From a virus, in IMG/VR virus record IMGVR_UViG_3300026484_000157, positions 1 to 64,000 of that record: a DNA stretch of 64,000 nucleotides; one strand, given 5' to 3'. The notes below the pieces were generated by a model that was not told the origin of the DNA, searched no databases, and saw only the letters and a program-made list of their open reading frames with translations. How positions within the stretch are numbered: the first letter of the stretch is position 1; each line of letters begins with the position of its first letter. Positions 1-64,000 of the stretch are shown piece by piece. Both the position numbers and the translations under genes were made by a program.

Positions 1-314
1 TTTCAGGAGAAGCAAAGTTATCACATAGTTATGGTCATAAGCTTAATTCATTGATTATGTTTGTTAATAACCCAACAAATCCTGCTCTAACAGAATTACT
101 TACTTCAATAGATGAGTCATCTTATGGTTGGATGGTGTCTGCAATTGATAACATAATCAATAATGGATTATCACCTTATTATGCAGATAAATACTCACAT
201 ATTACCTCAACTAATGAATTTATCAAAAATTTATTAAAAATAGCAGCAATTTTATTAAAAACAGACAATTTTGAGGATGCAATATTGACATTCTACACTA
301 TAATAACGGATTAA
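1..314 (+). CDS. Hypothetical protein, C-terminal part (frame open to the window start); possibly a clamp-loader small subunit
   Basis: No stop codon upstream of 51 in this frame; directly precedes the DnaX-like gene. Function is a guess from context. Confidence 0.4.
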   Translation, partial: SGEAKLSHSYGHKLNSLIMFVNNPTNPALTELLTSIDESSYGWMVSAIDNIINNGLSPYYADKYSHITSTNEFIKNLLKIAAILLKTDNFEDAILTFYTIITD

Positions 315-316
315 CT

Positions 317-1456
317 ATGGCACAACCAGATACAAAAAGGTTATATAATAAATACAGACCAAATATATTAGACCAAATGGTAGGACAAGACGAAGCTACT
401 GCAATAATTAGAGGGATCTTAAAAAACAAAGGATTTCACTCAAGCAGAGAATTTATCTTGGAATCAGAAGTCGGTGGTGTTGGTAAATCAACAATAGGTA
501 GAATACTAGCCCAAGGGATAAACTGTGAAAATATATCTGATACAGGTGAGCCATGTAAAGAATGTGAGCCATGCAAACAATTTGATGCCAATATATATCA
601 AGATTATATAGAAGTGAATGGTGCTGAATACAATACAGTAGACAAAATGAAATCTGTGATTAATTTAGCATCTCAATATCCAAATAACTCTGATGGTTGG
701 AGAGTTATCATTATAGATGAGTTCCAAAGGGTTTCAAAACAAGCACAGTCAGAATTCCTTGATCTACTTGAATTCAAATCAAACAAGACAATCTTTGTAT
801 TTACAACTACTGAAATGCATCAAATTTTACAACCAATACAAACAAGATGTATGAATATTCCACTGAAGAAGATTAAGCCATCAGTAATAAAACAAAAACT
901 AGTTGAAATCTGTGAAGAAGAAGGTATAAGTTATGATGATGAATCACTTGTGAAAATATCACTGAACTCTGATTCATCACTAAGAGAAGCAATAAAATTA
1001 GTGGATTTGTATAGAATATCATTCGGAGCTGTAAAAAACTTAACCATGACAGATAAATACTCCAAACTGCTTGAATTAATCTTTTTTGGCATCACACACC
1101 AAACAGAAATGCTAGAGGAAGGTCTTTACGATATCAATACCTCTAATCTTTATAAGGATTTGGGCATTGTATTGTTTGAATTAAGATCAAACAATTTGAG
1201 AAGAATCTCACCAGAATATTGGAACAAATATAAGATTCTGATGGAACCAGAAATAGATAATTTGGTTAAAAACTACTTATTGTATAAACCCCAGGATCAG
1301 GAATCATTCGTACTTTGGTGTTCGCTCATCGATATCAATGTCACATCGACTAGAAAGAATAAAGAAGTGGAGAGAACAACTAGAGAATATAGCATTAAGG
1401 AAAAATTTAATGCATCTCTATTATTCATTAAATATGGGTTTAAAAGGAATAGATAA
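317..1456 (+). CDS. dnaX: DNA polymerase III gamma/tau-like clamp-loader AAA+ subunit
   Basis: KYRP..L.QMVGQ N-terminus, Walker A GGVGKS, four-Cys zinc module (CENI..EPCKECEPC), Walker B IIDE, QTRC (SRC-like) motif; gamma-sized (379 aa). Confidence 0.9.
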   Translation: MAQPDTKRLYNKYRPNILDQMVGQDEATAIIRGILKNKGFHSSREFILESEVGGVGKSTIGRILAQGINCENISDTGEPCKECEPCKQFDANIYQDYIEVNGAEYNTVDKMKSVINLASQYPNNSDGWRVIIIDEFQRVSKQAQSEFLDLLEFKSNKTIFVFTTTEMHQILQPIQTRCMNIPLKKIKPSVIKQKLVEICEEEGISYDDESLVKISLNSDSSLREAIKLVDLYRISFGAVKNLTMTDKYSKLLELIFFGITHQTEMLEEGLYDINTSNLYKDLGIVLFELRSNNLRRISPEYWNKYKILMEPEIDNLVKNYLLYKPQDQESFVLWCSLIDINVTSTRKNKEVERTTREYSIKEKFNASLLFIKYGFKRNR

Positions 1457-2497
1457 ATGGATAAATATCTAATATTAGCATCAGAAAAGGACATGGACTT
1501 TGCTCTATGTTCAAGATTAGAGGAGATAGATAAGGCAAACATAGTTATCCCTTTTGATAAGGATTTAGGATCATCTAATTATATTTATGTGAAAGATGGA
1601 GATGAACTTTTACTAAAAGAGATAAACAAACTCATAAAATATTTCAATTTGAACCAATTTGTCGATGCATCCGTTCTCAATATCCATGTTGATAAAATTG
1701 ATGAGTCTAATAGTCTGAAGAAAGGCGATTATGTGAGACACCTATCTTATGGTAAGGCTCCATTATTAGTTGATAAGATCCTGAAGAAACATGTAGTTAC
1801 TACAATAACAATTAGAAACAAGAAATTTGAGATTAAAGATACTAAGGACAAATTCATAATCCATGATAACCCTGCTTATTATCTATATGATACATTGGAT
1901 ATTCCATCGTTGAAGGGAGTTATAAATATTGACTGTGATTATTTATTATCAATAACATCAGAGTTCGATGAGATAATAAAATTGTTATTGAGAATAAAAA
2001 TTACTAATCAAAATAGAATAATGGTGTTTATCAATCCAAATGAGATAATGGAAGAGGTTGCTCTTGCTTTGGAATTACCAACATATAATAAGTTTATTCC
2101 ATCAGAGATTATATTTTCTGATAAGAAATATCTATACCATAATTTTGAAAAGGTACTTATCAAACATAAAATCAACCTAATACAAGAATCACCTGATTTG
2201 TATAATCCAGTTTATGAAGCGATAATAGTACTTAAAGAGAATGGGACTATAAAAGAACTATTCAATAAAGACTACATAAAGTCAATAACTAAAGATTTGG
2301 ATAATAAATCAATTAAATCAAGATTCAAAAAGTATTATAAAGACATAATAGATTTGACAGTAAATTCAACATCTCCTTTGCCAATAACACCAACTATTGA
2401 TTTTAATATCACTCATGATTATTCAATATTTGAGAAATATGATATGTATTGGTACATTGAGAATTATGACATTTATCATAGAATTCTAAGATTTTAA
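1457..2497 (+). CDS. Putative NusG-like (NGN+KOW) protein with a C-terminal degenerate 5'-3' exonuclease-like region
   Basis: IVIP..NYIYVK and LKKGDYVR..VVTTITIRNKKFEI resemble NGN and KOW; INIDCDYLL and IIFSDKKYL resemble eroded PIN/5'-3' exonuclease motifs. Confidence 0.4.
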   Translation: MDKYLILASEKDMDFALCSRLEEIDKANIVIPFDKDLGSSNYIYVKDGDELLLKEINKLIKYFNLNQFVDASVLNIHVDKIDESNSLKKGDYVRHLSYGKAPLLVDKILKKHVVTTITIRNKKFEIKDTKDKFIIHDNPAYYLYDTLDIPSLKGVINIDCDYLLSITSEFDEIIKLLLRIKITNQNRIMVFINPNEIMEEVALALELPTYNKFIPSEIIFSDKKYLYHNFEKVLIKHKINLIQESPDLYNPVYEAIIVLKENGTIKELFNKDYIKSITKDLDNKSIKSRFKKYYKDIIDLTVNSTSPLPITPTIDFNITHDYSIFEKYDMYWYIENYDIYHRILRF

Positions 2498-2506
2498 GGA
2501 CATAAC

Positions 2507-3346
2507 ATGGAAAGATATATACCGATGCACACAATTCACGATGAATGTGAAAATGACAAATATTCAATACAACATAAGGTGTTCAAACACTCATTTAGAT
2601 CTCAGATGGATGGAGAATTCATGGGTCAGAATGATGGCGATATAATAGCTGTTCTTGTTGATAAAACTAAAGATGAAATTGTTATGAGTGACTCTGTTAT
2701 GGAGAAGAAAACAAATCTTGATTTTTTGAACAATGCCAAAGGAAATATATTAGTAGCTGGTTTAGGTCTAGGTATGATTCTCATCGCTCTAAAGGATAAA
2801 AAGACTGTTGAAAAGATTACTGTTGTTGAAATCGATCAAAATCTAATTGACCTCATATCCCCAACATTGTCTAAACATATAAACATAGATATAATAAATC
2901 AAGATATCAATGATTTTGATCCAAAAGAGAAATATGACACTATTTACTGTGATATATGGAACAATATAGAGGGTGATAATCTAGAAGAAATGACAATCTT
3001 ATATAACAAACTGAAAGGGTCACTATCAGAAGATGGATGGATAAGTAACTGGAGAATGGCTGATACAATAAAATTATCAGACTGCGATACCAAACATAAT
3101 CCAATAAATATGATATCTGAGGATGAAGCGATTCAGGTGATAGTTGATACGGCTATAGAAACAGGAGATACACCACAAAATCTAATTGATTTATATGAAG
3201 AATCAAAACATAGTTATACAAATTTAGTAAAAGAATTAGATAGCTCAATATTTGTATGTGAACATTGTGGGTGGACAATGGATATAAACGAACAAGATTC
3301 TGATGGAATTTGTAGCTCTTGTTCTGACGACTACATGGAGGAGTAA
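2507..3346 (+). CDS. Class I SAM-dependent methyltransferase (spermidine-synthase-like fold) with a C-terminal zinc ribbon
   Basis: ILVAGLGLG motif I, VVEID, YDTIYCDIW; C-terminal CEHC...CSSC. Confidence 0.75.
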   Translation: MERYIPMHTIHDECENDKYSIQHKVFKHSFRSQMDGEFMGQNDGDIIAVLVDKTKDEIVMSDSVMEKKTNLDFLNNAKGNILVAGLGLGMILIALKDKKTVEKITVVEIDQNLIDLISPTLSKHINIDIINQDINDFDPKEKYDTIYCDIWNNIEGDNLEEMTILYNKLKGSLSEDGWISNWRMADTIKLSDCDTKHNPINMISEDEAIQVIVDTAIETGDTPQNLIDLYEESKHSYTNLVKELDSSIFVCEHCGWTMDINEQDSDGICSSCSDDYMEE

Positions 3347-3348
3347 TA

Positions 3349-3999
3349 ATGGAAAACCATTATATAGATTATCTGTCTACACAAAATAAGGCAGAGGGAA
3401 ATGAAAATATTAAGGATTTATTTAAGGAATACTTCTCAATGGTACGACCTTTATTAAATAATATCTTTTGGGTTGATAGTTTTACTGCTTATTTGAATTA
3501 TACTTGTGGTGTATCTCAATCGAAGATTGGTGATTTAATTGGGATGTCACAGTTAGGGGTATCAAGAAGAACAAGATCATGTATTAGAAAATTGTCACTT
3601 TACTTGGAACGACCAGAAACTGATTCAGATAGAATCTCTGAAGATCTTAGAATATTCTTCCCTGAAAAATGGATTGAGCCACTAATATTATATTATTTCA
3701 CTTTTAGTTTCAGTCTAATCAATAAATTAACAGGGTCAGTCTTTTTTAGAAATAGAATAATAACAGCAAAAGATTACATGGACATTCTATCTGCTTCAAC
3801 ATCAGAAGAGGACTTCAGGAACAAGATAGAACATAATCATGAGAAGATTTATAAGTTATTGGACAACGGAGAATATAAAACATTGTTAGCTACAATAAGA
3901 AGATACAACAAATTTTATACTGAATTATTGGCTACTAATACATATTCTTATTATCAATCTAAGTTATTTGATGACAAGAGAGGTAATTCTAAGAAATGA
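3349..3999 (+). CDS. Sigma-70 region 4-like helix-turn-helix protein
   Basis: GVSQSKIGDLIGMSQLGVSRRTRSCIRKL matches the region-4 HTH pattern. Confidence 0.6.
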   Translation: MENHYIDYLSTQNKAEGNENIKDLFKEYFSMVRPLLNNIFWVDSFTAYLNYTCGVSQSKIGDLIGMSQLGVSRRTRSCIRKLSLYLERPETDSDRISEDLRIFFPEKWIEPLILYYFTFSFSLINKLTGSVFFRNRIITAKDYMDILSASTSEEDFRNKIEHNHEKIYKLLDNGEYKTLLATIRRYNKFYTELLATNTYSYYQSKLFDDKRGNSKK

Positions 4000-4547
4000 T
4001 CAAATTTGTAGATAAACAGGCTAGTAATATTATTGTAAATTTATGGGCTAATAAAGATAGAGAACTGGACACCACTTTAGATAATAACTGTAAACATTTA
4101 AATGTTGAGAATCAGGTCTGCACATCTTGTGGCTCATTTGTTGGTTATTGGGGACATGAGAAGTCAATATTACAATTCTATAAACACACACTACAATTTG
4201 TTTATAATCAGAAATGTGATGTACATATAGTTCATCATAAACCTATTCCCAATGAACTGGTGCTTGGAGATTTCTCAATTAGCAAAACTGCTTCAAATCC
4301 ATATAGATCAATAACTCATATTGATGACAATCATATGATAATAAGTTCGTTTTATAAAAATCCAATGTACACTAAGTATAATCATGCCAAGAAAGGATCA
4401 GTTATTGAATGGCTGATAAAAAATGTAATAAATAGTGGCTCAGTGTTTTTGAATCCAACCAAAATAGAACATGGTTATCCAATCAAATATAGCCATATAA
4501 ACAAAGGAATTAATAATGATAAATGGCATAACATTTTCACAGGATAA
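3996..4547 (+). CDS. Hypothetical protein (Cys/His zinc-binding motif)
   Basis: CKH...CTSC; ATGA overlap with the upstream gene. Confidence 0.55.
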   Translation: MIKFVDKQASNIIVNLWANKDRELDTTLDNNCKHLNVENQVCTSCGSFVGYWGHEKSILQFYKHTLQFVYNQKCDVHIVHHKPIPNELVLGDFSISKTASNPYRSITHIDDNHMIISSFYKNPMYTKYNHAKKGSVIEWLIKNVINSGSVFLNPTKIEHGYPIKYSHINKGINNDKWHNIFTG

Positions 4548-4857
4548 TAGACAAATGGAAGCTTCAGTCGGTGTATCCTCTAAACTACAACTAGATTCAT
4601 TCAAAAATAAGACTGTTTCTAAAACAATCAATTTAAGACCTATGATAAAGGCAGGTGCAAAAGTCGAGCCAACTCAAAATGGTTTCAGAGTAACATTTCC
4701 AAGAACCTTAACTGCATCGGTTAAAACAATTGAGTTTGTTAAATCAATGTTAAAGAAATGCACTAATGGAAAGTGTGATTTAATTGATGTTCCAGATAAC
4801 CCACTTTGGGATATTGAAGAAATTGGAACAAACAAATTTCTAATTAAACAACTATAA
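4516..4857 (+). CDS. Hypothetical protein
   Basis: AAGGA RBS, 113-aa ORF. Confidence 0.6.
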   Translation: MINGITFSQDNRQMEASVGVSSKLQLDSFKNKTVSKTINLRPMIKAGAKVEPTQNGFRVTFPRTLTASVKTIEFVKSMLKKCTNGKCDLIDVPDNPLWDIEEIGTNKFLIKQL

Positions 4858-4869
4858 GGAGCAATACAA

Positions 4870-5676
4870 ATGGAACTAGGTATTGATAAGAACTTAACAA
4901 TAGACTTCTCGGAAAATGAAGCAAATGAAAGCACAGATATAGATTATGGTGAGAGAAATCCTATGACCGTAATGTTTCTAGATGAAGATAATGAAACAAT
5001 TACTGAAGAGGAAGAGGTTACATTAGAAATAACAGAGCAAGATGTTTACATCGCACTAATTAACATTTTCAGTAAAAACCCAGCTATTCTTAAATCAATA
5101 AGAACTAACTACTCAGCTATAAAAATGACAATTGACAATGAATTATCTGAGTTCTTTGGTGCAGACTTAACATTATCTGACTTAATTGAAACATTTCCAA
5201 AAATACAAGATTTTGTTTATTTATCATCAATCGGTGTGCTTGTACATAATAAATATATTAATGCAGTTCCATCTGATGTAAAATTATATGTTGAAACACC
5301 AAATGATAAAGATTCTATATACATTAGAACAACATCTATTGGAAGAGTATTTAAATCAATACCAGTAATTTCATTCTTTGTTAAAGCAGAATTTAACAGT
5401 CTAATGGCTAAATTCTTTAAAGGAAAATTTCCATCAGGTGTCAATGGAGATTATTACAATTACTACATATCACAGTTTCAAGAAGCTGAAACTCAGAGAA
5501 AAATTCAAGATATAAATATTGATATTGAAGTAATGACTGATTTAGAGATTGTATCATGGATTGACGAATGTGGTGGTCTTACTGAAGAGGTTTACACAAC
5601 ATTCAAATTATCTAATTTTCCACAAAGAAGACTAGATAAGATCAAGAAAATCATAACATTAATGGAAATGAATTAA
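4870..5676 (+). CDS. Hypothetical protein
   Basis: AAGGAG RBS, 268-aa ORF. Confidence 0.65.
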   Translation: MELGIDKNLTIDFSENEANESTDIDYGERNPMTVMFLDEDNETITEEEEVTLEITEQDVYIALINIFSKNPAILKSIRTNYSAIKMTIDNELSEFFGADLTLSDLIETFPKIQDFVYLSSIGVLVHNKYINAVPSDVKLYVETPNDKDSIYIRTTSIGRVFKSIPVISFFVKAEFNSLMAKFFKGKFPSGVNGDYYNYYISQFQEAETQRKIQDINIDIEVMTDLEIVSWIDECGGLTEEVYTTFKLSNFPQRRLDKIKKIITLMEMN

Positions 5677-5677
5677 C

Positions 5678-6172
5678 ATGGAAAAGTTATCAACTAAATT
5701 AAAAAATTATAAAGATCTACCTTTTGAAGAAAAGATGGATCTAGTCGAAGACATTACTGCTACTATAATCTCTCAATATGGAGAATTATTAGATAGTGTA
5801 GATGGGGAAGATAGAAGTTTTGCAATCGGTTCAAAAGGATATAATGAAGCAGTAAAATCAATGACTTCACTATTAGGGCAATTGTCTAAATTGAACATTT
5901 ACAATCGTGAATCTGCTATGAAAGATAATATAGACTTCAATCATCCAAAGATTCAGAAAGGTATGTATTTCTTAATTGAAGCAGTAATTGATTCTATGAA
6001 AGAATCAGACATTGATGATACTCAAATCGCAGTTTTTTCAAACACTCTTTCTTTAAAATTAGTCGGATTCGAGGATCAATTAAATTCAACACTTAAAAAA
6101 CTGGCTTCAACTCTTGTTGATACTGCCAAAAACCCACTTATTGAAAAGATACTAAATGGTGAGGCAAGATAA
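5678..6172 (+). CDS. Hypothetical helical protein (candidate terminase small subunit)
   Basis: 164 aa, helical, two genes upstream of terL; function inferred from position only. Confidence 0.4.
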   Translation: MEKLSTKLKNYKDLPFEEKMDLVEDITATIISQYGELLDSVDGEDRSFAIGSKGYNEAVKSMTSLLGQLSKLNIYNRESAMKDNIDFNHPKIQKGMYFLIEAVIDSMKESDIDDTQIAVFSNTLSLKLVGFEDQLNSTLKKLASTLVDTAKNPLIEKILNGEAR

Positions 6173-6999
6173 TGAATATTATTGCAGGTATAGTAAATTC
6201 TAATATCAAGATTGGCGACTATAAGATTATCAATAATTCACTATTTAAAAACGAATTATTGATAGGTACTGCATCATTCACTTGGTATAAATATCCAAGA
6301 AAAACATTGAGAATAACCTCATTTAAAATGTCTACTGCAAATAAAAACAAAGGTCATTATAAAGCATTTATAAAAGATCTTATAAATTATAGTGATAAAA
6401 ATAACATAATGACCACATTCCACTCTGTTGCAAGAGTTGGTACTGCAAAACAATCAGAGCATAAAATATTGTTATCTCTAGGTTATAAGCATAATTTTGG
6501 TAAAACAAAAATAGCTGAAATTCAAGATAGTTACTATAGATATCCATCTAAGACTACTCAGGCAATTGAGGGATTATATGCAGCAGTAACATTTACCGAT
6601 TTGACTACATCACAATTGCTTAATATAACTAAATCTATCCCTAATGGAGAGAAAGAGTTCCATTCGACTCTATTATATAGTAGAGTCTCATTGCCAACAT
6701 ATGTTCCACAAGGAGAGATATTTCCAGTCTGGGAAGCTCCATCTAGCTTATATTCTCTTGAAAAATGGATAGATACCGATGGTAAAACAATATTAGTGCT
6801 TACTTATTCTTGTAAAAATTTAGAGGATAGACATTCATATTTAATGAACAAACATAATGCAACTTATGACTTCGATGAATATAAACCACATATAACACTT
6901 TCGTATGATATCCCAGAAGAGTTTAACATAGATAATATAAACATAGAAGAATTAGAAATTCAAATATCAAATGAGTATGCTGAAAAACTAGAATTATAG
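6172..6999 (+). CDS. acb1: Acb1-family 2H phosphodiesterase (anti-CBASS) fused to an N-terminal GNAT-like domain
   Basis: C-terminal half GLYAAV..HSTLLYSR..DGKTILVL..RH..ATYDFDEYKPHITLSY closely follows T4 Acb1/gp57B (two HxT motifs); N-terminal KNKGHYKAFIK..LGY is GNAT-like. Confidence 0.8.
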   Translation: MNIIAGIVNSNIKIGDYKIINNSLFKNELLIGTASFTWYKYPRKTLRITSFKMSTANKNKGHYKAFIKDLINYSDKNNIMTTFHSVARVGTAKQSEHKILLSLGYKHNFGKTKIAEIQDSYYRYPSKTTQAIEGLYAAVTFTDLTTSQLLNITKSIPNGEKEFHSTLLYSRVSLPTYVPQGEIFPVWEAPSSLYSLEKWIDTDGKTILVLTYSCKNLEDRHSYLMNKHNATYDFDEYKPHITLSYDIPEEFNIDNINIEELEIQISNEYAEKLEL

Positions 7000-7023
7000 A
7001 CATACAAGAAGGACTCGGAAACC

Positions 7024-8787
7024 ATGGCAATATCAACTCTTGTATCGAAGATTTCAAAGTCCACATCAATAGTAGATCCAATAACTTTTGCACAATCTCC
7101 AAATTTCTTGGGGATTAACTTATTCCCACTACAAAAGTTCATCATTAAGATTGTATATGGTATGGAATTGGATGATAACTTAAAAGTTCCAATAGTAATT
7201 AAAGATAAGTTCAACGAGGTAGTTCTTGAAGAATTTTATTCTGAAACTGAATTCTTATATTATTTATATGACAACGACTATATTAACAGTTTAGAATTCG
7301 ATGAATCAATTATTGAGATGGTACTAGTGATTGGTCGTAGGGGAACCAAAACTACAATATCATCAATCATAACAGCATATACATTATATTTGCTACTAAT
7401 GAAAGAATCACCTCATGAATATTTAGGAGTGATTAAACAATCAGAAGTTGGGATTGCTATCTGTTCTAATAATAAGGATAATGCATCAAGACAACTGCGA
7501 GAGGTTTCTGCCTTTATTTATGGGAGCAAATGGTTCAAGCCATTTCTTGTGTCAAAAGAACCTGCAGCAGAGGGCTTCTTCTTAAAATCATCTGAACAAA
7601 TTTCAAACCCAGAAAGTAAGATTGGTCACATATTTGTATCAGTATTTGCAGCATCTCCATCAGTTAGGGGTGCATCTAACTTAATAGTTATAATGGATGA
7701 GTATGCCCACTTCATCGATTCTGAAGTTTCAACTAAATCTAAACCACTAGATAAATTATTATATGAGGCACTTACTCCATCAGTTTCTGGTTTCTCTGAT
7801 CCTGATGGTAAGCCATTAGGTAGAGCAATGATAATCACATCACCTAATGGTAAGAAGGGTGAGGTATGGAAGAGAAAGAAAACATCTAGGGACGATAAAT
7901 CTCAGTTGTTCATGAATATTCCATCGTGGTGGATAAATGCAAACTTAGCATCAGCATTTCTAAGAAAGATGTATAATGAATCTGAAGCATCATTTTGGCA
8001 GGAATATGGTGCTAAATTTGTTGAGAAAGAATCTGGATGGATTGAAAATATGGCTAAGTTCAGATCTATGAGAGATTTAGCCCTTAGCAATTCTAAAAAC
8101 AATGGTACAATGAAGAAAAGATACTATGTCGGAGTCGATCTAGCTCTATCAGGGGATGGAACAGCAATCTCTGTAATATCTTATAGCAAAAATCGTGGAA
8201 GAACATTAGAAGATGAAAAACATAATGAACATATCACAAATGAAGGTGTTTATGCGATTGAATATGTTTGGTATAAACTACCAGCCAAAGGTCAGATATT
8301 ATCAGTTAATGAAATAATAGTAGAACTCCTAAGTATAAAAGAACAATTTAATGTTGTAGGTTGGGCATTTGACCAATGGGCATATGATATGTTCGATCAA
8401 TGGCTACAAGAAAAGAATATTAAGCTTAAGAATAAGATGAAGGTATCATCTACACAAGAGTCGAATTCAAACATGGCAAGATTCTTTAAGGCATTGATGA
8501 ATGAAGGGAAGATAGTACTTCCAAATGACGATGATTTATTCTATGAGCTAGAGGCTTTAAAAGAAACATTGTCAGGTAAACATATTAAAGTTGAAAATAC
8601 ATCAGGTCATGATGATAGATTTACTTCAATATTAAGAGCACTTTGGATCGCTCAATCGGATCCAAGAAGAGGTGATATAAATGAGAATAGGATTACTACT
8701 CACAGACAGTATGAAACATTTAAGAAAACTCATCATAAACCACTTCAACAATTAAGAAATAGAACACCTAAAAAACGGAGAAGATAA
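7024..8787 (+). CDS. terL: Terminase large subunit
   Basis: Walker A GRRGTKT, Walker B IVIMDE, ITSPNG coupling motif, nuclease GVDLA and HDDR. Confidence 0.92.
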   Translation: MAISTLVSKISKSTSIVDPITFAQSPNFLGINLFPLQKFIIKIVYGMELDDNLKVPIVIKDKFNEVVLEEFYSETEFLYYLYDNDYINSLEFDESIIEMVLVIGRRGTKTTISSIITAYTLYLLLMKESPHEYLGVIKQSEVGIAICSNNKDNASRQLREVSAFIYGSKWFKPFLVSKEPAAEGFFLKSSEQISNPESKIGHIFVSVFAASPSVRGASNLIVIMDEYAHFIDSEVSTKSKPLDKLLYEALTPSVSGFSDPDGKPLGRAMIITSPNGKKGEVWKRKKTSRDDKSQLFMNIPSWWINANLASAFLRKMYNESEASFWQEYGAKFVEKESGWIENMAKFRSMRDLALSNSKNNGTMKKRYYVGVDLALSGDGTAISVISYSKNRGRTLEDEKHNEHITNEGVYAIEYVWYKLPAKGQILSVNEIIVELLSIKEQFNVVGWAFDQWAYDMFDQWLQEKNIKLKNKMKVSSTQESNSNMARFFKALMNEGKIVLPNDDDLFYELEALKETLSGKHIKVENTSGHDDRFTSILRALWIAQSDPRRGDINENRITTHRQYETFKKTHHKPLQQLRNRTPKKRRR

Positions 8788-10358
8788 TGAAACAAATTGA
8801 AATTGATATAGATGTTGGCTCATCGAATGCAATACTTACAGAAGCTTATAAAATCATATTAAGGCTTCAGGATGAGAGCTTACAAATTTCTAGACTTACT
8901 GAAGTCCAATTGAATAAATTAGCATACTATTTTTATACTGTCAATCCTTATTATAAAAGAATAATCAATATCCATTCTAGACTTCCATTATCATCAATAT
9001 TTGTTGCAAAGCCTAAATTGGATGATAATGATATTGTTCAGGATTATATATTTAGATTTTATGAGAATTTCTATAAAACATCAGGATTGGAAGCATCAAT
9101 CAAGAAAGCTACATTATATTTCAATATTTTCAGTTGTGCATACATTCTTATTGAAGATGATTTTGATAAACTATCTACTGTAATAAGCGATGAGGAAAAC
9201 TTATCGAATAAGAATTATAACTCACTGTCAGAGGAAGATCAAAAATTCATAGATGACTCGGTTGCTAAATATAACAGAGGTGAGTTAAAATCAAGAGATG
9301 AGATCGATCGAGTTATTAAAAAATATATCGTAGAAATCAACGATAAATACATGGGTGTGCTGAAATCAAGAGTACTATCTCCTTTTGATATTATTGAAGT
9401 ATCTGAAAATCATGAGCTTGACTACTATGAATATGAAATAAACAAATCAGAGTATATTGTAGATTTCATTTCATCATCTGAACACAAAGATGATGAAAAA
9501 ATGAAAAGAGAAGATAAAATCATGAGAGATCTAGTCGAAATAGGATACAGTAGATCATTTGTTGCTCTCCATTTCGAAGATAAAAATTCTAAGACTATAA
9601 CAATAACATCTGATCCATCAACTGATGGAATATACATGGTAAAAATGACCAAAGATGAACTTCTTAATGAAAATAGTAATGACATACATTCAATATTAAG
9701 AGATTTAATAAAATATGAGACTTCTTCAATCAAACAACAAGAAAGAATCAATAAACAGAATAAAAAGGTTAATTTTGTTAAGTTACCTGATGACTTAGGG
9801 GATGATGAGGTTGAGAACATTGAAGGTAAAATTGATGATGCATTAGATGATGAAAATGGATCATATGTAACAACCAATATAGACTTATCTGTTGAAAATG
9901 TGGATTTCGAACTTAATGTTCCAGAGGAAGCATCAGATATAAGAGAAGAAGCTAAACAAAATATACTAATTGGGACTGGAACTCCAGAGTCATTAGTTAA
10001 TAGTGATGATAGTTATGGATCTTCTTATTTGAAATTAGAAATTTTACAAAATGAATATACATCTTATAGATCATCAATTAAAGATCTAATAGAAGAAAAT
10101 ATATTCAAGCCAATCGCTTATAAGAAGGGATTTATTACAGTTGACCTATTTGGTTATGCAAGAGAAATCTACCCAACATTGGCATTTGAAATTGGTAGCA
10201 TTATTAATAATCAAGATTTCTTGGAAACTCTGAAAGACTTAAATAGTGATGACTTGGTATCTAATCAAACTGTTTTAGAACGATACGGAATAGATCAAGA
10301 TGAAGAACTTACAAAGATCAAAAGAGAAAATGAACAAAGAGAAGAGGCAGGAGTTTAA
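8787..10358 (+). CDS. Portal protein
   Basis: 523 aa directly after terL; NPYYKRIINIHSRLPLS and GTPESLV..SY..LEIL..Y portal-like segments. Confidence 0.75.
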   Translation: MKQIEIDIDVGSSNAILTEAYKIILRLQDESLQISRLTEVQLNKLAYYFYTVNPYYKRIINIHSRLPLSSIFVAKPKLDDNDIVQDYIFRFYENFYKTSGLEASIKKATLYFNIFSCAYILIEDDFDKLSTVISDEENLSNKNYNSLSEEDQKFIDDSVAKYNRGELKSRDEIDRVIKKYIVEINDKYMGVLKSRVLSPFDIIEVSENHELDYYEYEINKSEYIVDFISSSEHKDDEKMKREDKIMRDLVEIGYSRSFVALHFEDKNSKTITITSDPSTDGIYMVKMTKDELLNENSNDIHSILRDLIKYETSSIKQQERINKQNKKVNFVKLPDDLGDDEVENIEGKIDDALDDENGSYVTTNIDLSVENVDFELNVPEEASDIREEAKQNILIGTGTPESLVNSDDSYGSSYLKLEILQNEYTSYRSSIKDLIEENIFKPIAYKKGFITVDLFGYAREIYPTLAFEIGSIINNQDFLETLKDLNSDDLVSNQTVLERYGIDQDEELTKIKRENEQREEAGV

Positions 10359-10360
10359 AA

Positions 10361-10492
10361 ATGAATATAATAGTTGGGGTCGGCTCTAAGTCAAATAAAT
10401 TTAGAGCACCATTAAAGATAGTCAAGAAAAAGAATACAGTACCAGAAAACAAATCAGTAGATAAAAAGGAATTTAAGCATGTTTCTAAATAG
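10361..10492 (+). CDS. Small basic protein (43 aa, not in the ORF track)
   Basis: GGAG RBS; MNIIVGVGSKSNKFRAPLKIVKKKNTVPENKSVDKKEFKHVSK fills the portal-protease gap. Confidence 0.5.
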   Translation: MNIIVGVGSKSNKFRAPLKIVKKKNTVPENKSVDKKEFKHVSK

Positions 10493-11279
10493 AACAAGAA
10501 ATGTAATATCATCAACACCAGAAGGTAAAAAATCTGGTTTCACAAACATAAAAATTAACTCATCGGATTTTGTGTTATCACAAATTTCAATTGTTGCTTC
10601 ATGTAATATTGTCGATGAACATGTAATAACACCTGCGACTGTTGAATATATTAATGAGAATCATAATGCATGGTCGAATGAAGATATGAAGAAATATTAT
10701 AAGTCATTCATTGGTGGTCATAATTTCCTTGAACATGAACAAAATGAAAAGAAGTCATATGGATTTATTGCCGATGCTACACTTAGAAAGAAAGAAGTAA
10801 ACGATGATGAATTCATCTATTCTGTTGAGCTATTAATAGCAACTGCAAAAAAGAATACTCCAAATGATAAAATAGCAAAGAAAATATCTGATGATAAACA
10901 AGCTTCATTTAGTATGGGATGCATGTCATCAGCAATAAAATGTTCATATTGTGGTCATGTATCAGTAAATGAAGATGATGACTGCAAACATATAAAGAAC
11001 CAATTAGGTAAACAGTTTGCAACAAACGATGGTGGATTATCTGAAATAGCAATGATTGTTTCAGATGCTACAACTGACTCAACTAAAGGTTATATAACAT
11101 TCATAGAAGCATCGGTAGTTTCTAACCCAGCTTATGTTGGTGCAGTGTTAGGTTATGTCCTTGATATAGAAGATAACAAGGACATCTATTTAAAGATTCC
11201 TAATGAAAACTTAAATAGACCAACATATAACGGTATAAAAACATGGCAATCAAAAAATATGATTACAGTACTAAAATAA
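10479..11279 (+). CDS. Prohead maturation protease
   Basis: FLEH, FSMGC, CSYCG..CKH insert, FIEASVVSNPA; follows the portal gene. Confidence 0.7.
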   Translation: MFLNRTRNVISSTPEGKKSGFTNIKINSSDFVLSQISIVASCNIVDEHVITPATVEYINENHNAWSNEDMKKYYKSFIGGHNFLEHEQNEKKSYGFIADATLRKKEVNDDEFIYSVELLIATAKKNTPNDKIAKKISDDKQASFSMGCMSSAIKCSYCGHVSVNEDDDCKHIKNQLGKQFATNDGGLSEIAMIVSDATTDSTKGYITFIEASVVSNPAYVGAVLGYVLDIEDNKDIYLKIPNENLNRPTYNGIKTWQSKNMITVLK

Positions 11280-11302
11280 ACTAATAAAAAGGAACAACTC
11301 GG

Positions 11303-13576
11303 ATGGATTTCACAGTAATAAAAAGAGATGGTACCATTGAAAAATGGGATTCACATAAGATCAAAAAAACGATACAATGGGCAGTTAACAATATTGAGGG
11401 TGTAGATGCTATGACTCTTGAAAACAGTCTAAAGTTATTTATTAAACCAAATATGCAATCTACAACAATTATCAGATCACTTATTGATACTACAATGAAT
11501 TTAATGGATGATGCCAATGAAAATTGGGGGCTTGTTGCAGGTAGACTAGCAATGATGGATTTAAACAAAGAAGTTAGATATAACATGTCTAAATTTCAAA
11601 AAGTGGATGTATCAAGAAAATTTGGATACAATAAAACATACGAGAAAATCTTATGGATGGTTGAAAATGGATATTATGACAAACAAGTAATATCTGAATA
11701 CTCTGAAGCAGAACTAAAAGAAGTTATAAGTCATATGAATCCTAATATGGATGACTGTTACACTTATTCTCAGGTTACTGCGATGCAAGGGCAATATCTA
11801 CTTAGAACAGGTGATGATTTAGTTATTGAACTTCCACAAGAGATGTACATAGCAATATCACTTATTGTTGCTTCGATTGAACATCCAGACAACAAAGTTG
11901 CACAAGCAATCAGATTCTATGAAGAAATTCATGAACAATTCATATCTCCAGCTACTCCAACTGTTGCAAATATGAGAATTCCAAATGGATCAGGAACATC
12001 TTGTTCAATTGTAGTACCTGGAGATTCTTTGGACCAAATCAGTCATGCACAAACTCAAATTAAGAAGGAAACTTCTAAGGGGACTGGTTTTGGCGAATAT
12101 ATGGGATTTGTAAGATCTAGAGGATCTGATATTGCAGGACACGAGGGTGTTGCAGGGGGACAAATTCCATATATAAATGAAATTAATGCTTCAATCATCT
12201 CTACTGATCAATTAGGTGTGAGAGATGGGAATATTGCAATTTACACAGATATTTGGCATGCTGATGTATTAGATTTTGTTTCTGATCTTAAGTCTGAAAA
12301 TGGTGATCAAAGATCTAAAGCACATGATATCTTCAGAGGTCTTAATATTCCAAATCTATTTTGGGAAAGAAAAAACAATAGAGAAAAATGGACATTATTT
12401 GATCCATATGAAGTTAAGAACATCTTAGGATTCCATCTTGCAGATACTTATGGTGCAGAATTTGAGGAAGCTTATTTAAAATTAGAATCTCTTGGTCTAA
12501 AATCAGCAGTCACAATAGAAGCAAGAAAATTTTGGATTTCAATTCTTAAAAAATTACCAGAAGAAGGCGATCCTTACATCTTTTTCAGAGACCATGTAAA
12601 TGAAGTTCATGCAAATAAACATATTAATGTTGTTTATGCTTCAAATCTTTGTACTGAAATAGCATCGATATTCACTCCAGATTCTGAAATTATTGAAGAA
12701 TTTGTATCAGAAGAGAATGGTGAGAGACACTCAATAGTAAAAAGAAAACTAGGGTATGCAACTACTTGTAACCTTGTTTCTATCAATCTATCAAAACTTC
12801 CAGAATGTAAAATAAGACAAGAACAAATCATGAGAACAGCACTTAGATTTGTTGATAATGTAGTATCACTTACAAAAAATGCTAATCCATCTGCAACTGC
12901 CTTTAATGAAGATTTCAGATCAACTGGTATTGGGTATTTAGGTTATGGACATTTCATTGCGAAAAACAAACTATTATATGGTAAAACTGATGCAATTAAA
13001 TTTACTGATGATTTATTGGCAGATTTGACTTATTACACATTGGATGAATCATGTGAGTTGGCAAAAGAAAAAGGTGCATATAAATTTTATGAGGGAAGCG
13101 AATGGTCGAAAGGAATATTCTTCGGACGGACTCTTGATCAATTACCAAGCAAATACAAAGATTTATATGCAAAAATGCAACTACACGGTCTTAGAAATGG
13201 TTACCTTTTTGCAATCGCACCAAATACTGGAACATCTGTTCTAACAGGTACGACTCCATCAATTTATCCAATCAAAGGATTTATTGCTGAAAAAGAAGGT
13301 ATTGCAGGTAATGTACTATCGGCAGTTCCTGAAATTGAAAAATATAGATGGTACTATAGAAACATCTCACAAGTAACTTATGAGGAATATCTATCAACAA
13401 TTGAGGTATTTCAGAAATGGGTGGATCAATCAATCTCGTGTGAGATTTATTTTATACCAGATCAACATACACCAAAAGATCTATATGACTTTTATGATAT
13501 AGCATTTAAGAAAAAGCAAAAAACTGTTTATTACTGTAAGAATAAAAGAATCACATGTAAATCATGTGCTAATTAA
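11303..13576 (+). CDS. nrdA: Ribonucleotide reductase class Ia alpha subunit
   Basis: ATP-cone VIKRDG, SPATP, SNLCTEI, TCNL, APNTG, YY pair, C-terminal CKSC. Confidence 0.96.
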   Translation: MDFTVIKRDGTIEKWDSHKIKKTIQWAVNNIEGVDAMTLENSLKLFIKPNMQSTTIIRSLIDTTMNLMDDANENWGLVAGRLAMMDLNKEVRYNMSKFQKVDVSRKFGYNKTYEKILWMVENGYYDKQVISEYSEAELKEVISHMNPNMDDCYTYSQVTAMQGQYLLRTGDDLVIELPQEMYIAISLIVASIEHPDNKVAQAIRFYEEIHEQFISPATPTVANMRIPNGSGTSCSIVVPGDSLDQISHAQTQIKKETSKGTGFGEYMGFVRSRGSDIAGHEGVAGGQIPYINEINASIISTDQLGVRDGNIAIYTDIWHADVLDFVSDLKSENGDQRSKAHDIFRGLNIPNLFWERKNNREKWTLFDPYEVKNILGFHLADTYGAEFEEAYLKLESLGLKSAVTIEARKFWISILKKLPEEGDPYIFFRDHVNEVHANKHINVVYASNLCTEIASIFTPDSEIIEEFVSEENGERHSIVKRKLGYATTCNLVSINLSKLPECKIRQEQIMRTALRFVDNVVSLTKNANPSATAFNEDFRSTGIGYLGYGHFIAKNKLLYGKTDAIKFTDDLLADLTYYTLDESCELAKEKGAYKFYEGSEWSKGIFFGRTLDQLPSKYKDLYAKMQLHGLRNGYLFAIAPNTGTSVLTGTTPSIYPIKGFIAEKEGIAGNVLSAVPEIEKYRWYYRNISQVTYEEYLSTIEVFQKWVDQSISCEIYFIPDQHTPKDLYDFYDIAFKKKQKTVYYCKNKRITCKSCAN

Positions 13577-13588
13577 AAGGACAAACAA

Positions 13589-14668
13589 ATGACACCACCA
13601 TCAGGATTTTCAGATGCTAAGAAGATGACTCTTCTAACTAAGCTTCAAATGTTCAATTCAGAAGGACAATCTTTCAATAACCCAATTATTGGAGGTAACC
13701 CAACTGGGTTACTTGTAACAAATATGTCTAGATATAAAAAAGACATATTTAGATTATATCAATATGGAGTTTCAATTCATTGGATTCCAGAGAAAGTAGA
13801 TTTATCTAATGATAAGAAAGACTATTTATGTTTGTTACCAGAAGATAAATATGGATATGATCACATATTATCATTTTTGATATTTTTGGATTCAATTCAG
13901 ACTATACACCCAATGCAATTGGCTATGTTCCTTACTGCACCTGAGTTCAATCTATTACTAGCTATTCAAACATTTCAGGAGGCTATACACTCTCAATCTT
14001 ATTCATTCATAACTGAAACTGTAATGACAGAAGAACAAAGAGAAAGAGTATATGATCTATGGAGACATAATCCAGTTCTGAAAAAAAGAAACAAATATAT
14101 AGCAGGAACTTATCAAAATTTTATTGATAATCCAACTACTGAGAATTTTTGTAAGGCGATTTTGGCTAATTATATATTGGAAGGTATCTATTTCTATAAT
14201 GGATTTAAATTCTTTTACAATCTTGCTGAAAGAGGACAAATGAATGGATCATCTGATATTATCAAACTGATAAATAGAGATGAGGTTTACCACATTTTAA
14301 TCTATGAATTATTCATAGATGTACTTAAATCAGAAGGTCACTGGGTACTTACAAAAGAAGATGAAGAAGCATTTTTTGAAGAGGCAGTAATGCAAGAAAT
14401 TGAATTTTCTGTTGGTGCACTAGAAGAATGTCTAGGGTTCTCAAGACCGATAATCGAGGAATATACTTATTACTTGGCAAATAAGAGATTAACTGCAATT
14501 GGGAACACAGACAACAAATGGAAAAACTATACAAAGAACCCAAGAAGAAAATATGATTCAATCATTGAAGCAGATGGTGAGGTGGAATCAGATGAAAATG
14601 TATTCACTGGTGGCTCAACTGCTTATGTTAAAGCGGATTCATTAGAAGGGTGGGATGACCTTGAATAA
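13589..14668 (+). CDS. nrdB: Ribonucleotide reductase class I beta subunit
   Basis: WIPE, LDSIQ, EAIHSQSY, LEGIYFY, RDEVYH di-metal ligands and radical Tyr. Confidence 0.95.
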   Translation: MTPPSGFSDAKKMTLLTKLQMFNSEGQSFNNPIIGGNPTGLLVTNMSRYKKDIFRLYQYGVSIHWIPEKVDLSNDKKDYLCLLPEDKYGYDHILSFLIFLDSIQTIHPMQLAMFLTAPEFNLLLAIQTFQEAIHSQSYSFITETVMTEEQRERVYDLWRHNPVLKKRNKYIAGTYQNFIDNPTTENFCKAILANYILEGIYFYNGFKFFYNLAERGQMNGSSDIIKLINRDEVYHILIYELFIDVLKSEGHWVLTKEDEEAFFEEAVMQEIEFSVGALEECLGFSRPIIEEYTYYLANKRLTAIGNTDNKWKNYTKNPRRKYDSIIEADGEVESDENVFTGGSTAYVKADSLEGWDDLE

Positions 14669-14840
14669 GGTTACCCACAAAAAGGAGATTAAAGTGAGTG
14701 ATAATACAGCAGGAGTGATTATAGTAGCATTATTGATTTTATTTTCATTAATGACCTTAGATGGTTCAAATGGTGATGACATGTTAGATGCTACAATAAA
14801 ATATATAGAGAAGGATAAACAATGTATGAATACAAAGTAA
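14655..14840 (+). CDS. Small membrane protein
   Basis: Single hydrophobic segment GVIIVALLILFSLM; the true start may be the internal GTG after AAGGAG. Confidence 0.5.
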   Translation: MTLNKVTHKKEIKVSDNTAGVIIVALLILFSLMTLDGSNGDDMLDATIKYIEKDKQCMNTK

Positions 14841-15181
14841 ACATTGAAAGATTCAAAGACAAAGATGCATATGATGGGGATACTGTTAAGTTATTTGTAG
14901 ACTTAGGGTTTCATTTAGAGTCTAAAATAACATTAAGATTGGCAAATATTAACACACCAGAGGTTAATAGAAAAGATGAAAAAGAAGCAGGTATTAAATC
15001 TAGGGATTGGTTGAGATCTAAGCTTAACGATGCAAGAGATAATAAACTACCTGTCCATATCAAAACATATAAAGATAAAACTGGCAAATATGGTAGATTA
15101 ATTGCAGATCTATTTGTTGGCGATATGAATTTAAATCTTGAAATGGTTAAATTGGGACTGGCTGAAGAAAAGAATTATTAA
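14822..15181 (+). CDS. Thermonuclease (SNase-like)
   Basis: YDGDT, RLANINTPE, GKYGRLIA, LVKLGLA-type motifs. Confidence 0.9.
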   Translation: MYEYKVNIERFKDKDAYDGDTVKLFVDLGFHLESKITLRLANINTPEVNRKDEKEAGIKSRDWLRSKLNDARDNKLPVHIKTYKDKTGKYGRLIADLFVGDMNLNLEMVKLGLAEEKNY

Positions 15182-15186
15182 AACTT

Positions 15187-15235
15187 TTATCCTTTAATTT
15201 TATAAGAACATAACAGCTTCAAAATTAAAGGATAA
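15187..15235 (+). promoter_or_regulatory. 15-bp perfect inverted repeat occluding the RBS of the 15240 gene
   Basis: TTATCCTTTAATTTT (15187-15201) pairs with AAAATTAAAGGATAA (15221-15235), which contains AAGGA. Confidence 0.7.
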
Positions 15236-15239
15236 CAAC

Positions 15240-15488
15240 ATGAAAACATTTAATGAATCGAAAATCGATCTAATCACATCGAGAAAACTTCTACGAAAAA
15301 TCAAAATCGAAAAACAACTAGACAAAGAAATCACAGAATACCTTTATGGTAAAACACCTATGTTTGCTCCTGAACCACAAAGACTGATCTTAATAGACTC
15401 AGAAGAATCTAGACTTAAAGACTTAATATACATATCGAAGTCTAGAATGAGAAGAATAACAAGAAGACAAAGAAAATCGGTAGCATAA
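15240..15488 (+). CDS. Hypothetical basic protein
   Basis: AAGGA RBS, 82 aa. Confidence 0.6.
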   Translation: MKTFNESKIDLITSRKLLRKIKIEKQLDKEITEYLYGKTPMFAPEPQRLILIDSEESRLKDLIYISKSRMRRITRRQRKSVA

Positions 15489-15497
15489 GGATTAATA

Positions 15498-15866
15498 ATG
15501 TTTGGAAAATCAATAAAATTATCAATGGAAGAATGGAATCAAATAACATCTAAGTACGATTCCATGTCGCAAATGCTAAAAGAGGAAAAATTAATCACAT
15601 CGAAATTAATTGATCAAAATGGCAAATTAATAAATGAAATTGCAGACTTAAGAAAAGATGACATATTTCATGTTGCTAATGATAATCTAAGAAAGGAAAA
15701 TAAAACTCTAAGTGAAGAGAACAAAAAGTTAAGAAAAACAATAAATGAGATGTTGGCTCTTGAACAAATTCTATTAGAGAAGATTGAATCAGTGGCTGAT
15801 CTGACTTATAAGAGACCTAAGACATTACAAACTCAAATAAACACAATTTTAGACATGAAGGTATAA
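15498..15866 (+). CDS. Hypothetical coiled-coil protein
   Basis: AAGGA RBS, heptad pattern. Confidence 0.6.
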   Translation: MFGKSIKLSMEEWNQITSKYDSMSQMLKEEKLITSKLIDQNGKLINEIADLRKDDIFHVANDNLRKENKTLSEENKKLRKTINEMLALEQILLEKIESVADLTYKRPKTLQTQINTILDMKV

Positions 15867-15868
15867 AT

Positions 15869-16465
15869 ATGAATAAATATGATCAACCAATGATGAAAAC
15901 GGCACACATATGGGCAGAGCAATCATACTGTAAGAGAAGACAAGTTGGTGCAGTTCTTGAAAAAGACGGAAGAATATTGGCAACTGGATACAATGGAACA
16001 ATATCAAAGATGAGCAACGAATGTGAAGATAAATACTACGAATGCCCAAATTGTAACACTAAAAAATCAAAATTATATGATCTTGTAGATCTACCAAAAC
16101 AGGATATCACTTATCCACTGTATATGGAAATTACATCTAATTGTAAACAATGTAATACACCATTAATGACTTTTATGTCTAATAGTAGAACATTAGAAGA
16201 AAGACATTCAGAAGTAATGATAACACTAGAGACCAATGAATTTACAGTTCATGCAGAACAAAACATTATTACATTTTGTGCAAAAAACGGGATTCCAACA
16301 AATGGCACTACTTTATATATAACAACTAGCCCTTGTAAGCAATGTGCAAAGTTAATAGCACAATCAGGAATAAAATCCGTAGTGTATGATGAAGAGTATA
16401 AGGACAAATCTGGTATAAACTTTTTGAAAGAAGTAGGTGTAAATACTTCAAAATATAAAGGATAA
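15869..16465 (+). CDS. dCMP deaminase with a zinc-ribbon insertion
   Basis: S.CKRRQVGAV, ATGYNG, HAEQN, PCKQC; insert CPNC...CKQC. Confidence 0.9.
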   Translation: MNKYDQPMMKTAHIWAEQSYCKRRQVGAVLEKDGRILATGYNGTISKMSNECEDKYYECPNCNTKKSKLYDLVDLPKQDITYPLYMEITSNCKQCNTPLMTFMSNSRTLEERHSEVMITLETNEFTVHAEQNIITFCAKNGIPTNGTTLYITTSPCKQCAKLIAQSGIKSVVYDEEYKDKSGINFLKEVGVNTSKYKG

Positions 16466-16469
16466 AAAG

Positions 16470-16667
16470 ATGCTAAGAGAACTTATTTCTGCATTCATAC
16501 CTATACGAATGGGTATGATAAATGACACACCCTCTTATTGGCGAAAGAGATTATTTCACAAGGGGTACCAGATCTTATTAAAAAGATCTGGCGAAAACGA
16601 GTATTATATACATCATGGAAACTATGATACACTAACTGAAGTTTTCGAGGAGATTGTAGCAAAATGA
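16470..16667 (+). CDS. Hypothetical protein
   Basis: AAGGA RBS, 65 aa. Confidence 0.55.
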   Translation: MLRELISAFIPIRMGMINDTPSYWRKRLFHKGYQILLKRSGENEYYIHHGNYDTLTEVFEEIVAK

Positions 16668-17047
16668 TATACACTTCTTATTATGGCAATTGGAGAAATT
16701 TTCCAGAGGATTACAAATTGGTTTCTACCTCAGTACACAATCCTGATGGTCATAAATATTTGAAGGCTAAACCATTAAGACCACCTTATGATCTATGGAA
16801 AGCCTATAAATATGAGAATCTATCATGGGAAGATTATACAACATGGTATACTCGTGAAGTATTAGACAAACTAAGCCCAGATAAAATAGCAAAGAAATTA
16901 GATGGATCTATACTATTGTGCTTCTGTCATGCTAAATCCAATTGCCATCGACATCTTCTGAGAGAATGGATGATTAAACATGGTATCAATGTACAAGAAT
17001 TAAAATATAAAGGAATGAAAAATGAAGAAATATCACAAGAGAATTAA
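16664..17047 (+). CDS. DUF488-like protein
   Basis: IYTSYY, L.PP..L, LLCFC..CHRHLL..W. Confidence 0.7.
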   Translation: MIYTSYYGNWRNFPEDYKLVSTSVHNPDGHKYLKAKPLRPPYDLWKAYKYENLSWEDYTTWYTREVLDKLSPDKIAKKLDGSILLCFCHAKSNCHRHLLREWMIKHGINVQELKYKGMKNEEISQEN

Positions 17048-17246
17048 TATTTCAGGTCTGTCGGAAGCAGAAACAAGAAGATTGATTAAACTAATACACC
17101 TAATGAGTTATGGAACACAAGATTACAAGATTAACTACTATGGAACAGACAAAGAGATGATTATTACTAATAGAGATCTACATAAAGACATGAAGATAAT
17201 CAGAAAGACAAGTTACAATAAACATAATGGTTACAATAAAAGATAA
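17022..17246 (+). CDS. Hypothetical protein
   Basis: AAGGA RBS, 74 aa. Confidence 0.55.
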   Translation: MKKYHKRINISGLSEAETRRLIKLIHLMSYGTQDYKINYYGTDKEMIITNRDLHKDMKIIRKTSYNKHNGYNKR

Positions 17247-17267
17247 CTAATAAAAAGGACTCGGAAA

Positions 17268-18050
17268 ATGAATAAATTTCAAAATATATTAGATAGGGCA
17301 ATGCATATTGAAATAAAGGCAGACCCATACACTGGAGATTTTCACTCTGCTAATACAAGAGCAGTATTTAGTGACGAATTCCACTCAAAGTTCATATCAC
17401 CAATAAAAGAAGATCAGATAAAGGCAAAATCGCTAAGAGCAATTGGTAAAGGTCTTGGGTTATCATTATTATATCAAGCATCAAGAAGATCTGCAGGTTA
17501 TACACTATTTTACAATTCAAATGTTGGGGATAGCCCAGAAGAGGCACAAAAATTTGCTGATAAATGGTATAATGGTGTTCCAAACTTTACAAAATCACTA
17601 AAGGACAGAATTGCTGATGGTCATGCCAAAGGATATACTACTAATGCATTTGGTAGAATTAGATATATTCCAAAGATTAATATTGAAGGGTATGAGAATC
17701 GCAAAACAAAAGAATATAACGAAAGAATTGCTACTAACTTTGCAGTACAAGGTCTTGGCTCTGAACAGATCAAATTGGGACTAAAAGAAGTTAACAATTT
17801 TGCTGAAAATAATCAATTAAATTTACATCAAGGCAATCTATCAAATATCAAGGATTTCTATACTAGAATTTTGTCTATTGATGTTGCAAATCCACATCTA
17901 GATGAATTTATGTCGATAGTAGACACATTTGAAGATGGCAACTGTAAGTTGTTGGTATCTGATGGGAATGAACTACAACAAGAATACTCAAGAAGTTTGA
18001 GAATAACGGCAAATATAATCAATGAATTTGGTCTTAAAATTTTATGGTAA
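17268..18050 (+). CDS. Family A DNA polymerase fragment (fingers, motif B, N..VQG); lacks motifs A and C
   Basis: GDFH, R...K...L..LY (motif B), GYTTNAFGRIR, ERIATNFAVQG..SE..K. Confidence 0.85.
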   Translation: MNKFQNILDRAMHIEIKADPYTGDFHSANTRAVFSDEFHSKFISPIKEDQIKAKSLRAIGKGLGLSLLYQASRRSAGYTLFYNSNVGDSPEEAQKFADKWYNGVPNFTKSLKDRIADGHAKGYTTNAFGRIRYIPKINIEGYENRKTKEYNERIATNFAVQGLGSEQIKLGLKEVNNFAENNQLNLHQGNLSNIKDFYTRILSIDVANPHLDEFMSIVDTFEDGNCKLLVSDGNELQQEYSRSLRITANIINEFGLKILW

Positions 18051-18108
18051 TTAATCAACAAATAAACACTGCCTATTATGAAGATAACAACTATAAAAAG
18101 GACAAATA

Positions 18109-19452
18109 ATGCAACCAAGTGATTTAAAACAGCTAGTAACTCAAGAACAATTAGTATTTCTAACAGGTAGTGCAGGGACTGGTAAATCAACTTTAACTAG
18201 AGAATTAATAAAAATGGTAAATAATCCAATAATTTTAGGATCAACTGGTGTTGCATCTGTATTGGTTGGTGGACAAACATATCATAGTTTCTTTAGAATT
18301 AATGGGTCATCGACTCTAACTGAATTAAAATCAGGAGATGAGAGTTTCTGTAAATCTACAGGGATGACAATTCAACAAATTTTATCTAAAATGACAAGAG
18401 CAATTCAAAGTGCAGATATGATCATAATTGATGAAGTATCAATGATATCAAGAGATCATATGGAGTGTATTGAATATCGTCTTCAACAGGCTTGTGTTGA
18501 TATTCCAATTTTATTTGTTGGCGACATGTTACAACTTCCACCAGTAGTAAAATCTGCCAACACTAAGTATTCACCACATGAGAATTTTATTGTAAATCAT
18601 CCATGGTGGGAACATGTAACACCAGTTATGCTTCAAAAAATATGGAGAACAGATGATTTGGATTTCATTTCTGCACTGAATAAAATAAGAGAAGGTACTG
18701 TTGATGACGAGGTTAAGACATTTTTAAAATCACATAGACTTACACCTGATAAATTTGCAAAAATTGATAAAACAAAGTTCACATTTTTGTTTGGTACTAA
18801 TAGCAAAGTAAGACAAAAGAATATAAATGAATTATCAAAGCTTGAGACTAAATCACATATATTCAACCCAAAGCTCATACCAATGGCAATAACACCAAAA
18901 AATAAAGATTATGATACATTCTTGGACAACAATAAAATTTCTACCAATTTAGAATTAAAAGTTGGTGCAAGGGTTATGCTCATTAAGAATAAAAACGACT
19001 ATGAGAATGAGAGTCAATCTTATGTGAATGGTGACACTGGGGTAATTACTGATATCGATTGCAGTTCTACACCAACGATCACAATCAAAAGAGACAGAGA
19101 TGGTGGGATATTATATGTAACTGAGGTTGAATTTGAGAAAATAAAATATGAGAACACTGGTGGAAGTCTTCAAAAAATAGATGAATTTAAAGTCACTGCT
19201 CTTCCAATCATGTTGGCTTATGCAATTACAATTCATAAATCTCAAGGTATGTCTATTTCACATCTTATTATTGATGCAGATGACCTTTTTGCTGATTCCC
19301 AATTCTATGTAGCAGTTTCAAGATCATCAGACCCTAAAAATTTATATATTAGCTGGAAAAAAGAAAGAACTAATATGTTAATACATGCAATAACTAAGGT
19401 TAATAAGAAAATGGTTAACTATTATAAATCTTTAGAGAATAAAGGGGATTAA
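18109..19452 (+). CDS. Pif1/RecD-like SF1B DNA helicase
   Basis: GSAGTGKS, IIDEVSM, GDMLQLPPV, AYAITIHKSQG, YVAVSR. Confidence 0.92.
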   Translation: MQPSDLKQLVTQEQLVFLTGSAGTGKSTLTRELIKMVNNPIILGSTGVASVLVGGQTYHSFFRINGSSTLTELKSGDESFCKSTGMTIQQILSKMTRAIQSADMIIIDEVSMISRDHMECIEYRLQQACVDIPILFVGDMLQLPPVVKSANTKYSPHENFIVNHPWWEHVTPVMLQKIWRTDDLDFISALNKIREGTVDDEVKTFLKSHRLTPDKFAKIDKTKFTFLFGTNSKVRQKNINELSKLETKSHIFNPKLIPMAITPKNKDYDTFLDNNKISTNLELKVGARVMLIKNKNDYENESQSYVNGDTGVITDIDCSSTPTITIKRDRDGGILYVTEVEFEKIKYENTGGSLQKIDEFKVTALPIMLAYAITIHKSQGMSISHLIIDADDLFADSQFYVAVSRSSDPKNLYISWKKERTNMLIHAITKVNKKMVNYYKSLENKGD

Positions 19453-19453
19453 A

Positions 19454-20074
19454 ATGTGGAAGGATATAAGTGGCAAAACATTATATGATTTCAAAAGGAA
19501 TATACACCAAGATTATTTGGCAACATTCCTAGCAATTCATGATGAGTGGGATATTATCATAGATAAACACCTGCTCCAACCAATAAGTGTAAAAATAAGT
19601 GATATCCTAGAAAATCGTAAAATATTCAGTAAGTTAGGATACTCATTTGTAAGATTTAAGTTTGATATTGAATTTGACAGCGAACATGGATCATTTGTGC
19701 CAGAATCATCTATGAATGCCTTTAACTACTCTCTAAAACGATTTAAAAGATTAGATGATAGTTATGCTAATGGCAGTGAAGATTCTTCTGTGCAACAGAA
19801 CCAAACAGAAACTGTAACTGCACCTATAACTGAGTCTGTTGTTGAAAACGAAGAGCCAGAAATAGAAATACTAAAAATTCAAATAAACATGACAAAAGTA
19901 AAAGAAGCCAAGTTCGAAGGTGTTTTGAAAATACTATCATCATATGAAGGTGTTGATTGCGAACTATATGTAGAGCACAACGGCAATATCTACAAACAAG
20001 ACAAACTATTAGACTATTCTAAACTATCTGCATTTATTGAAAAATCAGGAATTCCATCTTCTACAATTAAATAA
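19454..20074 (+). CDS. Family A DNA polymerase C-terminal fragment (motif C) with an extra C-terminal domain
   Basis: FLAIHDEWDII (HDE at 19538-19546), then ILEN..FKFDIEF..GSF as in PolA C-termini; acidic linker and a further ~70-aa domain. Confidence 0.7.
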   Translation: MWKDISGKTLYDFKRNIHQDYLATFLAIHDEWDIIIDKHLLQPISVKISDILENRKIFSKLGYSFVRFKFDIEFDSEHGSFVPESSMNAFNYSLKRFKRLDDSYANGSEDSSVQQNQTETVTAPITESVVENEEPEIEILKIQINMTKVKEAKFEGVLKILSSYEGVDCELYVEHNGNIYKQDKLLDYSKLSAFIEKSGIPSSTIK

Positions 20075-20087
20075 GCATGTTTTTATC

Positions 20088-20125
20088 TTCTCCTGCTGAT
20101 GTAAAATTACAAAAATACAGGAGAA
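20088..20125 (+). promoter_or_regulatory. Stem-loop occluding the AGGAG RBS of the scaffold gene
   Basis: TTCTCCTG (20088-20095) pairs with CAGGAGAA (20118-20125). Confidence 0.55.
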
Positions 20126-20129
20126 TACA

Positions 20130-20789
20130 ATGCTTAGAAAATCTACAGCAGCAAAAACTAAAGCATTTATTAGTAAAATCGATAAACAAACAAGTTCTAT
20201 CGCATCTACTTTAAATACTAAAAGTTTTTCAAAGAAACAAGCCCTTGCATCGTTAACTACAGCAGAAAACGATATCAAGAAAATTTATGTTGCAATGAAA
20301 GGTCTTATTGCAGTTAACCCACAAAAATTGTTACAAGCATCTCAAACAGCAGAGGGATCTGATGTAGAGCAAATCTTAACAACAATTTCAAAACTAGCTA
20401 CTAGAGTTGATCTTATGGCTACTGCAATTCAATCTATGGAAGATGATGAAGTAGAAATCAATCCAGAAGATGTTGAATTAGAAGATGTACTTGCAGATTT
20501 TGGTGCTGAAGAGAATCCAGAGGTTGATCCAGAATTAGACGGAGATCCAGAGGTTGATCCAGAGTTAGATGAAGATCCAACAGTATTATCTGCTGATGAA
20601 GATCCAGAGATTGATCCTGAAGCTGATCCAGAGTTAGATGAAGATCCAGAGTTTGATGAAGATCCTGAGTTTGATGAAGATCCAGAAGTTTCAACTGAGG
20701 CTAAAGTTCATACAGCAAAAATCAAAAAAGTTATGAAAAGAAAACAAACTGCAAGTAAAACAGCAGGTTTATTTCAATTCGTGTCATAA
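20130..20789 (+). CDS. Capsid scaffolding protein (putative)
   Basis: Helical N-terminus, long acidic repeat tract and basic C-terminus, upstream of decoration and capsid genes. Confidence 0.6.
   Translation: MLRKSTAAKTKAFISKIDKQTSSIASTLNTKSFSKKQALASLTTAENDIKKIYVAMKGLIAVNPQKLLQASQTAEGSDVEQILTTISKLATRVDLMATAIQSMEDDEVEINPEDVELEDVLADFGAEENPEVDPELDGDPEVDPELDEDPTVLSADEDPEIDPEADPELDEDPEFDEDPEFDEDPEVSTEAKVHTAKIKKVMKRKQTASKTAGLFQFVS
20511..20690 (+). repeat. Degenerate 12/18-nt coding tandem repeats (DPE[VLIF]D[EG])
   Basis: Repeated GATCCAGAG / GATGAAGATCC units. Confidence 0.85.
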
Positions 20790-20807
20790 AAAGTAAAAGG
20801 AAAAATT

Positions 20808-21260
20808 ATGTTAAATATTAAAGGTGTATTTGGTGGATCAGATAACGGTTTCACTTTAGATGGTAGCAAGTTAACAGGTGATGTTGCAGAAGATAGCAGA
20901 TCAGAGTATGTTGGACAATTTGTAGGTGGTAGATTAGCATCAATCGGTTCTGATGGTTTCATTAAACTAACAGAAGGTGACAAAGACTATGCTGAAGGTT
21001 TCATTATTAATGATGCATCAGGATATTTCATGGAAAATACTCCAGCATTAGCTAGTGGTATTGTAACAGTATTATGTGGTGGTGGGGTTGTTCTTACTGA
21101 CCAAGTTGTTGAAGAAGATATTGCAGCAGGTGATAAACTTTATGCAGGTAAAGAAGGTAATGCAGGTCTAGTTACTAAAACAGAAACTGGTAGTGCAATC
21201 GGTGTAGCAAGAACTGGTAACAGTGCTTCTGATAAGACAATTGAATTAAGATTCTTCTAA
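20808..21260 (+). CDS. Head decoration/cement protein
   Basis: Gly-rich beta protein (SGIVTVLCGGG, GDKLY...GLVT, IGV) immediately before the capsid gene. Confidence 0.7.
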   Translation: MLNIKGVFGGSDNGFTLDGSKLTGDVAEDSRSEYVGQFVGGRLASIGSDGFIKLTEGDKDYAEGFIINDASGYFMENTPALASGIVTVLCGGGVVLTDQVVEEDIAAGDKLYAGKEGNAGLVTKTETGSAIGVARTGNSASDKTIELRFF

Positions 21261-21278
21261 GAATAAAAGGAAAAAATT

Positions 21279-22142
21279 ATGAGCAGAATGACAAAAGCAG
21301 AAAAAAGAAAAGTAATCGCAAAGCTGATCAAGAGTCCTGAGGGAAGATCTGAAATTGCAGCAGCACTTCAAGAACCTTTAAGAGAGTTCAGAGACTATGA
21401 AACAGTTGGTCGTAGAGCATTTATGGTAGATCAACTTCCAGATGGTGCATTACCATACTATGATAAAGATCCAGAATTAACAGCATATACTGTTGGTGAG
21501 GAAGGACAAGATATCGTTGAAGTTATTAAAGGTGATAGAGTTTTCGTTCCACTAAGAGAGATTGCTACTAACCCAATGATTCCATTGACTCAGATCAAAT
21601 CAAGAAAATATGATGTTGAATCAAGAGTTCAAAATAAAGCTAAATCTGAAATGTTCAAACAAGAAGATCAAGTTGTTTTTGACTTATTTGAAAAAATATC
21701 AAGTGCAGATGATGCAGTTAATGAGCCAATTGCAGTTTCAGCTGATGATGTATCTATTGATACTTTTAGTGAAGCAATGGGACAAATTGAAGAGCATGGT
21801 AACATTAGATGTGCAAATATCTTCATGAATGCTTCAAACATGAAAATTGTTAGAAGACTAGGTAAAGATTACTTTGAACCAGCTACAACTTCTGAGTTGC
21901 TTAAAACTGGACAAATTGGTAGTATTTTCAACTCTACAATCCATACAAGTCCACTTATTGGTAAAGATACACTTTACTTTACTGCAGAGCCAGAATTCTT
22001 TGGTGTGTTTGTTGAATCAATTGAACTTTCAGTTTTACCAGCAGATGAACCTGCTAAAAGACAAATTGGTTGGTCGATCTTCGAACAAATCGGAGTACTT
22101 GTACACAACTCTAAAGGTTTATCAGTTATCAAAATCGGATAA
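21279..22142 (+). CDS. Major capsid protein (HK97 fold)
   Basis: DQLPDGALPYYDKD, VFVPLREIATNP, EDQVVF, G.IF...I..S, IGWSIFEQIGVLVHN; strong RBS and downstream terminator. Confidence 0.85.
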   Translation: MSRMTKAEKRKVIAKLIKSPEGRSEIAAALQEPLREFRDYETVGRRAFMVDQLPDGALPYYDKDPELTAYTVGEEGQDIVEVIKGDRVFVPLREIATNPMIPLTQIKSRKYDVESRVQNKAKSEMFKQEDQVVFDLFEKISSADDAVNEPIAVSADDVSIDTFSEAMGQIEEHGNIRCANIFMNASNMKIVRRLGKDYFEPATTSELLKTGQIGSIFNSTIHTSPLIGKDTLYFTAEPEFFGVFVESIELSVLPADEPAKRQIGWSIFEQIGVLVHNSKGLSVIKIG

Positions 22143-22159
22143 TCTGACAATAACCTCTC

Positions 22160-22195
22160 AAAATGAGTGCATATATGCACTCATTTTTCTTTCTT
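22160..22195 (+). terminator. Rho-independent terminator after the capsid gene
   Basis: 28-bp perfect palindrome AAAATGAGTGCATATATGCACTCATTTT running into a T-rich tract. Confidence 0.8.
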
Positions 22196-22262
22196 CAAAT
22201 TAATCAAAAATAACTACTAAGTTTTACAACACACTATTACAAACTAAAAATAAGGATGAATC

Positions 22263-22685
22263 ATGAAATTGGTCGTACTAAAGAAATTTGTATCTGTCGA
22301 GCCAGGCATATCAAACAATAAAAAATACAAAAAAGGTGCAGTTATAGATTCAGATCTATTTTCTGAAAAATATATAGCAACACTTAAAAAGCTGAAATTT
22401 GTTAAAGAAGCTAGAGGGTCATCAACTGCAGATGCCGACAAATTAGCAAAAGAAGAAGCTGATAGAAAGAAAAAAGAAGAAGCCGATAAATTAGCAAAAG
22501 AGGAAGAGGCTAAAAAATTAGCAGATGAAAAGGCTGAAGCTGATAAATTAGCAAAAGAGGAAGCCGACAAAAAGAAAAAGGCAGCAGAAGCTAAAAAATT
22601 AGCAGATGAAAAAAGAAAAAAGGCAGCAGAGGCTAAAAAATTAGCTGATGAGAAAAAGAAAGCCGACGAAGCTGAGAAAAAATAA
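22263..22685 (+). CDS. Lys/Glu/Ala-rich repeat protein
   Basis: ADKLAKEE / AKKLADEK repeats after a short globular N-terminus. Confidence 0.7.
   Translation: MKLVVLKKFVSVEPGISNNKKYKKGAVIDSDLFSEKYIATLKKLKFVKEARGSSTADADKLAKEEADRKKKEEADKLAKEEEAKKLADEKAEADKLAKEEADKKKKAAEAKKLADEKRKKAAEAKKLADEKKKADEAEKK
22431..22682 (+). repeat. Coding tandem repeats (AAATTAGCA core)
   Basis: Six near-identical AAATTAGC units. Confidence 0.8.
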
Positions 22686-22888
22686 TGATAAAAGTTATTT
22701 CATCTGCTCGATCTGATCAAGTTGTTGAATGGTTAGATCAGAATAAGCTATGGGGATCTCTTTGGGTTATTGACCCAGAGTTTGAGGACTTAGATAAAAA
22801 GTCAGCTACAAAATTATTAGAAAGTAAAGGTTATCATCAAGAAGATGTTGCTGAAGCTTTTAAAAATTCAGGTTTGGTTATAAAATAA
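22685..22888 (+). CDS. Hypothetical protein
   Basis: TAATG coupling on both sides. Confidence 0.6.
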   Translation: MIKVISSARSDQVVEWLDQNKLWGSLWVIDPEFEDLDKKSATKLLESKGYHQEDVAEAFKNSGLVIK

Positions 22889-23538
22889 TGATAACATTTA
22901 GTGGATCGATTAATTTGGAAGCAGTGAGTCTTATGGAACTACATAAGACTAATCATACTAAAACTAGAAAAAGATCCACTAACTGCAAAGTACATAAAAT
23001 AAAATATATAAACGATTCTAATCCAAATAGATACTTATTTTATGTAGTGTGCAGTGAGTCTTGGTCAAATAAAGACGGATGGATAACCTCAATTTTATTT
23101 GAAGATGCTAAGAATGAATCAAAATATGATAAAGTGAAACCACTAACCTCTGATGTAAGAGTAAAATGCTCATGTCCAGCATTCCAATATTGGGGGTCTG
23201 CTTATAATTCAACTAAAGATGGTTATGATCTAAATGTCAATGAGAAAAGAGAACCAAATATAAGAGATCCAAAAAGAGAAAGAACAATATGTAAACATAT
23301 TGGGGCATCTAGATTAATACTGAGAAATAGAACATTCAAAAAGATGAGGAGACAATTTTCATCTGCAGATATTATCGATATGCCTGAAGTATCATGGAAA
23401 GATACAATCCCTAATATTGAGTCTTTTTTATCGGCTAATTTGAAAATGCCAAAAAAACAGATAAAGAAAGTAATATCATCTGTTACTGCTGAAAATTATA
23501 TAACATTCTTAGAAAATTATGGAGTAATAATAAAATGA
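22888..23538 (+). CDS. SWIM zinc-finger protein
   Basis: CSCPAF...CKH. Confidence 0.75.
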   Translation: MITFSGSINLEAVSLMELHKTNHTKTRKRSTNCKVHKIKYINDSNPNRYLFYVVCSESWSNKDGWITSILFEDAKNESKYDKVKPLTSDVRVKCSCPAFQYWGSAYNSTKDGYDLNVNEKREPNIRDPKRERTICKHIGASRLILRNRTFKKMRRQFSSADIIDMPEVSWKDTIPNIESFLSANLKMPKKQIKKVISSVTAENYITFLENYGVIIK

Positions 23539-23729
23539 CATTAAAAACAAGAACAGCCAAGTTATTCTTTAAAGTAAAATATAAAATTCAAGATTCAAAA
23601 GTGGCAATCGAGTTCAAATTCTTAGGATATAATGTAGTATCATTTAGAGTAAGAAAACAAGAATTTTTGGCATTCATGACTCCTTTTGTGGAAATATATA
23701 ACATCTTAAAAGATGATAAGGAATTTTAA
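23535..23729 (+). CDS. Hypothetical protein
   Basis: Overlapping starts/stops with both neighbours. Confidence 0.55.
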   Translation: MTLKTRTAKLFFKVKYKIQDSKVAIEFKFLGYNVVSFRVRKQEFLAFMTPFVEIYNILKDDKEF

Positions 23730-24211
23730 TGACTGATTTAGAATATATAGCCCATTTAAGAACAAGAGTTTCTTCAAAATATAGACTTACGAAAGCCGAT
23801 AATATGATTGATAACCCTGATGACCCAGAATACATGGAATCAGTATTATCAGGGATTGATGATTTCAATATTTATCCACCACAAACTAAATTCACACTTG
23901 AGGATTTCAAAAAGGACTCAAATAAAGAAGGAATATTAGTAAAACTAATGGCTAAGGCAATACTAACAACCATTATTGCTGAATGGGTATCAAATGGTAT
24001 GGAGATGTCACTTGATGATTTTTCTGTTCCTGATAGATTAGATAGATACCAAGGATTACTAGATACCATCACTGATGAAACTAATGGATTGTTAGAATCA
24101 ACTAAGAAGTCATATGGAACTAGAACAAAAGTTAAAGGTATAAAACCCACAACAGGTAGGAAAACACCATTAGGTAGACGAATGGGTTATAGTAATAACC
24201 TAAAATACTAA
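23729..24211 (+). CDS. Putative head-tail adaptor/neck protein
   Basis: FNIYPP motif; position between capsid and sheath. Confidence 0.5.
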   Translation: MTDLEYIAHLRTRVSSKYRLTKADNMIDNPDDPEYMESVLSGIDDFNIYPPQTKFTLEDFKKDSNKEGILVKLMAKAILTTIIAEWVSNGMEMSLDDFSVPDRLDRYQGLLDTITDETNGLLESTKKSYGTRTKVKGIKPTTGRKTPLGRRMGYSNNLKY

Positions 24212-24226
24212 GTTAAAGGACTCGCA

Positions 24227-24661
24227 ATGGCAGGTATAGACAAAATTAATAAAATAAAAGCCAAAGCAATTCCTCAAATTGTAAAAGCTTTCAAAAAGGC
24301 ATTCTCAGTCGATGCCAAGATTTTTTATCCAACTGAAAACTCATCAATATATGGATCTCATGATAGTGAGTTCACTTATAACGAGATACCAGACGATGAA
24401 GATGAATTTTTAATATCTGGTATTTTTGGTAAACATTCTGAGTCGTTTAACACATTGGCAGAATTAGATCCATTTTTTGATGAGGATTCAGATAAGAAAT
24501 TATACGATAATAATGAGAAAGTGATTCCAATTAATTCAATGATTGAGGTTATTCATGATGATGTTCATTTGAAATTCAAAATTTCATCTGCACCTGCTCA
24601 AGTATTCACCGATGAAAAGATATCGATCTTGAATATTTATAAACTTACTCCAATAGGATAA
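24227..24661 (+). CDS. Putative head closure protein
   Basis: Beta-rich 144 aa in the neck position. Confidence 0.4.
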   Translation: MAGIDKINKIKAKAIPQIVKAFKKAFSVDAKIFYPTENSSIYGSHDSEFTYNEIPDDEDEFLISGIFGKHSESFNTLAELDPFFDEDSDKKLYDNNEKVIPINSMIEVIHDDVHLKFKISSAPAQVFTDEKISILNIYKLTPIG

Positions 24662-24666
24662 ATAAT

Positions 24667-25356
24667 ATGGAACTTAAATCAACAACCCCAATAGCAATTC
24701 AAGGTGCAATAGATTATATTTACGATTCACTGTCTGATATAGAGTTAGTAGAGAATCCAATATTTGATCCAACTATTGATTTCAGAAGAGCAGTTCTTCA
24801 AACTAGAAGATTATATGCTGATACTGATCCAAAAATCTTTGCTAAAATAAAGAAAGATGGAACATTCACTAATCCAAGATGGTCAGTGTTAACATGGAAT
24901 AGATCACCAATCCAAGATTCAAATATCCAAAATAGAAACATGTATTCATTTTCAGGGAATGAATCTGTTCTTCATGATGATAGACATAAGACTAGACTGG
25001 TAACAGTAGATTTAATGTTTATTATTTATACTAATACTATTGCACAGTGTGATGAAATAGAAGAGAAGCTATTCCTACGAATGTCAAAACAATTTGCATT
25101 CGACATGGCACTTAATGATAAGTTTAGAATGACAATATCAATCGATTCTTTTGACTCATCAGGTATGGAAATTATTGATTTAGAAAATATGGGATCAACA
25201 TCAAAAGTTTCATTCAATGTCAAAATATCCTATCCGATCTTCGATAATCCACAGGTTTTATCTCTGATAAGAGATGTAAATTTAAACATATACGAAGGAG
25301 ATTCAGAATGGCAACTAAAAAACCATCTAAACAAGCAAAAAGAGAACCAAGAGTAA
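24667..25356 (+). CDS. Putative tail terminator/completion protein
   Basis: Position upstream of the sheath; alpha/beta pattern. Confidence 0.45.
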   Translation: MELKSTTPIAIQGAIDYIYDSLSDIELVENPIFDPTIDFRRAVLQTRRLYADTDPKIFAKIKKDGTFTNPRWSVLTWNRSPIQDSNIQNRNMYSFSGNESVLHDDRHKTRLVTVDLMFIIYTNTIAQCDEIEEKLFLRMSKQFAFDMALNDKFRMTISIDSFDSSGMEIIDLENMGSTSKVSFNVKISYPIFDNPQVLSLIRDVNLNIYEGDSEWQLKNHLNKQKENQE

Positions 25357-25502
25357 ATCTTATTTCCGTTGTAGATTATCCCCTTACGGTCGATTTGATA
25401 GGTGACGATGATATAATCGTTTCTGCTAGATCAACTGCTAAAGGAATAATTAAATCTAATATAATTTCTGTGCCAAATGGCATTAGAGTAGTAGGAGCAT
25501 AA
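25308..25502 (+). CDS. Small hypothetical protein
   Basis: AAGGAG RBS, 64 aa directly before the sheath gene. Confidence 0.55.
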   Translation: MATKKPSKQAKREPRVNLISVVDYPLTVDLIGDDDIIVSARSTAKGIIKSNIISVPNGIRVVGA

Positions 25503-25503
25503 A

Positions 25504-27555
25504 ATGGCAGCACCATATAGCATAGTAAAAGAGGTAGACTTATCTACTAGAGTACCTTCATTTCCAGGAGTATACGGAGCGATGGTAATACCAGCAGTTA
25601 AAGGTAGCACTGAGCCTTTTTTAGTTACTAGTGAGAAACACTTCCTAGACAACTTCTCTGAAAATGGTAAAGTTGAAATAAGTTATGATCTATCTTATTT
25701 TTCTGCAATTCAATACTTAGGTGGATCTAATAAACTGTGGGTATCAAGAGCAGTAACTAGTCCAAAATTATCAGCTATTGTTTTTAGCACAGGTAATCCA
25801 ACTAAAAATACAAATATGTCAATTTCTTATCCAATGTCATATGACTTTGGTCAAACTGGAGATTTTGGGATTATTTATTCTGCAGGTACAGGTACTTGGT
25901 TTGAACAATTAGATGTTGAGATCCATAAAGGGACTAAAGATGATACATTTGGTATCACTGTTTATAAATTTGATGAGGAATTAGAAACATTTGATAACCT
26001 AACTTATTCTACAGTTGAAAATGAAATTAACTATAACTCATTATATATCAGAGTTGAAACAAATCAAATGACAAATGATGATAAAGTTAAAGAGTTGGAA
26101 GATAAAGGTACTGATGGAAGAAGATCAGCATTCGAAGGTGCAGATGGTGCAGTATTATCAAGTATTAAAATCAAAACTAATCCAAATGGCGATCCAATCC
26201 CAACTGTAAATGTAATATCTGGATCTGCTCCTCATGATGCAGTAGCAGATAGATGGTCAGGAACACCAACACCAATTTCAAATCCTGATGGATATCCATT
26301 AGATGCAGATGATTGTTTCATGATTACATCAGCTAATGTCGGTTTTTGGGGTAATAACATCCTTGTTACAATCACATCAAATGACAGTAGAATTAAAGAG
26401 CCTAAGTCTAAAAATCCATTTGTAATTGATGTTTATAAATCAACTGATTTAAATAATCCAGTTGAGACTAAAATAGTTACTAGACTTAAAGGTGTTAAAG
26501 ATGGATATGGTTCAAGCATGTACATTGAGGATGTACTGAAATCATCAAATTATATCAGAGCATATGATAATCCAATTGTGGATGAATCAGTAATGCCTTT
26601 TGATCTTGCAGTTGACTTTAATGGTATACAAGTTCCAGTTCCTGAGAGTATGGATTTAGGATCTAACGGTACTGGTGTTTCAACTGGTGCAATTATCAAT
26701 TCATCTGATAAGCTTAATGCTAAACAAAGTTACCCAATCACATTGTTAATGGATAGTGGATTATCATTTATTCCATACCAACAAAACCTAATTAAAATAG
26801 CTGAGAAGAGACAAGATTGTGTTGCAATTTTATCAACTCCTTTAAGTTTAGAGCTTTCTGCCAACTATTTAAATGAATTGGTTACATGGAAAAATAGCAA
26901 GTTTAATCCAAATACAAGTTATGCAGCATTATATACACCACATGTAATAATCTATGACAAAGATAATGATAGAGAAGTTCCAGTTTCTCCTGATGGTATT
27001 GTTGGATCGCTAATTAGTAAAACTGCTTCAAATTATGAGATTTGGTATCCAGTGGGTGGAAGAAAAAGAGGTAAAGTTATTGCTCTTGATTTAATCAGAA
27101 GATTTAGTGATGGAGAATTGGATTATTTATATGACAATTCAATCAATCCAATAAAATTTATGGTTGGTAAAGGTATCACTGTTGAAGGTCAGAAGACATT
27201 ACAAGCTTATGCTAGTTCACTAGATAGATTAAATGTTAGACTTATGTTAATTGTTATTGAAACAGCAATTATGGAAGCAATGGAGAATTTCAAATTCGAA
27301 CTTAATACTGCAGAAACTAGAGTTATTGCTAAATCAATTATTGATAACTACATGGAAGGTATTAAAGCTAGAAAAGGTGTTTATGACTACCTTACAGTAT
27401 GTAATGATACAAATAACTCATCAGAGGATATTGATAACCATTTACTAAATGTTATGTTGCTAGTTAAACCAACTCAAGCAATAGAATATGTGGAGACAAC
27501 AGTTGTTATTACAAGAACTGGCATGGACTTCAAAGTTGCAGCAGCAGCAGTATAA
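25504..27555 (+). CDS. Tail sheath protein
   Basis: EVDLS, RQDCVAILS, W.P.G.KRG, INPI..GI.V.GQKTL, LDRLNVR, FELN, KPTQAIEY. Confidence 0.93.
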   Translation: MAAPYSIVKEVDLSTRVPSFPGVYGAMVIPAVKGSTEPFLVTSEKHFLDNFSENGKVEISYDLSYFSAIQYLGGSNKLWVSRAVTSPKLSAIVFSTGNPTKNTNMSISYPMSYDFGQTGDFGIIYSAGTGTWFEQLDVEIHKGTKDDTFGITVYKFDEELETFDNLTYSTVENEINYNSLYIRVETNQMTNDDKVKELEDKGTDGRRSAFEGADGAVLSSIKIKTNPNGDPIPTVNVISGSAPHDAVADRWSGTPTPISNPDGYPLDADDCFMITSANVGFWGNNILVTITSNDSRIKEPKSKNPFVIDVYKSTDLNNPVETKIVTRLKGVKDGYGSSMYIEDVLKSSNYIRAYDNPIVDESVMPFDLAVDFNGIQVPVPESMDLGSNGTGVSTGAIINSSDKLNAKQSYPITLLMDSGLSFIPYQQNLIKIAEKRQDCVAILSTPLSLELSANYLNELVTWKNSKFNPNTSYAALYTPHVIIYDKDNDREVPVSPDGIVGSLISKTASNYEIWYPVGGRKRGKVIALDLIRRFSDGELDYLYDNSINPIKFMVGKGITVEGQKTLQAYASSLDRLNVRLMLIVIETAIMEAMENFKFELNTAETRVIAKSIIDNYMEGIKARKGVYDYLTVCNDTNNSSEDIDNHLLNVMLLVKPTQAIEYVETTVVITRTGMDFKVAAAAV

Positions 27556-27575
27556 ATTAAAGTAAAGGAAAAATT

Positions 27576-28103
27576 ATGCCAAGACCAACAATGGAAAATG
27601 TAAGACAATTGGGAACATATGCATCTCAAAATAGATGGCAGATAACATTTGTTAAGTTCCCTAACATTGGGAGCTACCCAGATTCGGAGAACATGAACTT
27701 TAGATGTACATCATCTACTGTTCCAAAACTATCTGAAACGGCTAATATTGATATTAATATTAGAGGTATGCACATATCACAACCAGGAGATTATGATTTT
27801 GATCATGAATGGACTGGTACATTCTTTGAAACTGTAGATGCTACAGTTTTAGACTTTTTAAAAGAATGGAGAGATGCATGTTGGGAAGCCGACACAGGTA
27901 AACAAAATAAAAAATCTGATGTAGAAGGGATTCTTCTTTTATCTAGATTAGATTACCAAGATAACCCTTTTTGGCAATATCAACTAATTGGTTGTTATTT
28001 AAAAGACTACGATCCAGGATCTATGGAAAATGAGGCAGGAGCTTTATCTGGTGGACTTACTTTATGGTATGACTACTTCAAAGATGGAAAATCTGTAGGT
28101 TAA
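27576..28103 (+). CDS. Tail tube protein
   Basis: Follows the sheath; S..VP, PG, W..TF.E, L.YDY T4 gp19-like pattern. Confidence 0.8.
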   Translation: MPRPTMENVRQLGTYASQNRWQITFVKFPNIGSYPDSENMNFRCTSSTVPKLSETANIDINIRGMHISQPGDYDFDHEWTGTFFETVDATVLDFLKEWRDACWEADTGKQNKKSDVEGILLLSRLDYQDNPFWQYQLIGCYLKDYDPGSMENEAGALSGGLTLWYDYFKDGKSVG

Positions 28104-28118
28104 AATTAAGGATACTAA

Positions 28119-28751
28119 ATGTACAATACTAATTATTTGGGATTACCAGTAGCAGATGAGACAGATGATATGTTATCTAGTCTTGTCTACTTCCAGTCTG
28201 CTTTTGGCAAATTGGATGAGCTAGGTAAATCTTCATATAGTCCTGATGTGCCAACTGGAGCTTATCTAATTGGCTACAAGTGTGATGATACTGATTATTC
28301 TGAGGATGGATCAGGTTTATCACAAGGTTGGGCAAAAAGATCAAATGCAGGTAACAAATTATCAGCCTTTTTATCTGATAAAGATATGGATAACACTGTA
28401 GATAATAGAAAAATGGCTTGGAAATCTGGATATGGATTAATTCATGGAAGATACCAAATCAAAGGATTTAATGCTGATGGAAAACTAAGAATGACTTTAG
28501 CTCATTCTGGATTCTATTATGACATTGATGCAGATCAAAAATCTGAGATTTATCTTGGTGGATATGATACTAATGGCGATGGTGTTATCGATTCCGATGA
28601 CAAATCAATGTTGGTTATGGCAAATAATGGCAAGGTCACTGCTCAGATAGACTCCATTAATGGCATTGTATTAAGAAGTCCTAATGGAACTAAATTCAAA
28701 CTATTAGTAGATAACGATGGTAATCTATCAACAACATCTGAGGTAGACTAA
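28119..28751 (+). CDS. Putative tail-associated fibre-like protein
   Basis: TNYLGLP N-terminus, EF-hand-like DTNGDGVIDSDD, C-terminal GIVLRSPNGTKFKLLVDNDGNLST. Confidence 0.5.
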   Translation: MYNTNYLGLPVADETDDMLSSLVYFQSAFGKLDELGKSSYSPDVPTGAYLIGYKCDDTDYSEDGSGLSQGWAKRSNAGNKLSAFLSDKDMDNTVDNRKMAWKSGYGLIHGRYQIKGFNADGKLRMTLAHSGFYYDIDADQKSEIYLGGYDTNGDGVIDSDDKSMLVMANNGKVTAQIDSINGIVLRSPNGTKFKLLVDNDGNLSTTSEVD

Positions 28752-29257
28752 TGGCTCATCCTACAATGGAACAAGTGAGATCAGTAAACTGGGGTAGAAC
28801 AAACAACTGGGATATCCTACTTCCTGATGCTCCACCATTGAAGACTCTAGATGGATCATCTGTCGATCTATTCCCAGCTACTGATGTAGAAGTATCTGGG
28901 TTTGATGTAGAAAGTTTCACAACTGAAATGTCATCAATCACTGTATCAGTGCCAAAATCAATAACAATTCCAACAATATCAGTTACATTTAATGACGATG
29001 AAGATGGAACATTATATGATTGGTTTGAAGACTGGGCGAATTTTATATACAATGATGGGGATGGTGTTTCAGTTTTGAACGAAGAAGGTGTGTTGAAAGA
29101 CATATTCTTATTTCGGCACAACACGATGAGAGAGATAATTAAAACAAAACAATTCAGAGTGTATCCATCAGGCATACCAGCAGAAACAATGTCATCATCT
29201 GCAAGTTTCAAATCTTATCAAATATCTTTTATAGTAGCAGGTAAGGTAAGACATTAA
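28751..29257 (+). CDS. Second tube-fold protein (tube initiator-like)
   Basis: MAHPTMEQVR start mirrors MPRPTMENVR of the tube; ISVTFND..LYDWFEDW. Confidence 0.65.
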   Translation: MAHPTMEQVRSVNWGRTNNWDILLPDAPPLKTLDGSSVDLFPATDVEVSGFDVESFTTEMSSITVSVPKSITIPTISVTFNDDEDGTLYDWFEDWANFIYNDGDGVSVLNEEGVLKDIFLFRHNTMREIIKTKQFRVYPSGIPAETMSSSASFKSYQISFIVAGKVRH

Positions 29258-29280
29258 TAAACAAACAAAGGACTCGGAAA

Positions 29281-30153
29281 ATGAAAAAATTTCAGAAACA
29301 AAACAATTCAACTGGTGAGACTTACGGAAAGACTCTACCGACTGAAGATAAACCAACTACAATCACCTCTGACAGAGAAAATGATCCTGAGGTACAATCA
29401 AACTCTTCATTATCAGAAATATCTATAGGTTTAGACGGTCTTCCTAGTAAAGGCAAAGTTTATGATGAAAATGTGAGAATAACTTATAGACCATATACAT
29501 ATGGTGAGTTATTACATTTAAGCCAATCTTCAAAAGGTAAAGAATCATCTAATAAAGACAAAATTGATGGAATTAATTTTGCTCTAAACGGCATATATGT
29601 TCAAGGGATGAATAAATATGACTTAACATTATCTGATTTTAACTTTATTGCAGTACTTAGAAAAATAAGTACAATAGGACAAGGGGAACTCACATTAACA
29701 TGGAAATGCCCAAAATGTAAAACTGACAATAAATCATCATTCACTATGTTTGATCTCGAATTTGAAGATCTTAAATACAAGGGTGGAGATTTAGAGATTA
29801 ATGGAACTGAATTGCAATTCAGACCAATCAACCTAACAAGATATATCAGTTATTTAAAAACAATTAATAAAAATTACAATAAAGATATGGCACTGATGGC
29901 ATATCAAGTAGTCAATTTAGAATTTGAAGAAGCATATAATATAATAAAAGATGCTATTGATGAAGAAGATGTAGATGCACTAGAATCAATCGATTCTGCT
30001 TTATATCACGACACAAAAGACATGAAAGTATCATGTAACAAGGAGGATTGTGGATATAGTTCCACAATACCCTTTCAATTTATCGATTCATTCATTATTT
30101 CCAATAAAAGAAACAAAGGCACTGCTCCTAGTAAAGTTAGATTTATTGAATAG
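29281..30153 (+). CDS. Baseplate hub assembly/tail chaperone (T4 gp26-like)
   Basis: LPSKG..Y, RPYT, L...D, CPKC, second Cys pair near the C-terminus. Confidence 0.7.
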   Translation: MKKFQKQNNSTGETYGKTLPTEDKPTTITSDRENDPEVQSNSSLSEISIGLDGLPSKGKVYDENVRITYRPYTYGELLHLSQSSKGKESSNKDKIDGINFALNGIYVQGMNKYDLTLSDFNFIAVLRKISTIGQGELTLTWKCPKCKTDNKSSFTMFDLEFEDLKYKGGDLEINGTELQFRPINLTRYISYLKTINKNYNKDMALMAYQVVNLEFEEAYNIIKDAIDEEDVDALESIDSALYHDTKDMKVSCNKEDCGYSSTIPFQFIDSFIISNKRNKGTAPSKVRFIE

Positions 30154-30247
30154 TGAATATAATTTTTCTGTTTTAGACATAAATCATATAGATTATGGTG
30201 AGCTTGTGTTTATGATAGAACTCATAAAGGCGAAACAAGCAACCTAA
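30050..30247 (+). CDS. Small overlapping tail-chaperone ORF (start uncertain)
   Basis: +1 frame overlap with the upstream chaperone; ends just before the tape measure gene. Confidence 0.5.
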   Translation: MDIVPQYPFNLSIHSLFPIKETKALLLVKLDLLNSEYNFSVLDINHIDYGELVFMIELIKAKQAT

Positions 30248-30261
30248 ATAAGGGTTTGTCA

Positions 30262-32424
30262 ATGGAAAACAAGAAATTTGAATCAAAAAATACTAATAAA
30301 ATAATAAGCTCATTGCCAACAGACAATGAGCTATTAGATTCTCAATATAAACAGAATGACCTCCTTGCTCAAAATATAGAAATTTCTTCATCAATATTAT
30401 CATCTGAACAAGAAATGAAAGATACTATTCTAAATTACCTTGTTGAGGAGGGTGCATCAGAAGATGAATCTTCAGAGGTAATCGCCAAATTAGATGAAAT
30501 TCAAATGATTGAATTGTTTGACAAAATAAATGAAATCACTCAGAGATTAGATCCAATAACCCAATCAATTGCTAATACTACTAATCTCTCTGAAATATCT
30601 AATACTACTACAAGTGTTGCAGAAAAAACTAATAATATCACAAGTTCAGAATCAAATTCGGCAACATCTAATGATAATTCATCTAAATCAAACAAGACAG
30701 GTATTCTCGGTAAAATTGGTAGTGGGTTAAAGAACTCAAAAATATTAGATACAGCTATTTATGGTGCATTAGGAATGACTGGAATGTCTTCTGTGGCTTC
30801 AACACTATCAACAGTTACCTCAACAATGACTGGTGGTGATGTAAGTCTTGATAATGGTAACATAATAGAAAATATAACTAAATCTCCAAAATCAATAATA
30901 GAATCGCTTGGAATAAATTTGGATTCTAATGACTCGGCTGACGATAATAGTAATAATAAGGTAACAAATAATACTACCTCAACAGCACTATTACCTACTC
31001 AAAATAATGATGAGGTAACAAATAATCTTGAGTCAATATCTACTTCAACAGCATTGATCGCTGATTCTATGAAGGATTCTACAAATACCCTAAGGGATAT
31101 TAATAAAACTAACATTGAATCGAATACAGAAACAAGCGAATTAATAGATATTCAACGGAATGCTGATATTGATAGATTAGAACAACAAGATACATTACAA
31201 GAGATAGCTGATAATATCGAGGACATTGATGGTGGTTCATCTAAAGGTGGAATGTTCAATAAACTCTCTAGAAGATTCAAGAAACTAGGTGGTGGACTAA
31301 TTAATAAAGTTAACAGTGCTATGTCAATAGGGAAAAATCTAATCACTAAATCTTTTTCATCAATAGTTGGCAAATCTTCATCAATAGTAACATCAATTGC
31401 TGATATGTCTAAATCATCAATATCTTCAATTGGAGACTCAATGTCGATATTAAAATCTAAATCTTCATCAATAATGACGAGTCTTTCGAAAGGATCATCT
31501 AAATTATTATCGAGTATCACTGATAAACTAGGTGGTATGTTTGGGAAACTAACAGGAAAACTAGGTGGATTATTAAGTGGTAAAGGTGGAGGATTACTAG
31601 GAAAACTAGGTGGCATGGTTAGTGGATCTGGTGGTGGACTGATGTCTAAAGTCGGATCGATCGGTGGTAAATTAGGAGGAGTACTAGGTGGGGCATCTAA
31701 ATTTCTTGGACCAATAGCAGCATTAGGTACTGCAGCATATGGTGGATTCAAGGGATGGAATCAAGCAGGTGAGAATTTTGATATAGAGGAAGGTAAAGAA
31801 GCCACAATGGGTCAGAAGATGTCATCTGCTTTAGGTGGGGCATTAGATTCTGTATCATTCGGATTGCTTGATGGTAAATCAATGTCTAAGGGCATCCATT
31901 CCATCGGATCATCAATAGGCGATTTCTTTGGATTTGGTGGAGACGATAAAAAAGACAATCCTATAACAACTAATGAGGCTTTAGTGTCTAGTGATCACAA
32001 GTCATCATTAGTGTCTGAAAAAACAGATGAAGTTTCAACAACATCAGTATCAGATACTGAAAATAAATCAACATGGATGGATACAATCAAAAATGTTGCA
32101 ATGATGACTCCAGTTGGAATAGTCGGAAAAATGGCATATGATGCTATATCAACTCCATCAAATAATGAAGTAACTACTTCGATTGGTAATGGAGAATTAG
32201 GGTCAGTTCCAAATACTTCAAAGATAAACAATAAAAGTGAGTCATTGTCAGAATCACTATCAACAACAATAAATAACATGGGTAATGTAATATCTAATAC
32301 AGTTTCTCATATGATTGGTAGCAGTAGCCCAATGCCAGTGTCACAACCAACACCACCAATGAAGAAGCCATCAATAGATGACAATGGCATGGTATTAATA
32401 ACAAGTAACTTTTTTGAAGGATAA
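30262..32424 (+). CDS. Tape measure protein
   Basis: Ser/Gly-rich helical repeats (KLGG units, ~31525-31695), position after chaperones; ATG 30262 fits the RBS better than TTG 30256. Confidence 0.75.
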   Translation: MENKKFESKNTNKIISSLPTDNELLDSQYKQNDLLAQNIEISSSILSSEQEMKDTILNYLVEEGASEDESSEVIAKLDEIQMIELFDKINEITQRLDPITQSIANTTNLSEISNTTTSVAEKTNNITSSESNSATSNDNSSKSNKTGILGKIGSGLKNSKILDTAIYGALGMTGMSSVASTLSTVTSTMTGGDVSLDNGNIIENITKSPKSIIESLGINLDSNDSADDNSNNKVTNNTTSTALLPTQNNDEVTNNLESISTSTALIADSMKDSTNTLRDINKTNIESNTETSELIDIQRNADIDRLEQQDTLQEIADNIEDIDGGSSKGGMFNKLSRRFKKLGGGLINKVNSAMSIGKNLITKSFSSIVGKSSSIVTSIADMSKSSISSIGDSMSILKSKSSSIMTSLSKGSSKLLSSITDKLGGMFGKLTGKLGGLLSGKGGGLLGKLGGMVSGSGGGLMSKVGSIGGKLGGVLGGASKFLGPIAALGTAAYGGFKGWNQAGENFDIEEGKEATMGQKMSSALGGALDSVSFGLLDGKSMSKGIHSIGSSIGDFFGFGGDDKKDNPITTNEALVSSDHKSSLVSEKTDEVSTTSVSDTENKSTWMDTIKNVAMMTPVGIVGKMAYDAISTPSNNEVTTSIGNGELGSVPNTSKINNKSESLSESLSTTINNMGNVISNTVSHMIGSSSPMPVSQPTPPMKKPSIDDNGMVLITSNFFEG

Positions 32425-32427
32425 TTA

Positions 32428-33042
32428 GTGTTTGCAAATAACTATATAGAAAAATTAACAAGTAACCCAAAATATAAACTAATGATAGCACTACCAACTG
32501 GTGGGATTGTAACTGGATACATGAAAGATGATCTAGCACTATCAATAAATTCCGAGTATAATTCACCTTTTGAATTGTCACAAACAGGTGGGGTATCTGA
32601 TATGTTAGAAAAAGCATCAGGTATGTTCGGTGCTTCAATGTCACTAAAAACAGTGGCAGAATCAAAATTATTATGGAAATCATCTTCGATGTCACCAATC
32701 CAAGTAACTTTTTCAATAGTTGCTCTGAATCCAGGAGATGATGTAAGAGAAAAGGTCAGAACATTATCAAAAGCAGTATTTCCGACTTCAGATGGTGTGG
32801 GTGGAACACTTAAAGCTCCAATGGGATATGCACCAGGTATGCCGACTTCAAAACCAGTTAATACTGTGTCAATGAAAATAGGATCTTGGTTTAATGCATC
32901 TTATTTAGTAATTCGTGGGCTAAACCCAACTTTTAGTAAAGATGTGATAAAATCTGGATTGCCTTTATATGTCGATATATCACTAACTTTAGAACCATCA
33001 TTACAACTGACACAAGACGATTTTATCGCTTGGATTTCATAA
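32428..33042 (+). CDS. Baseplate/tube junction protein
   Basis: W..S, VFP, IGSWF, P.Y.DIS.TLEP pattern after the tape measure gene. Confidence 0.6.
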   Translation: MFANNYIEKLTSNPKYKLMIALPTGGIVTGYMKDDLALSINSEYNSPFELSQTGGVSDMLEKASGMFGASMSLKTVAESKLLWKSSSMSPIQVTFSIVALNPGDDVREKVRTLSKAVFPTSDGVGGTLKAPMGYAPGMPTSKPVNTVSMKIGSWFNASYLVIRGLNPTFSKDVIKSGLPLYVDISLTLEPSLQLTQDDFIAWIS

Positions 33043-33051
33043 GGATAATTC

Positions 33052-33414
33052 ATGTACTTTTTTAACAATAAATCAGATTCTTCTACAAAGTTCGCAATTG
33101 AAAATTTTGTAGAATTTAAAGAGGGCACTTTTGATCCTATTAACTCCGAGATAATGGATCAGATCAAAACCTTGAAAGAGGTTGGAGTAACTATTGTAAC
33201 AACAGAAGAAATGAGACCAGATCTAATATCATTTAAGATATACGGATCCACACAATATTGGTTTCTTTTATTACTATATAATGATATAATAGACTTCACC
33301 GATCTAAAGTTAGGGGACACAATAAGATATTTTAATATTGTGGATTTAGAAGGATTATTCTTTGATCTAAAAAGGAGATCCAAGAATAATCTAAGTGAAA
33401 GGGAAGAATTTTGA
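33052..33414 (+). CDS. Baseplate wedge protein (T4 gp53-like, LysM-like)
   Basis: RPDLISFKIYGSTQYW..LLYN.I....L..G. Confidence 0.8.
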   Translation: MYFFNNKSDSSTKFAIENFVEFKEGTFDPINSEIMDQIKTLKEVGVTIVTTEEMRPDLISFKIYGSTQYWFLLLLYNDIIDFTDLKLGDTIRYFNIVDLEGLFFDLKRRSKNNLSEREEF

Positions 33415-34559
33415 TTGGAATTAAAGGACAATATACCGTATCGATATCAATCGGACCATTCGATAATTTCCTGAATGAGAAAGATTTAAAGCATTTAGCA
33501 ATCTATGAATATAGTGGGAACATTGCACCACAATTCGAAATCATATTTCAAACTGCACAAGATACAATTATGGAATATATAAATGAGGGGAACTTCTTCA
33601 ACATAGGACTAGGTAAGGATTCAACTGATGAAAAGATAATATATGGAGTTCCACAATCTGTTAAATCACAAAGACAAGGTAAGGATAATTATATAATCAA
33701 CTGTAAGGGAACTATACAAGAGTCAATTGAATATAACAATGTCCAAAAAATTAGATCATTTAGGTCAATGAATGTACCTGATCTAGTTTTTGACATTGTA
33801 GATGCTCATTCAATCGACACAATTGTCGATATCAAGCCAGATTCATCGACACAAGACTTATGGGTACAACACAATATTACTGATAAGATGTTTGTCGATG
33901 AGGTAATAAAAAGATACTATAGAAAAGGATCATTCCTTGCTCTTGCTATTGACAGTGAAGGAAATTTCATAATTAAAGATTTAGATTCCATAACTGATAA
34001 AGAGCCTGACTGGATAATAGTATATCCAGATAGTGGAATATCAGGAGAAAATATCATAATTTATGATTTGGACTCGGAATTCGTATCACAATCAGGAGTT
34101 ACAAATAAATGGGCAGGTATAACAAGAGAGCAATATCAATATGACTTACATAAAGATGAATTCATTAATATAACCGATCATGGAGTTGAGCCTTTATTCA
34201 CAGGTAATGACTTCAATAGAAATCAGAACTACGGAAAAAGAACATCAAATTTTGCTTTTATTGATGAATGTCAGCACAAAGATTTTGTAAAAGCTATTGG
34301 AACCTCATTTCAATCAATGGCATTATTTTCATCTCATCCCTTGAAGTTATCTTATACAAATCAATTCAAAAATGTTAGACCCTTAGATTTAGCTACTTTT
34401 CTAGATAATCCAATAGAATCACCTAACAACATCCCTGATTATTTCAGTGGAAATTATATAGTAGAGAGTGTAACAACTTTATATGCAGACTCTGCTTTCA
34501 GAATGTATGTAACATTAACTAGAGAATCATTGAATAAAATAACTGGGAGTTTCATGTGA
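33411..34559 (+). CDS. Baseplate hub protein (gp27-like)
   Basis: Position before the spike; WVQ..TD..F and SGNYIV motifs. Confidence 0.6.
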   Translation: MIGIKGQYTVSISIGPFDNFLNEKDLKHLAIYEYSGNIAPQFEIIFQTAQDTIMEYINEGNFFNIGLGKDSTDEKIIYGVPQSVKSQRQGKDNYIINCKGTIQESIEYNNVQKIRSFRSMNVPDLVFDIVDAHSIDTIVDIKPDSSTQDLWVQHNITDKMFVDEVIKRYYRKGSFLALAIDSEGNFIIKDLDSITDKEPDWIIVYPDSGISGENIIIYDLDSEFVSQSGVTNKWAGITREQYQYDLHKDEFINITDHGVEPLFTGNDFNRNQNYGKRTSNFAFIDECQHKDFVKAIGTSFQSMALFSSHPLKLSYTNQFKNVRPLDLATFLDNPIESPNNIPDYFSGNYIVESVTTLYADSAFRMYVTLTRESLNKITGSFM

Positions 34560-35476
34560 TAGCAAATCCAATAGATAACATAAGTAAAATAAAACATCTA
34601 CAAGGAGTCCATATTGGTGAGGTTGTAGACAACGAGGATCCAGAACAGCTTGGAAGAATAAGAGTCATGATCTTGGATTTATTTGAGGGATTAGCACCTG
34701 ATGAACTGCCATGGATGTATGTAATGCATCCAGTTGGTATAGGTGGCTCTCCTTACTCATCATTTTCAGGAATTCCAGAAAATAAAACCCAAGTTGTTTG
34801 TTCATTTCCACAAAATGATATATATCATGGCACTGTAATTGGGATATTAGTGTCACAAAGAACAAGACATGACGATAGGCACTCAAAATCAGGTGGTAAA
34901 TGCCAAACTGGTAAAAGCCCAAATCCTGCTAATGAAAATGACTCAAATGAAGCAGGATTACTTCCTAACAAATGTGGATGTGATACTGAGATAAATGATA
35001 CCAAATATACATCTCCACTAGATGTATGTAATAATGTGGATTTTAATGAAGATTATCCAGAGTCTTATGGTTGGGTAGATCGACTAATGAACTTTCTAAA
35101 GATAAATAAAAAGAAGAAAGAAGTAACAATGCACCATTCATCTGGATCATTTCTCAAAATCGATGAAAAGGGTAATGTTAACATTAAAATAACTGGCAAT
35201 TTAAAGGTCGTAATTGAAAAAGACTCAACCACTCAAATTGAGGGGAACAAAGACGAAGTAGTATTTAAAGACTGGTATAGACATCTTAAAGGTAAAAAAG
35301 ATGAAATTGTGGATAAAAGAATTAAAATCCTTAATAAGGACACGATAGATACACTGACTCAAAAATGGGGAAAATATCACTATAATGGTAATATTGATAT
35401 AACTTCATCTAAACAAGGACTAATTTCAATGACGAGTACTCTCACATTGAAAGGGTCTACAATATTAGAAAATTAA
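34556..35476 (+). CDS. Baseplate central spike (gp5/VgrG OB-fold plus beta-helix)
   Basis: GEVVDNEDPEQLGRIRV, LPW, H.SGS.LKID, beta-helix repeats. Confidence 0.85.
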   Translation: MIANPIDNISKIKHLQGVHIGEVVDNEDPEQLGRIRVMILDLFEGLAPDELPWMYVMHPVGIGGSPYSSFSGIPENKTQVVCSFPQNDIYHGTVIGILVSQRTRHDDRHSKSGGKCQTGKSPNPANENDSNEAGLLPNKCGCDTEINDTKYTSPLDVCNNVDFNEDYPESYGWVDRLMNFLKINKKKKEVTMHHSSGSFLKIDEKGNVNIKITGNLKVVIEKDSTTQIEGNKDEVVFKDWYRHLKGKKDEIVDKRIKILNKDTIDTLTQKWGKYHYNGNIDITSSKQGLISMTSTLTLKGSTILEN

Positions 35477-35485
35477 GGATACAAC

Positions 35486-36436
35486 ATGTTTGAATCAGAA
35501 TATCACTCGTTGATTTCAACACTAAATCGATCTAAAGATTGTACATTTGCTTGTGAAGATTCTCCCACAATGTGGAGTCCTCTTACAAATTACGACATTA
35601 ATACTATTGTTATTCCACCTGATCCACTATACAATGGATATCAATACAAACTGATGGAATCAAACTCATCGTTATATAATATACAAAGAAAACCACTATC
35701 AGGTGTAAATTCTCCAAATTGGAATTCTGATATAATAAATGATGGGGAATTGGTATGGAAAAAAGATGGACTAACTCCAATGTGTAAACAACTATTTTCA
35801 ATACTAGGTGTTAATACTATTGAGGCAGTTCCAAATGCAGTCCAAGCATTAATTGATACACAAGAGTCAATTGAAGGATATTTATCTCAATCAATAGCAC
35901 ATTTAATTGAAAAGAGACAAAATTTATTAGGATCTCTTAATCAAATACAATTACCAAAAATGCAAATACCTGATTTCACTGATTGTGGTGTTGAGATAGA
36001 ATTACCAGATTTAGACTTTCTAAGTAATTTATCTCTTCCAGATTTTGGTGGAGATACTCCAATTGACCCCAATGAATTGACTTCAATGCTAGAATGTATG
36101 GCTGATGAAGATTCTGCAGGAATCTTAGAAGAATTAGTATCCGATGCAACCTCAAAATTAGATGTGATAAATGCATTATCACCTTCAAATGTTGTTAAAG
36201 GCATTTATAGTGTGTTAGATGATTCAATAGTAAATATGGATAACAATTTCCAAGTATCTAGTTCAGGCTCGGATTTAAATTGTAATCAAGAAGATTCTAA
36301 TGGCAATAAAGATTATTGTAAAACAGAATATGGAAGAAAATGTATATGTATGAAACTGTCATCGATAATGTCATACAATTCAAAATCAGCACTTAAATCT
36401 ATGAAAAAAGATTATGATATGTTCAAGGCAGTATAA
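35486..36436 (+). CDS. Hypothetical virion protein
   Basis: 316-aa ORF in the baseplate cluster. Confidence 0.6.
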   Translation: MFESEYHSLISTLNRSKDCTFACEDSPTMWSPLTNYDINTIVIPPDPLYNGYQYKLMESNSSLYNIQRKPLSGVNSPNWNSDIINDGELVWKKDGLTPMCKQLFSILGVNTIEAVPNAVQALIDTQESIEGYLSQSIAHLIEKRQNLLGSLNQIQLPKMQIPDFTDCGVEIELPDLDFLSNLSLPDFGGDTPIDPNELTSMLECMADEDSAGILEELVSDATSKLDVINALSPSNVVKGIYSVLDDSIVNMDNNFQVSSSGSDLNCNQEDSNGNKDYCKTEYGRKCICMKLSSIMSYNSKSALKSMKKDYDMFKAV

Positions 36437-37683
36437 TGGCAACAATTAAAGACCTAAAGTATATAGATGAAAACGGTGATTTAGTAGAATATGATTCCAA
36501 CATCATTATCACTTACGATGATGATACGACTGAAGACCTCCAAGATTTATTAATTCGAATAGACTCAAACACTGAATCGATAAAAAGTGATGTAACAACG
36601 ATAAAAGATGATGTCTCAACCTTAAAAAGCGATGCAACAGCTTTAAAAAGCGATGTATCAACGATAAAGGATGATGTTTCAACAACAAAAGATAATATAT
36701 TAACGATAAAAGATGGAACAAATGAAATCACTTTAACAGATTCTGATGGCAATGAAACGGCTATAAAAATTGCTGATGCCTTATCTAATATAACAAATAC
36801 AATTAATGAAATATCTAGTAATACGAATGGTACTGAAATAGAAAATATCTGGTCGGAGGTAGAAGGAATGACAAAAGCAATACAACAATTAGTTAATACA
36901 GTATCGGCAGTATTTGGTGGTGGGAAGCTTCATGGTACTGGTGCAATATATGAGACTTTAGGCACTGATGTAGACCCTAACACTAATACAGTATTCGAAT
37001 CTAATATAACAGAGGTGCTATCAATGTTATCTGATTCTTTTACATCAACAAATAAATATTATTACACAATTGAGGTAAAGACATTAGATAACAATGTAAC
37101 TTATTCTATTACCATCAACGGTGCAATTTATTCTATTAATTCTGATGATAATGCTACAAAACAAGAAATATACACTGCACTAGCAACATCAATAAATAAT
37201 GATGATGAGTCAATCGTAACTGCCACTAACAATGCAGTGTTATCATTATCAACTAAAAATCCATTACACAATATATCTGTGACAGTTTCTGAAAACCTAT
37301 CAATGTCGACACAATCAACAATCGATTTTGGGGATGCTATTAATTCTTTAAGAGACACACTTAAGGATCAAATGGAAGGATCAAGAGATTTAATTGCTAG
37401 AATTATGGTTGGACAAGATGAATCAAATATAATGATGGACAACGGTAAATATAGAAACATCTTGGATTCATTAACATCTTCAACTACAACTGGTATAAGT
37501 GATGCAATTAGGGAACTATCACTGAATCAAGAATATCAACAAGCTCTAATGCAAATTACACAAGGTAAAACTAGTCCAGAGATACTAGAACAAATGAATA
37601 TAATGTATCCAAACCTCAGCAAAGCTAAAAAGGTAATATTATCTGATTTCTTAGCCAAGCTTAAAAACAATGGGAGAATATAA
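36436..37683 (+). CDS. Hypothetical coiled-coil virion protein
   Basis: Heptad repeats plus a beta domain. Confidence 0.6.
   Translation: MATIKDLKYIDENGDLVEYDSNIIITYDDDTTEDLQDLLIRIDSNTESIKSDVTTIKDDVSTLKSDATALKSDVSTIKDDVSTTKDNILTIKDGTNEITLTDSDGNETAIKIADALSNITNTINEISSNTNGTEIENIWSEVEGMTKAIQQLVNTVSAVFGGGKLHGTGAIYETLGTDVDPNTNTVFESNITEVLSMLSDSFTSTNKYYYTIEVKTLDNNVTYSITINGAIYSINSDDNATKQEIYTALATSINNDDESIVTATNNAVLSLSTKNPLHNISVTVSENLSMSTQSTIDFGDAINSLRDTLKDQMEGSRDLIARIMVGQDESNIMMDNGKYRNILDSLTSSTTTGISDAIRELSLNQEYQQALMQITQGKTSPEILEQMNIMYPNLSKAKKVILSDFLAKLKNNGRI
36580..36714 (+). repeat. 21-nt (heptad) coding tandem repeat, about six copies
   Basis: IKSDVTT/IKDDVST/LKSDATA/LKSDVST/IKDDVST/TKDNILT. Confidence 0.8.
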
Positions 37684-37967
37684 TGCCACCATCAGTAAGA
37701 TTAGGTGATGTTTGTACAGGTCATGGTTGTTACGGAAGCAGATCCAATGATCAAGGCTCTCCTGATGTAATAGTAAATGGTCTACCTAAACATAGAGTAG
37801 GAGACCACTGGGTTACCCACTGTTGTGGACCAGCATGTCATGATTCTACTCAAGCCAGTGGATCACCAGATGTAATAACAAATGGATCAGCAGCAGCACG
37901 AGTAGGTGACGATATAGCTTGTGGCTCAAGTAATCAACAAGGCTCTCCTGATGTTATAATAAATTAG
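37683..37967 (+). CDS. PAAR spike-tip protein
   Basis: RLGD.CTGH, GSPDV..NG..ARVGD..CGS repeats. Confidence 0.92.
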   Translation: MPPSVRLGDVCTGHGCYGSRSNDQGSPDVIVNGLPKHRVGDHWVTHCCGPACHDSTQASGSPDVITNGSAAARVGDDIACGSSNQQGSPDVIIN

Positions 37968-37975
37968 GGGACTAG

Positions 37976-38359
37976 ATGAACAACATAAAACTTTATTCTG
38001 ATTTAGATCAAGACCTAAATGAAAGCATCATATCAGGTGTTGAACCAATTTTTCAATCAATATCAAATATCATAATGACAAGAATTGGAGAAAGACTATT
38101 TAATCCAGAATTCGGTTCAAGAGTTCCTGATTTATTATTCGAATTATTTTCTGAAGAACTTGCATTTGAGATATTTAATGAAGTAATAAATGCAATAGCA
38201 AGATGGGAACCGAGAGCAACTCTTATTTTAAATCAATCATATGTTACATTAGATCAGGACTATCATGTGTTTAGAATGAAATTAGTATTTCAGGTAAAAG
38301 GTTTGTCAGAAGATCAATTTGAGATATCTGGCGACTTAGAAAACCAAAAGTTAGGATAA
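37976..38359 (+). CDS. Baseplate wedge protein gp25/GPW-like
   Basis: T..GERLFNPEFGS, RWEPR. Confidence 0.9.
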   Translation: MNNIKLYSDLDQDLNESIISGVEPIFQSISNIIMTRIGERLFNPEFGSRVPDLLFELFSEELAFEIFNEVINAIARWEPRATLILNQSYVTLDQDYHVFRMKLVFQVKGLSEDQFEISGDLENQKLG

Positions 38360-38362
38360 ATA

Positions 38363-39721
38363 ATGACAAACAAAATTACGAATACTGATATAATTAAAGA
38401 TCTACAAGAGTTTATATCAACATTACCAGAAAGTCAAAAATTTGAAGATTTTTATAGTGGTGGTGCAGGTCAGACAATCTTAGAATTACTATCAGGTGTG
38501 GCTTCAATGACATCACATCAGAAGATGATGTTACAAAGAGAAGCATCAATCCAAAATGCACAGTTATTATCTTCTGTTGTTGAACACAGCATAAACAAAG
38601 GATTTTTTATTCCAACTGCTAAGTCAAGAATAGTTAGATATACAATTAAATTTTTTCAAAATGATACATTATCAGCAGGTGATATTATTGGTAAGTTTGC
38701 TGATGCAGATTATGATGCAATTTTCTTACAAGGGAAAGAATCATCAGCATCTGATTATGAAAAATCAATACACATCGATGCAGAAAAAACTTACATCATA
38801 GATGTGATTATTGGATATATGGAAACAACTCAGATCAAATTAACAAATTCTATTGATTTTGTGACTCATTTGATTAAAACTAAGAATAGATATTTAGATA
38901 ATCAATTTGAAAATCTCCAAATAAATAAAGTTAAAGCTAGAATTGTCGATTCAAATATGTCAGTACTAGATAAGGATTTGCCAAAATCAGTATTAAGACT
39001 TCCTTATGAAAACAATATAAAGTTAATATTTGGTAATGACATAACTGGAATAAAAGTAACTCACAAAGATGATATCCAATATACGACTCTGATGTTTAAT
39101 AATAATATTAATAATATTAATACAGAAACTTTTGAATCGACATTAAAATTACAGATAGAATCTTCAAAGACAATTAGAGTCGGTGTGCCTTATTTAGATA
39201 AAGAACAAATAAGATTTTCTGCTATAAGAAATTCAGTCGATGGTAGAATTATTGATACTAAAGATTATGAGAGATTCATAATGAAAGAGCTATATGGATA
39301 CATCAATGATGTATTCATTGATGAAACATTTCCATATAAATATATCTATATTTTGCCAAAAGAGACACTAACTCCAGAATATTTTGAGCAATTCAAATCA
39401 ACCTTAAAACTGAGAAGATTAATAGAAGATCGAGTATTTTGGAGAATGATTGAACCTGTCAGTATTAAAATATTATTCAATATCAATTATTCAGGGGATG
39501 CTTCAAAATTAACTATAGATAGTACAATAAAAGATTATAAGGATTCACTAACTTATAAAATATTTAAGGAAGACTCAGTAATCACCTCAACTGATGTATG
39601 CATAAATCTTACTGAGATGATTGGTAATGGTAAGTTCACACCAAACGAAGAAGCTTCATTTTCATTTAAGAAGCTAGAATATATAGATAGATTGTCTATC
39701 AGATATACAATGGGAGAATAA
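38363..39721 (+). CDS. Baseplate wedge protein gp6/J-like
   Basis: G..ILELL, E..I.NAQL.SS, FGN..G, R.I...DY. Confidence 0.75.
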   Translation: MTNKITNTDIIKDLQEFISTLPESQKFEDFYSGGAGQTILELLSGVASMTSHQKMMLQREASIQNAQLLSSVVEHSINKGFFIPTAKSRIVRYTIKFFQNDTLSAGDIIGKFADADYDAIFLQGKESSASDYEKSIHIDAEKTYIIDVIIGYMETTQIKLTNSIDFVTHLIKTKNRYLDNQFENLQINKVKARIVDSNMSVLDKDLPKSVLRLPYENNIKLIFGNDITGIKVTHKDDIQYTTLMFNNNINNINTETFESTLKLQIESSKTIRVGVPYLDKEQIRFSAIRNSVDGRIIDTKDYERFIMKELYGYINDVFIDETFPYKYIYILPKETLTPEYFEQFKSTLKLRRLIEDRVFWRMIEPVSIKILFNINYSGDASKLTIDSTIKDYKDSLTYKIFKEDSVITSTDVCINLTEMIGNGKFTPNEEASFSFKKLEYIDRLSIRYTMGE

Positions 39722-39722
39722 A

Positions 39723-41780
39723 ATGGCACTTCCATCAGATTTCAACTATTTATTTACTGAGCCTAATCTGGTTAATTCATCTTCTACAATATCTGTTTTT
39801 TATAGGAAAATGTACGGGATTGCATCTGTCCAATCACTAGTGGAATTATACGATTTTGATTGGGGAGATGACTCGGATCCAGAAAGTACCAAGCTAACAA
39901 TATTAGTAGATAATTTAAATTTAATTGTTGAAATTCAGGAATATAGATCAATATTTTTGGACAAGCTTATACCAATATTTCAATCATCAAATATCGAATC
40001 TGATAACAAAAATGAATATATAAAAAATCTGCTTAAAATTGAAAACAGAACTGAACAACAAGATAAAAGACTTACAAGATATTTATTATCAATTTATTAT
40101 GATGCACTCGATCTTAAGCTTATTGATTCATCATTTATAAAAGGATTTATACCATCTAATATAAGAAATGATGAACTGTTTAAACAGGTATCAATATTAT
40201 ACGATTATATAATTCACAAATATGACTTAATTGATTATGATGCCCTTAAAACAGTAACACCTCAACTACTATTAGATATACATAAGTTTAAAGATAACAT
40301 AAATGAGGCAGGGTTATGGCACTGGCAGAATTTTCTAATGAGTCATTCTGCTACGACTAATTTATCTAATATACTTCTCAATACATTGGGGGGAGAAAGT
40401 TACATTTATGAGTCTGTAGATGGATACAATTTGAATGACTCATATATGACGGACTCAAATGGTCGATTCATACTAGATAGACAAAATAATAAGATTAATT
40501 ATCCAAATAGATTATCTGCAGATGGTACTGATGTCAAAATAGCAAGATATGACTTGAAAACTGGTGCTAAATTAGAAATAAACTATCATCAAGAGGTTAG
40601 GGGTGGAAGATCTTCTGCCTTTGATATTGAAACTCCTTTAGCAATAACGGATAAAGAAGAATTAAAATTAACTATTGATATAATGAAGACTTTTAAACCA
40701 TTTGAAGTATTAGGAACTTCAATTAGAAATCCAGAGTCTGCAAGACAAATGATATTATCAGGTGGTAAACAATATCGTACTTCAAAATCAATATTATCTG
40801 GTATACCAGGAGCCAAAGTTAACGGAGTATATGTTGATTTTCGAAGAGTATATTCTGATGTTACTGAACACCCACAACACAAAAGGGTCGAACACGATCA
40901 AAGAACAAGATTCAAATCGACAACAGGCTTAGCAGATAGAAAAGATAAAAACCTCGTTTCCAGAGAATTTATTTACGGCTTCAAATACACTGATGTGACT
41001 CCATCAAAATTTGGAAAACATAGGAATACTCAACACCAAAAATATTTAGAATTGTTCAGACAATTTTCCACTTTGATGTCGGAAAAACAGACAACAATTA
41101 ATGATATTGAAGATGAATCATTTGAGTCATTATCTCAATTAGATGAAATTAACAATTTTTGGTATGAGAAAATTGACAAATCTTTAATAAAATCAGGTTG
41201 GTTTGAAACTAAATTTGTAGATGTACTTAAGGTCAAACCCCACGAGAGAAATTTATATTCTTGGAAGGAATATCATGCATTTATGATGTCATCATATAAA
41301 AATGTGAATGGTGATATGACTCATTGGATTAAGGAGCATAAATGGACTTCTGAGATAATTCTGCCAGATATATTAAAATATCCAGAGTTAATGCCTTTTG
41401 CAGAACCTAAAAAATCAATCGGATCTTTATGGGATCAAAAAGCAGATGATGTGGAACTCGATTCTGATATATATTGGTCGGATTTAATTGATGATCCTAA
41501 GGTCTTAAGAGACAATACGATTCAAGGAGCATATTTTAATCGTATTGGAATGTTCATCCCAACATGGAAAGATTTAGCCGATGGGACATGGGTTGAGGAA
41601 ATTGTTTCATCAAAGATAGATAGTGTTTTCGATATCCCAGTAGTATCAATATCTAAAAAAGCTGATGATATATGGAATAAATCATTCGATGATTTTGCCG
41701 ATGAATTATTAGGTACAAAACTTTATTGGTCTAACCATAAAAGATATATAGATATAATTTACCCTATAAAGGAAAACTAA
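39723..41780 (+). CDS. Putative baseplate wedge protein (gp7-like position)
   Basis: 685 aa following gp6-like; position only. Confidence 0.45.
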   Translation: MALPSDFNYLFTEPNLVNSSSTISVFYRKMYGIASVQSLVELYDFDWGDDSDPESTKLTILVDNLNLIVEIQEYRSIFLDKLIPIFQSSNIESDNKNEYIKNLLKIENRTEQQDKRLTRYLLSIYYDALDLKLIDSSFIKGFIPSNIRNDELFKQVSILYDYIIHKYDLIDYDALKTVTPQLLLDIHKFKDNINEAGLWHWQNFLMSHSATTNLSNILLNTLGGESYIYESVDGYNLNDSYMTDSNGRFILDRQNNKINYPNRLSADGTDVKIARYDLKTGAKLEINYHQEVRGGRSSAFDIETPLAITDKEELKLTIDIMKTFKPFEVLGTSIRNPESARQMILSGGKQYRTSKSILSGIPGAKVNGVYVDFRRVYSDVTEHPQHKRVEHDQRTRFKSTTGLADRKDKNLVSREFIYGFKYTDVTPSKFGKHRNTQHQKYLELFRQFSTLMSEKQTTINDIEDESFESLSQLDEINNFWYEKIDKSLIKSGWFETKFVDVLKVKPHERNLYSWKEYHAFMMSSYKNVNGDMTHWIKEHKWTSEIILPDILKYPELMPFAEPKKSIGSLWDQKADDVELDSDIYWSDLIDDPKVLRDNTIQGAYFNRIGMFIPTWKDLADGTWVEEIVSSKIDSVFDIPVVSISKKADDIWNKSFDDFADELLGTKLYWSNHKRYIDIIYPIKEN

Positions 41781-42388
41781 TGGTTTTTACAACAGACTAT
41801 GATAATATAATGAGAAAAGAGCTTTCGAAATCTTTTGTAGGTTGGTATAAAATACAATCTGGGGTACAAAGACGATTTTATCTTGGGATTGGTGGTAAGC
41901 CAACTGGTTCAAAATATAATTCAAATACAGTGACTCAATGGAAACTAGGAACAGTACCAACTGAACATTCTACTGATAAAATAGAAAATCTTATTGCAAT
42001 GAAATTAATAGACTCAAGAGGATTTGTAAATGCAATATCAGAAATGCAATATCAGCCAGAAAATCCTAGACATATTATAACAAATGATGGTAGATATTGG
42101 GAAATGACAGGATCATCAGATATAAACACTTTTAATGTTTCAGATGATGCAATTACAACAAATATTTATATGAGCTTTAGATTGCATTTGAAAGATCTAC
42201 CAACAAGTGATATTTACCAACTCGGATTATTCATAGACACTGTTCCAAAACCGTCACATCTAAATCAATCATTACTTCTTCCAAATGAAGTACAATCTTT
42301 AGGTAATATGATGACATTTGAAAATTTAAAAGTTATTCAAAGAGACTCATTAGTTAGAGAAGTTTTTGACTTCGTAATAGAATTTTAA
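41780..42388 (+). CDS. Putative baseplate protein (gp8-like)
   Basis: FYLGIG, YQLGL, FEN...IQR...RE.F.FVIEF C-terminus. Confidence 0.55.
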   Translation: MVFTTDYDNIMRKELSKSFVGWYKIQSGVQRRFYLGIGGKPTGSKYNSNTVTQWKLGTVPTEHSTDKIENLIAMKLIDSRGFVNAISEMQYQPENPRHIITNDGRYWEMTGSSDINTFNVSDDAITTNIYMSFRLHLKDLPTSDIYQLGLFIDTVPKPSHLNQSLLLPNEVQSLGNMMTFENLKVIQRDSLVREVFDFVIEF

Positions 42389-42397
42389 GGATAATTA

Positions 42398-45300
42398 ATG
42401 TCACTAATATCAGATAAAATATCGGAAATAGAATTCGACCAACAAATTTACAATAGAGCATTGCTATCGGATAACAGATCTACTTTAGACTCTGAAGGCA
42501 CAATAGATCAAAGAACTCATATAGAAAAGAGTTATAAAAGTATACTGTTTAAAGCAAATACTCCTTTACAATCTGCAGAACTAAATGAATTACAAACAAT
42601 TGTTCTAAATGAAATTAAACAACTATCGGATAAACTATATAAGGGATCTGGGGCATTAATTGATGGTGGAGATATTACAATTGTACAAAAACAATCATTT
42701 GAATTTCCTCATCAACTACCAGGACTAACTTTTAAATCTCCAAGTAACGAGAGTCAGCCTTATCATTTTAGAATTAAGAAACACTTATCAAAAAATAACA
42801 CTCACATTACTTATGATAAGTCTGCTGACAATTCAAATGTTTGGGAAATTAGTTTACCAATTGATGATAATGACAATGTGAGGTGTAAAACCTCGGATTT
42901 ATATGAATTCATATCAACATCAGCAATTGGTGATTATTTGCCACTAACCTCATTGTTAGGAACTGACGACAAGCCAATTAAAAATAGAATAGAGCTACAT
43001 GAACCTTTAGAATTTACCAACAATGTGATAGAAATCAACACTTTTGGCGAGAGCACTATTTACTACGATGGATTCTCAGTAAATGTTTCGCCATTAACTT
43101 CGCCATTATTACACAATGCATATACTCAGGGTGGAGAAGAAAATCAAATCACTGTCGGTATAACAGTAAAAGTTGTTGATATTGATTACAATGATGATCG
43201 ATCACTGTTAGATCCATCTGCAGGTTACAATTATGATAACGATGGTGCACATAGACTCAAAATTCATGGGGTATGGAATATATCACTAGATACTGAAAAT
43301 TCAGATTCATTTTTTGGAGTATGGCTTGTTAAAGGTAACAGAGTTATAAACTCAAACAGAATAGATCCAGAACTAAGAGGTGTAGTTGATGTAGTTGGTC
43401 GATATGACTTTAACTCAAACGGTAACTATGTAATATCAGGACAAGTTCCAGCTATTGATACAAGAAAAACTTATGCACAAGCAAATCTAGATATGAATGG
43501 GCAACCAAATAAAATATTCATGAACATAAGTAAGGGATCTGCTAATATTACAGGTTATAATATTGAATATTCTTATGATCAGCGATTTGATTACGACTCT
43601 GCTTTCAACGAGTCATATATCCTAAACAAGTCATCAAGATATGTAAAAGAAACATTTAAGGGTAACTTTGCAAACTACACTATTCCTGATAATGGATTAT
43701 ATGGAATAAAATCTGTAACTGGTTATAAATATGTAGCCAACAAAGTAATACAACGATCATCTGATCCTGAGATCGATGTTATAACAATTGTAGATAAAGA
43801 TCCAGAGGTATTCTACATTGACTTCATAAGTAATGTAGTAGTAAGTGGAGATACTACTTATACAAGAGGAATTCATTGGGAATTGGATTTTGATTCTAAC
43901 AATGGATATCATATAATAAGATGGATTTCATCTACTAAACCAGAGGAAAACTCATCTTATACTGTTGAAAAGATATTCCATAGATATAGATATAAGTCAG
44001 AAACATCTTATTTAACAATGGGAACATCAATAGATGAAGATGTTAAATTTGTAATATCTGAAGATAGAACCAATCTATTTGTTAATCAATCGTTATTTGG
44101 ATTTGATATAGAAGGAGAATTTAACTACAAGTTAGAATTCAACTATGACATTATCAAGCCAAGAATAGATAGATTAGTCCTTAAAAGATCAGAACTATTT
44201 TCATCTGTGACTGGAGAATATTCAATCATCTATGGTAATGCAGGATATGGTACTGCTCCGTTACCACCAGAAGTTGAAGATTCAGCAACATTATCGTTAG
44301 CAACAGTTTACCTTGAATATGGTAAGCCACCAGTAATAACACAAGATTACTTTAGAACATTTAAGATGTCTGATATTAATAAGCTTTATGAAAGAGTTAA
44401 TAAACTAGAATATGATATATCTAAGAATGCATTAGTTGATCAGGCAAGAGCAGACGGATCAACTTCAAATCTGCAAAACATATTTGTTGATAACTTCAAA
44501 AACACATCAATGATGGATTTAAATCTAATCAAATTGTCAAATGTTCCACAAGTTTCGATCGAGGATGGATCAATAGTACCTCATACAACATGGAGAACTG
44601 ATAACCTGCCAACATCATATAAACAAAGATTCATAAGATTAGATAAATATAAAAATTCTGACAATATAACAATAACAAGAAATGAAATATCACAAACATT
44701 TTATTCTGATACTGAAAGACTGAATTCACTGACTACCTCTGCAGGTAAATCGAGAGAAATAAGCCTTTCAATAACTCCAAAAGATTATAAATGGATATTC
44801 AGAACCGACTCAAGTACTGTTAACAATAGTTGGGCTAGAGATATAGATACAACAACGGATTATAATGAAGCACCTGTGCCTTTACCATCATTAAATGTGA
44901 CAATAACTGCACCAGCTAATTCATTCAGTCCAACAAATCAAATAGTTGGAAATGGTACACCTACTACAACCAAGCTTCAATTATTTATTGAAAATGAAGA
45001 ATATCAATTTTCAACACAGCCTACTGTTAATGCTGATGGATCAATGTCAATTACAATAAATCTTCAAGGATATAACAGTGGTATTAAATCAATACTAGTT
45101 CAAGAAGATATTACTCAGTTCACATCAAATGAAAATGGAGAATATTTAGGAGCATTTGGTATAACCTCATTCACATCACAGCCACAGGTAAGAACGATTA
45201 TTAATTATAATCCACCACCCCCACCACCAAGAAGATATAATCCAGATCCGACTGCACAATCTTTTTATGTGAAAGAGTCTTTCAATTTAGATTCTGTTCA

Positions 45301-46894
45301 GGTATGGTTGGATGCAGAGTCAACTTCAAATTGGAAAAATGGAAACCAACTTACTTTGATGTCATCAATACAAGTTGTATTATGTGAGCTTACAAATGGA
45401 TATCCTGATGTTAAGAAGACATTAACAACTCAAACTATTCCTTTTAATGATGATGGATCTGGGGAATCTTATTCAATAAATGAGGCACAATCGCCATCAT
45501 TTGATAGTAATGGAAGAAGACTAATAGACAGTTCATCTCCTTTTGTAATAAGATTCGATGAGAACATAAAGCTTCAAAATGATACTGATTATGCATTCAT
45601 TTTCGTAACATTACAAACTGAATTAACATTAAAAATTGCTAAGCTCGGTGCACAAGATATTAACACAAACAACTGGATTGTTAAACAACCATATCAACAA
45701 GGTCTTAAGTTCGTAAGTTCGAACTTCATAACATGGACTGCAGTACAAGACACAGATTTATGGTTCAATATAAGCTCATGTCTATTTAAACCTGCTAAAC
45801 AATTAGTATATAATTTAGAGTATACTAATCCAATTCAGATGTCAGATTTCCAATTATTATCAACTGAAAAGTTAGATGTTAATACATCGATCCATAAAAA
45901 GATAGAATTCACTGATAAAACAAATAATAAATTTGAATTTAACATCAATTCGTTTGATCCAATTCAAACTGAAATGATAGAAGTGAAATCAGCAAAAGTA
46001 ACTGTAGATCTTAATGGTACACAATTTCCAACTGGTTATTCTGATAGAGTTGTCAATACACCAATATTTACTAATTCTGTTCAATTATCAACAGCAAAAG
46101 TTGAAGATAAATCAATATATATAACTAAGTCAATAGATAACTGGACAATTCAGAACGATCTAAATTTATATATGAATATTAAGAATTTTAGAAAAGGGAC
46201 TCAATTATCTGGTCGTAATGTTCGAGCTTATTACTCATTAACTGGTGGAATGACATGGAATGAACTAATTAAAGTAGAAAATATATTAGGTAATGCAGAT
46301 GAGAACAAATTCTCAATTGACCATAAAAGAATTAGTACTAGATTGAGATTTCCAAATAAAGATAATATATCTGGATCGGAACTATTCCAAATAATAGCTT
46401 ATAATTATAACGATGGGAATGCTTATGTATTTCATATAACTACCTCAAACGAGAGTACATACAGTGATTCTAATAACTACATAAGGAACATTAAAGTTAA
46501 TGTGGCAGGTGCATCAAATTTATCAGAGATGACTAGCATTATAAATAATTCAATAACATCTTGTGGTTTCATAGTTACAAATAAGGCAGATGGAGACATT
46601 ACTTTTGAATCAGATATTGATGGACATCACATTTACAATTCTGCTCAAAACTCTAATATAACAACTGAAAATTTATATCACAACAGAATAATCAACACAG
46701 CATCCAATTCTGTTTCGGTTGATGTATCAATAATAGATACATCAACTAGTGTTAAAAACAATATAAATTTCCTGAATGGTTTCAGCCCACGATTGAAAAT
46801 TGAATTATATGTCCTTGACAATGAAAAATTGACAAGACCAGAGGTTTTAGACCTTAGAGCAATAACAAAAACAGCACATGAAAGTTACATATAG
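42398..46894 (+). CDS. Large baseplate/fibre-attachment protein (DUF4815-like)
   Basis: ILFK..PLQSAELNELQ, L.DP..G.NY...GAHRLK, GNYV..G, FVDNF, DPTAQSF. Confidence 0.75.
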   Translation: MSLISDKISEIEFDQQIYNRALLSDNRSTLDSEGTIDQRTHIEKSYKSILFKANTPLQSAELNELQTIVLNEIKQLSDKLYKGSGALIDGGDITIVQKQSFEFPHQLPGLTFKSPSNESQPYHFRIKKHLSKNNTHITYDKSADNSNVWEISLPIDDNDNVRCKTSDLYEFISTSAIGDYLPLTSLLGTDDKPIKNRIELHEPLEFTNNVIEINTFGESTIYYDGFSVNVSPLTSPLLHNAYTQGGEENQITVGITVKVVDIDYNDDRSLLDPSAGYNYDNDGAHRLKIHGVWNISLDTENSDSFFGVWLVKGNRVINSNRIDPELRGVVDVVGRYDFNSNGNYVISGQVPAIDTRKTYAQANLDMNGQPNKIFMNISKGSANITGYNIEYSYDQRFDYDSAFNESYILNKSSRYVKETFKGNFANYTIPDNGLYGIKSVTGYKYVANKVIQRSSDPEIDVITIVDKDPEVFYIDFISNVVVSGDTTYTRGIHWELDFDSNNGYHIIRWISSTKPEENSSYTVEKIFHRYRYKSETSYLTMGTSIDEDVKFVISEDRTNLFVNQSLFGFDIEGEFNYKLEFNYDIIKPRIDRLVLKRSELFSSVTGEYSIIYGNAGYGTAPLPPEVEDSATLSLATVYLEYGKPPVITQDYFRTFKMSDINKLYERVNKLEYDISKNALVDQARADGSTSNLQNIFVDNFKNTSMMDLNLIKLSNVPQVSIEDGSIVPHTTWRTDNLPTSYKQRFIRLDKYKNSDNITITRNEISQTFYSDTERLNSLTTSAGKSREISLSITPKDYKWIFRTDSSTVNNSWARDIDTTTDYNEAPVPLPSLNVTITAPANSFSPTNQIVGNGTPTTTKLQLFIENEEYQFSTQPTVNADGSMSITINLQGYNSGIKSILVQEDITQFTSNENGEYLGAFGITSFTSQPQVRTIINYNPPPPPPRRYNPDPTAQSFYVKESFNLDSVQVWLDAESTSNWKNGNQLTLMSSIQVVLCELTNGYPDVKKTLTTQTIPFNDDGSGESYSINEAQSPSFDSNGRRLIDSSSPFVIRFDENIKLQNDTDYAFIFVTLQTELTLKIAKLGAQDINTNNWIVKQPYQQGLKFVSSNFITWTAVQDTDLWFNISSCLFKPAKQLVYNLEYTNPIQMSDFQLLSTEKLDVNTSIHKKIEFTDKTNNKFEFNINSFDPIQTEMIEVKSAKVTVDLNGTQFPTGYSDRVVNTPIFTNSVQLSTAKVEDKSIYITKSIDNWTIQNDLNLYMNIKNFRKGTQLSGRNVRAYYSLTGGMTWNELIKVENILGNADENKFSIDHKRISTRLRFPNKDNISGSELFQIIAYNYNDGNAYVFHITTSNESTYSDSNNYIRNIKVNVAGASNLSEMTSIINNSITSCGFIVTNKADGDITFESDIDGHHIYNSAQNSNITTENLYHNRIINTASNSVSVDVSIIDTSTSVKNNINFLNGFSPRLKIELYVLDNEKLTRPEVLDLRAITKTAHESYI

Positions 46895-46903
46895 GAGACA
46901 TTG

Positions 46904-48388
46904 ATGGCAACAGCAACACATAACAACCCAGAAATGGGTTTGGCAATAGTACAAAAATCAGATACTGTCGGAACTATCATAACAACATACAATTCCGACA
47001 TAGAGATAGTTGCCAGTAGACTTGCTAATTATCTTGGAAGAATTCAATCTGTTGAACAATTTATAGATTCTGAAACTGATTTTATCACATTATATGGTAC
47101 AAATAAGAATGTATATACACTTAAGAAAGCATTATCTGAAATAGACAGTAGAATTTCTTCGGCAAATACAGACATAATTAAGGTTAACAATTTAATTACT
47201 GATGTTAAAGATTATATCGATAAAGAAGGATTCGGTAAACTATTAACTCAATATATGGAATATAAAGATTCATTGCTTGGTTACAAGAATCAACTTAAAT
47301 CTGATGTCTATGAAGAATTAGAAGAGAAATTTGTAAAAGAATTCACTCAAGCATTTGAAAGACTAGATGATAAGATGACATTTTTAAAATCATATGTAGT
47401 TATGGTTGAACAAATGAGAACAGATATCCTAGTAATGAGAGGGCAAGTCGAAATACAAAAGTCTGATTCACTGACTGCAATAGCTAGTGCAATGTCATCA
47501 ACTATCACAGAAATCAAAGAGGCTTCTGAGGAAGCTATAGACAATGTAGAAGACTTAGTAAGTGAAACTGCTACGATTTACAATTGGATAAAAGATACTG
47601 CTAAACCAGAGATTGATAAGATTAATGATGAAATTGGAGATTATAAAATTGCATACCATACAAATAACATGGTGGCTCAGGCAGCAGCAATTTCATCAAA
47701 CATTGCCAAGATGTATCTACAAGAAGGCACTGAGCAATATCTAAATGAAAAACAGGATTTAGTATTACTAGCAGAAAGTAAACAAGATCAACTTTCAGCT
47801 TTCACATCTACTAAAATCGATGAGATGATCGAAATCAAAAAAGATACAGAGTCATTAAAAAATTCAACAGAAGATACTTCTAATAGAATAAAATCTGATG
47901 TAGTAGTAGTTAAATCACATTCTGCCCAAATATTAGCAGAATTAGCATGGCAACAACAAGTTACTGAGAATTTTATCGACGGTAAATCAGATTTTGATAA
48001 TACAAGAGAATTTGTTCAAAATCAATTGGATTCAGATAGAGATTTTATGAAATTGGCTAAAATTCAATCTGCCCAAATGTTAGAAGATGCTAAGATAATG
48101 ACTATGGTATCTTTTCAAAATAGAATACTATGGGAAGTTAACAAAACACTTACAGATATAACAAGAAAAACTCTCAATGAAGAATTTGTTGCATTTGTGG
48201 ACTCTCAAAAGGCAGAATTGAAAGAATTTGAAACTACTCAGGCACAAGAGCAAAAAGAATTCATACAAGATGCAAAAATTGAAAATAAATATGCTAAATT
48301 ATTAGCCAACATAACACAAGCTGAAACTAAGATAACTAGACTTTATGCAATCGATTCTAGACTTATATCAATGGTTTATGCAAACTAG
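46904..48388 (+). CDS. Long coiled-coil virion protein
   Basis: Extended heptad pattern; AGGAG RBS. Confidence 0.6.
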   Translation: MATATHNNPEMGLAIVQKSDTVGTIITTYNSDIEIVASRLANYLGRIQSVEQFIDSETDFITLYGTNKNVYTLKKALSEIDSRISSANTDIIKVNNLITDVKDYIDKEGFGKLLTQYMEYKDSLLGYKNQLKSDVYEELEEKFVKEFTQAFERLDDKMTFLKSYVVMVEQMRTDILVMRGQVEIQKSDSLTAIASAMSSTITEIKEASEEAIDNVEDLVSETATIYNWIKDTAKPEIDKINDEIGDYKIAYHTNNMVAQAAAISSNIAKMYLQEGTEQYLNEKQDLVLLAESKQDQLSAFTSTKIDEMIEIKKDTESLKNSTEDTSNRIKSDVVVVKSHSAQILAELAWQQQVTENFIDGKSDFDNTREFVQNQLDSDRDFMKLAKIQSAQMLEDAKIMTMVSFQNRILWEVNKTLTDITRKTLNEEFVAFVDSQKAELKEFETTQAQEQKEFIQDAKIENKYAKLLANITQAETKITRLYAIDSRLISMVYAN

Positions 48389-48405
48389 ACAAAAAGGAAT
48401 CAATA

Positions 48406-48963
48406 ATGATAAATAGACATTCAATCAAAGGTGGTGGCAAATTTGCTTTTAGTCAATCATCTGCTAAAATAACTGATATCATAATGTTAAATGATAATGG
48501 ATCATCTGACATTACTGTTTCAATAAACATATTAGACAGTGAAGGTGAGGTAACATCTAAAATTGTTAAGGATCTAGTGGTTGAAGCAGGTAAGACTGTT
48601 GATGCTCTTAAAGATAAAGATGGCAAAGATCTGAATGTGACATTCAGACAAAACGAGCAAATCCAAATAGATACTTCAGCGACTGGTTTATTTACAAATA
48701 TATCATTCTTTGAAGAACTGGTTGCCCTTAACTATGGTATCATTAAGTCAAGAATTTCTTATATTGGTGATGGAGAAGAGACAGAATTTTGGACTCCAGA
48801 GGCTAATAGACCACTAAATGATCCATCTGAATGTCTTGTGTTTCTTGAAGGTATAGAGCAAACTAAAGGTGTAATTTGGGATCTAAATGACACAAGAGAA
48901 AAGGTTGTTTTTGGAACAGCACCATTAGATGGTCTTAGAATAGAAATTAGAACAATAAAATAA
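48406..48963 (+). CDS. Virion structural protein (two small beta domains)
   Basis: GDGEETEF..VFLEGIEQ..VVFGTAP..G.RIEIR repeat-type domain. Confidence 0.6.
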   Translation: MINRHSIKGGGKFAFSQSSAKITDIIMLNDNGSSDITVSINILDSEGEVTSKIVKDLVVEAGKTVDALKDKDGKDLNVTFRQNEQIQIDTSATGLFTNISFFEELVALNYGIIKSRISYIGDGEETEFWTPEANRPLNDPSECLVFLEGIEQTKGVIWDLNDTREKVVFGTAPLDGLRIEIRTIK

Positions 48964-48973
48964 AAAGGATCAT

Positions 48974-49189
48974 ATGATGGTAAGAAATGGAAGAGAAATA
49001 ATCCCAAATGAAATGATTGAAGAGCCTACACAATTTGTAGCAAACAGATCATCTAAAGTTGAAGGATGGAAGGGATTCTATGTTTATTGTGAAGACACTG
49101 AAGATTTATTCCTTTTTAAAGAAGATGTTGGAACAAAACAACAGGTAGAATCTCTTTATGTATCAAAAAAACTTATAAAAATCTCATAA
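48974..49189 (+). CDS. Hypothetical protein
   Basis: AAGGA RBS, 71 aa. Confidence 0.55.
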   Translation: MMVRNGREIIPNEMIEEPTQFVANRSSKVEGWKGFYVYCEDTEDLFLFKEDVGTKQQVESLYVSKKLIKIS

Positions 49190-49202
49190 GTAGGTAACCA
49201 AA

Positions 49203-50993
49203 ATGGATAATAAATTAGAAAAGAGACTAGCAAATATCACTGATTTAATCACTCAGGTTAATCATAAAATTGGTGATGTTCAAGCAGCACAAGATGATCA
49301 ACTTAGAAGAGATATGCAAGGTCACCACAATGGAGAAGGATACAAAACTCCTTTCATTCAACAATCTGAATTTGCATGGTATAATCAAATGTCAATGTTT
49401 GAAATGCATGCAAATATATTCAGATCAATGGGATCATCAGGGATGATTAATGCTAGGGATTATTCTTATGCACAACCAGGCAATCCTGCAACTAGAAGAT
49501 TCTCAATGGGATATGGTGCACTTGGTATGCATAATCATCCAAATTATCACAATATGCCAGGATCAGCTGAGTGGAGTCTTATTGTCAATGGTTATGCATT
49601 TCAAACTAGACACAACGATTACAGAATGGCTTATCCACTTAATACAGGTAAGGGAACATCTGCTTATAGACATGTAGAACCACCTAAAAAAGAATATGGG
49701 TCATTATCTAAAGATTCTGATGGTAACATTATTGGTGGTGCAGGATTAGAGGGAATGCAAAAGGTATTCGAGGATCATCCAGAAGACTGTATATATCATA
49801 TGACTTATTTAAATGTTTGGTTTGAGGAATTTCATCAAGATAGAGTAGATGAGAATGCATCTTTCAGACATCAAATCTCAGGAGATAATACTAGAGAAAT
49901 TTTTGAAAGATCAATGAGATTCATATTCTCAGGTCAAAAGGCAAGACTAGAAAATATTCCTTTTGAACCTTTAGTTCTAAAAACTGTCGATGATAATGGA
50001 GTTCCAAGATTCACACAGCTTAAATATAGAATTTATTCTGTTCCAGTTGCTCATATGGGAACTGGTGATAAAGATTACACATTGCCTGATGGAACTGTAA
50101 CGACTTTGAAAGGTCTGCCTTTTGATGAAGATAAAGCTATTAAAGGCTTAATAGATTCTTCAAATAAATTCATAATGCTCTCAGACGAAATTTCCAAGAA
50201 TGGAATGCCAAGACCTAGATCATCTTTTAAAAGGTCAAGTCAGGCAAGATTTAGATTAGCAGATGGAATTTTAGAAGAACTTATGAATAAATGTCCATCA
50301 ATAGATGGTTATGGTGCAAATATCACAGAGCAATATTTTGATGATGATTCTGTTTATTTCGATAAAAATATGGCATACTTCAGCCATTTTTATGGAATGG
50401 GAAGTTCAGATGCATCCAATAGATCAAAGGCTTCAAGATCATTTAATGATCAGAATTTATTTGTTGCAATGTCAAATAATCCTAAAGTAGTTGGTGCATT
50501 CGATGCATCAGGTGTGAACAAAGGTGGATATATATTTGGAGTTCCAATGGAATTAGTACTTTTAACACCTAGACAATCATGGAATCCTTATGGAATAAAA
50601 GAGATAACATATTCTCAAAGAAATATCGAATATAACGATAAATCTTATGGTGTTAAAGATAAGCCATTCTCAGGATCACATATTAACGGTCTTAACTATA
50701 AGCTTCCTTATGCAACATATTTAGAAACGAGCAATGATGGGACAGATGCAGCAGATACATCAGCCTTGACTAATGGCAAGTATTTCATCAATGACTCATC
50801 AGGAATTCCGAGAAGATGTGCACCATCAGGTGTAAATATAATCACTCCTGATGGATATAGACAAAGATTTCCAATCTATTCAAGTTTTCATGATTTCACA
50901 AGAGGTATGACAGAAGCTGAGAAGATTAAAAAAGTGTTAGTAAAATTTGCTAAAGGCGAACTAACACCAGAAGAACTAGAGGATTTACTCTAG
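49203..50993 (+). CDS. Uncharacterised 596-aa protein (HNH.N / RHNDY family) in the fibre region
   Basis: Long ORF with N-terminal coiled coil and conserved-looking His-rich motifs; see findings. Confidence 0.65.
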   Translation: MDNKLEKRLANITDLITQVNHKIGDVQAAQDDQLRRDMQGHHNGEGYKTPFIQQSEFAWYNQMSMFEMHANIFRSMGSSGMINARDYSYAQPGNPATRRFSMGYGALGMHNHPNYHNMPGSAEWSLIVNGYAFQTRHNDYRMAYPLNTGKGTSAYRHVEPPKKEYGSLSKDSDGNIIGGAGLEGMQKVFEDHPEDCIYHMTYLNVWFEEFHQDRVDENASFRHQISGDNTREIFERSMRFIFSGQKARLENIPFEPLVLKTVDDNGVPRFTQLKYRIYSVPVAHMGTGDKDYTLPDGTVTTLKGLPFDEDKAIKGLIDSSNKFIMLSDEISKNGMPRPRSSFKRSSQARFRLADGILEELMNKCPSIDGYGANITEQYFDDDSVYFDKNMAYFSHFYGMGSSDASNRSKASRSFNDQNLFVAMSNNPKVVGAFDASGVNKGGYIFGVPMELVLLTPRQSWNPYGIKEITYSQRNIEYNDKSYGVKDKPFSGSHINGLNYKLPYATYLETSNDGTDAADTSALTNGKYFINDSSGIPRRCAPSGVNIITPDGYRQRFPIYSSFHDFTRGMTEAEKIKKVLVKFAKGELTPEELEDLL

Positions 50994-51082
50994 AGGTTTT
51001 GGTTGTTATTAGTTCAGATGATTTGCAGGTCGGTGGTGGTTTAGAGCAAATCAAAAACAAATTAAAAACAAGGATATAAACT

Positions 51083-52060
51083 ATGGCAACAACTCAAGAT
51101 ACACTTGATCAACTGTCAGGTCAACTAGGAAACTTAGTTTCTGAAACACAAGACTTAAACAGTGAGTATAGTGATAAAATTAGTGCTATAAGAGGATTTA
51201 CTAATCCAACTGCAGGTACATTCAAGCTAAACGATGGAACAGAAGTTCCTAACTATGTTAAGGCAATGCAGAACTTTGAGAATGGTTATGATACTAGACT
51301 CAGTAACATTGAGAATATGGATATCATAGATGATACGAATGGCAAAATAAAATCTGTGACTCAAGGTGTCCCAAATAACTATAAGTATTCATTTATGGTA
51401 AATGGAGATTATGATACTTATTACCCAGTCTTAGTAGGAGTAGTTTCAGATGGTGCATCAAGAGATGTGGCTGGTACTTATACAATAAGTAGACACTACT
51501 CGAATACTGCACCTTACGAGTGGAATAATTCGAGTACCCACCATGCTACACTGAATTTCCAATGGGAAGCATCAGACCACAACTGGGATGCTGGTATTAA
51601 TATTGCTAGAGTTATCCATCATAGTACTGTTTATCAAAGAACAGTTGCAAACTTTTCAACTGGACCAAGTATGTCGGCTGGTGTACATGTGGTATGGCTT
51701 AGAGGTGGTGGTGCAGTTTACTATCTAACATGTCCTTATAAGATGACTATTCACAATGAGTCTGAATGGGATAAATATGATAATGATGAGAACAAGACTG
51801 TTCGAATGTGTGGTGTTGGTCAGGTAGTAATCTTAGATAGCATTCCAGATGATAAAACATCTTCTGATACATTTACAATAGAAAAATATGCTAGAGACGA
51901 TGGACCTCAGAGAGGTAATATAGTTTGTGCATATAAAAAAGATCAAGTTTACGACGGTGAGTGGAAACCATTTAATTTTCTATATAGCAATGAAGATAAT
52001 GAATATGCCCTTACAACAAGAAAAGCATACACTGGTGGTATGTATAAATTATTCTCATAA
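51083..52060 (+). CDS. Tail fibre/receptor-binding protein
   Basis: N-terminal coiled coil, G..DTYYPV and VWLRGGG..Y motifs; followed by a fibre chaperone. Confidence 0.6.
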   Translation: MATTQDTLDQLSGQLGNLVSETQDLNSEYSDKISAIRGFTNPTAGTFKLNDGTEVPNYVKAMQNFENGYDTRLSNIENMDIIDDTNGKIKSVTQGVPNNYKYSFMVNGDYDTYYPVLVGVVSDGASRDVAGTYTISRHYSNTAPYEWNNSSTHHATLNFQWEASDHNWDAGINIARVIHHSTVYQRTVANFSTGPSMSAGVHVVWLRGGGAVYYLTCPYKMTIHNESEWDKYDNDENKTVRMCGVGQVVILDSIPDDKTSSDTFTIEKYARDDGPQRGNIVCAYKKDQVYDGEWKPFNFLYSNEDNEYALTTRKAYTGGMYKLFS

Positions 52061-52071
52061 AGGAAAAACCA

Positions 52072-52479
52072 ATGATTATACCTAAAATAGAAAAAGATGG
52101 ATATATAGCATATAATGTGCCATATCAATATGCATTAGATAATGGACTGATTTCACAAGAGGAATTCTCAATTATCGAGAAGGGAATCAAAAAGAGTTCT
52201 GGTATTGCATCGTTGAATCAAAACAGAACAATAGAGACAAAACAAATTACTGTTGAACTTTCAAATGGTGCTATTTTAAATGGTGATGAAACATCACAAT
52301 CAAGAATCAGTAGAGCAGTACTGGGTTTACCTGATAATGAAACTGAAATCCCTTGGATTGATGCATCTGGTGAGGCAGTAATGCTTACAAAACCAGATTT
52401 ACAAGAAGCCTTAACTTTAGCAGGTGCAAAACAAACTGAAATTTTCACAAAATATGCACAGCTCAAGGCAGAGCTGTAA
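52072..52479 (+). CDS. Tail fibre assembly protein (DUF4376-like)
   Basis: GDETSQSRI.RA, W.DA, L.EAL.LA...Q. Confidence 0.7.
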   Translation: MIIPKIEKDGYIAYNVPYQYALDNGLISQEEFSIIEKGIKKSSGIASLNQNRTIETKQITVELSNGAILNGDETSQSRISRAVLGLPDNETEIPWIDASGEAVMLTKPDLQEALTLAGAKQTEIFTKYAQLKAEL

Positions 52480-52480
52480 C

Positions 52481-52669
52481 ATGAAGAAGATACTGATCCT
52501 TTCACTATTGATAGCATCAGCTATCTTTAGTGGTTGTGCTAAAAACACATTAGAAATTTCTAAGTGTAGCAAATATGAAAATGGTATCTGTGTTACAAAA
52601 GATAAACACACTGTTATCAGATGTGAAGAACCTACAATAATAGGTAAAGAAACATACTGTAACAAATAA
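52481..52669 (+). CDS. Small Cys-rich lipoprotein
   Basis: MKKILILSLLIASAIFSG-C lipobox; four further Cys; start moved from 52424 to 52481. Confidence 0.75.
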   Translation: MKKILILSLLIASAIFSGCAKNTLEISKCSKYENGICVTKDKHTVIRCEEPTIIGKETYCNK

Positions 52670-52673
52670 TTCT

Positions 52674-52713
52674 AATGTTCTCCAATTAACTATAAAAAGT
52701 TAAGGAGAACATT
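52674..52713 (+). promoter_or_regulatory. Stem-loop occluding the GGAG RBS of the 52717 gene
   Basis: AATGTTCTCC/GGAGAACATT plus inner TTAACT/AGTTAA, loop ATAAAA. Confidence 0.7.
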
Positions 52714-52716
52714 TCA

Positions 52717-53256
52717 ATGAATTTGCACTTCCCCAATTATAAAAATCAAGAATTAGTAGAGATTAAAGTTGCTCTATTTAAAGCACAAACACTAATACCA
52801 TCGAAAGCTATTACATTATGGACAAAAGCACATAAACCGCATAATTATTCACATACTGAGATTGTATTTTCTTCTGCAATATACTTTGGTCATGATGTTG
52901 AATCACAAACTATAAAATTCAAGGATAAACCAGATACGACTGAAGAAGTCGATTATTATATAATTAAGATACCTAAGGAATTAGAACAAACAGCATTCCA
53001 ATTTGCTCAGGATCATGATGGTGCAAAGTATGATTGGTTGGGTATAACTATGACACAGTTCATAAACTTAGGTATGAACTCGACTTATAAATGGTTTTGT
53101 TCTGAAATAGTAGTGAGATTATTACAAATTATGGGGTTTTATCCACTCTTTGAAGAACAAGCACACAAAATTTCACCATATGGATTACACAAAAGATTGG
53201 ATCTTTTAGCTCAAAAATTTCCACAATATGTCCGATTCCAAAAAGGAGACTATTAA
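52717..53256 (+). CDS. Permuted papain-like NlpC/P60 (YiiX/YaeF-like) protein
   Basis: YSHTE, KYDWLG, WFCSE, SP..L. Confidence 0.8.
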   Translation: MNLHFPNYKNQELVEIKVALFKAQTLIPSKAITLWTKAHKPHNYSHTEIVFSSAIYFGHDVESQTIKFKDKPDTTEEVDYYIIKIPKELEQTAFQFAQDHDGAKYDWLGITMTQFINLGMNSTYKWFCSEIVVRLLQIMGFYPLFEEQAHKISPYGLHKRLDLLAQKFPQYVRFQKGDY

Positions 53257-54173
53257 TGGCAACATATGCAGAATTAGCCCAAATGCAACAAGCTATGGAA
53301 GATTTACAGAAATCTGGTGGATTCGCTACCATAAAGGAAATGATACAGGAAGAGCTTACTGCAAACCCATCATTAACTGTTAGTGACAAAAATCCAACAA
53401 TAACAAGTAATCCTACTTCAAAAGAGAAACCACGATATTGGGTTAACACTTCAACTGGAGAATACTTTGTACAAACTGATGATACGAAAGATTTGAATAA
53501 ATGGATTGGACAATTAGGAACAGTAATTGAGCCAACATTTACAATTCAAGATATAAATCCATCCAAATTGGAATTTCATTTTAACATGAATAAAGTTCCG
53601 AGCCAAAAAATATTAGATACAACTAGTAAATACTATGGTTATGTTAAGAATGGATATATAAGAAGAGGAATTGAGGGTAGAGCATTATTCTTCAAAAGAA
53701 ACGGATCAATGACAATTCAAGGATCTAATAATCTACCTCTAAATAAAGAATTAACAATATCTTATTGGGTACTTCCTTTAACATTCCATGGCAGACAAAA
53801 CCATTTACAAAAAGATTATGGATCAGAGTTCGCTATAACTCAAGAACAAAATGGATCAGTTTCGTTTTATCATGGTGACACACATTCGACATACAATGGG
53901 TTTCATACTGATCTAAAACTAGACAAAGTAAAATGGAATCATATACTGATAAAACGAAAGGATCTAAATGAGGTAGAAATCAAAATCAATGGAGTTGTGG
54001 CAAATATATCATTTGAAACTCATGATCCTAAAGAGATCGATTTGTCTAACGAAAATATCATAGTTGGTAATGGTTATGCAGGTGGATATTATGGTTACAT
54101 AGATGACCTATTTTTATTTTCAAGAATAACCACTGATCAAGAAGATCATATATTATATAATAGGAGAAAATAA
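53256..54173 (+). CDS. LamG/concanavalin A-like domain virion protein
   Basis: G..G.AL.F, LTISYW, WNHI, ING, G.IDDL.LF.R. Confidence 0.8.
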   Translation: MATYAELAQMQQAMEDLQKSGGFATIKEMIQEELTANPSLTVSDKNPTITSNPTSKEKPRYWVNTSTGEYFVQTDDTKDLNKWIGQLGTVIEPTFTIQDINPSKLEFHFNMNKVPSQKILDTTSKYYGYVKNGYIRRGIEGRALFFKRNGSMTIQGSNNLPLNKELTISYWVLPLTFHGRQNHLQKDYGSEFAITQEQNGSVSFYHGDTHSTYNGFHTDLKLDKVKWNHILIKRKDLNEVEIKINGVVANISFETHDPKEIDLSNENIIVGNGYAGGYYGYIDDLFLFSRITTDQEDHILYNRRK

Positions 54174-54763
54174 TGCTTATAAGATATTTCCCAGAACTAT
54201 TAATGGTACAATATGAACCAAATAGAGAAGAAGACACAACTGCCAAACCATTTATTCCAACATTTACGGTTGAGGATATAGCAGTTGATGACGAACATGC
54301 CTATGCTAAAGTCTTTGGTAACATTGACGATTTTAAATCTATGAATGCAGATTATGAGGAAATTGACTCAATCCCAGACTCAACTACCTACCTGACTGAT
54401 CCAAAGTTTGGATTACCTTCTGATATGAACACATTCTTCAAACTAAGAACAAGAGAAAGAATAACATCAGAAGTAGGTGATGAATGGGATTTGATTGCAG
54501 ATATATCAAAAAGATTAACTATGTCTGAGAGATTAATCACTTTATTGGCTCTTGAACTTATAAATAACTTGCCTGATCAAGTACCAGAAACTAAGAATAA
54601 ATATCAAGCACTATTGGAACAATATAGAATGGTACTGCTTAATTCTCAAGAATTAGACATAGCCGATCTAGAAAACCCAATTCAACTGTTTTCGAAATTA
54701 CTAGATAGATCGATCAAGATTACTAATATAGTAAAAGAAGATTATTTAAAATTCAAGGAATAA
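54173..54763 (+). CDS. Hypothetical protein (possible fibre chaperone)
   Basis: R..I...VGD..DLIAD..KR motif; coupled to the LamG gene. Confidence 0.55.
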   Translation: MLIRYFPELLMVQYEPNREEDTTAKPFIPTFTVEDIAVDDEHAYAKVFGNIDDFKSMNADYEEIDSIPDSTTYLTDPKFGLPSDMNTFFKLRTRERITSEVGDEWDLIADISKRLTMSERLITLLALELINNLPDQVPETKNKYQALLEQYRMVLLNSQELDIADLENPIQLFSKLLDRSIKITNIVKEDYLKFKE

Positions 54764-54767
54764 ACTC

Positions 54768-55226
54768 ATGTACACATTTGGAACAAGATCAAAAAAACAA
54801 TATAACACACTTCATCCTGATTTACAGCTAATTTTAGATGAATCAATCAAGATTTATGATTATTCTATTCTTCAAGGACTAAGAACAGAAGCTGAACAAA
54901 AAGAGATGTTTAAGACTGGTCGCTCAAAATTAGATGGTGTGACAAGAAAAAGTAAGCATCAAGGTGTGGAACACAATGGCAAGACTGTCTCAATGGCTGT
55001 AGATTTGATGCCTTATAAAAGAGGAACTAATGCTTTCAGTGGCAGAATAAAAGACAAGAATCGATTTTATTTCATGATGGGTATAATGAGATCGATTAGT
55101 GAGAGATTACTGGCAGAAGGTAAGATTACTCATAGATTAAGATTTGGTCTAGACTGGGACGGTGATGACATTTTTGAAGATCAATCATTTGATGATCTAC
55201 CACATATGGAATTAATAAAGGCATAA
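54768..55226 (+). CDS. Endolysin, peptidase M15 family (L-Ala-D-Glu type)
   Basis: LHPDL, GLRT...Q, SKH, AVDL, DW, DLPHMEL. Confidence 0.9.
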   Translation: MYTFGTRSKKQYNTLHPDLQLILDESIKIYDYSILQGLRTEAEQKEMFKTGRSKLDGVTRKSKHQGVEHNGKTVSMAVDLMPYKRGTNAFSGRIKDKNRFYFMMGIMRSISERLLAEGKITHRLRFGLDWDGDDIFEDQSFDDLPHMELIKA

Positions 55227-55227
55227 T

Positions 55228-55758
55228 ATGTTAGATAAAGAAACACTTCCTGATACTATGACTCTACAAAAGCACAATGCACAATTTGTTGTGTTAGATA
55301 AAGATAGATTAATTGAATTATTAAAGGGTTCAAATAATGTTGCAGATGCTATCGATCGCATTGATAAGATATTAGTACCAGTTACAAAATTCAGAGATGG
55401 TCTTACTACAAAAGAAGATAAGACCAATTTAGATTATTTAGTTTCAAATGCATCAGATAAAATGTATGTATATAGTACTGAAGCTACAGGAATACAATAT
55501 CCAATCACTAAAATAAAGGTTAATACGAAAGAAGGTATTAAATTAGATATTAATGGAGATGAAGCAACTATATCAATAGAAGATTATCTAAGAAAAATAA
55601 TAACTGAAAATGGTGTGATAACTATAAACGATACTAATAAGGTAACTATTACTGATACAGATACTGTGAAGGCGATAGTTAGTGATGATGGATCATTAAG
55701 TTTTGATGCATCTGATTTAGAAAAGAGGGCATTTGAATACTCTCTCATTTTTAGTTAG
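55228..55758 (+). CDS. Hypothetical protein
   Basis: 176-aa ORF. Confidence 0.6.
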   Translation: MLDKETLPDTMTLQKHNAQFVVLDKDRLIELLKGSNNVADAIDRIDKILVPVTKFRDGLTTKEDKTNLDYLVSNASDKMYVYSTEATGIQYPITKIKVNTKEGIKLDINGDEATISIEDYLRKIITENGVITINDTNKVTITDTDTVKAIVSDDGSLSFDASDLEKRAFEYSLIFS

Positions 55759-55766
55759 GAAAAATT

Positions 55767-56078
55767 ATGGCATTGAAAAATTATACTAAAATAACAGAGT
55801 CACCAAATGAAGAATTTAAAATAATAGAGAATGCAAAATCTTGCATTGCAATCAATATGATAATTCATAATGGAAATACAACAGCAAATCCAATTATAAA
55901 AGTTGCTCTCACTGATGCAAAAGGAGATACTAAGTGTATTCTAATAAATCAGAATATTGATGCAAAAGAGACAATATTCCTAGAAAATTTCAAATTATTC
56001 TTGAATGATGGGGAAAATCTAACGGTTTCATCATCTATATCAAACATTCACTTCTTGGTTTCTTGCAAGGAAGAATAA
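55767..56078 (+). CDS. Small beta-sandwich virion protein
   Basis: Resembles the N-terminal domain of 48406..48963. Confidence 0.55.
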   Translation: MALKNYTKITESPNEEFKIIENAKSCIAINMIIHNGNTTANPIIKVALTDAKGDTKCILINQNIDAKETIFLENFKLFLNDGENLTVSSSISNIHFLVSCKEE

Positions 56079-56284
56079 TGATAAAATTATCAACTAGAAC
56101 TAAATCAATATCACTAAAAAACATAGATAGTCAAAATATAACAGTAGTTTCATCAGGTGTAGCTCACTTTGATGAAACTATGGAGACTACAACTGAAAAT
56201 TTATCAAAACCTACAATCCAATTAAATAACAAAATACTTCAAATCTTAAACTTCCTACAAAAATCTGGTTTCAACTTAAAATAG
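56078..56284 (+). CDS. Hypothetical protein
   Basis: TAATG coupling gives the start at 56078. Confidence 0.55.
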   Translation: MIKLSTRTKSISLKNIDSQNITVVSSGVAHFDETMETTTENLSKPTIQLNNKILQILNFLQKSGFNLK

Positions 56285-56374
56285 TGTTTTTATTGTAGCC
56301 AGACCACAGGATTATCCTAGTACGATGGCAACTAATAGAGTTGCAAAACCAAAAATTATATAAAGGAGCCACCC

Positions 56375-57493
56375 ATGGCAACAATCGAAGAATTAGAAAC
56401 AGTACACACTGAGGAGTTATCGCCAATAACAGTTGTTAGTGCAGGAGATATCGTAGCACCAGCACCGCTTGATATCAGTAATGTAGATGTTACAAGTAAA
56501 TTTACTGCAAAAACAGTTAATGCAGGAGCAATCTCAGCATTTAGTTTAGCTACTCCAGATGAAGTTACTTATGATAAAATTTCTACTGATGAAGAAGTTA
56601 CAAATGAAACACTTAACAGAACTGCTGAAACTTTGGCACAATCAGTTAATGAGAAACTTGGTGCATGGTCAGGTGTAGTATCTACATCAGTTAACGGTTT
56701 AAGAGATGAGACAGATTCTGCAATTACTACATTAGTTGGTAATATCAATGCACAATTAACTCAATTAAAAGCTGAAGGTGATTCACAAGTTGAAGATATT
56801 AATGTACAAATTGATGCATTAATTGACGACATGAACAGCCAAATGCAAGTCATCAGAGTTAAAAATGGTGAGCAATCAGCATTAACAGCAGCAAAACTGA
56901 ATGAAGTATCTGGTCAACTTTCTGTTAATATTGAAAAAGTTAAAAACATAGCAGATAATGCACAATTAAAAATTGCAGCACTAGATGATGTTTACAAAAC
57001 TGATGCTGAAGCAGCAGCAAGAATTCAAGCAGTAAATGATCTTATCACATCTCTTAATGGTGCAGATCTGGACTTCATCCAAGCGGTTGATGGTGCGATT
57101 GATGAGCTTAATGCAATCAGCAGAATACAAGCTAAATCAGTTGTTATGAATTCATCAACTGGTGTTTATAACTTCAACACAGCAAATGAAGGTTTCGGTG
57201 AGTTCTTAGCAGCAACTGATTATGAAGTTTCTGTAGAAGTTATTGACAATGACAGAGTTGAATCAACAGTTGTAAACAAAACTGAAAATGGATTTGACAT
57301 TAGTTGTATCTCAAAAGGTGTTCATTTTAGACCACAACCACATGATGGATCAGTTACTCCAGTAACATTATCAGTTACTTTAGTATACCACAAGAGAAAC
57401 CCATTAACATTTAATGTTGATACACTTAACACTTCTTTTGTAACAGATGGTGCAGGTACTGATGAAAATACAGTAGGTGCTGAAGAAGAATAG
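56375..57493 (+). CDS. Coiled-coil fibre-like virion protein
   Basis: AAGGAG RBS, long heptads, C-terminal beta domain (NKTENGF.I). Confidence 0.6.
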   Translation: MATIEELETVHTEELSPITVVSAGDIVAPAPLDISNVDVTSKFTAKTVNAGAISAFSLATPDEVTYDKISTDEEVTNETLNRTAETLAQSVNEKLGAWSGVVSTSVNGLRDETDSAITTLVGNINAQLTQLKAEGDSQVEDINVQIDALIDDMNSQMQVIRVKNGEQSALTAAKLNEVSGQLSVNIEKVKNIADNAQLKIAALDDVYKTDAEAAARIQAVNDLITSLNGADLDFIQAVDGAIDELNAISRIQAKSVVMNSSTGVYNFNTANEGFGEFLAATDYEVSVEVIDNDRVESTVVNKTENGFDISCISKGVHFRPQPHDGSVTPVTLSVTLVYHKRNPLTFNVDTLNTSFVTDGAGTDENTVGAEEE

Positions 57494-57540
57494 CATAATT
57501 TAATATCTACCTCTTCGGTAGATATTATGCTATTCAATTC
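57491..57540 (+). terminator. Intergenic stem-loop (terminator or processing signal)
   Basis: TAATATCTACC/GGTAGATATTA stem extended by TAGCA/TGCTA; weak T-tract. Confidence 0.55.
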
Positions 57541-57560
57541 AAATAAAAGGAGAAGTAAAC

Positions 57561-58997
57561 ATGGCAATTAAAAATTATGATCAAGCCGTATCAGATGGAG
57601 ATATCTGGGTATGGGAAGCTAATGATATTGCTTCGAATAGTAGATTCAATCAAAATGTAAAATTTGCGACTGATCAACTTAATGAATTTAAAGAATTAGC
57701 AACTACTCAATTTGGGCTAGTTAAAGCTGATGTTACTGCAAACTTAACTAAAATAGAAGGACTCATCAGTAATGTTACTGAGAATCTATCTAAAATAGAG
57801 ACTAAAGTTGCGATAGAAGACTTTAATAATACAATTACTGCTATTAATAACAGTGTTACGGAGATTGTTAAAACTATCAATAATTTAGATTCTGTTTATC
57901 AAACAGATTCGGAAGCAGCAGACACTATAAATTCAGTGAATGAAGCATGGTTAAATGCTGATGGGTCACTTAGTGAAACATTAACAGCATTAGTAAACGA
58001 CAGATATAATAAATCTGAAATTGATGATAAATTGGCTATAAAAGCTAACATCTCAAATGTTTATGATAAAACAACTATGGTTGGTAAACTTTCTGCAAAA
58101 TTAGATGTAGTTGGTGGAGAAATCAAAGGTAGCATAACACCTGATGAAACTAACAGTTATGACTTAGGTAATGACAGTAAAATGTTTAAATCGGTCAATG
58201 CTATTACAGTTAATACAACAACAGTTAATGCAACGACAGTTAATGCTGAAAATCTTTATGATAAGGATGCTACAGATGACATTGCTACTGCTCTTGATAA
58301 TAAAAAAGAAGATAAAGGTGTATCTTATAAAAAAGAAGACACTGATAGGTTAATTTCGGATCTAGATGATCGAAAAGCTAATAAATCTGATATTTATACA
58401 TCTGCAGAAATAGATTCTAAAATGGCAACATCAGCTTATGGTATCAAATACAAATGGGCAGATGCCGATGCAAGAGATAATCAAGCAGGTATGAAACAAG
58501 ATGAGCAAGGTGTTCAATCTGACACTAGAACAGTTTATAAATATAATGATGGTGCTTGGGAAGAATTCTATAAATTAGATGGTGTCCACAATCATGATGA
58601 TAAATATTATACTAAACCTCAATCTGATTCATTGTTAGATGGGAAAGCCGATAAATCAAAAACATTCACTAAAACTGAAGTTACTGATAAATTAGGTAGT
58701 AAAGTTGATAAAATATCTGGTAAAGGTCTTTCTACTAACGATTTTACTGATGAACACAAAACAGCATTAGATGACTGGATTAATGGTGATACAAATTTCG
58801 ATTTAACACCTGCAACAGTTGACAAACTCGGTGGTGTTAAGCCTGATGGTGCAGTTTCTACACAAGCAGATGAGAATGGTGTTATTAGTGTTACAGGTTA
58901 CAATGACTTAATTGACAATGTAGCTAAGTTAACAAGTATAGTAGCAACTCAAAATGCAACAATTTCAAAACTATGTACAAGTGTATTTAGTGACTAA
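57561..58997 (+). CDS. Tail/collar fibre protein
   Basis: Y.K.E.D repeats, HNHDDKYYTK, KVDKISGKGLSTNDFT, PAT.DKLGGVK fibre motifs. Confidence 0.75.
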   Translation: MAIKNYDQAVSDGDIWVWEANDIASNSRFNQNVKFATDQLNEFKELATTQFGLVKADVTANLTKIEGLISNVTENLSKIETKVAIEDFNNTITAINNSVTEIVKTINNLDSVYQTDSEAADTINSVNEAWLNADGSLSETLTALVNDRYNKSEIDDKLAIKANISNVYDKTTMVGKLSAKLDVVGGEIKGSITPDETNSYDLGNDSKMFKSVNAITVNTTTVNATTVNAENLYDKDATDDIATALDNKKEDKGVSYKKEDTDRLISDLDDRKANKSDIYTSAEIDSKMATSAYGIKYKWADADARDNQAGMKQDEQGVQSDTRTVYKYNDGAWEEFYKLDGVHNHDDKYYTKPQSDSLLDGKADKSKTFTKTEVTDKLGSKVDKISGKGLSTNDFTDEHKTALDDWINGDTNFDLTPATVDKLGGVKPDGAVSTQADENGVISVTGYNDLIDNVAKLTSIVATQNATISKLCTSVFSD

Positions 58998-59014
58998 TTA
59001 AGGATGGTAAGGTA

Positions 59015-59566
59015 ATGATATACGGTAAAGGTAGATATCAAAAGACTAGAAAAGATCTAATAAATCATAAAGTGGTTAATACTAAGGTAGAAACTAGAGC
59101 CGTAGAGTCATTATCTCCAACCCAATTAGATAGTTCAGGTAAATTATTATTAAGTATAAAATCAAACTGGGATGCTAAAAGAAGTCCTACTCCTTTTGAT
59201 AACTATTCGGATGGATATTCAGAAGGCTCTTTTTGGTTGAATAAGCTAGATGGATCACAATACACTTGTATTGAGACAAATAAGTTTCAAACAAAATGGG
59301 TGTTGATAAATTCTGCTTCAAGTGGAAGAGAAATTAGATCAGAAGCATTAGATGTTATACTTAATAATGAAGATATGATATTTGAAATTAATATTGACAA
59401 AATACCAAAAATTTCATCGGTATTAGAAATTAGAATAATAAACACAGTATCAATCATAAGAGGATGGCAATTAGATTTGGAACAAAGACTAATATATTTG
59501 CCATATAATAAAGAGGTTGAAAAATATATACTAGAAAACAAGGTGGAATTAATTTATGAAACATAA
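59015..59566 (+). CDS. Hypothetical virion protein
   Basis: PT..D...GY..GS.W.N....Y.C......W motif, similar to the N-terminal part of 53256..54173. Confidence 0.55.
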   Translation: MIYGKGRYQKTRKDLINHKVVNTKVETRAVESLSPTQLDSSGKLLLSIKSNWDAKRSPTPFDNYSDGYSEGSFWLNKLDGSQYTCIETNKFQTKWVLINSASSGREIRSEALDVILNNEDMIFEINIDKIPKISSVLEIRIINTVSIIRGWQLDLEQRLIYLPYNKEVEKYILENKVELIYET

Positions 59567-59621
59567 TATAACAATTGAAATATTTGTAGATTTTGAAATC
59601 ACAATTGAATTGGTGGTATAA
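59556..59621 (+). CDS. Possible 21-aa micro-protein
   Basis: MKHNITIEIFVDFEITIELVV, with AAGGTGG upstream, fills the intergenic gap. Confidence 0.3.
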   Translation: MKHNITIEIFVDFEITIELVV

Positions 59622-59623
59622 TA

Positions 59624-60010
59624 ATGGCATCTTTTAACTATAAAATCAAGGGAAAGATTACAATTTCTCAAGGTGGTGGAATTAAAATTAATCTACCACT
59701 AAAAAACATGGATGGGACTCCATTATTGGCAGATGATCTATTTGGCAAATTCTCAATAAGAAATATAAAGGAGATGGGAAAATTAGATTCTGAAGCATTA
59801 ATATATGGTGCAACTCCAATTGAATATAATGATGACATTAATATGAACAAGGCAATCATTCATTTAGAGCCAGAGAAGACTAAAGATCTAGTACCTTCAA
59901 AGAAACCATATATTTTAACATTTCAAATTTCATCTAAAAATCAACAATTAAGTAGAGAGTTTTATTTTGAACTTTCAGTAACACCAAATGGAATATATTC
60001 CATATACTAA
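59624..60010 (+). CDS. Ig-like (BppU N-terminal-like) virion protein
   Basis: I.QG......L...DG.P..., L.PE.T..L pattern. Confidence 0.5.
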   Translation: MASFNYKIKGKITISQGGGIKINLPLKNMDGTPLLADDLFGKFSIRNIKEMGKLDSEALIYGATPIEYNDDINMNKAIIHLEPEKTKDLVPSKKPYILTFQISSKNQQLSREFYFELSVTPNGIYSIY

Positions 60011-60019
60011 GGAGAAAAA

Positions 60020-60613
60020 ATGTACTTACTAAACACAGCAGACTATGTTGAGATGGATACAAAATATCCAGTAGTTTTCAGATTATCTGAAGATGCACTA
60101 GGTCTTAAAAATTGGGGAGCTACTCTATACGATATAGATAGTGGGACAACAACAGTTGTTCAAGATGTTGAATCAGTTGAGGTTGCACCATATGTTGCAG
60201 TTGCTAAACTAGATGGATATCACCCAGCAGGAACTTCAAAATTTAAACTTGACGATGTAGGACAGATAGCAACTGGAAACACTATCAGAATTGCAAATTC
60301 TATATTCAATATATTATCAGTTGAGTCAGAAGATAACTTAATAACTGTAGATAGAAGACTATCAGCAGACTTAAACCCAACAGATGATGATCCAGTTACA
60401 ATTTTACATGCAACTATTCCATCACTAATCGGTGTATATAAAATTTCTGCTTTAGCAACTGAAATTGGTAGATTCATTTTAACTATTAACAATTCTGATA
60501 ATAGTGGTCTTGTTAATCCAATCGATAATGTTATTGAAGTTGTACCTACTCTTGATTCAACTGTTGGGCAAAATGGTAGATTGAATCCAATATCTAATGG
60601 ATCAATAACTTAA
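60020..60613 (+). CDS. Hypothetical beta-rich virion protein
   Basis: AAGGAG RBS, 197 aa. Confidence 0.6.
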   Translation: MYLLNTADYVEMDTKYPVVFRLSEDALGLKNWGATLYDIDSGTTTVVQDVESVEVAPYVAVAKLDGYHPAGTSKFKLDDVGQIATGNTIRIANSIFNILSVESEDNLITVDRRLSADLNPTDDDPVTILHATIPSLIGVYKISALATEIGRFILTINNSDNSGLVNPIDNVIEVVPTLDSTVGQNGRLNPISNGSIT

Positions 60614-60628
60614 TCTAAGGAAAAAATT

Positions 60629-60946
60629 ATGACTGAAGAAAAAATAGAAAAGGGAATCAAAGAATACAACGATTGGTGGGCAAAACACAATTTTGGCACA
60701 AGAGTTAGTTTGTTTACCTTTATACTACTTTTAATAATCGTAGTTTTATATCCATTTCTAGCACCAGCAAAAGAGGTGATAGTAGATGGAGTTACAACAT
60801 TAGTAACTAAAGATATAAAACATTATGACTTAATCCTATCGACTGTAACTAATACAGCATTCTGGGGATTTGCAGTAGTAACTGTTGGTGCAAATACATT
60901 AGTGAAATTAGCTGATGCATGGGCTAAAGTGAAATCGGTAAAATAA
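60629..60946 (+). CDS. Holin (putative)
   Basis: Two hydrophobic helices, basic C-terminus, upstream of spanin-like genes. Confidence 0.55.
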   Translation: MTEEKIEKGIKEYNDWWAKHNFGTRVSLFTFILLLIIVVLYPFLAPAKEVIVDGVTTLVTKDIKHYDLILSTVTNTAFWGFAVVTVGANTLVKLADAWAKVKSVK

Positions 60947-60947
60947 G

Positions 60948-61256
60948 ATGCAAGTTTTTTCAAGCTTAAAAGCTCTTTTTTATGGATTAATAGCTATCGT
61001 TGGTGCATTTGGTATTTTCAAATACAAAAGAGCTGTAACAACTGCTGAAGAGTCTGAAAAAGAGACTCAAGCAGTAAAACAACAAATGCATGTTCAAGAA
61101 GAAGTGCATAAAGATGAAATAGCTACTGTTAAGATGAAAGAAGATATAGCAGTAACCTCAGCAAAAATTGAAAGAGAAATTGATAATGAAGTTAAGACTA
61201 CTATCGAAAAAATTCAATCAACACCCGATAATGAAGAATATGAGATAAAATTATGA
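60948..61256 (+). CDS. Inner-membrane spanin (Rz-like, putative)
   Basis: N-terminal TM followed by a coiled coil. Confidence 0.6.
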   Translation: MQVFSSLKALFYGLIAIVGAFGIFKYKRAVTTAEESEKETQAVKQQMHVQEEVHKDEIATVKMKEDIAVTSAKIEREIDNEVKTTIEKIQSTPDNEEYEIKL

Positions 61257-61588
61257 TAAAAATACTACTATCAATACTACTAATACTATCAATATCAGGA
61301 TGTACAACTAAAGTTATTGAGCCAGTTTACATAAAAGCGGAATGCCCTAAACTTAAAATTTATGATAATAATGCAACATTTACTCTTGGTAAGGTTTACA
61401 ATTCTAATGGTAAAATTTGCATAAAAAGTTGGGGTACATGTGTTCCTAAGGACAAAATTATAGAATTAGTGAATTATACTTCTTCATTGAAAGAAACAAT
61501 CTTAAAATATGAAAATCAGATCACTAAGTACAATAATTACAAGGGAACACAGAATGGATTTAGGGAAAATATCAACTCATCTAAATGA
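61253..61588 (+). CDS. Outer-membrane spanin lipoprotein (Rz1-like, putative)
   Basis: LSISG-C lipobox, CPKL, overlaps the i-spanin-like gene. Confidence 0.65.
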   Translation: MIKILLSILLILSISGCTTKVIEPVYIKAECPKLKIYDNNATFTLGKVYNSNGKICIKSWGTCVPKDKIIELVNYTSSLKETILKYENQITKYNNYKGTQNGFRENINSSK

Positions 61589-62033
61589 ACTAAAAGATAA
61601 CTTAATTTATACCGTTCAGTCATCGGAAAACACTAGCGATTTGTCTTCTCGATTGATTGAACTTACAAAAACTGATCCAGATAATGCTGACATTTACCAA
61701 TTAATAGTACTGGTCAACTCAAATCTAGAAACAGATCATAAATCTTTTAAAGCAATCACTATAAAAATCATAAATGACATGATCACTTCAAAATTAACAA
61801 TTTTACAAACATTAGGAACTATGGATACAAGAGTTAAAACATTAGAATCTAAGATAAAAGCCGAGACTAAAGGTGTTAAAGTTCCTTTTGTAGGAAACCT
61901 AAAGCTCAAAGATTTATGGTTATTTGTGGTTTCATTATTCACAATTTTGGTGCTTTCTTACAAAATTGTACCACAAGAGACTGCAAAAGTAATGGAAGGT
62001 ATAACAACCATATCAAAGAAAGGTGGGAAATAA
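61554..62033 (+). CDS. Membrane protein (cytoplasmic helical domain plus C-terminal TM)
   Basis: Start reassigned to ATG 61554 (AAGGGA RBS); TM LWLFVVSLFTILVLSY. Confidence 0.6.
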   Translation: MDLGKISTHLNELKDNLIYTVQSSENTSDLSSRLIELTKTDPDNADIYQLIVLVNSNLETDHKSFKAITIKIINDMITSKLTILQTLGTMDTRVKTLESKIKAETKGVKVPFVGNLKLKDLWLFVVSLFTILVLSYKIVPQETAKVMEGITTISKKGGK

Positions 62034-62767
62034 TGCTAAATAAACTATTTCGGCTATTTAAATCAAAAAATAAACCAGAAGATTCTATTGAGGAAACTTC
62101 AAGTATAAACTTTAGTAATTATATGTCACCCAAAGATCTTAGACAAAACTATGAGGTATTAGCAAAAATACCTGAATTGGTTATGCCAAAAAATTCAAAG
62201 CCAAATATATTGTTAATGGATGATAACATAGGTACTGTATCTTTTTTAAAAGATGACTTAGAATCATATCATTACCTCGCTCAAAGAATAAGAACTAATA
62301 ATCTATCAGATATGTCAGTTAGATTATATAATGTATATAAAGATCTAACTGATAAAGAGATTAATTTCTTAATGAATTTCGATTTATCAAAATATAATAT
62401 CATTGAGGCAACAGGAGATATGGCAGGTTTCTCTGTTGAAAATGCAATCAAAAATGGGGCACATTTTGATATTGCAGTATTGGATATTATTTTAGGTGGA
62501 TATAAAATATCTAAAAGTGAGAACATAATATATGATGGAATTGATATTTATAAAATGCTCATAGAATCTAACCCAAAAATAATAATCAAATTTTACACTG
62601 GTTGTGTTCTCTCAAAATATAGCTATGAATCAATTAAATTCGACAAAATTTTTGGTGATGATATTAATAATTATGCAATTATTAAAGATGAAGACTTCAA
62701 ATTCAGAAGAAAACAACTATTAAAAATACTAATTAAATCGGAAAAGCTGATAAATGAAAGCAATTAA
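62033..62767 (+). CDS. Stand-alone response regulator receiver protein
   Basis: NILLMDD, FDIAVLDIIL (phospho-acceptor Asp), DGID, FYTG, IIKD; no output domain; start at TAATG 62033. Confidence 0.8.
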   Translation: MLNKLFRLFKSKNKPEDSIEETSSINFSNYMSPKDLRQNYEVLAKIPELVMPKNSKPNILLMDDNIGTVSFLKDDLESYHYLAQRIRTNNLSDMSVRLYNVYKDLTDKEINFLMNFDLSKYNIIEATGDMAGFSVENAIKNGAHFDIAVLDIILGGYKISKSENIIYDGIDIYKMLIESNPKIIIKFYTGCVLSKYSYESIKFDKIFGDDINNYAIIKDEDFKFRRKQLLKILIKSEKLINESN

Positions 62768-64000
62768 ACTAGATGAATCAATAAGGTCAAGAATTAACAG
62801 AAGTTTGTTATCTTATCTAATATTAGTCATAACAAGTTATAACCTATTTACTTATTTTGTCACAACCAATTATGTGGATCAACAAAACCAACTAGTAACT
62901 GAAATAACTAAAGAGATGAACGATTTTGATCCTGAGGTTGTATGTAACATAACTGGGTGTGACTCAATAACAATATATACAAATACTAATAAAGAAATCA
63001 CATATAGAAGTATTAATGGCTCTTTAGAAAAGATAAACTATGAAGAGTTACCAAGTCACATAAGCATAGGATCACTACAAATATTCACTGATTTATCTTT
63101 GGGATTTAGCACTAAATATAATACGAATATTCGGATACCTCTTCCATCATTCTTAATAATATTATCTATCTCATATGTGGTATTCATAATTTTATCAGTA
63201 TCATTATTTAGAATGTTCCTTAATAATATTGCAGTCGAATCTAAATGGGCTGATATTATGAATTTTGCAGGTAAAGAAGCTCAATTATCAAACAAAAACA
63301 TGACCCTATTAACTGAGGATATACATCATGAGATGAAGACTCCACTAGCAATAATAGTAAACAAGGTTGACTATCTACGAGAATTCATATATGATCTTCA
63401 AAGAATTGTTAACAGTTCAACTGCAGATAGGGGATACCAACGGAAGTTAGACTTAAAAATTATGGGATGTAAGATGGAATGTGCATCTTGTTTGGCTTTT
63501 AAAAAAGGAACTGGATGCACGAGTTTAAACAAGAATGCTAAAATTGAAGAGGCTTTTGAATTAATCGACTTTTATACTAACTCAATATATAACATATTAG
63601 AGAGAATGAAAAACTTCAAGAATATTAAATATTCAAATGGTAACAAAACATTATATGACATTGTAAATGCATCGGTATCGACAATGAAGTTACATCATAA
63701 AGGATTATTTGAATATTTAATTGATGACAATCTAAAAAACCTAAAATTAGACCATGATGGGCTAAAAAATGAAGATCTACTGAATCTATTTCTTAATCAC
63801 ATAAAGAACTCACTTGAAGCTAACTCTACTTTCATATCAATAAACACAATCCAATATAAAGACAGATTTATTTACATTGATATTGTTGACAATGGAAATG
63901 GGATACCTAATGAAGCCTTAAACCAAGTATACGATCCTAATTTTTCAACTAAATCAGGTAATGGTGATGTAAGAGGTATTGGAATGTACCTAGCAAAATC
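62754..64000 (+). CDS. Membrane sensor histidine kinase (3' truncated; not in the ORF track)
   Basis: Own translation: two TM helices, H-box IHHEMKTPL, N-box NHIKNS, G1 DNGNGI, F-box FSTK, G2 RGIGMY. Confidence 0.92.
   Translation, partial: MKAIKLDESIRSRINRSLLSYLILVITSYNLFTYFVTTNYVDQQNQLVTEITKEMNDFDPEVVCNITGCDSITIYTNTNKEITYRSINGSLEKINYEELPSHISIGSLQIFTDLSLGFSTKYNTNIRIPLPSFLIILSISYVVFIILSVSLFRMFLNNIAVESKWADIMNFAGKEAQLSNKNMTLLTEDIHHEMKTPLAIIVNKVDYLREFIYDLQRIVNSSTADRGYQRKLDLKIMGCKMECASCLAFKKGTGCTSLNKNAKIEEAFELIDFYTNSIYNILERMKNFKNIKYSNGNKTLYDIVNASVSTMKLHHKGLFEYLIDDNLKNLKLDHDGLKNEDLLNLFLNHIKNSLEANSTFISINTIQYKDRFIYIDIVDNGNGIPNEALNQVYDPNFSTKSGNGDVRGIGMYLAK

Follow-up and report, generated by a model that had tools for sequence, protein, structure and literature searches.

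The family A DNA polymerase (PolA) is the textbook right hand made of one polypeptide. In the window, the stretch of 64,000 nucleotides of viral DNA analysed here, two ORFs carry different parts of such an enzyme and enclose a helicase gene, which raises the question of whether these parts belong to one polymerase and where the rest of it is encoded. A preliminary description of this DNA proposed a polymerase split over at least three genes. The split proved to go further. The only recognisable DNA polymerase of this 126-kb phage genome is of family A, and it is encoded in five ORFs that start at 17.3, 19.5, 71.4, 76.4, and 79.1 kb, i.e., at three loci and in an order that is not that of PolA. 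Since two of these ORFs are predicted to be joined by intein splicing, the five ORFs would give four polypeptides: piece 1 with the exonuclease, the thumb, and the TGR and N.QG elements; piece 2 with motif A and the first catalytic Asp; piece 3 with the fingers and motif B; and piece 4 with motif C and the second catalytic Asp. Pieces 3 and 4 lie within the window and pieces 1 and 2 outside it; coordinates beyond the window are given in the same frame (G000:C1).

The three ORFs of the window locus, 17268-18050 (260 aa), 18109-19452 (447 aa), and 19454-20074 (206 aa), are all intact and lie on the plus strand. Piece 3 (17268..18050) extends from just before GDFH to after N..VQG and continues into an extra C-terminal domain. 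It matched the Pfam profile PF00476 (DNA_pol_A; E 2.3e-13, profile positions 199-326 of 381), PHROG 17 (DNA polymerase; 2.4e-13), and a profile of seven canonical phage PolAs (hhalign 99.5%, E 3.8e-23), the last match beginning approximately 7 residues after motif A. In the alignment to the canonical PolAs, GDFH (17334..17345, plus strand; residues 23-26) corresponds to the "DIH" that opens the fingers, LRAIGKGLGLSLLYQ (17433..17477, plus strand; residues 56-70) to the R..aK..nFg.lYG of motif B, and NFAVQG (17736..17753, plus strand; residues 157-162) to the conserved N.PIQG element of the fingers. The O-helix pattern R...K.......Y.G is present. Residues G23, H26, R57, K61, G64, L65, L67, N157, and Q161 are invariant in all nine family members, and Y69 is found in eight of them. 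The ORF ends without any HDE, so that its start, its motifs, and its end are, by position and alignment, as the preliminary description had read them. The ribosome-binding site AAGGA is located 8-9 nt before the ATG. As all seven members of the cluster containing the nearest relative of piece 3 are exactly 260 aa long, its stop is not an error.

Piece 4 (19454..20074, plus strand) consists of the motif C palm strands (approximately residues 20-90), a linker, and a C-terminal domain; its AF2 model has a mean pLDDT of 83.5. Its ATG lies 1 nt after the helicase stop and is preceded by AAAGGGGA; thus, each of the two window pieces has its own ribosome-binding site as well as an intact frame, as had been noted. 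The protein had no match of its own in Pfam, PHROG, or NCBIfam. Its IHDE (19535..19546, plus strand; residues 28-31) aligned to the VHD(E) of canonical PolAs directly, at the right place (hhalign E 0.047), and also through L030b, a distant relative in which motifs A through C stand in one chain of 596 aa. All 55 aligned family members have H29, D30, and E31, as well as D71 and E73 of FDIEFD (19661..19678, plus strand; residues 70-75), which aligned to the terminal "..vD...G" strand, the last palm strand of PolA. The earlier reading of this gene as one that begins with motif C and the terminal PolA strands was thereby borne out, as was its alignment to the PolA palm. Motif C is colinear with the fingers both in L030b and in the natural fusion P0063, and the piece 4 profile (A3) matched the 598-aa PolA frame of G009 in its C-terminal part (E 2.8e-16). 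The piece 4 family has 61 representatives including this protein, and because 59 of the 60 others are 81-217 aa long, the stop of piece 4 is not an error.

The two window pieces end in related domains: the extra domain of piece 3 (17835..18047, plus strand; approximately residues 190-260), conserved in 9/9 family members, is homologous to the one at the C-terminus of piece 4 (19868..20071, plus strand; residues 139-206), as a comparison of 9 with 55 sequences indicated (hhalign 92.5%, E 4.8e-7). The preliminary description had taken approximately 90 extra residues at the end of piece 3 for a possible docking module; the extra part amounts to roughly 70 residues and is a member of this domain family, not an ad hoc tail. 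The fusion P0063 keeps it as an internal insertion, and the L030-type relative is devoid of it. The C-terminal domain of piece 4 was modelled with a pLDDT of 93-97 as beta-alpha-beta-beta-alpha-beta. A Foldseek search with it gave Pol III alpha in the top six rows (best E 3.2e-3), and VIA-align superposed it on chain 1128-1200 of 2hpi_A (Z 8.2, rmsd 2.3, 66 aligned) and chain 1078-1155 of 5fku_A (Z 6.1, rmsd 2.4, 67 aligned), the next row having a Z of 4.3; it should be noted that, by the program's own note, a Z under 8 may reflect a common arrangement. According to the model, the last 68 residues of piece 4 fold like the C-terminal domain of Pol III alpha, with which they share 9% sequence identity. 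The carrier of that domain in Pol III alpha is a family C polymerase, whereas here it is a family A polymerase with two copies, one each in pieces 3 and 4. Residues 1078-1160 of E. coli alpha form its tau-binding part. The alpha C-terminal region 917-1160 is described, in the accessible text of PMC3799427, as binding the clamp, ssDNA, and tau.

The ORF between the two pieces (18109..19452, plus strand) encodes a Dda/Pif1-like SF1B helicase (PF05970 PIF1, E 9.3e-25; PHROG 325 Dda-like helicase, E 1.4e-58). The pieces do flank a helicase in this phage, as first described, but the arrangement is incidental and the split does not involve the helicase, which is absent between pieces 3 and 4 in 5/5 related loci and whose homologues are located elsewhere in the genome in both complete relatives, G003 and G004. 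The two pieces adjoin in three of these five loci, and other genes intervene in the remaining two. Homing-endonuclease-like ORFs were found directly upstream of piece 3 in 3/5 loci and between the two pieces in 1/5. In all six genomes inspected, the head gene block accommodates pieces 3 and 4, with the head maturation protease on one side and the major head protein on the other.

This record was assembled from a metagenome, and the linker of piece 4 contains a 45-bp exact direct repeat (19764..19808, plus strand) that is 45/45 identical by blastn to positions 122663-122707 of the genome; that copy lies beyond the window and also falls within a linker, that of a Tad2-like gene. Logan contigs break at this repeat. 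One could thus suppose that a misassembly or chimerism had put the helicase between two halves of one gene. An independent Logan re-assembly of run X1, possibly the source sample, produced a contig of 23,255 nt that spans 17000-19793 with no differences, and therefore covers the stretch 18050-19454 for which a misassembly check had been advised. The junction between helicase and piece 4 (19377-19506) is also contained in a contig from a second study, and seven other records have the split without the helicase. We regard an assembly artefact as having a negligible probability.

No motif A, thumb, or exonuclease region was found in the window, in agreement with the preliminary description, and the search of the whole genome with PF00476 gave its sole match at 17409-17819. 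A simple pattern search did not find a canonical motif A. When the first 262 aa of L030b were compared with all the ORFs of the genome, a protein of 274 aa was found (71371-72195, plus strand; E 2.1e-7), which supplies the gene ending just after motif A that had been expected elsewhere in the genome. Its motif A, VVFDISAQEPV with D162 and E167, aligned through L030b to the DFSQIEvR of canonical PolA. It reads D-I-S-A-Q-E-P and, unlike the seven canonical sequences aligned, has no aromatic residue after the Asp. Homologues are present in six records, and D..QEP is invariant in all of them. The protein had no match of its own among Pfam, PHROG, and NCBIfam families, and its direct hhalign comparison with canonical PolA was weak (E 0.067), with motif A falling at the right place. 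As the direct profile matches of both this piece and piece 4 are weak, the two assignments rest on L030b and P0063.

The single chain of L030b ties every piece to canonical PolA. Its alignment to canonical PolA starts at motif A and extends through the last strand (97.4%, E 9.3e-12), and the L030b/G009 PolA frame matched positions 197-361 of the 381 in PF00476 (E 8e-21). On L030b, the motif A piece maps to residues 8-197 (E 2.1e-7), piece 3 to 262-442 (E 3.4e-9), and piece 4 to 448-503 (E 4.1e-7).

The exonuclease and thumb region, sought beyond the window, was found at 76419-79384. The first ORF, piece 1a (76419-78287, plus strand; 622 aa), encodes the exonuclease, the thumb, and a predicted intein N part. 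It matched PF01612 (E 3.1e-7) and PHROG 17 (E 5.6e-25), and the N-piece covers positions 616-970 of PHROG 17. The motifs Exo I-III are FDLETTG at 116, HNAIYD at 190, and YAVSDA at 274, and their columns D, E, D, Y, and D are invariant in 4/4 relatives. The N-piece family aligned to the seven canonical PolAs through GT.TGR and N.QQ (hhalign 99.9%, E 1.3e-32), and the N-piece of L030 matched positions 11-124 of the 381 in PF00476 (E 1.5e-17). The fold prediction for the N-piece had a mean pLDDT of 36.7, too low for a usable model of the junctions. Next comes a free-standing homing endonuclease gene (78256-79104, plus strand; PHROG 559, E 4.8e-46; PHROG 9084 "homing endonuclease", E 5.1e-23), followed by piece 1b (79091-79384, plus strand; 97 aa), in which a 15-residue intein C part precedes the TGR..N.QG extein.

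Across the intein junction, the thumb/TGR motif and the N.Q element would read GTD|TGRYS..LPNMQGLS. The predicted intein ends are ..NGTD|CVIKD.., with Cys at +1, and ..NGFVCHN|TGRYS.., with HN followed by T. The intein-less orthologue P0007 (606 aa, 41% identity) is uninterrupted across GTD|TGRYS, with the sequence ..NISGTDTGRYSNAKT.., and has the same end as the 97-aa ORF; 5/5 members of its cluster are 606 aa long. In the comparison of the intein region with the PDB by phmmer, the VidaL intein 6vgv was matched over 95 residues (E 0.004). The intein model TIGR01443 gave an E of 0.1, below its cut-off, and no Pfam intein model matched at E<=0.01. The usual intein block B is T-x-x-H; here, it reads T-R-H. 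With only 15 residues in its C part, the intein is interrupted between its last two blocks. If the two ORFs were not spliced, piece 1 would remain cut inside the TGR motif.

Together with the two window pieces, the gene at 71371-72195 places motifs A, B, and C on three chains, and the exonuclease and thumb are on a fourth. Judged by its sequence, the enzyme is a PolA by descent and motifs, and the five-ORF layout excludes a single-chain form. With each motif on its own polypeptide, the catalytic centre would have to be built from different chains; the earlier proposal of an active site spread over three or more chains is matched by the distribution of the two catalytic Asp and motif B.

Six records of 79-100% completeness (G000, G002, G003, G004, G006, and G008), i.e., all the clade records that are at least 79% complete, carry all four pieces as separate ORFs, so the breaks are conserved. 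Pieces 3 and 4 are separate in 8/8 clade records in which both were found. Frames are intact and ends alike at 26-61% amino-acid identity (piece 3, 9 sequences; piece 4, 55). Searching 50,697 phage records by tblastn with pieces 3 and 4 and P0007 gave distant canonical PolAs or nothing. Conservation of the split in relatives argues that the pieces are neither relics nor products of misassembly. The preliminary description had pointed out that a separate intact polymerase would turn the pieces into relics, and none was found: genome searches with PF00136 and PF07733 at E<=1 gave no matches, and hence no PolB and no Pol III alpha. It is therefore most improbable that the pieces are decaying remains left after mobile elements had destroyed a polymerase gene, in spite of the homing-endonuclease-like genes at or near the junctions and the unsuccessful pattern search for motif A; intact frames with conserved ends, the constant 260 aa of piece 3 in its nearest cluster, and invariant catalytic residues contradict such decay.

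The phage could in principle be replicated by a host polymerase, and one or more of the conserved pieces could have taken on separate roles, e.g., as a proofreading exonuclease and DNA-binding accessories, while the host replisome copies the phage. The head gene block is an odd place for replication genes, two of the pieces have no family match, and the genes are dispersed over 17-79 kb, all of which would fit this explanation. We nevertheless consider it unlikely, as every PolA catalytic residue is invariant on its piece, which a lost function would not maintain, and the four pieces occur together in every one of the more complete clade records. Moreover, the phage has a replication apparatus of its own, with a clamp loader (gene at 317-1456), a DnaB-like helicase, a ligase, a RecA-like protein, and a ribonucleotide reductase.

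We find it probable that one PolA gene was broken into five ORFs, now at three loci, whose four chains form a composite active site. The two ORFs of piece 1 would be joined by protein trans-splicing, split intein halves flanking the homing endonuclease gene, and pieces 2, 3, and 4, which have no intein, would associate with it non-covalently into an enzyme with palm, fingers, thumb, and exonuclease. One might suppose a covalent link at the three intein-less junctions as well, through programmed frameshifting, introns, RNA trans-splicing, or protein splicing that went unrecognised, given the predicted split intein at one junction of the same enzyme and the fact that pieces 3 and 4 abut or overlap in three related loci. 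The spacings there are +47, +1, and -7 nt and the frames differ, so these loci share no common frameshift. The intein-less ends lack the signature of Cys/Ser/Thr plus HN, a search for intron families in the window and at 64-84 kb was negative, every ORF is preceded by a ribosome-binding site of its own, and the genes are separated by as much as 59 kb and do not follow the PolA order. Piece 3 terminates in a folded domain family, which is retained within the fusion P0063. Covalent joining at these junctions is thus very unlikely, and we retain the non-covalent association of four polypeptides as the preferred explanation.

The breaks of this composite polymerase probably arose stepwise. The one after N.QG would be the oldest, since it is common to L030-type relatives, and those after motif A and before motif C would be younger. 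The homing-endonuclease-like genes at the junctions in relatives indicate that homing endonucleases may have driven the fracture, and the helicase gene would be a later arrival between pieces 3 and 4, confined to this phage. More tentatively, the enzyme might be an obligate four-subunit PolA replicase, in which three small proteins carrying the two Asp and the dNTP-binding helix dock on the exonuclease-thumb scaffold. The duplicated Pol III alpha-like domains of its fingers and motif C subunits would tether it to the phage clamp loader, making a PolA holoenzyme organised like bacterial Pol III, and the position of the genes for these two subunits in the head block would time the appearance of the complete polymerase. 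This is a possibility to which we give clearly less credit than to the composite active site itself.

If the enzyme works, a PolA palm can assemble from chains that carry motif A and motif C, and a multi-subunit enzyme can arise from one gene through homing endonucleases and inteins. The enzyme would also offer a natural system for studying the communication between fingers, palm, and thumb, as well as a template for split-polymerase engineering. Annotation is affected too: as two of the four pieces have no family match, an automatic pipeline would call such a polymerase truncated or miss it.

Among known systems, the closest, and the only split reported for a PolA, is that of T7-like cyanophages (S-SBP1-like, "clade B"), in which the exonuclease and polymerase domains are encoded in two genes (accessible parts of PMC10201439 and PMC12695635); the abstract of Czernecki et al. 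2023 presents it as the first such split seen in PolAs (PMC10201439). That enzyme also occupies more than one gene and has no inteins, and its authors infer non-covalent association in the portion of the paper available (PMC10201439). As described there, it has one break, which parts the exonuclease from the polymerase domain, whereas here the polymerase domain is cut three times without inteins, after N.QG, after motif A, and before motif C, with motifs A, B, and C on three chains, and a clade of ~100-kb phages retains this thrice-cut domain. An intein break, scattered and disordered genes, and an exonuclease still fused to the thumb are further differences.

The locus at 76419-79384 has the order of the "fractured genes", in which split intein halves surround a free-standing homing endonuclease gene: a host part with intein N, the endonuclease, and intein C with the rest of the host (Dassa et al. 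2009, PMC2677866, as far as its accessible text goes). In contrast to those, the intein C part here has only 15 residues. The endonucleases described there form a Vsr-like family; the one here was assigned through PHROG 559 and PHROG 9084. The hosts named in that text are DnaE, NrdJ, terminase, ligase, IMPDH, gp41, and SbcD-like, with no family A polymerase among them; the SbcD-like gene is fractured without an intein and has short inserted residues at the break, which resembles the other junctions here (PMC2677866). The same text lists the gp43 (family B) of some T4-like phages and the NrdA of phage Aeh1, the latter split by a homing endonuclease, as essential replication proteins encoded by two genes, with or without an endonuclease between them, that reassemble into a working enzyme (PMC2677866). 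In the OM43 phages MEP401 and MEP402, a marine polymerase lies in two genes with an unrelated small ORF between them, and an intron is suspected in the available part of that report (PMC10580990). Each of these enzymes is in two pieces, those of gp43 and NrdA being encoded by adjacent genes and gp43 belonging to another polymerase family, whereas the PolA of this phage is in four pieces at three loci.

Four pieces of a family A DNA polymerase (PolA) are encoded by separate genes of this phage. In protein order, piece 1 carries the exonuclease, the thumb and the TGR and N.QG motifs, piece 2 carries motif A, piece 3 the fingers with motif B, and piece 4 motif C. Each of the four is an ORF of its own in six records that are 79-100% complete, namely this genome (G000) and the related records G002, G003, G004, G006 and G008, and subsets of them were found in the fragments G001, G005, G007 and G010.

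The record has a length of 126,269 bases, is 100% complete according to CheckV, has a GC content of about 31%, and carries 142 of its 158 ORFs of at least 100 aa on the + strand. The phage is tailed, with genes for the large terminase (7024-8787), the head maturation protease (10479-11279), the major head protein (21279-22142) and the tail sheath (25504-27555). A clamp loader is encoded at 317-1456 (PF13177, E 5.6e-20; PHROG clamp loader, E 5.2e-44). The 346-aa ORF after it (region 317-2497) gave no match in Pfam, PHROGs or NCBIfam and, from its position and size, could be a candidate sliding clamp. Pieces 3 and 4 (17268-20074) are remote from the remaining replication genes and belong by position to the head-morphogenesis block, with the head maturation protease gene on one side and the genes for the scaffold-like and major head proteins on the other; the same flanking by head protease and major head protein was seen in all five related loci (L007-L011). 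A 275-aa protein encoded at 6172-6999 has an Acb1 anti-CBASS domain (PF23474, E 3.3e-27) in its C-terminal half. The top NCBIfam match of a 493-aa protein (121018-122499) was PurZ, succino-amino-deoxyadenylate synthase (E 5.3e-34, below the cut-off), that of the ORF at 76419-78287 was DpoZ (E 1.5e-10, far below the cut-off), an all-alpha dUTPase-like gene is present at 70223-70897, and 2-aminoadenine might be used in the DNA of this phage.

Piece 3 (260 aa, 17268-18050) matched Pfam DNA_pol_A (E 2.3e-13, profile positions 199-326 of 381) as well as an alignment of seven canonical phage PolAs (hhalign 99.5%, E 3.8e-23), the latter match starting about 7 residues past motif A. It has GDFH at residues 23-26, motif B at 56-70 and NFAVQG at 157-162. 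In piece 4 (206 aa, 19454-20074), IHDE occupies residues 28-31 and FDIEFD residues 70-75. Between the two pieces lies a Pif1/Dda-like SF1B helicase gene (PF05970, E 9.3e-25; PHROG Dda-like helicase, E 1.4e-58), and piece 4 begins one base after the stop codon of this gene. Each of the three ORFs is preceded by a Shine-Dalgarno-like site, and the ORFs and their motifs were found as the preliminary description had placed them. Searches with piece 4 in Pfam, NCBIfam and PHROG returned no match, tblastn against 50,697 phage records matched nothing, and the profile of its family (A3) gave no relevant match to PDB sequences. The direct hhalign comparison of piece 4 with the canonical PolAs placed the motif correctly at a weak score (E 0.047), and the palm part of its model (residues 5-87) gave a VIA-align Z of 2.9 to the Taq-derived polymerase 8xjr_A, which is too weak to count. 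The complex prediction for pieces 3 and 4 (alignments A6 and A3), run without controls, gave scores of 0.22 and 0.17, where the mark is 0.32, and counts as evidence in neither direction. The linker of piece 4 (19764-19808) shares a perfect direct repeat of 45 bp, which codes ANGSEDSSVQQNQT, with the linker of a Tad2-like gene (122663-122707; anti-Thoeris, PF11195, E 3.1e-26); this repeat looks like a recent recombination joint.

As a check of the assembly, the DNA across 18050-19454 was found to be spanned without difference. A 23,255-nt Logan contig from run X1, possibly the source sample, covers 17000-19793 with no differences, and another study yielded a 130-nt contig across 19377-19506; for the junction of piece 3 with the helicase (18050-18109), the only coverage comes from run X1. 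Among the sequencing runs listed for this DNA, none was of RNA. No Rfam family was detected in the window or at 64-84 kb, and therefore no recognisable intron is present there.

The PF00476 profile matches the genome at piece 3 only, and no canonical motif A was found by a simple pattern search, which missed DISAQEP because an aromatic residue was required after the Asp. The motif A gene was reached through a distant relative, L030, in the 197-kb record G009, where the same polymerase is encoded in just two pieces with a 14-nt overlap (2387-5834 of L030). The N-terminal piece of L030 has 556 aa, contains the exonuclease and matches PF00476 at profile positions 11-124 (E 1.5e-17). Directly after it comes L030b, a 596-aa protein whose single chain holds the terminal strands as well as VAFDFSAIEPR, GDFH, motif B, N.PIQ and SIHDE, and which aligned with the canonical PolAs over the stretch that starts at motif A and runs to the end (97.4%, E 9.3e-12) and with PF00476 at profile positions 197-361 (E 8e-21). 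This protein also has Cys-rich (zinc-ribbon-like) insertions on both sides of motif A. When its first 262 residues were compared with all ORFs of the phage genome, one match was obtained, 71371-72195 (E 2.1e-7, residues 2-187).

The matched ORF, piece 2, encodes 274 aa with IIPAFRKSIG at residues 52-61 and VVFDISAQEPV with D162 and E167. Its homologues of 272-307 aa occur in G002, G003, G004, G006, G007 and G008, and the D, Q, E and P of motif A are invariant in six aligned sequences. The direct hhalign comparison of this family with the canonical PolAs was again weak with the motif correctly placed (E 0.067). As the direct matches of pieces 2 and 4 are weak, the assignment of both depends on L030b and on P0063, a relative in which pieces 3 and 4 are fused. 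In the ESM Atlas, the best named row for piece 2 was a viral cluster with PF00476 in 15% of its members (score 0.90), which is a lead only. The gene with motif A that had been predicted to lie elsewhere in the genome was found. PolB and Pol III alpha gave 0 matches at E<=1 in the whole genome.

A scan of the larger ORFs located DNA_pol_A_exo1 in a 622-aa protein (76419-78287), which runs through the exonuclease and thumb to ..LNLNGTD and continues as CVIKDTPI... for 133 residues to the stop. It is followed by a 282-aa ORF and then by a 97-aa ORF (79091-79384) that begins MKRYDYIANGFVCHN|TGRYS...LPNMQGLS.... The 622-aa and 97-aa ORFs are the two halves of piece 1. A 606-aa relative, P0007 (41% identity, E 4.8e-114), reads uninterrupted ..NISGTD-TGRYSNAKT.., and its end coincides with that of the 97-aa ORF. 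Because P0007 is colinear across the junction of the two ORFs, we identify this junction as a putative split intein. Its first residue is Cys, it ends in HN followed by Thr, its N part matched the VidaL intein (E 0.004), and its C part, of 15 residues, is unusually short. The middle ORF matched homing-endonuclease PHROGs (E 4.8e-46 and 5.1e-23), and the locus is arranged as the "fractured gene" described by Dassa et al. 2009 (PMC2677866).

N-terminal pieces of 572-591 aa were found in three of five records (G002, G003 and G004), the other two being 32% and 53% fragments, and a further scan added those of G006-G010. All of them end about 35-45 residues past N.QG, in a helix-like acidic tail without a conserved Asp. 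A homologous-protein search with residues 430-606 of P0007 returned that protein alone, its comparison with PDB sequences matched exonuclease domains only, and its AF2 model from a 4-row alignment was unusable (mean pLDDT 36.7). In G010, the related N-terminal piece (L032:2402-3511) is broken by another intein-like insertion, which falls within Exo III (..NAYIYA|CVVGSTQ..), so that inteins have entered the polymerase at more than one site. In the genome of the present phage, the P-loop of the 767-aa UvrD/PcrA-like helicase (79406-81709; L003:15406-17709) appears to hold a mini-intein, about 150 residues long (..AGAGC|VAYDTPI..). The Pfam helicase match of this protein begins only at residue 180, one relative has 607 aa, and the TIGR01445 intein_Nterm match is weak (E 0.11).

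The break between the fingers and motif C was compared among relatives, as the preliminary description had suggested. Relatives of piece 3 have 260 aa (61% identity), 256 aa (38%) and 263 aa (40%), and all seven members of the nearest cluster have exactly 260 aa. An exhaustive search gave 61 representatives of the piece 4 family at E<=0.001, piece 4 included; 59 of the other 60 have 81-217 aa, with matches that begin close to their N-termini. The exception is P0063 (407 aa, match at 257-327), a natural fusion of pieces 3 and 4 with the same start as piece 3. H29, D30, E31, D71 and E73 of piece 4 are invariant in the alignment of 55 of the 61 sequences, from which P0044, P0055, P0059, P0061 and P0065 (short or N-truncated) and the fused P0063 were omitted. 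Five related IMG/VR loci were found with a 12-row alignment; searches of viral and metagenome contigs with piece 3 alone or with alignment A1 found none. All five encode the two pieces in separate ORFs (250-276 aa and 172-206 aa), as do G006 and G008. The pieces abut in three loci (spacing +47 nt, +1 nt and -7 nt), and are separated by four unrelated genes in L007 and by a 563-aa homing-endonuclease-like gene in L011, the only one of the five with such a gene in this place; three of the five also carry homing-endonuclease-like ORFs immediately upstream of piece 3. L008, L009 and L011 carry several large (415-563 aa) paralogues of this gene, some of which adjoin polymerase pieces and others the major head protein gene. 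The helicase gene is located elsewhere in the genome in G003 and G004, which are both complete (two of the five records searched). As the split is kept in relatives in which the helicase lies elsewhere, the break between the fingers and motif C is old, and the arrival of the helicase between the two pieces is later and confined to this phage.

The last ~70 residues of piece 3, which are kept in all nine family members, and the C-terminal domain of piece 4 are homologues (hhalign 92.5%, E 4.8e-7). This shared domain was pointed to by a joint MAFFT alignment of P0063 and both families (A5), misaligned as it was, and P0063 retains the "extra" domain of piece 3, inserted ahead of motif C. The AF2 model of piece 4 had a mean pLDDT of 83.5, with 93-97 in the C-terminal domain. 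In VIA-align, residues 139-206 of the model superposed on Pol III alpha at 2hpi_A 1128-1200 (Z 8.2, rmsd 2.3 Å, 66 residues) and at 5fku_A 1078-1155 (Z 6.1, rmsd 2.4 Å, 67 residues); the following row had Z 4.3, and Foldseek was in agreement. As modelled, this part of piece 4 shares its fold with the Pol III alpha C-terminal domain. The last sub-domain of the C-terminal region of Pol III alpha is its tau-binding part. The C-terminal region is described as binding the clamp, ssDNA and tau (PMC3799427). We hypothesize that the extra domains could be linked to the clamp loader of the phage.

Taken from these sequences, a four-chain enzyme is the probable product of the genes. The gene anatomy, the homology of the pieces and their conservation are demonstrated, and from them we infer that the polymerase is spliced, assembled and active: the intein would join the two halves of piece 1, and the four chains would then associate non-covalently. 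The composite two-metal site would be formed from D162 (piece 2) and D30 (piece 4), and the incoming nucleotide would be bound by R57, K61 and Y69 of piece 3.

In the part of the literature that was covered, no PolA cut inside the polymerase domain or with a separate chain for each of motifs A, B and C was found. T7-like cyanophages have a split between exonuclease and polymerase, reported as the first in PolAs (Czernecki et al. 2023, PMC10201439; also PMC12695635), whereas here the cuts fall inside the polymerase domain. A polymerase in two genes is described for OM43 phages (PMC10580990), a two-gene PolB for T4-like phages and a split NrdA for Aeh1 (both as summarised in PMC2677866), and a split Pol III alpha is reported for jumbo phages.

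Follow-up and report, generated by a model that had tools for sequence, protein, structure and literature searches.

Introduction

Among the closest described systems are the bacterial pairs CheA/CheY, KinA/Spo0F, and DivJ-PleC/DivK, which share with the locus described here a kinase with a HATPase_c domain and an apparent HisKA-type H box and a receiver that possesses the DD, D, T, and K residues and is devoid of an output domain. In Vibrio, an outer-membrane channel, a periplasmic binding protein, and a sensor kinase form the chitoporin/CBP/ChiS circuit. Lysis inhibition in phage T4 involves the antiholins RI and RIII, which act on the holin T, and is the model for a phage in which a periplasmic signal changes holin triggering by protein contact. 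Signalling genes have also been reported from phage genomes. The Clostridioides difficile phage phiCDHM1 carries AgrD, AgrB, and AgrC, whose origin from the agr locus of the host is clear (Hargreaves et al. 2014, PMC3901668), and the receiver-like "cREC" of jumbo phages is described as never occurring in histidine-kinase systems and as being linked to NAD/ADP-ribose enzymes (Iyer, Anantharaman and Aravind 2021, PMC7824862). Phages are described as sensing host or phage signals via transcription factors, examples being the arbitrium receptor and the VqmA homologue of phage VP882 (PMC7790227). As far as our searches show, no earlier description of a complete kinase-to-receiver circuit belonging to phages exists in the literature searched.

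Here, we describe a tail-anchored membrane protein, a receiver, and a histidine kinase whose genes constitute a portable cassette, which is the new finding of this analysis. In contrast to CheA/CheY, KinA/Spo0F, and DivJ-PleC/DivK, the cassette is virus-encoded, its receiver lies outside the Pfam model and contains inserts, and the tail-anchored protein is encoded by a constant third gene; moreover, no family-level bacterial relative was present among the matches listed in a scan of one genome per species (185,579 species). In encoding a small periplasmic protein and a membrane kinase together with a channel of the outer membrane, the cassette is reminiscent of chitoporin/CBP/ChiS, and the barrel has chitoporin among its fold matches. 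This is an analogy, however; the small protein could be assigned to no known family, and about half of the cassettes lack both it and the barrel. With phiCDHM1, the locus has in common a membrane histidine kinase as accessory gene of a phage, whereas the phage genes listed for phiCDHM1 include no response regulator (PMC3901668) and the cassette combines kinase and receiver, has no close host counterpart among the matches listed in the genome scan, and occurs in a setting of Gram-negative type (spanins, porin). Like cREC, the receiver is a divergent receiver-fold protein of large phages, but unlike the cREC of that account (PMC7824862), it always adjoins a kinase.

Organization of the locus

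The locus is situated at the 3' end of the window, i.e. the whole stretch of 64,000 nucleotides that was analysed, which is the first half of a viral record of 126,269 bp with a CheckV completeness of 100. This 126-kb record shows myovirus features (tail sheath, ribonucleotide reductase, SNF2 helicase), and a search of it revealed neither an integrase nor ParB; the virus is a myovirus with an apparently virulent lifestyle. All six open reading frames named in the first-pass annotation are present on the + strand, and two further genes overlap in the same chain beyond the window:

60629..60946, + strand, holin-like small membrane protein, 105 aa (two hydrophobic segments, position)
60948..61256, + strand, i-spanin-like protein, 102 aa (N-terminal transmembrane helix 6-24, PHROG Rz-like matches)
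61253..61588, + strand, o-spanin-like lipoprotein, 111 aa (signal peptide, lipobox ISGC)
61554..62033, + strand, tail-anchored membrane protein, 159 aa from the Met at 61554 (transmembrane helix 116-134)
62033..62767, + strand, stand-alone, very divergent receiver (REC) protein, 244 aa (fold, DD/D/T/K pocket)
62754..64000 in the window, ending at 64109, + strand, membrane sensor histidine kinase, 451 aa (HATPase_c, motifs, two transmembrane helices)
64106-64360, beyond the window (genome G000:C1 numbering), small secreted protein, 84 aa (signal-peptide-like N-terminus)
64357-65478, beyond the window, porin-like outer-membrane beta-barrel, 373 aa (AF2, Foldseek)

That these genes form one chain with overlapping or abutting starts and stops holds for all seven junctions between 60629 and 65478, whose spacing is 1 to -35 nt (counted from the stop at 60613 through 65478, the gaps are 15, 1, -4, -35, -1, -14, -4, and -4 nt) and include three ATGA overlaps and one TAATG. 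Terminator-like sites do not exceed chance: one was found in 60500-65500 compared to 0.9 expected, and this site is located inside a coding region. Beyond position 64000, where the annotation had advised a look for a prophage boundary, the kinase gene and the two additional cassette genes are followed by a 51-nt gap and then by SNF2 helicase, DnaB-like helicase, and polymerase genes. Since these replication genes follow the chain within the same 126-kb record, the locus is internal to a phage genome and not the edge of a prophage. The cassette is probably co-transcribed with the tail-fibre/lysis gene string whose end it occupies, and its product would therefore act late, at the cell envelope.

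The proposed holin-spanin lysis cassette was supported for its spanin part. The i-spanin-like protein, whose gene begins 1 nt past the holin-like stop, matches the PHROG Rz-like spanin families phrog_214 (E 1.6e-5) and phrog_739 (E 3.7e-4). The o-spanin-like lipoprotein, whose gene has an ATGA overlap with the i-spanin-like gene, matches the Rz-like spanin family phrog_456 with an E of 0.004 over residues 1-33, which correspond to the signal peptide. An i-spanin with an N-terminal transmembrane helix thus precedes an o-spanin with a lipobox, the profile matches being weak (E 1.6e-5 and 0.004). The holin call is based on position and two hydrophobic segments (26-44 and 68-86) in a protein with a Lys-rich C-terminus that has no Pfam match above cut-off and no PHROG match. 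No endolysin gene adjoins the lysis genes; the only candidate is an SLT-like open reading frame at 69124-69684, which scored 17.7 bits and thus below the cut-off of 21.3.

The histidine kinase

The kinase possesses intact H, N, G1, F, and G2 boxes, as had been read from the sequence: the H box HHEMKTPL is located at residue 191(-198), the N box at 348, DNGNGIP at 379, PNFSTK at 395, and RGIGMYL at 407. Among 31 sequences, H192 (codon 63327-63329), E193, P197, N348, N352, D379, G381, G383, G408, and G410 are invariant. Hydropathy analysis placed the two expected transmembrane helices at residues 18-36 and 133-151, enclosing a periplasm-sized loop of about 96 aa, which contains the conserved cysteine pair C64 and C69; a Cys-rich insert has its Cys codons at 63468, 63480, 63489, and 63516. 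The profile search suggested for the pair gave a mixed outcome, in that the HATPase_c domain (PF02518) was recognized with 51.8 bits (cut-off 26.4), the HisKA model of Pfam reached 15.8 bits (E 0.014) and thus stayed below its cut-off of 26.9, and the receiver model was not matched at all.

The ATPase domain resembles bacterial kinases in a generic way (AtoS, ZraS, and others at 30-66 bits), and every NCBIfam match was far below its cut-off. Among 5,618 candidates, 132 proteins were related to the kinase at E<=0.001, 94 of them with E values of 4e-69 to 1e-33. One member of this family is labelled as a protein of a Bacteroidales MAG, and others belong to NCBI assemblies whose contigs reach 295 kb. 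Near-identical chromosomal homologues, which would have pointed to a host origin, were sought in the scan of one genome from each of the 185,579 species, and the best bacterial match among those listed had an E of 4e-12 and was confined to the ATPase domain.

The receiver protein

The 244-aa protein encoded upstream of the kinase is a receiver by its predicted fold and pocket and lies outside the curated Pfam model. Its AF2 model (pLDDT 86.5) has the (beta-alpha)5 order, with strands at residues 58-63, 147-151, 184-189, and 215-217, and the predicted pocket residues are located at the ends of beta1, beta3, beta4, and beta5. The claim that DD, D, T, and K are retained holds across 22 sequences, in which D63, D64, D151, and K218 show no variation and T189 is retained in at least 90%; the predicted phospho-acceptor is D151 (codon 62483-62485). 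The model differs from canonical receivers by two inserts, a helical one that follows alpha1 and a beta-hairpin that follows the acceptor aspartate. In Foldseek searches, 21 PDB structures matched at E<=0.001 (TM 0.65-0.71 by target), those listed being receiver-domain structures or engineered fusions containing one, and the top structural matches are CheY, Spo0F-type proteins, and other receiver domains.

Despite this fold, the Pfam Response_reg model (PF00072) gave no match at E<=1 for the receiver of the window, and it matched only five of 22 relatives (best E 7.6e-4). A profile built from the family matched 19 PDB sequences at E<=1, 18 of which are receiver proteins and one an engineered fusion including CheY. 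In 1.84 billion proteins, it found only 366 representatives at E<=0.001, and therefore ordinary receivers are not picked up. An entire viral branch of the receiver fold thus escapes the Pfam model. An output domain is absent, in line with the noted lack of a DNA-binding domain: the AF2 model comprises one REC fold and a disordered N-terminal tail, and the best 150 of the 366 representatives all have a length of 165-308 aa. The reading that a complete kinase/receiver pair is encoded within a phage genome is supported.

Tail-anchored protein, small secreted protein, and porin-like barrel

The membrane protein starting at 61554, which had been grouped with kinase and receiver, proved to be a constant partner, as its gene is located immediately 5' of the receiver gene in 22 of the 22 loci with a receiver. 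It has a helical N-terminal part and a single transmembrane helix near the C-terminus, no residue is invariant across 20 sequences, and no Pfam, PHROG, NCBIfam, or PADLOC family was found for it.

In about half of the cassettes, including the one described here, genes for a small secreted protein and for a porin-like barrel are present as well. The former follows the kinase in 11 of 24 loci, here with an ATGA overlap with the kinase stop, has the invariant residues W47 and R49 (11 sequences), and belongs to no known family found in profile searches. For the latter, the AF2 model (pLDDT 65.7) predicts long antiparallel strands. Foldseek retrieved AlgE (8.7e-6), followed by chitoporin, OmpU, and other porins, and a structure match in the atlas was obtained to a DUF3373 cluster (TM 0.80). 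The protein encoded here has a signal peptide and a predicted large antiparallel barrel, and its family a C-terminal aromatic residue; it has no Pfam family, and one of nine relatives matches DUF3373 (2.4e-6). According to BLAST clustering, the barrel is present in nine of the 24 loci, or in ten if a positional equivalent in locus L024 (363 aa, about 17% identity in the alignment) is counted.

Distribution of the cassette

A further 23 viral contigs, 10-227 kb in length, contain relatives of the kinase, which form 16 clusters at 50% identity. In 22 of the resulting 24 loci, the receiver gene is situated directly 5' of the kinase gene; of the two others, one is truncated by the contig start, which falls within the kinase gene, and the other carries a non-REC open reading frame at this position. 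With 366 receiver representatives, about 94 family-level relatives of the kinase, 23 viral contigs, and a constant third component, the phage circuit forms a family of its own. The flanking genes vary from locus to locus, and no PHROG family was matched by more than three of 124 neighbours. In at least nine loci (L002, L003, L005, L007, L009, L010, L011, L019, and L023), the cassette is opposite in strand to both flanks, and 19 of the 24 loci are flanked by genes for homing endonucleases, PhoH, a partition protein, an AAA ATPase, a cytidyltransferase, or an exonuclease, or by unknown genes.

Coupling to the lysis cassette, which had been noted at this locus, is not a property of the system, as lysis genes adjoin the cassette in only five of 24 loci. 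These loci represent three phage lineages and show three arrangements: holin and spanins are located 5' of the cassette in the window and 3' of it in L024, endolysin (E 2.1e-25) and holin (E 1.4e-28) immediately 5' in L004 and L008, and an endolysin (E 1.7e-27) immediately 5' in L021. The synteny survey for the lysis genes of this phage also spoke against a fixed linkage, since homologues were found only in L024, where they lie downstream of the cassette. The trio of holin, i-spanin, and o-spanin is conserved in L024, the holin-like proteins (the counterpart being at L024:12336-12650) are 67% identical, the kinases share about 34%, and the cassettes are located on opposite sides of the lysis genes. 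A rough binomial estimate for at least three of 14 lineages being lysis-adjacent at 4% each yields P ~0.02. The link to lysis genes is thus facultative, recurring above rough chance and not being obligatory.

Possible functions of the cassette

On balance, we favour the interpretation that the locus is a self-contained, portable phage signalling cassette and not an accident at a prophage edge, with an envelope cue being passed via kinase and receiver to a protein contact. The cassette behaves as a moron-like accessory module, most carriers placing it away from lysis genes and often as an opposite-strand island. The kinase would read a periplasmic or envelope cue by means of its loop with C64 and C69, the porin and the small secreted protein, where present, may admit and present this cue, and autophosphorylation at H192 would be followed by transfer of the phosphoryl group to D151. 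The receiver probably works by protein contact, because it has no DNA-binding or enzymatic domain, and its most likely target would be the tail-anchored membrane protein, because this is always co-encoded. Such a mechanism, if true, would provide virulent phages with fast sensory input at the envelope.

An unlikely alternative is a dedicated lysis clock. Here, a periplasmic signal, for example superinfection, would be sensed by the kinase, and the phosphorylated receiver would act jointly with the tail-anchored protein to delay or advance holin triggering. Such a clock would be the two-component counterpart of lysis inhibition and would resemble that of T4, but no sequence similarity of the cassette to PHROG antiholin families was found, the chemistry would be phosphotransfer, and the lysis link is limited to the five loci. 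The reading stays alive because adjacency in three lineages exceeds the rough chance estimate, and it is also in line with a small transmembrane protein at the same position in L022, with overlapping junctions that are compatible with holin co-expression, and with a protein-contact output and a membrane partner, which would suit a fast post-translational switch. Since lysis genes adjoin so few loci, however, lysis timing is a minority hypothesis: in 19 of the 24 loci, no lysis gene was recognized up to three genes away from the cassette (profiles detect holins and spanins poorly, so that some may have escaped detection), many cassettes form islands on the opposite strand amid genes of replication or nucleotide metabolism, and no PHROG lysis-category match was obtained for membrane protein, receiver, or kinase. 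Moreover, the borders between modules, where lysis cassettes sit, tend to collect accessory genes, and adjacency can therefore arise without shared function. A far-reaching form of the idea, which we consider unlikely, is a phage-specific three-component switch of periplasm-sensing kinase, CheY-like phospho-messenger, and tail-anchored effector, by which an outside cue would reset holin triggering within one infection cycle; phosphotransfer-based lysis inhibition would then have been spread with the cassette among many large phages. Superinfection, or a redox or metal cue of vent fluid acting via the Cys-rich inserts, would be examples of such cues.

Cross-talk of kinase or receiver with two-component or CheY-type pathways of the host (motility, proteolysis adaptors, stress), accompanied by remodelling of the envelope by membrane protein and porin, e.g. 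for exclusion of other phages, appears quite unlikely. Bacterial single-domain receivers do act on motors, kinases, and protease adaptors, outer-membrane proteins, one of which is part of this cassette, are often encoded by phage accessory genes, and the cassette diverges faster than its neighbours, as seen for the kinases and holins of the window phage and L024, which fits a role in host interaction. However, the receiver is too divergent to be a mimic of host CheY, as judged from the few proteins retrieved by its family profile, the strict pairing of kinase and receiver argues for a closed circuit, and the PADLOC search of the cassette proteins yielded no family but two weak, off-target matches.

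Finally, we regard as highly improbable that the genes were recently captured from a host or represent host chromosome at a prophage edge without a phage-specific role, since the generic likeness of the ATPase domain to bacterial kinases and the single Bacteroidales MAG label are outweighed by the single-domain best bacterial match among those listed, by the low NCBIfam scores, by the phage genes on both sides of the locus in a complete phage record, which contradict this explanation, and by the conservation of the cassette over all 16 kinase clusters in viral contigs.

Gene chain around the receiver and kinase genes

The receiver and histidine kinase genes of the phage belong to a chain of overlapping or nearly abutting open reading frames (ORFs), six of which had been named in the first-pass annotation and were all recovered:

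60629-60946, + strand, ORF, holin-like
60948-61256, + strand, ORF, i-spanin-like
61253-61588, + strand, ORF, o-spanin-like
61554-62033, + strand, ORF, tail-anchored membrane protein
62033-62767, + strand, ORF, receiver
62754-64109, + strand, ORF, kinase, running past the window end
64106-64360, + strand, ORF beyond the window, secreted protein of 84 aa
64357-65478, + strand, ORF beyond the window, secreted protein of 373 aa with a porin-like barrel model

The successive junctions from the holin-like gene to the gene for the 373-aa protein measure 1, -4, -35, -1, -14, -4, and -4 nt, and a 51-nt gap separates the latter from the SNF2 helicase gene. A simple terminator scan yielded one site, against 0.9 expected, which is located within a coding region, in agreement with the initial description of a chain lacking a visible terminator. 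Beyond position 64,000 the chain continues through the end of the kinase gene and two further overlapping genes to 65478, and is followed downstream by helicases, an SLT-like protein, and MazG-like and polymerase genes; therefore, the window does not end in host chromosome at a prophage boundary.

A sigma-70-like match at 59593-59622 was given no weight as a promoter because only 1 nt separates its end from the start codon (ATG) of the gene at 59624. The motif TTAAAA-N17-TATA occurs 15 times in the whole genome, 14 times after 69 kb, i.e., in the replication half, and not at all between 56 and 69 kb. The copy at 69079 precedes the gene of the SLT-like protein (69124-69684; 17.7 bits, below the cut-off), which has a hydrophobic N-terminal stretch and, at a distance of 8 kb from the holin gene, is the sole candidate recognized for an endolysin. 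A perfect 9-bp hairpin with a 5-nt loop (ATATCTACC/GGTAGATAT) is present at 57493-57561, in the 67-nt gap after the gene of a 372-aa protein; lying among the late genes, it may serve as a terminator or to stabilise RNA as a stem.

The histidine kinase

All features of the kinase read from the window alone were located in the full-length protein: hydrophobic helices at residues 18-36 and 133-151 flank a loop of about 96 aa, the H box HHEMKTPL starts at residue 191, and the N, G1, F, and G2 boxes are present. In profile searches, the HATPase_c domain was detected above the cut-off (51.8 bits), whereas the HisKA match (E 0.014) stayed below it. The 54 kinase families of NCBIfam that match the protein do so via the ATPase domain only and far below every curated cut-off; judged by these profiles, the kinase therefore lies outside every named kinase family.

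Searches with the single kinase sequence found no locus in IMG/VR. Among 50,697 GenBank phage records there were eight matches, each covering 18-24% of the query and corresponding to the ATPase domain, and several of these records are bacterial contigs filed as phage. Since single sequences recovered no IMG/VR locus for either the kinase or the receiver, alignment-based searches were required. In the protein index, 132 of 5,618 candidates matched the kinase at E≤0.001, 94 of them with E values from 4e-69 to 1e-33. Within an alignment of 31 of these kinases, H192, E193, P197, the asparagine residues of the N box, and the glycine residues of G1 and G2 are invariant, and at least 90% of the sequences retain a periplasmic cysteine pair (C64, C69). 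Between the H-box helix and the remainder of the dimerisation domain, the window kinase carries a CX3CX2CX8C insert (cysteines 239, 243, 246, and 255; window 63468-63518), which could form a metal or Fe-S site. Similar cysteine-rich inserts occur in its closest relatives in the protein index (P0003, P0004, and P0097); most of the family lacks them.

The receiver protein

As a Pfam search with the receiver returned nothing, even at E≤1, its identity had to be established by other means. The single sequence likewise retrieved nothing from GenBank phages or IMG/VR, and from an index of 5.8 billion proteins only itself. An alignment of 22 sequences from the viral loci (mean column identity 26%) shows no variation at D63, D64, D151, or K218, and at least 90% of the sequences retain T189. 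An AlphaFold2 model based on this alignment (pLDDT 86.5, pTM 0.78) has the receiver order of strands and helices and places these five residues at the ends of β1, β3, β4, and β5. At E≤0.001, Foldseek gave 21 PDB matches. Each one listed is either a receiver-domain structure or an engineered fusion that includes such a domain, and TM scores, normalized by target, are 0.63-0.71 for the listed receiver domains that stand alone. The family profile matched 19 PDB sequences at E≤1, all weakly (best E 0.0027), comprising 18 receiver proteins and one engineered fusion including CheY, and five of the 22 relatives weakly match Response_reg. Fold and phosphorylation pocket thus bear out the assignment made from the DD, D, T, and K residues, despite the silence of Pfam.

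Outside the core fold, the model has an N-terminal tail of about 55 aa predicted with low confidence, two additional helices following α1, and a β-hairpin inserted directly behind the acceptor aspartate. A profile search of 1.84 billion representatives yielded 366 proteins at E≤0.001, 143 of them at E≤1e-30; lengths among the 150 listed range from 165 to 308 aa. By these sequence criteria, the receivers form a sizeable family of stand-alone proteins without an output domain, too distinct for its profile to find ordinary receivers. CxxC-type cysteine-rich motifs occur in the variable N-terminal 60-90 aa of homologues from seven viral contigs (L002, L005, L007, L009, L011, L018, and L024), and none is found in the tail of the window receiver. 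Downstream of the kinase gene of another contig, two more small ORFs (L013:8174-8978) resemble ordinary receiver domains by eye, with an acidic pair after a hydrophobic strand and an aspartate after a second strand; they match phrog_731 and phrog_5982, the latter of which is also touched by the kinase.

Composition and distribution of the cassette

Scanning IMG/VR with the alignment of kinases identified relatives on 23 contigs of 10-227 kb, whose ORFs were then called and clustered by BLAST. With the window included, a receiver gene is located directly upstream of the kinase gene in 22 of 24 loci; of the two others, one contig begins inside the kinase gene and the other (L014) carries a non-receiver ORF at this position. 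In all 22 loci, the gene immediately preceding that of the receiver encodes a protein of 100-170 aa that is helical in its N-terminal part and has one transmembrane helix at the C-terminal end; these include two loci in which this gene was first masked by an antisense ORF in the ORF filter. These tail-anchored proteins fall into several BLAST clusters, yet show one architecture when 20 of them are aligned. No residue is invariant in this alignment, and hence there is no conserved histidine, so that a role of the Hpt type in a phosphorelay was rejected. PADLOC, NCBIfam, and other profile searches assigned the protein to no known family, and the ESM Atlas contained neither a match at ≥0.9 nor a structural match with TM >0.5.

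On the 3' side of the kinase gene, the 84-aa secreted protein is encoded in 11 of 24 loci, with W47 and R49 invariant, and the 373-aa protein in nine loci by BLAST clustering, plus a positional equivalent in L024. The latter is modelled as a large β-barrel (pLDDT 65.7) whose fold matches include AlgE, chitoporin, OmpU, and other porins, the nearest Atlas entry being a DUF3373 cluster (TM 0.80); proteins of this family end in an aromatic residue. The family profile retrieved just two members of its own family from the protein index, with no named relative from bacteria, and PDB sequences only at E>0.1. PF11853 (DUF3373) matched neither the phage nor any of 14 control genomes and is therefore uninformative, and PADLOC and NCBIfam returned nothing useful for the non-kinase cassette proteins. 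One contig (L010:10865-11998) encodes the porin-like protein in two separate ORFs, of 129 and 244 aa, which may reflect a frameshift or a decaying copy. From these counts, the cassette consists of a three-gene core and an optional two-gene envelope extension. It is real and broader than the first-pass annotation had recognized, and the function proposed there, a possible gating of lysis timing, is putative.

Linkage to lysis genes and proposed function

In the window phage itself, the overlapping chain places the cassette directly behind the lysis genes; among the loci surveyed, lysis genes adjoin the cassette in only five of 24, representing three phage lineages. Homologues of the window holin and spanins were found in one locus only (L024), downstream rather than upstream of the cassette; the two phages are related, with holins 67% identical, yet their kinases share only about 34% identity. 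In a PHROGs scan of up to three nearest neighbours per side (60-900 aa; 124 proteins from 23 loci), no family, among the 25 of 105 listed, was matched by more than three neighbours, and the holin and endolysin families were matched by two each. L004 has endolysin (E 2.1e-25) and holin (E 1.4e-28) genes directly upstream of the cassette, as has L008 by homology, and L021 has an endolysin gene (E 1.7e-27) at this position. Other loci are flanked by genes for a homing endonuclease, PhoH, a partition protein, an AAA ATPase, a cytidyltransferase, an exonuclease, an HNH endonuclease, or unknown proteins, and nine loci carry the cassette on the opposite strand to its neighbours on either side.

With modest confidence, we favour the view that the cassette is a portable accessory circuit. 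The kinase would read a periplasmic cue via the loop bearing the cysteine pair, with help from the porin and the small secreted protein in loci that encode them; the phosphoryl group would pass from H192 to D151, and the phosphorylated receiver would act by contact with a partner, the tail-anchored protein being the most probable one. In the window phage, signalling would occur late, alongside expression of the lysis genes. Co-folding of the tail-anchored protein's cytoplasmic part with residues 50-244 of the receiver, in a run that included no controls, gave a score of 0.00, which counts neither way on binding. A circuit dedicated to timing lysis appears fairly unlikely, and a hijack of host signalling somewhat more so. 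If a cassette placed at random adjoined lysis genes in 4% of cases, adjacency in at least three of 14 lineages would have P ~0.02, both the 4% and the lineage count being rough assumptions; lysis genes and accessory genes alike also cluster at the borders between modules. The association is recurrent and worth testing, without being a defining trait of the system.

Comparison with known systems and origin

The chemistry is that of ordinary two-component systems, with a CheY- or Spo0F-like receiver. Unlike such systems, the genes are carried by viruses, the receiver has diverged beyond the curated model, a third, membrane-bound component is constant, and the whole is spread in cassette-like manner over many large phages. 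The genome of phage phiCDHM1 includes a host-derived AgrC kinase, and the abstract describing it names no regulator among the phage genes (PMC3901668), whereas the cassette combines kinase and receiver. The divergent receivers of jumbo phages, which are reported never to accompany kinases (PMC7824862), contrast with the receiver-kinase pairs described here. The listings returned by literature searches include no paper describing a phage cassette of kinase, receiver, and membrane protein.

In a scan of 185,579 prokaryote species, each represented by a single genome, the best match listed had an E value of 4e-12 and was confined to the ATPase domain; together with the phage genes downstream of the chain, this renders passively carried host genes highly improbable. 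Judged from sequence matches, the cassette is likely phage-specific, and only likely since the matches listed in the species scan represent a minimum, one homologue is labelled as a protein of a Bacteroidales metagenome-assembled genome, and others stem from NCBI assemblies with contigs of up to 295 kb.

The phage genome and its possible host

The record carrying the window, of which it forms the first 64 kb, comprises 126,269 bp, is rated complete by CheckV, has a G+C content of about 31%, and bears nearly all genes on the + strand. The phage encodes a tail sheath protein, both ribonucleotide reductase subunits, and an SNF2 helicase. Because a tail sheath is present and no match to an integrase or ParB was found in the genome, it looks like a virulent myovirus. 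The large and small subunits of the class I ribonucleotide reductase are encoded at window 11303-14668, and homologues of the large subunit adjoin the cassette in L011 and L013.

tRNA genes, a possible hint to the host, were not found in the phage genome. No RNA data set is among the sequencing runs listed as matching the phage. The best-matching DNA data set, which may be the source sample, is labelled as a hydrothermal vent metagenome, and the DUF3373-like Atlas cluster nearest the barrel is commonest in Campylobacterota. From this habitat label, the G+C content of 31%, and the DUF3373-like barrel, a member of the Campylobacterota is a reasonable guess for the host.
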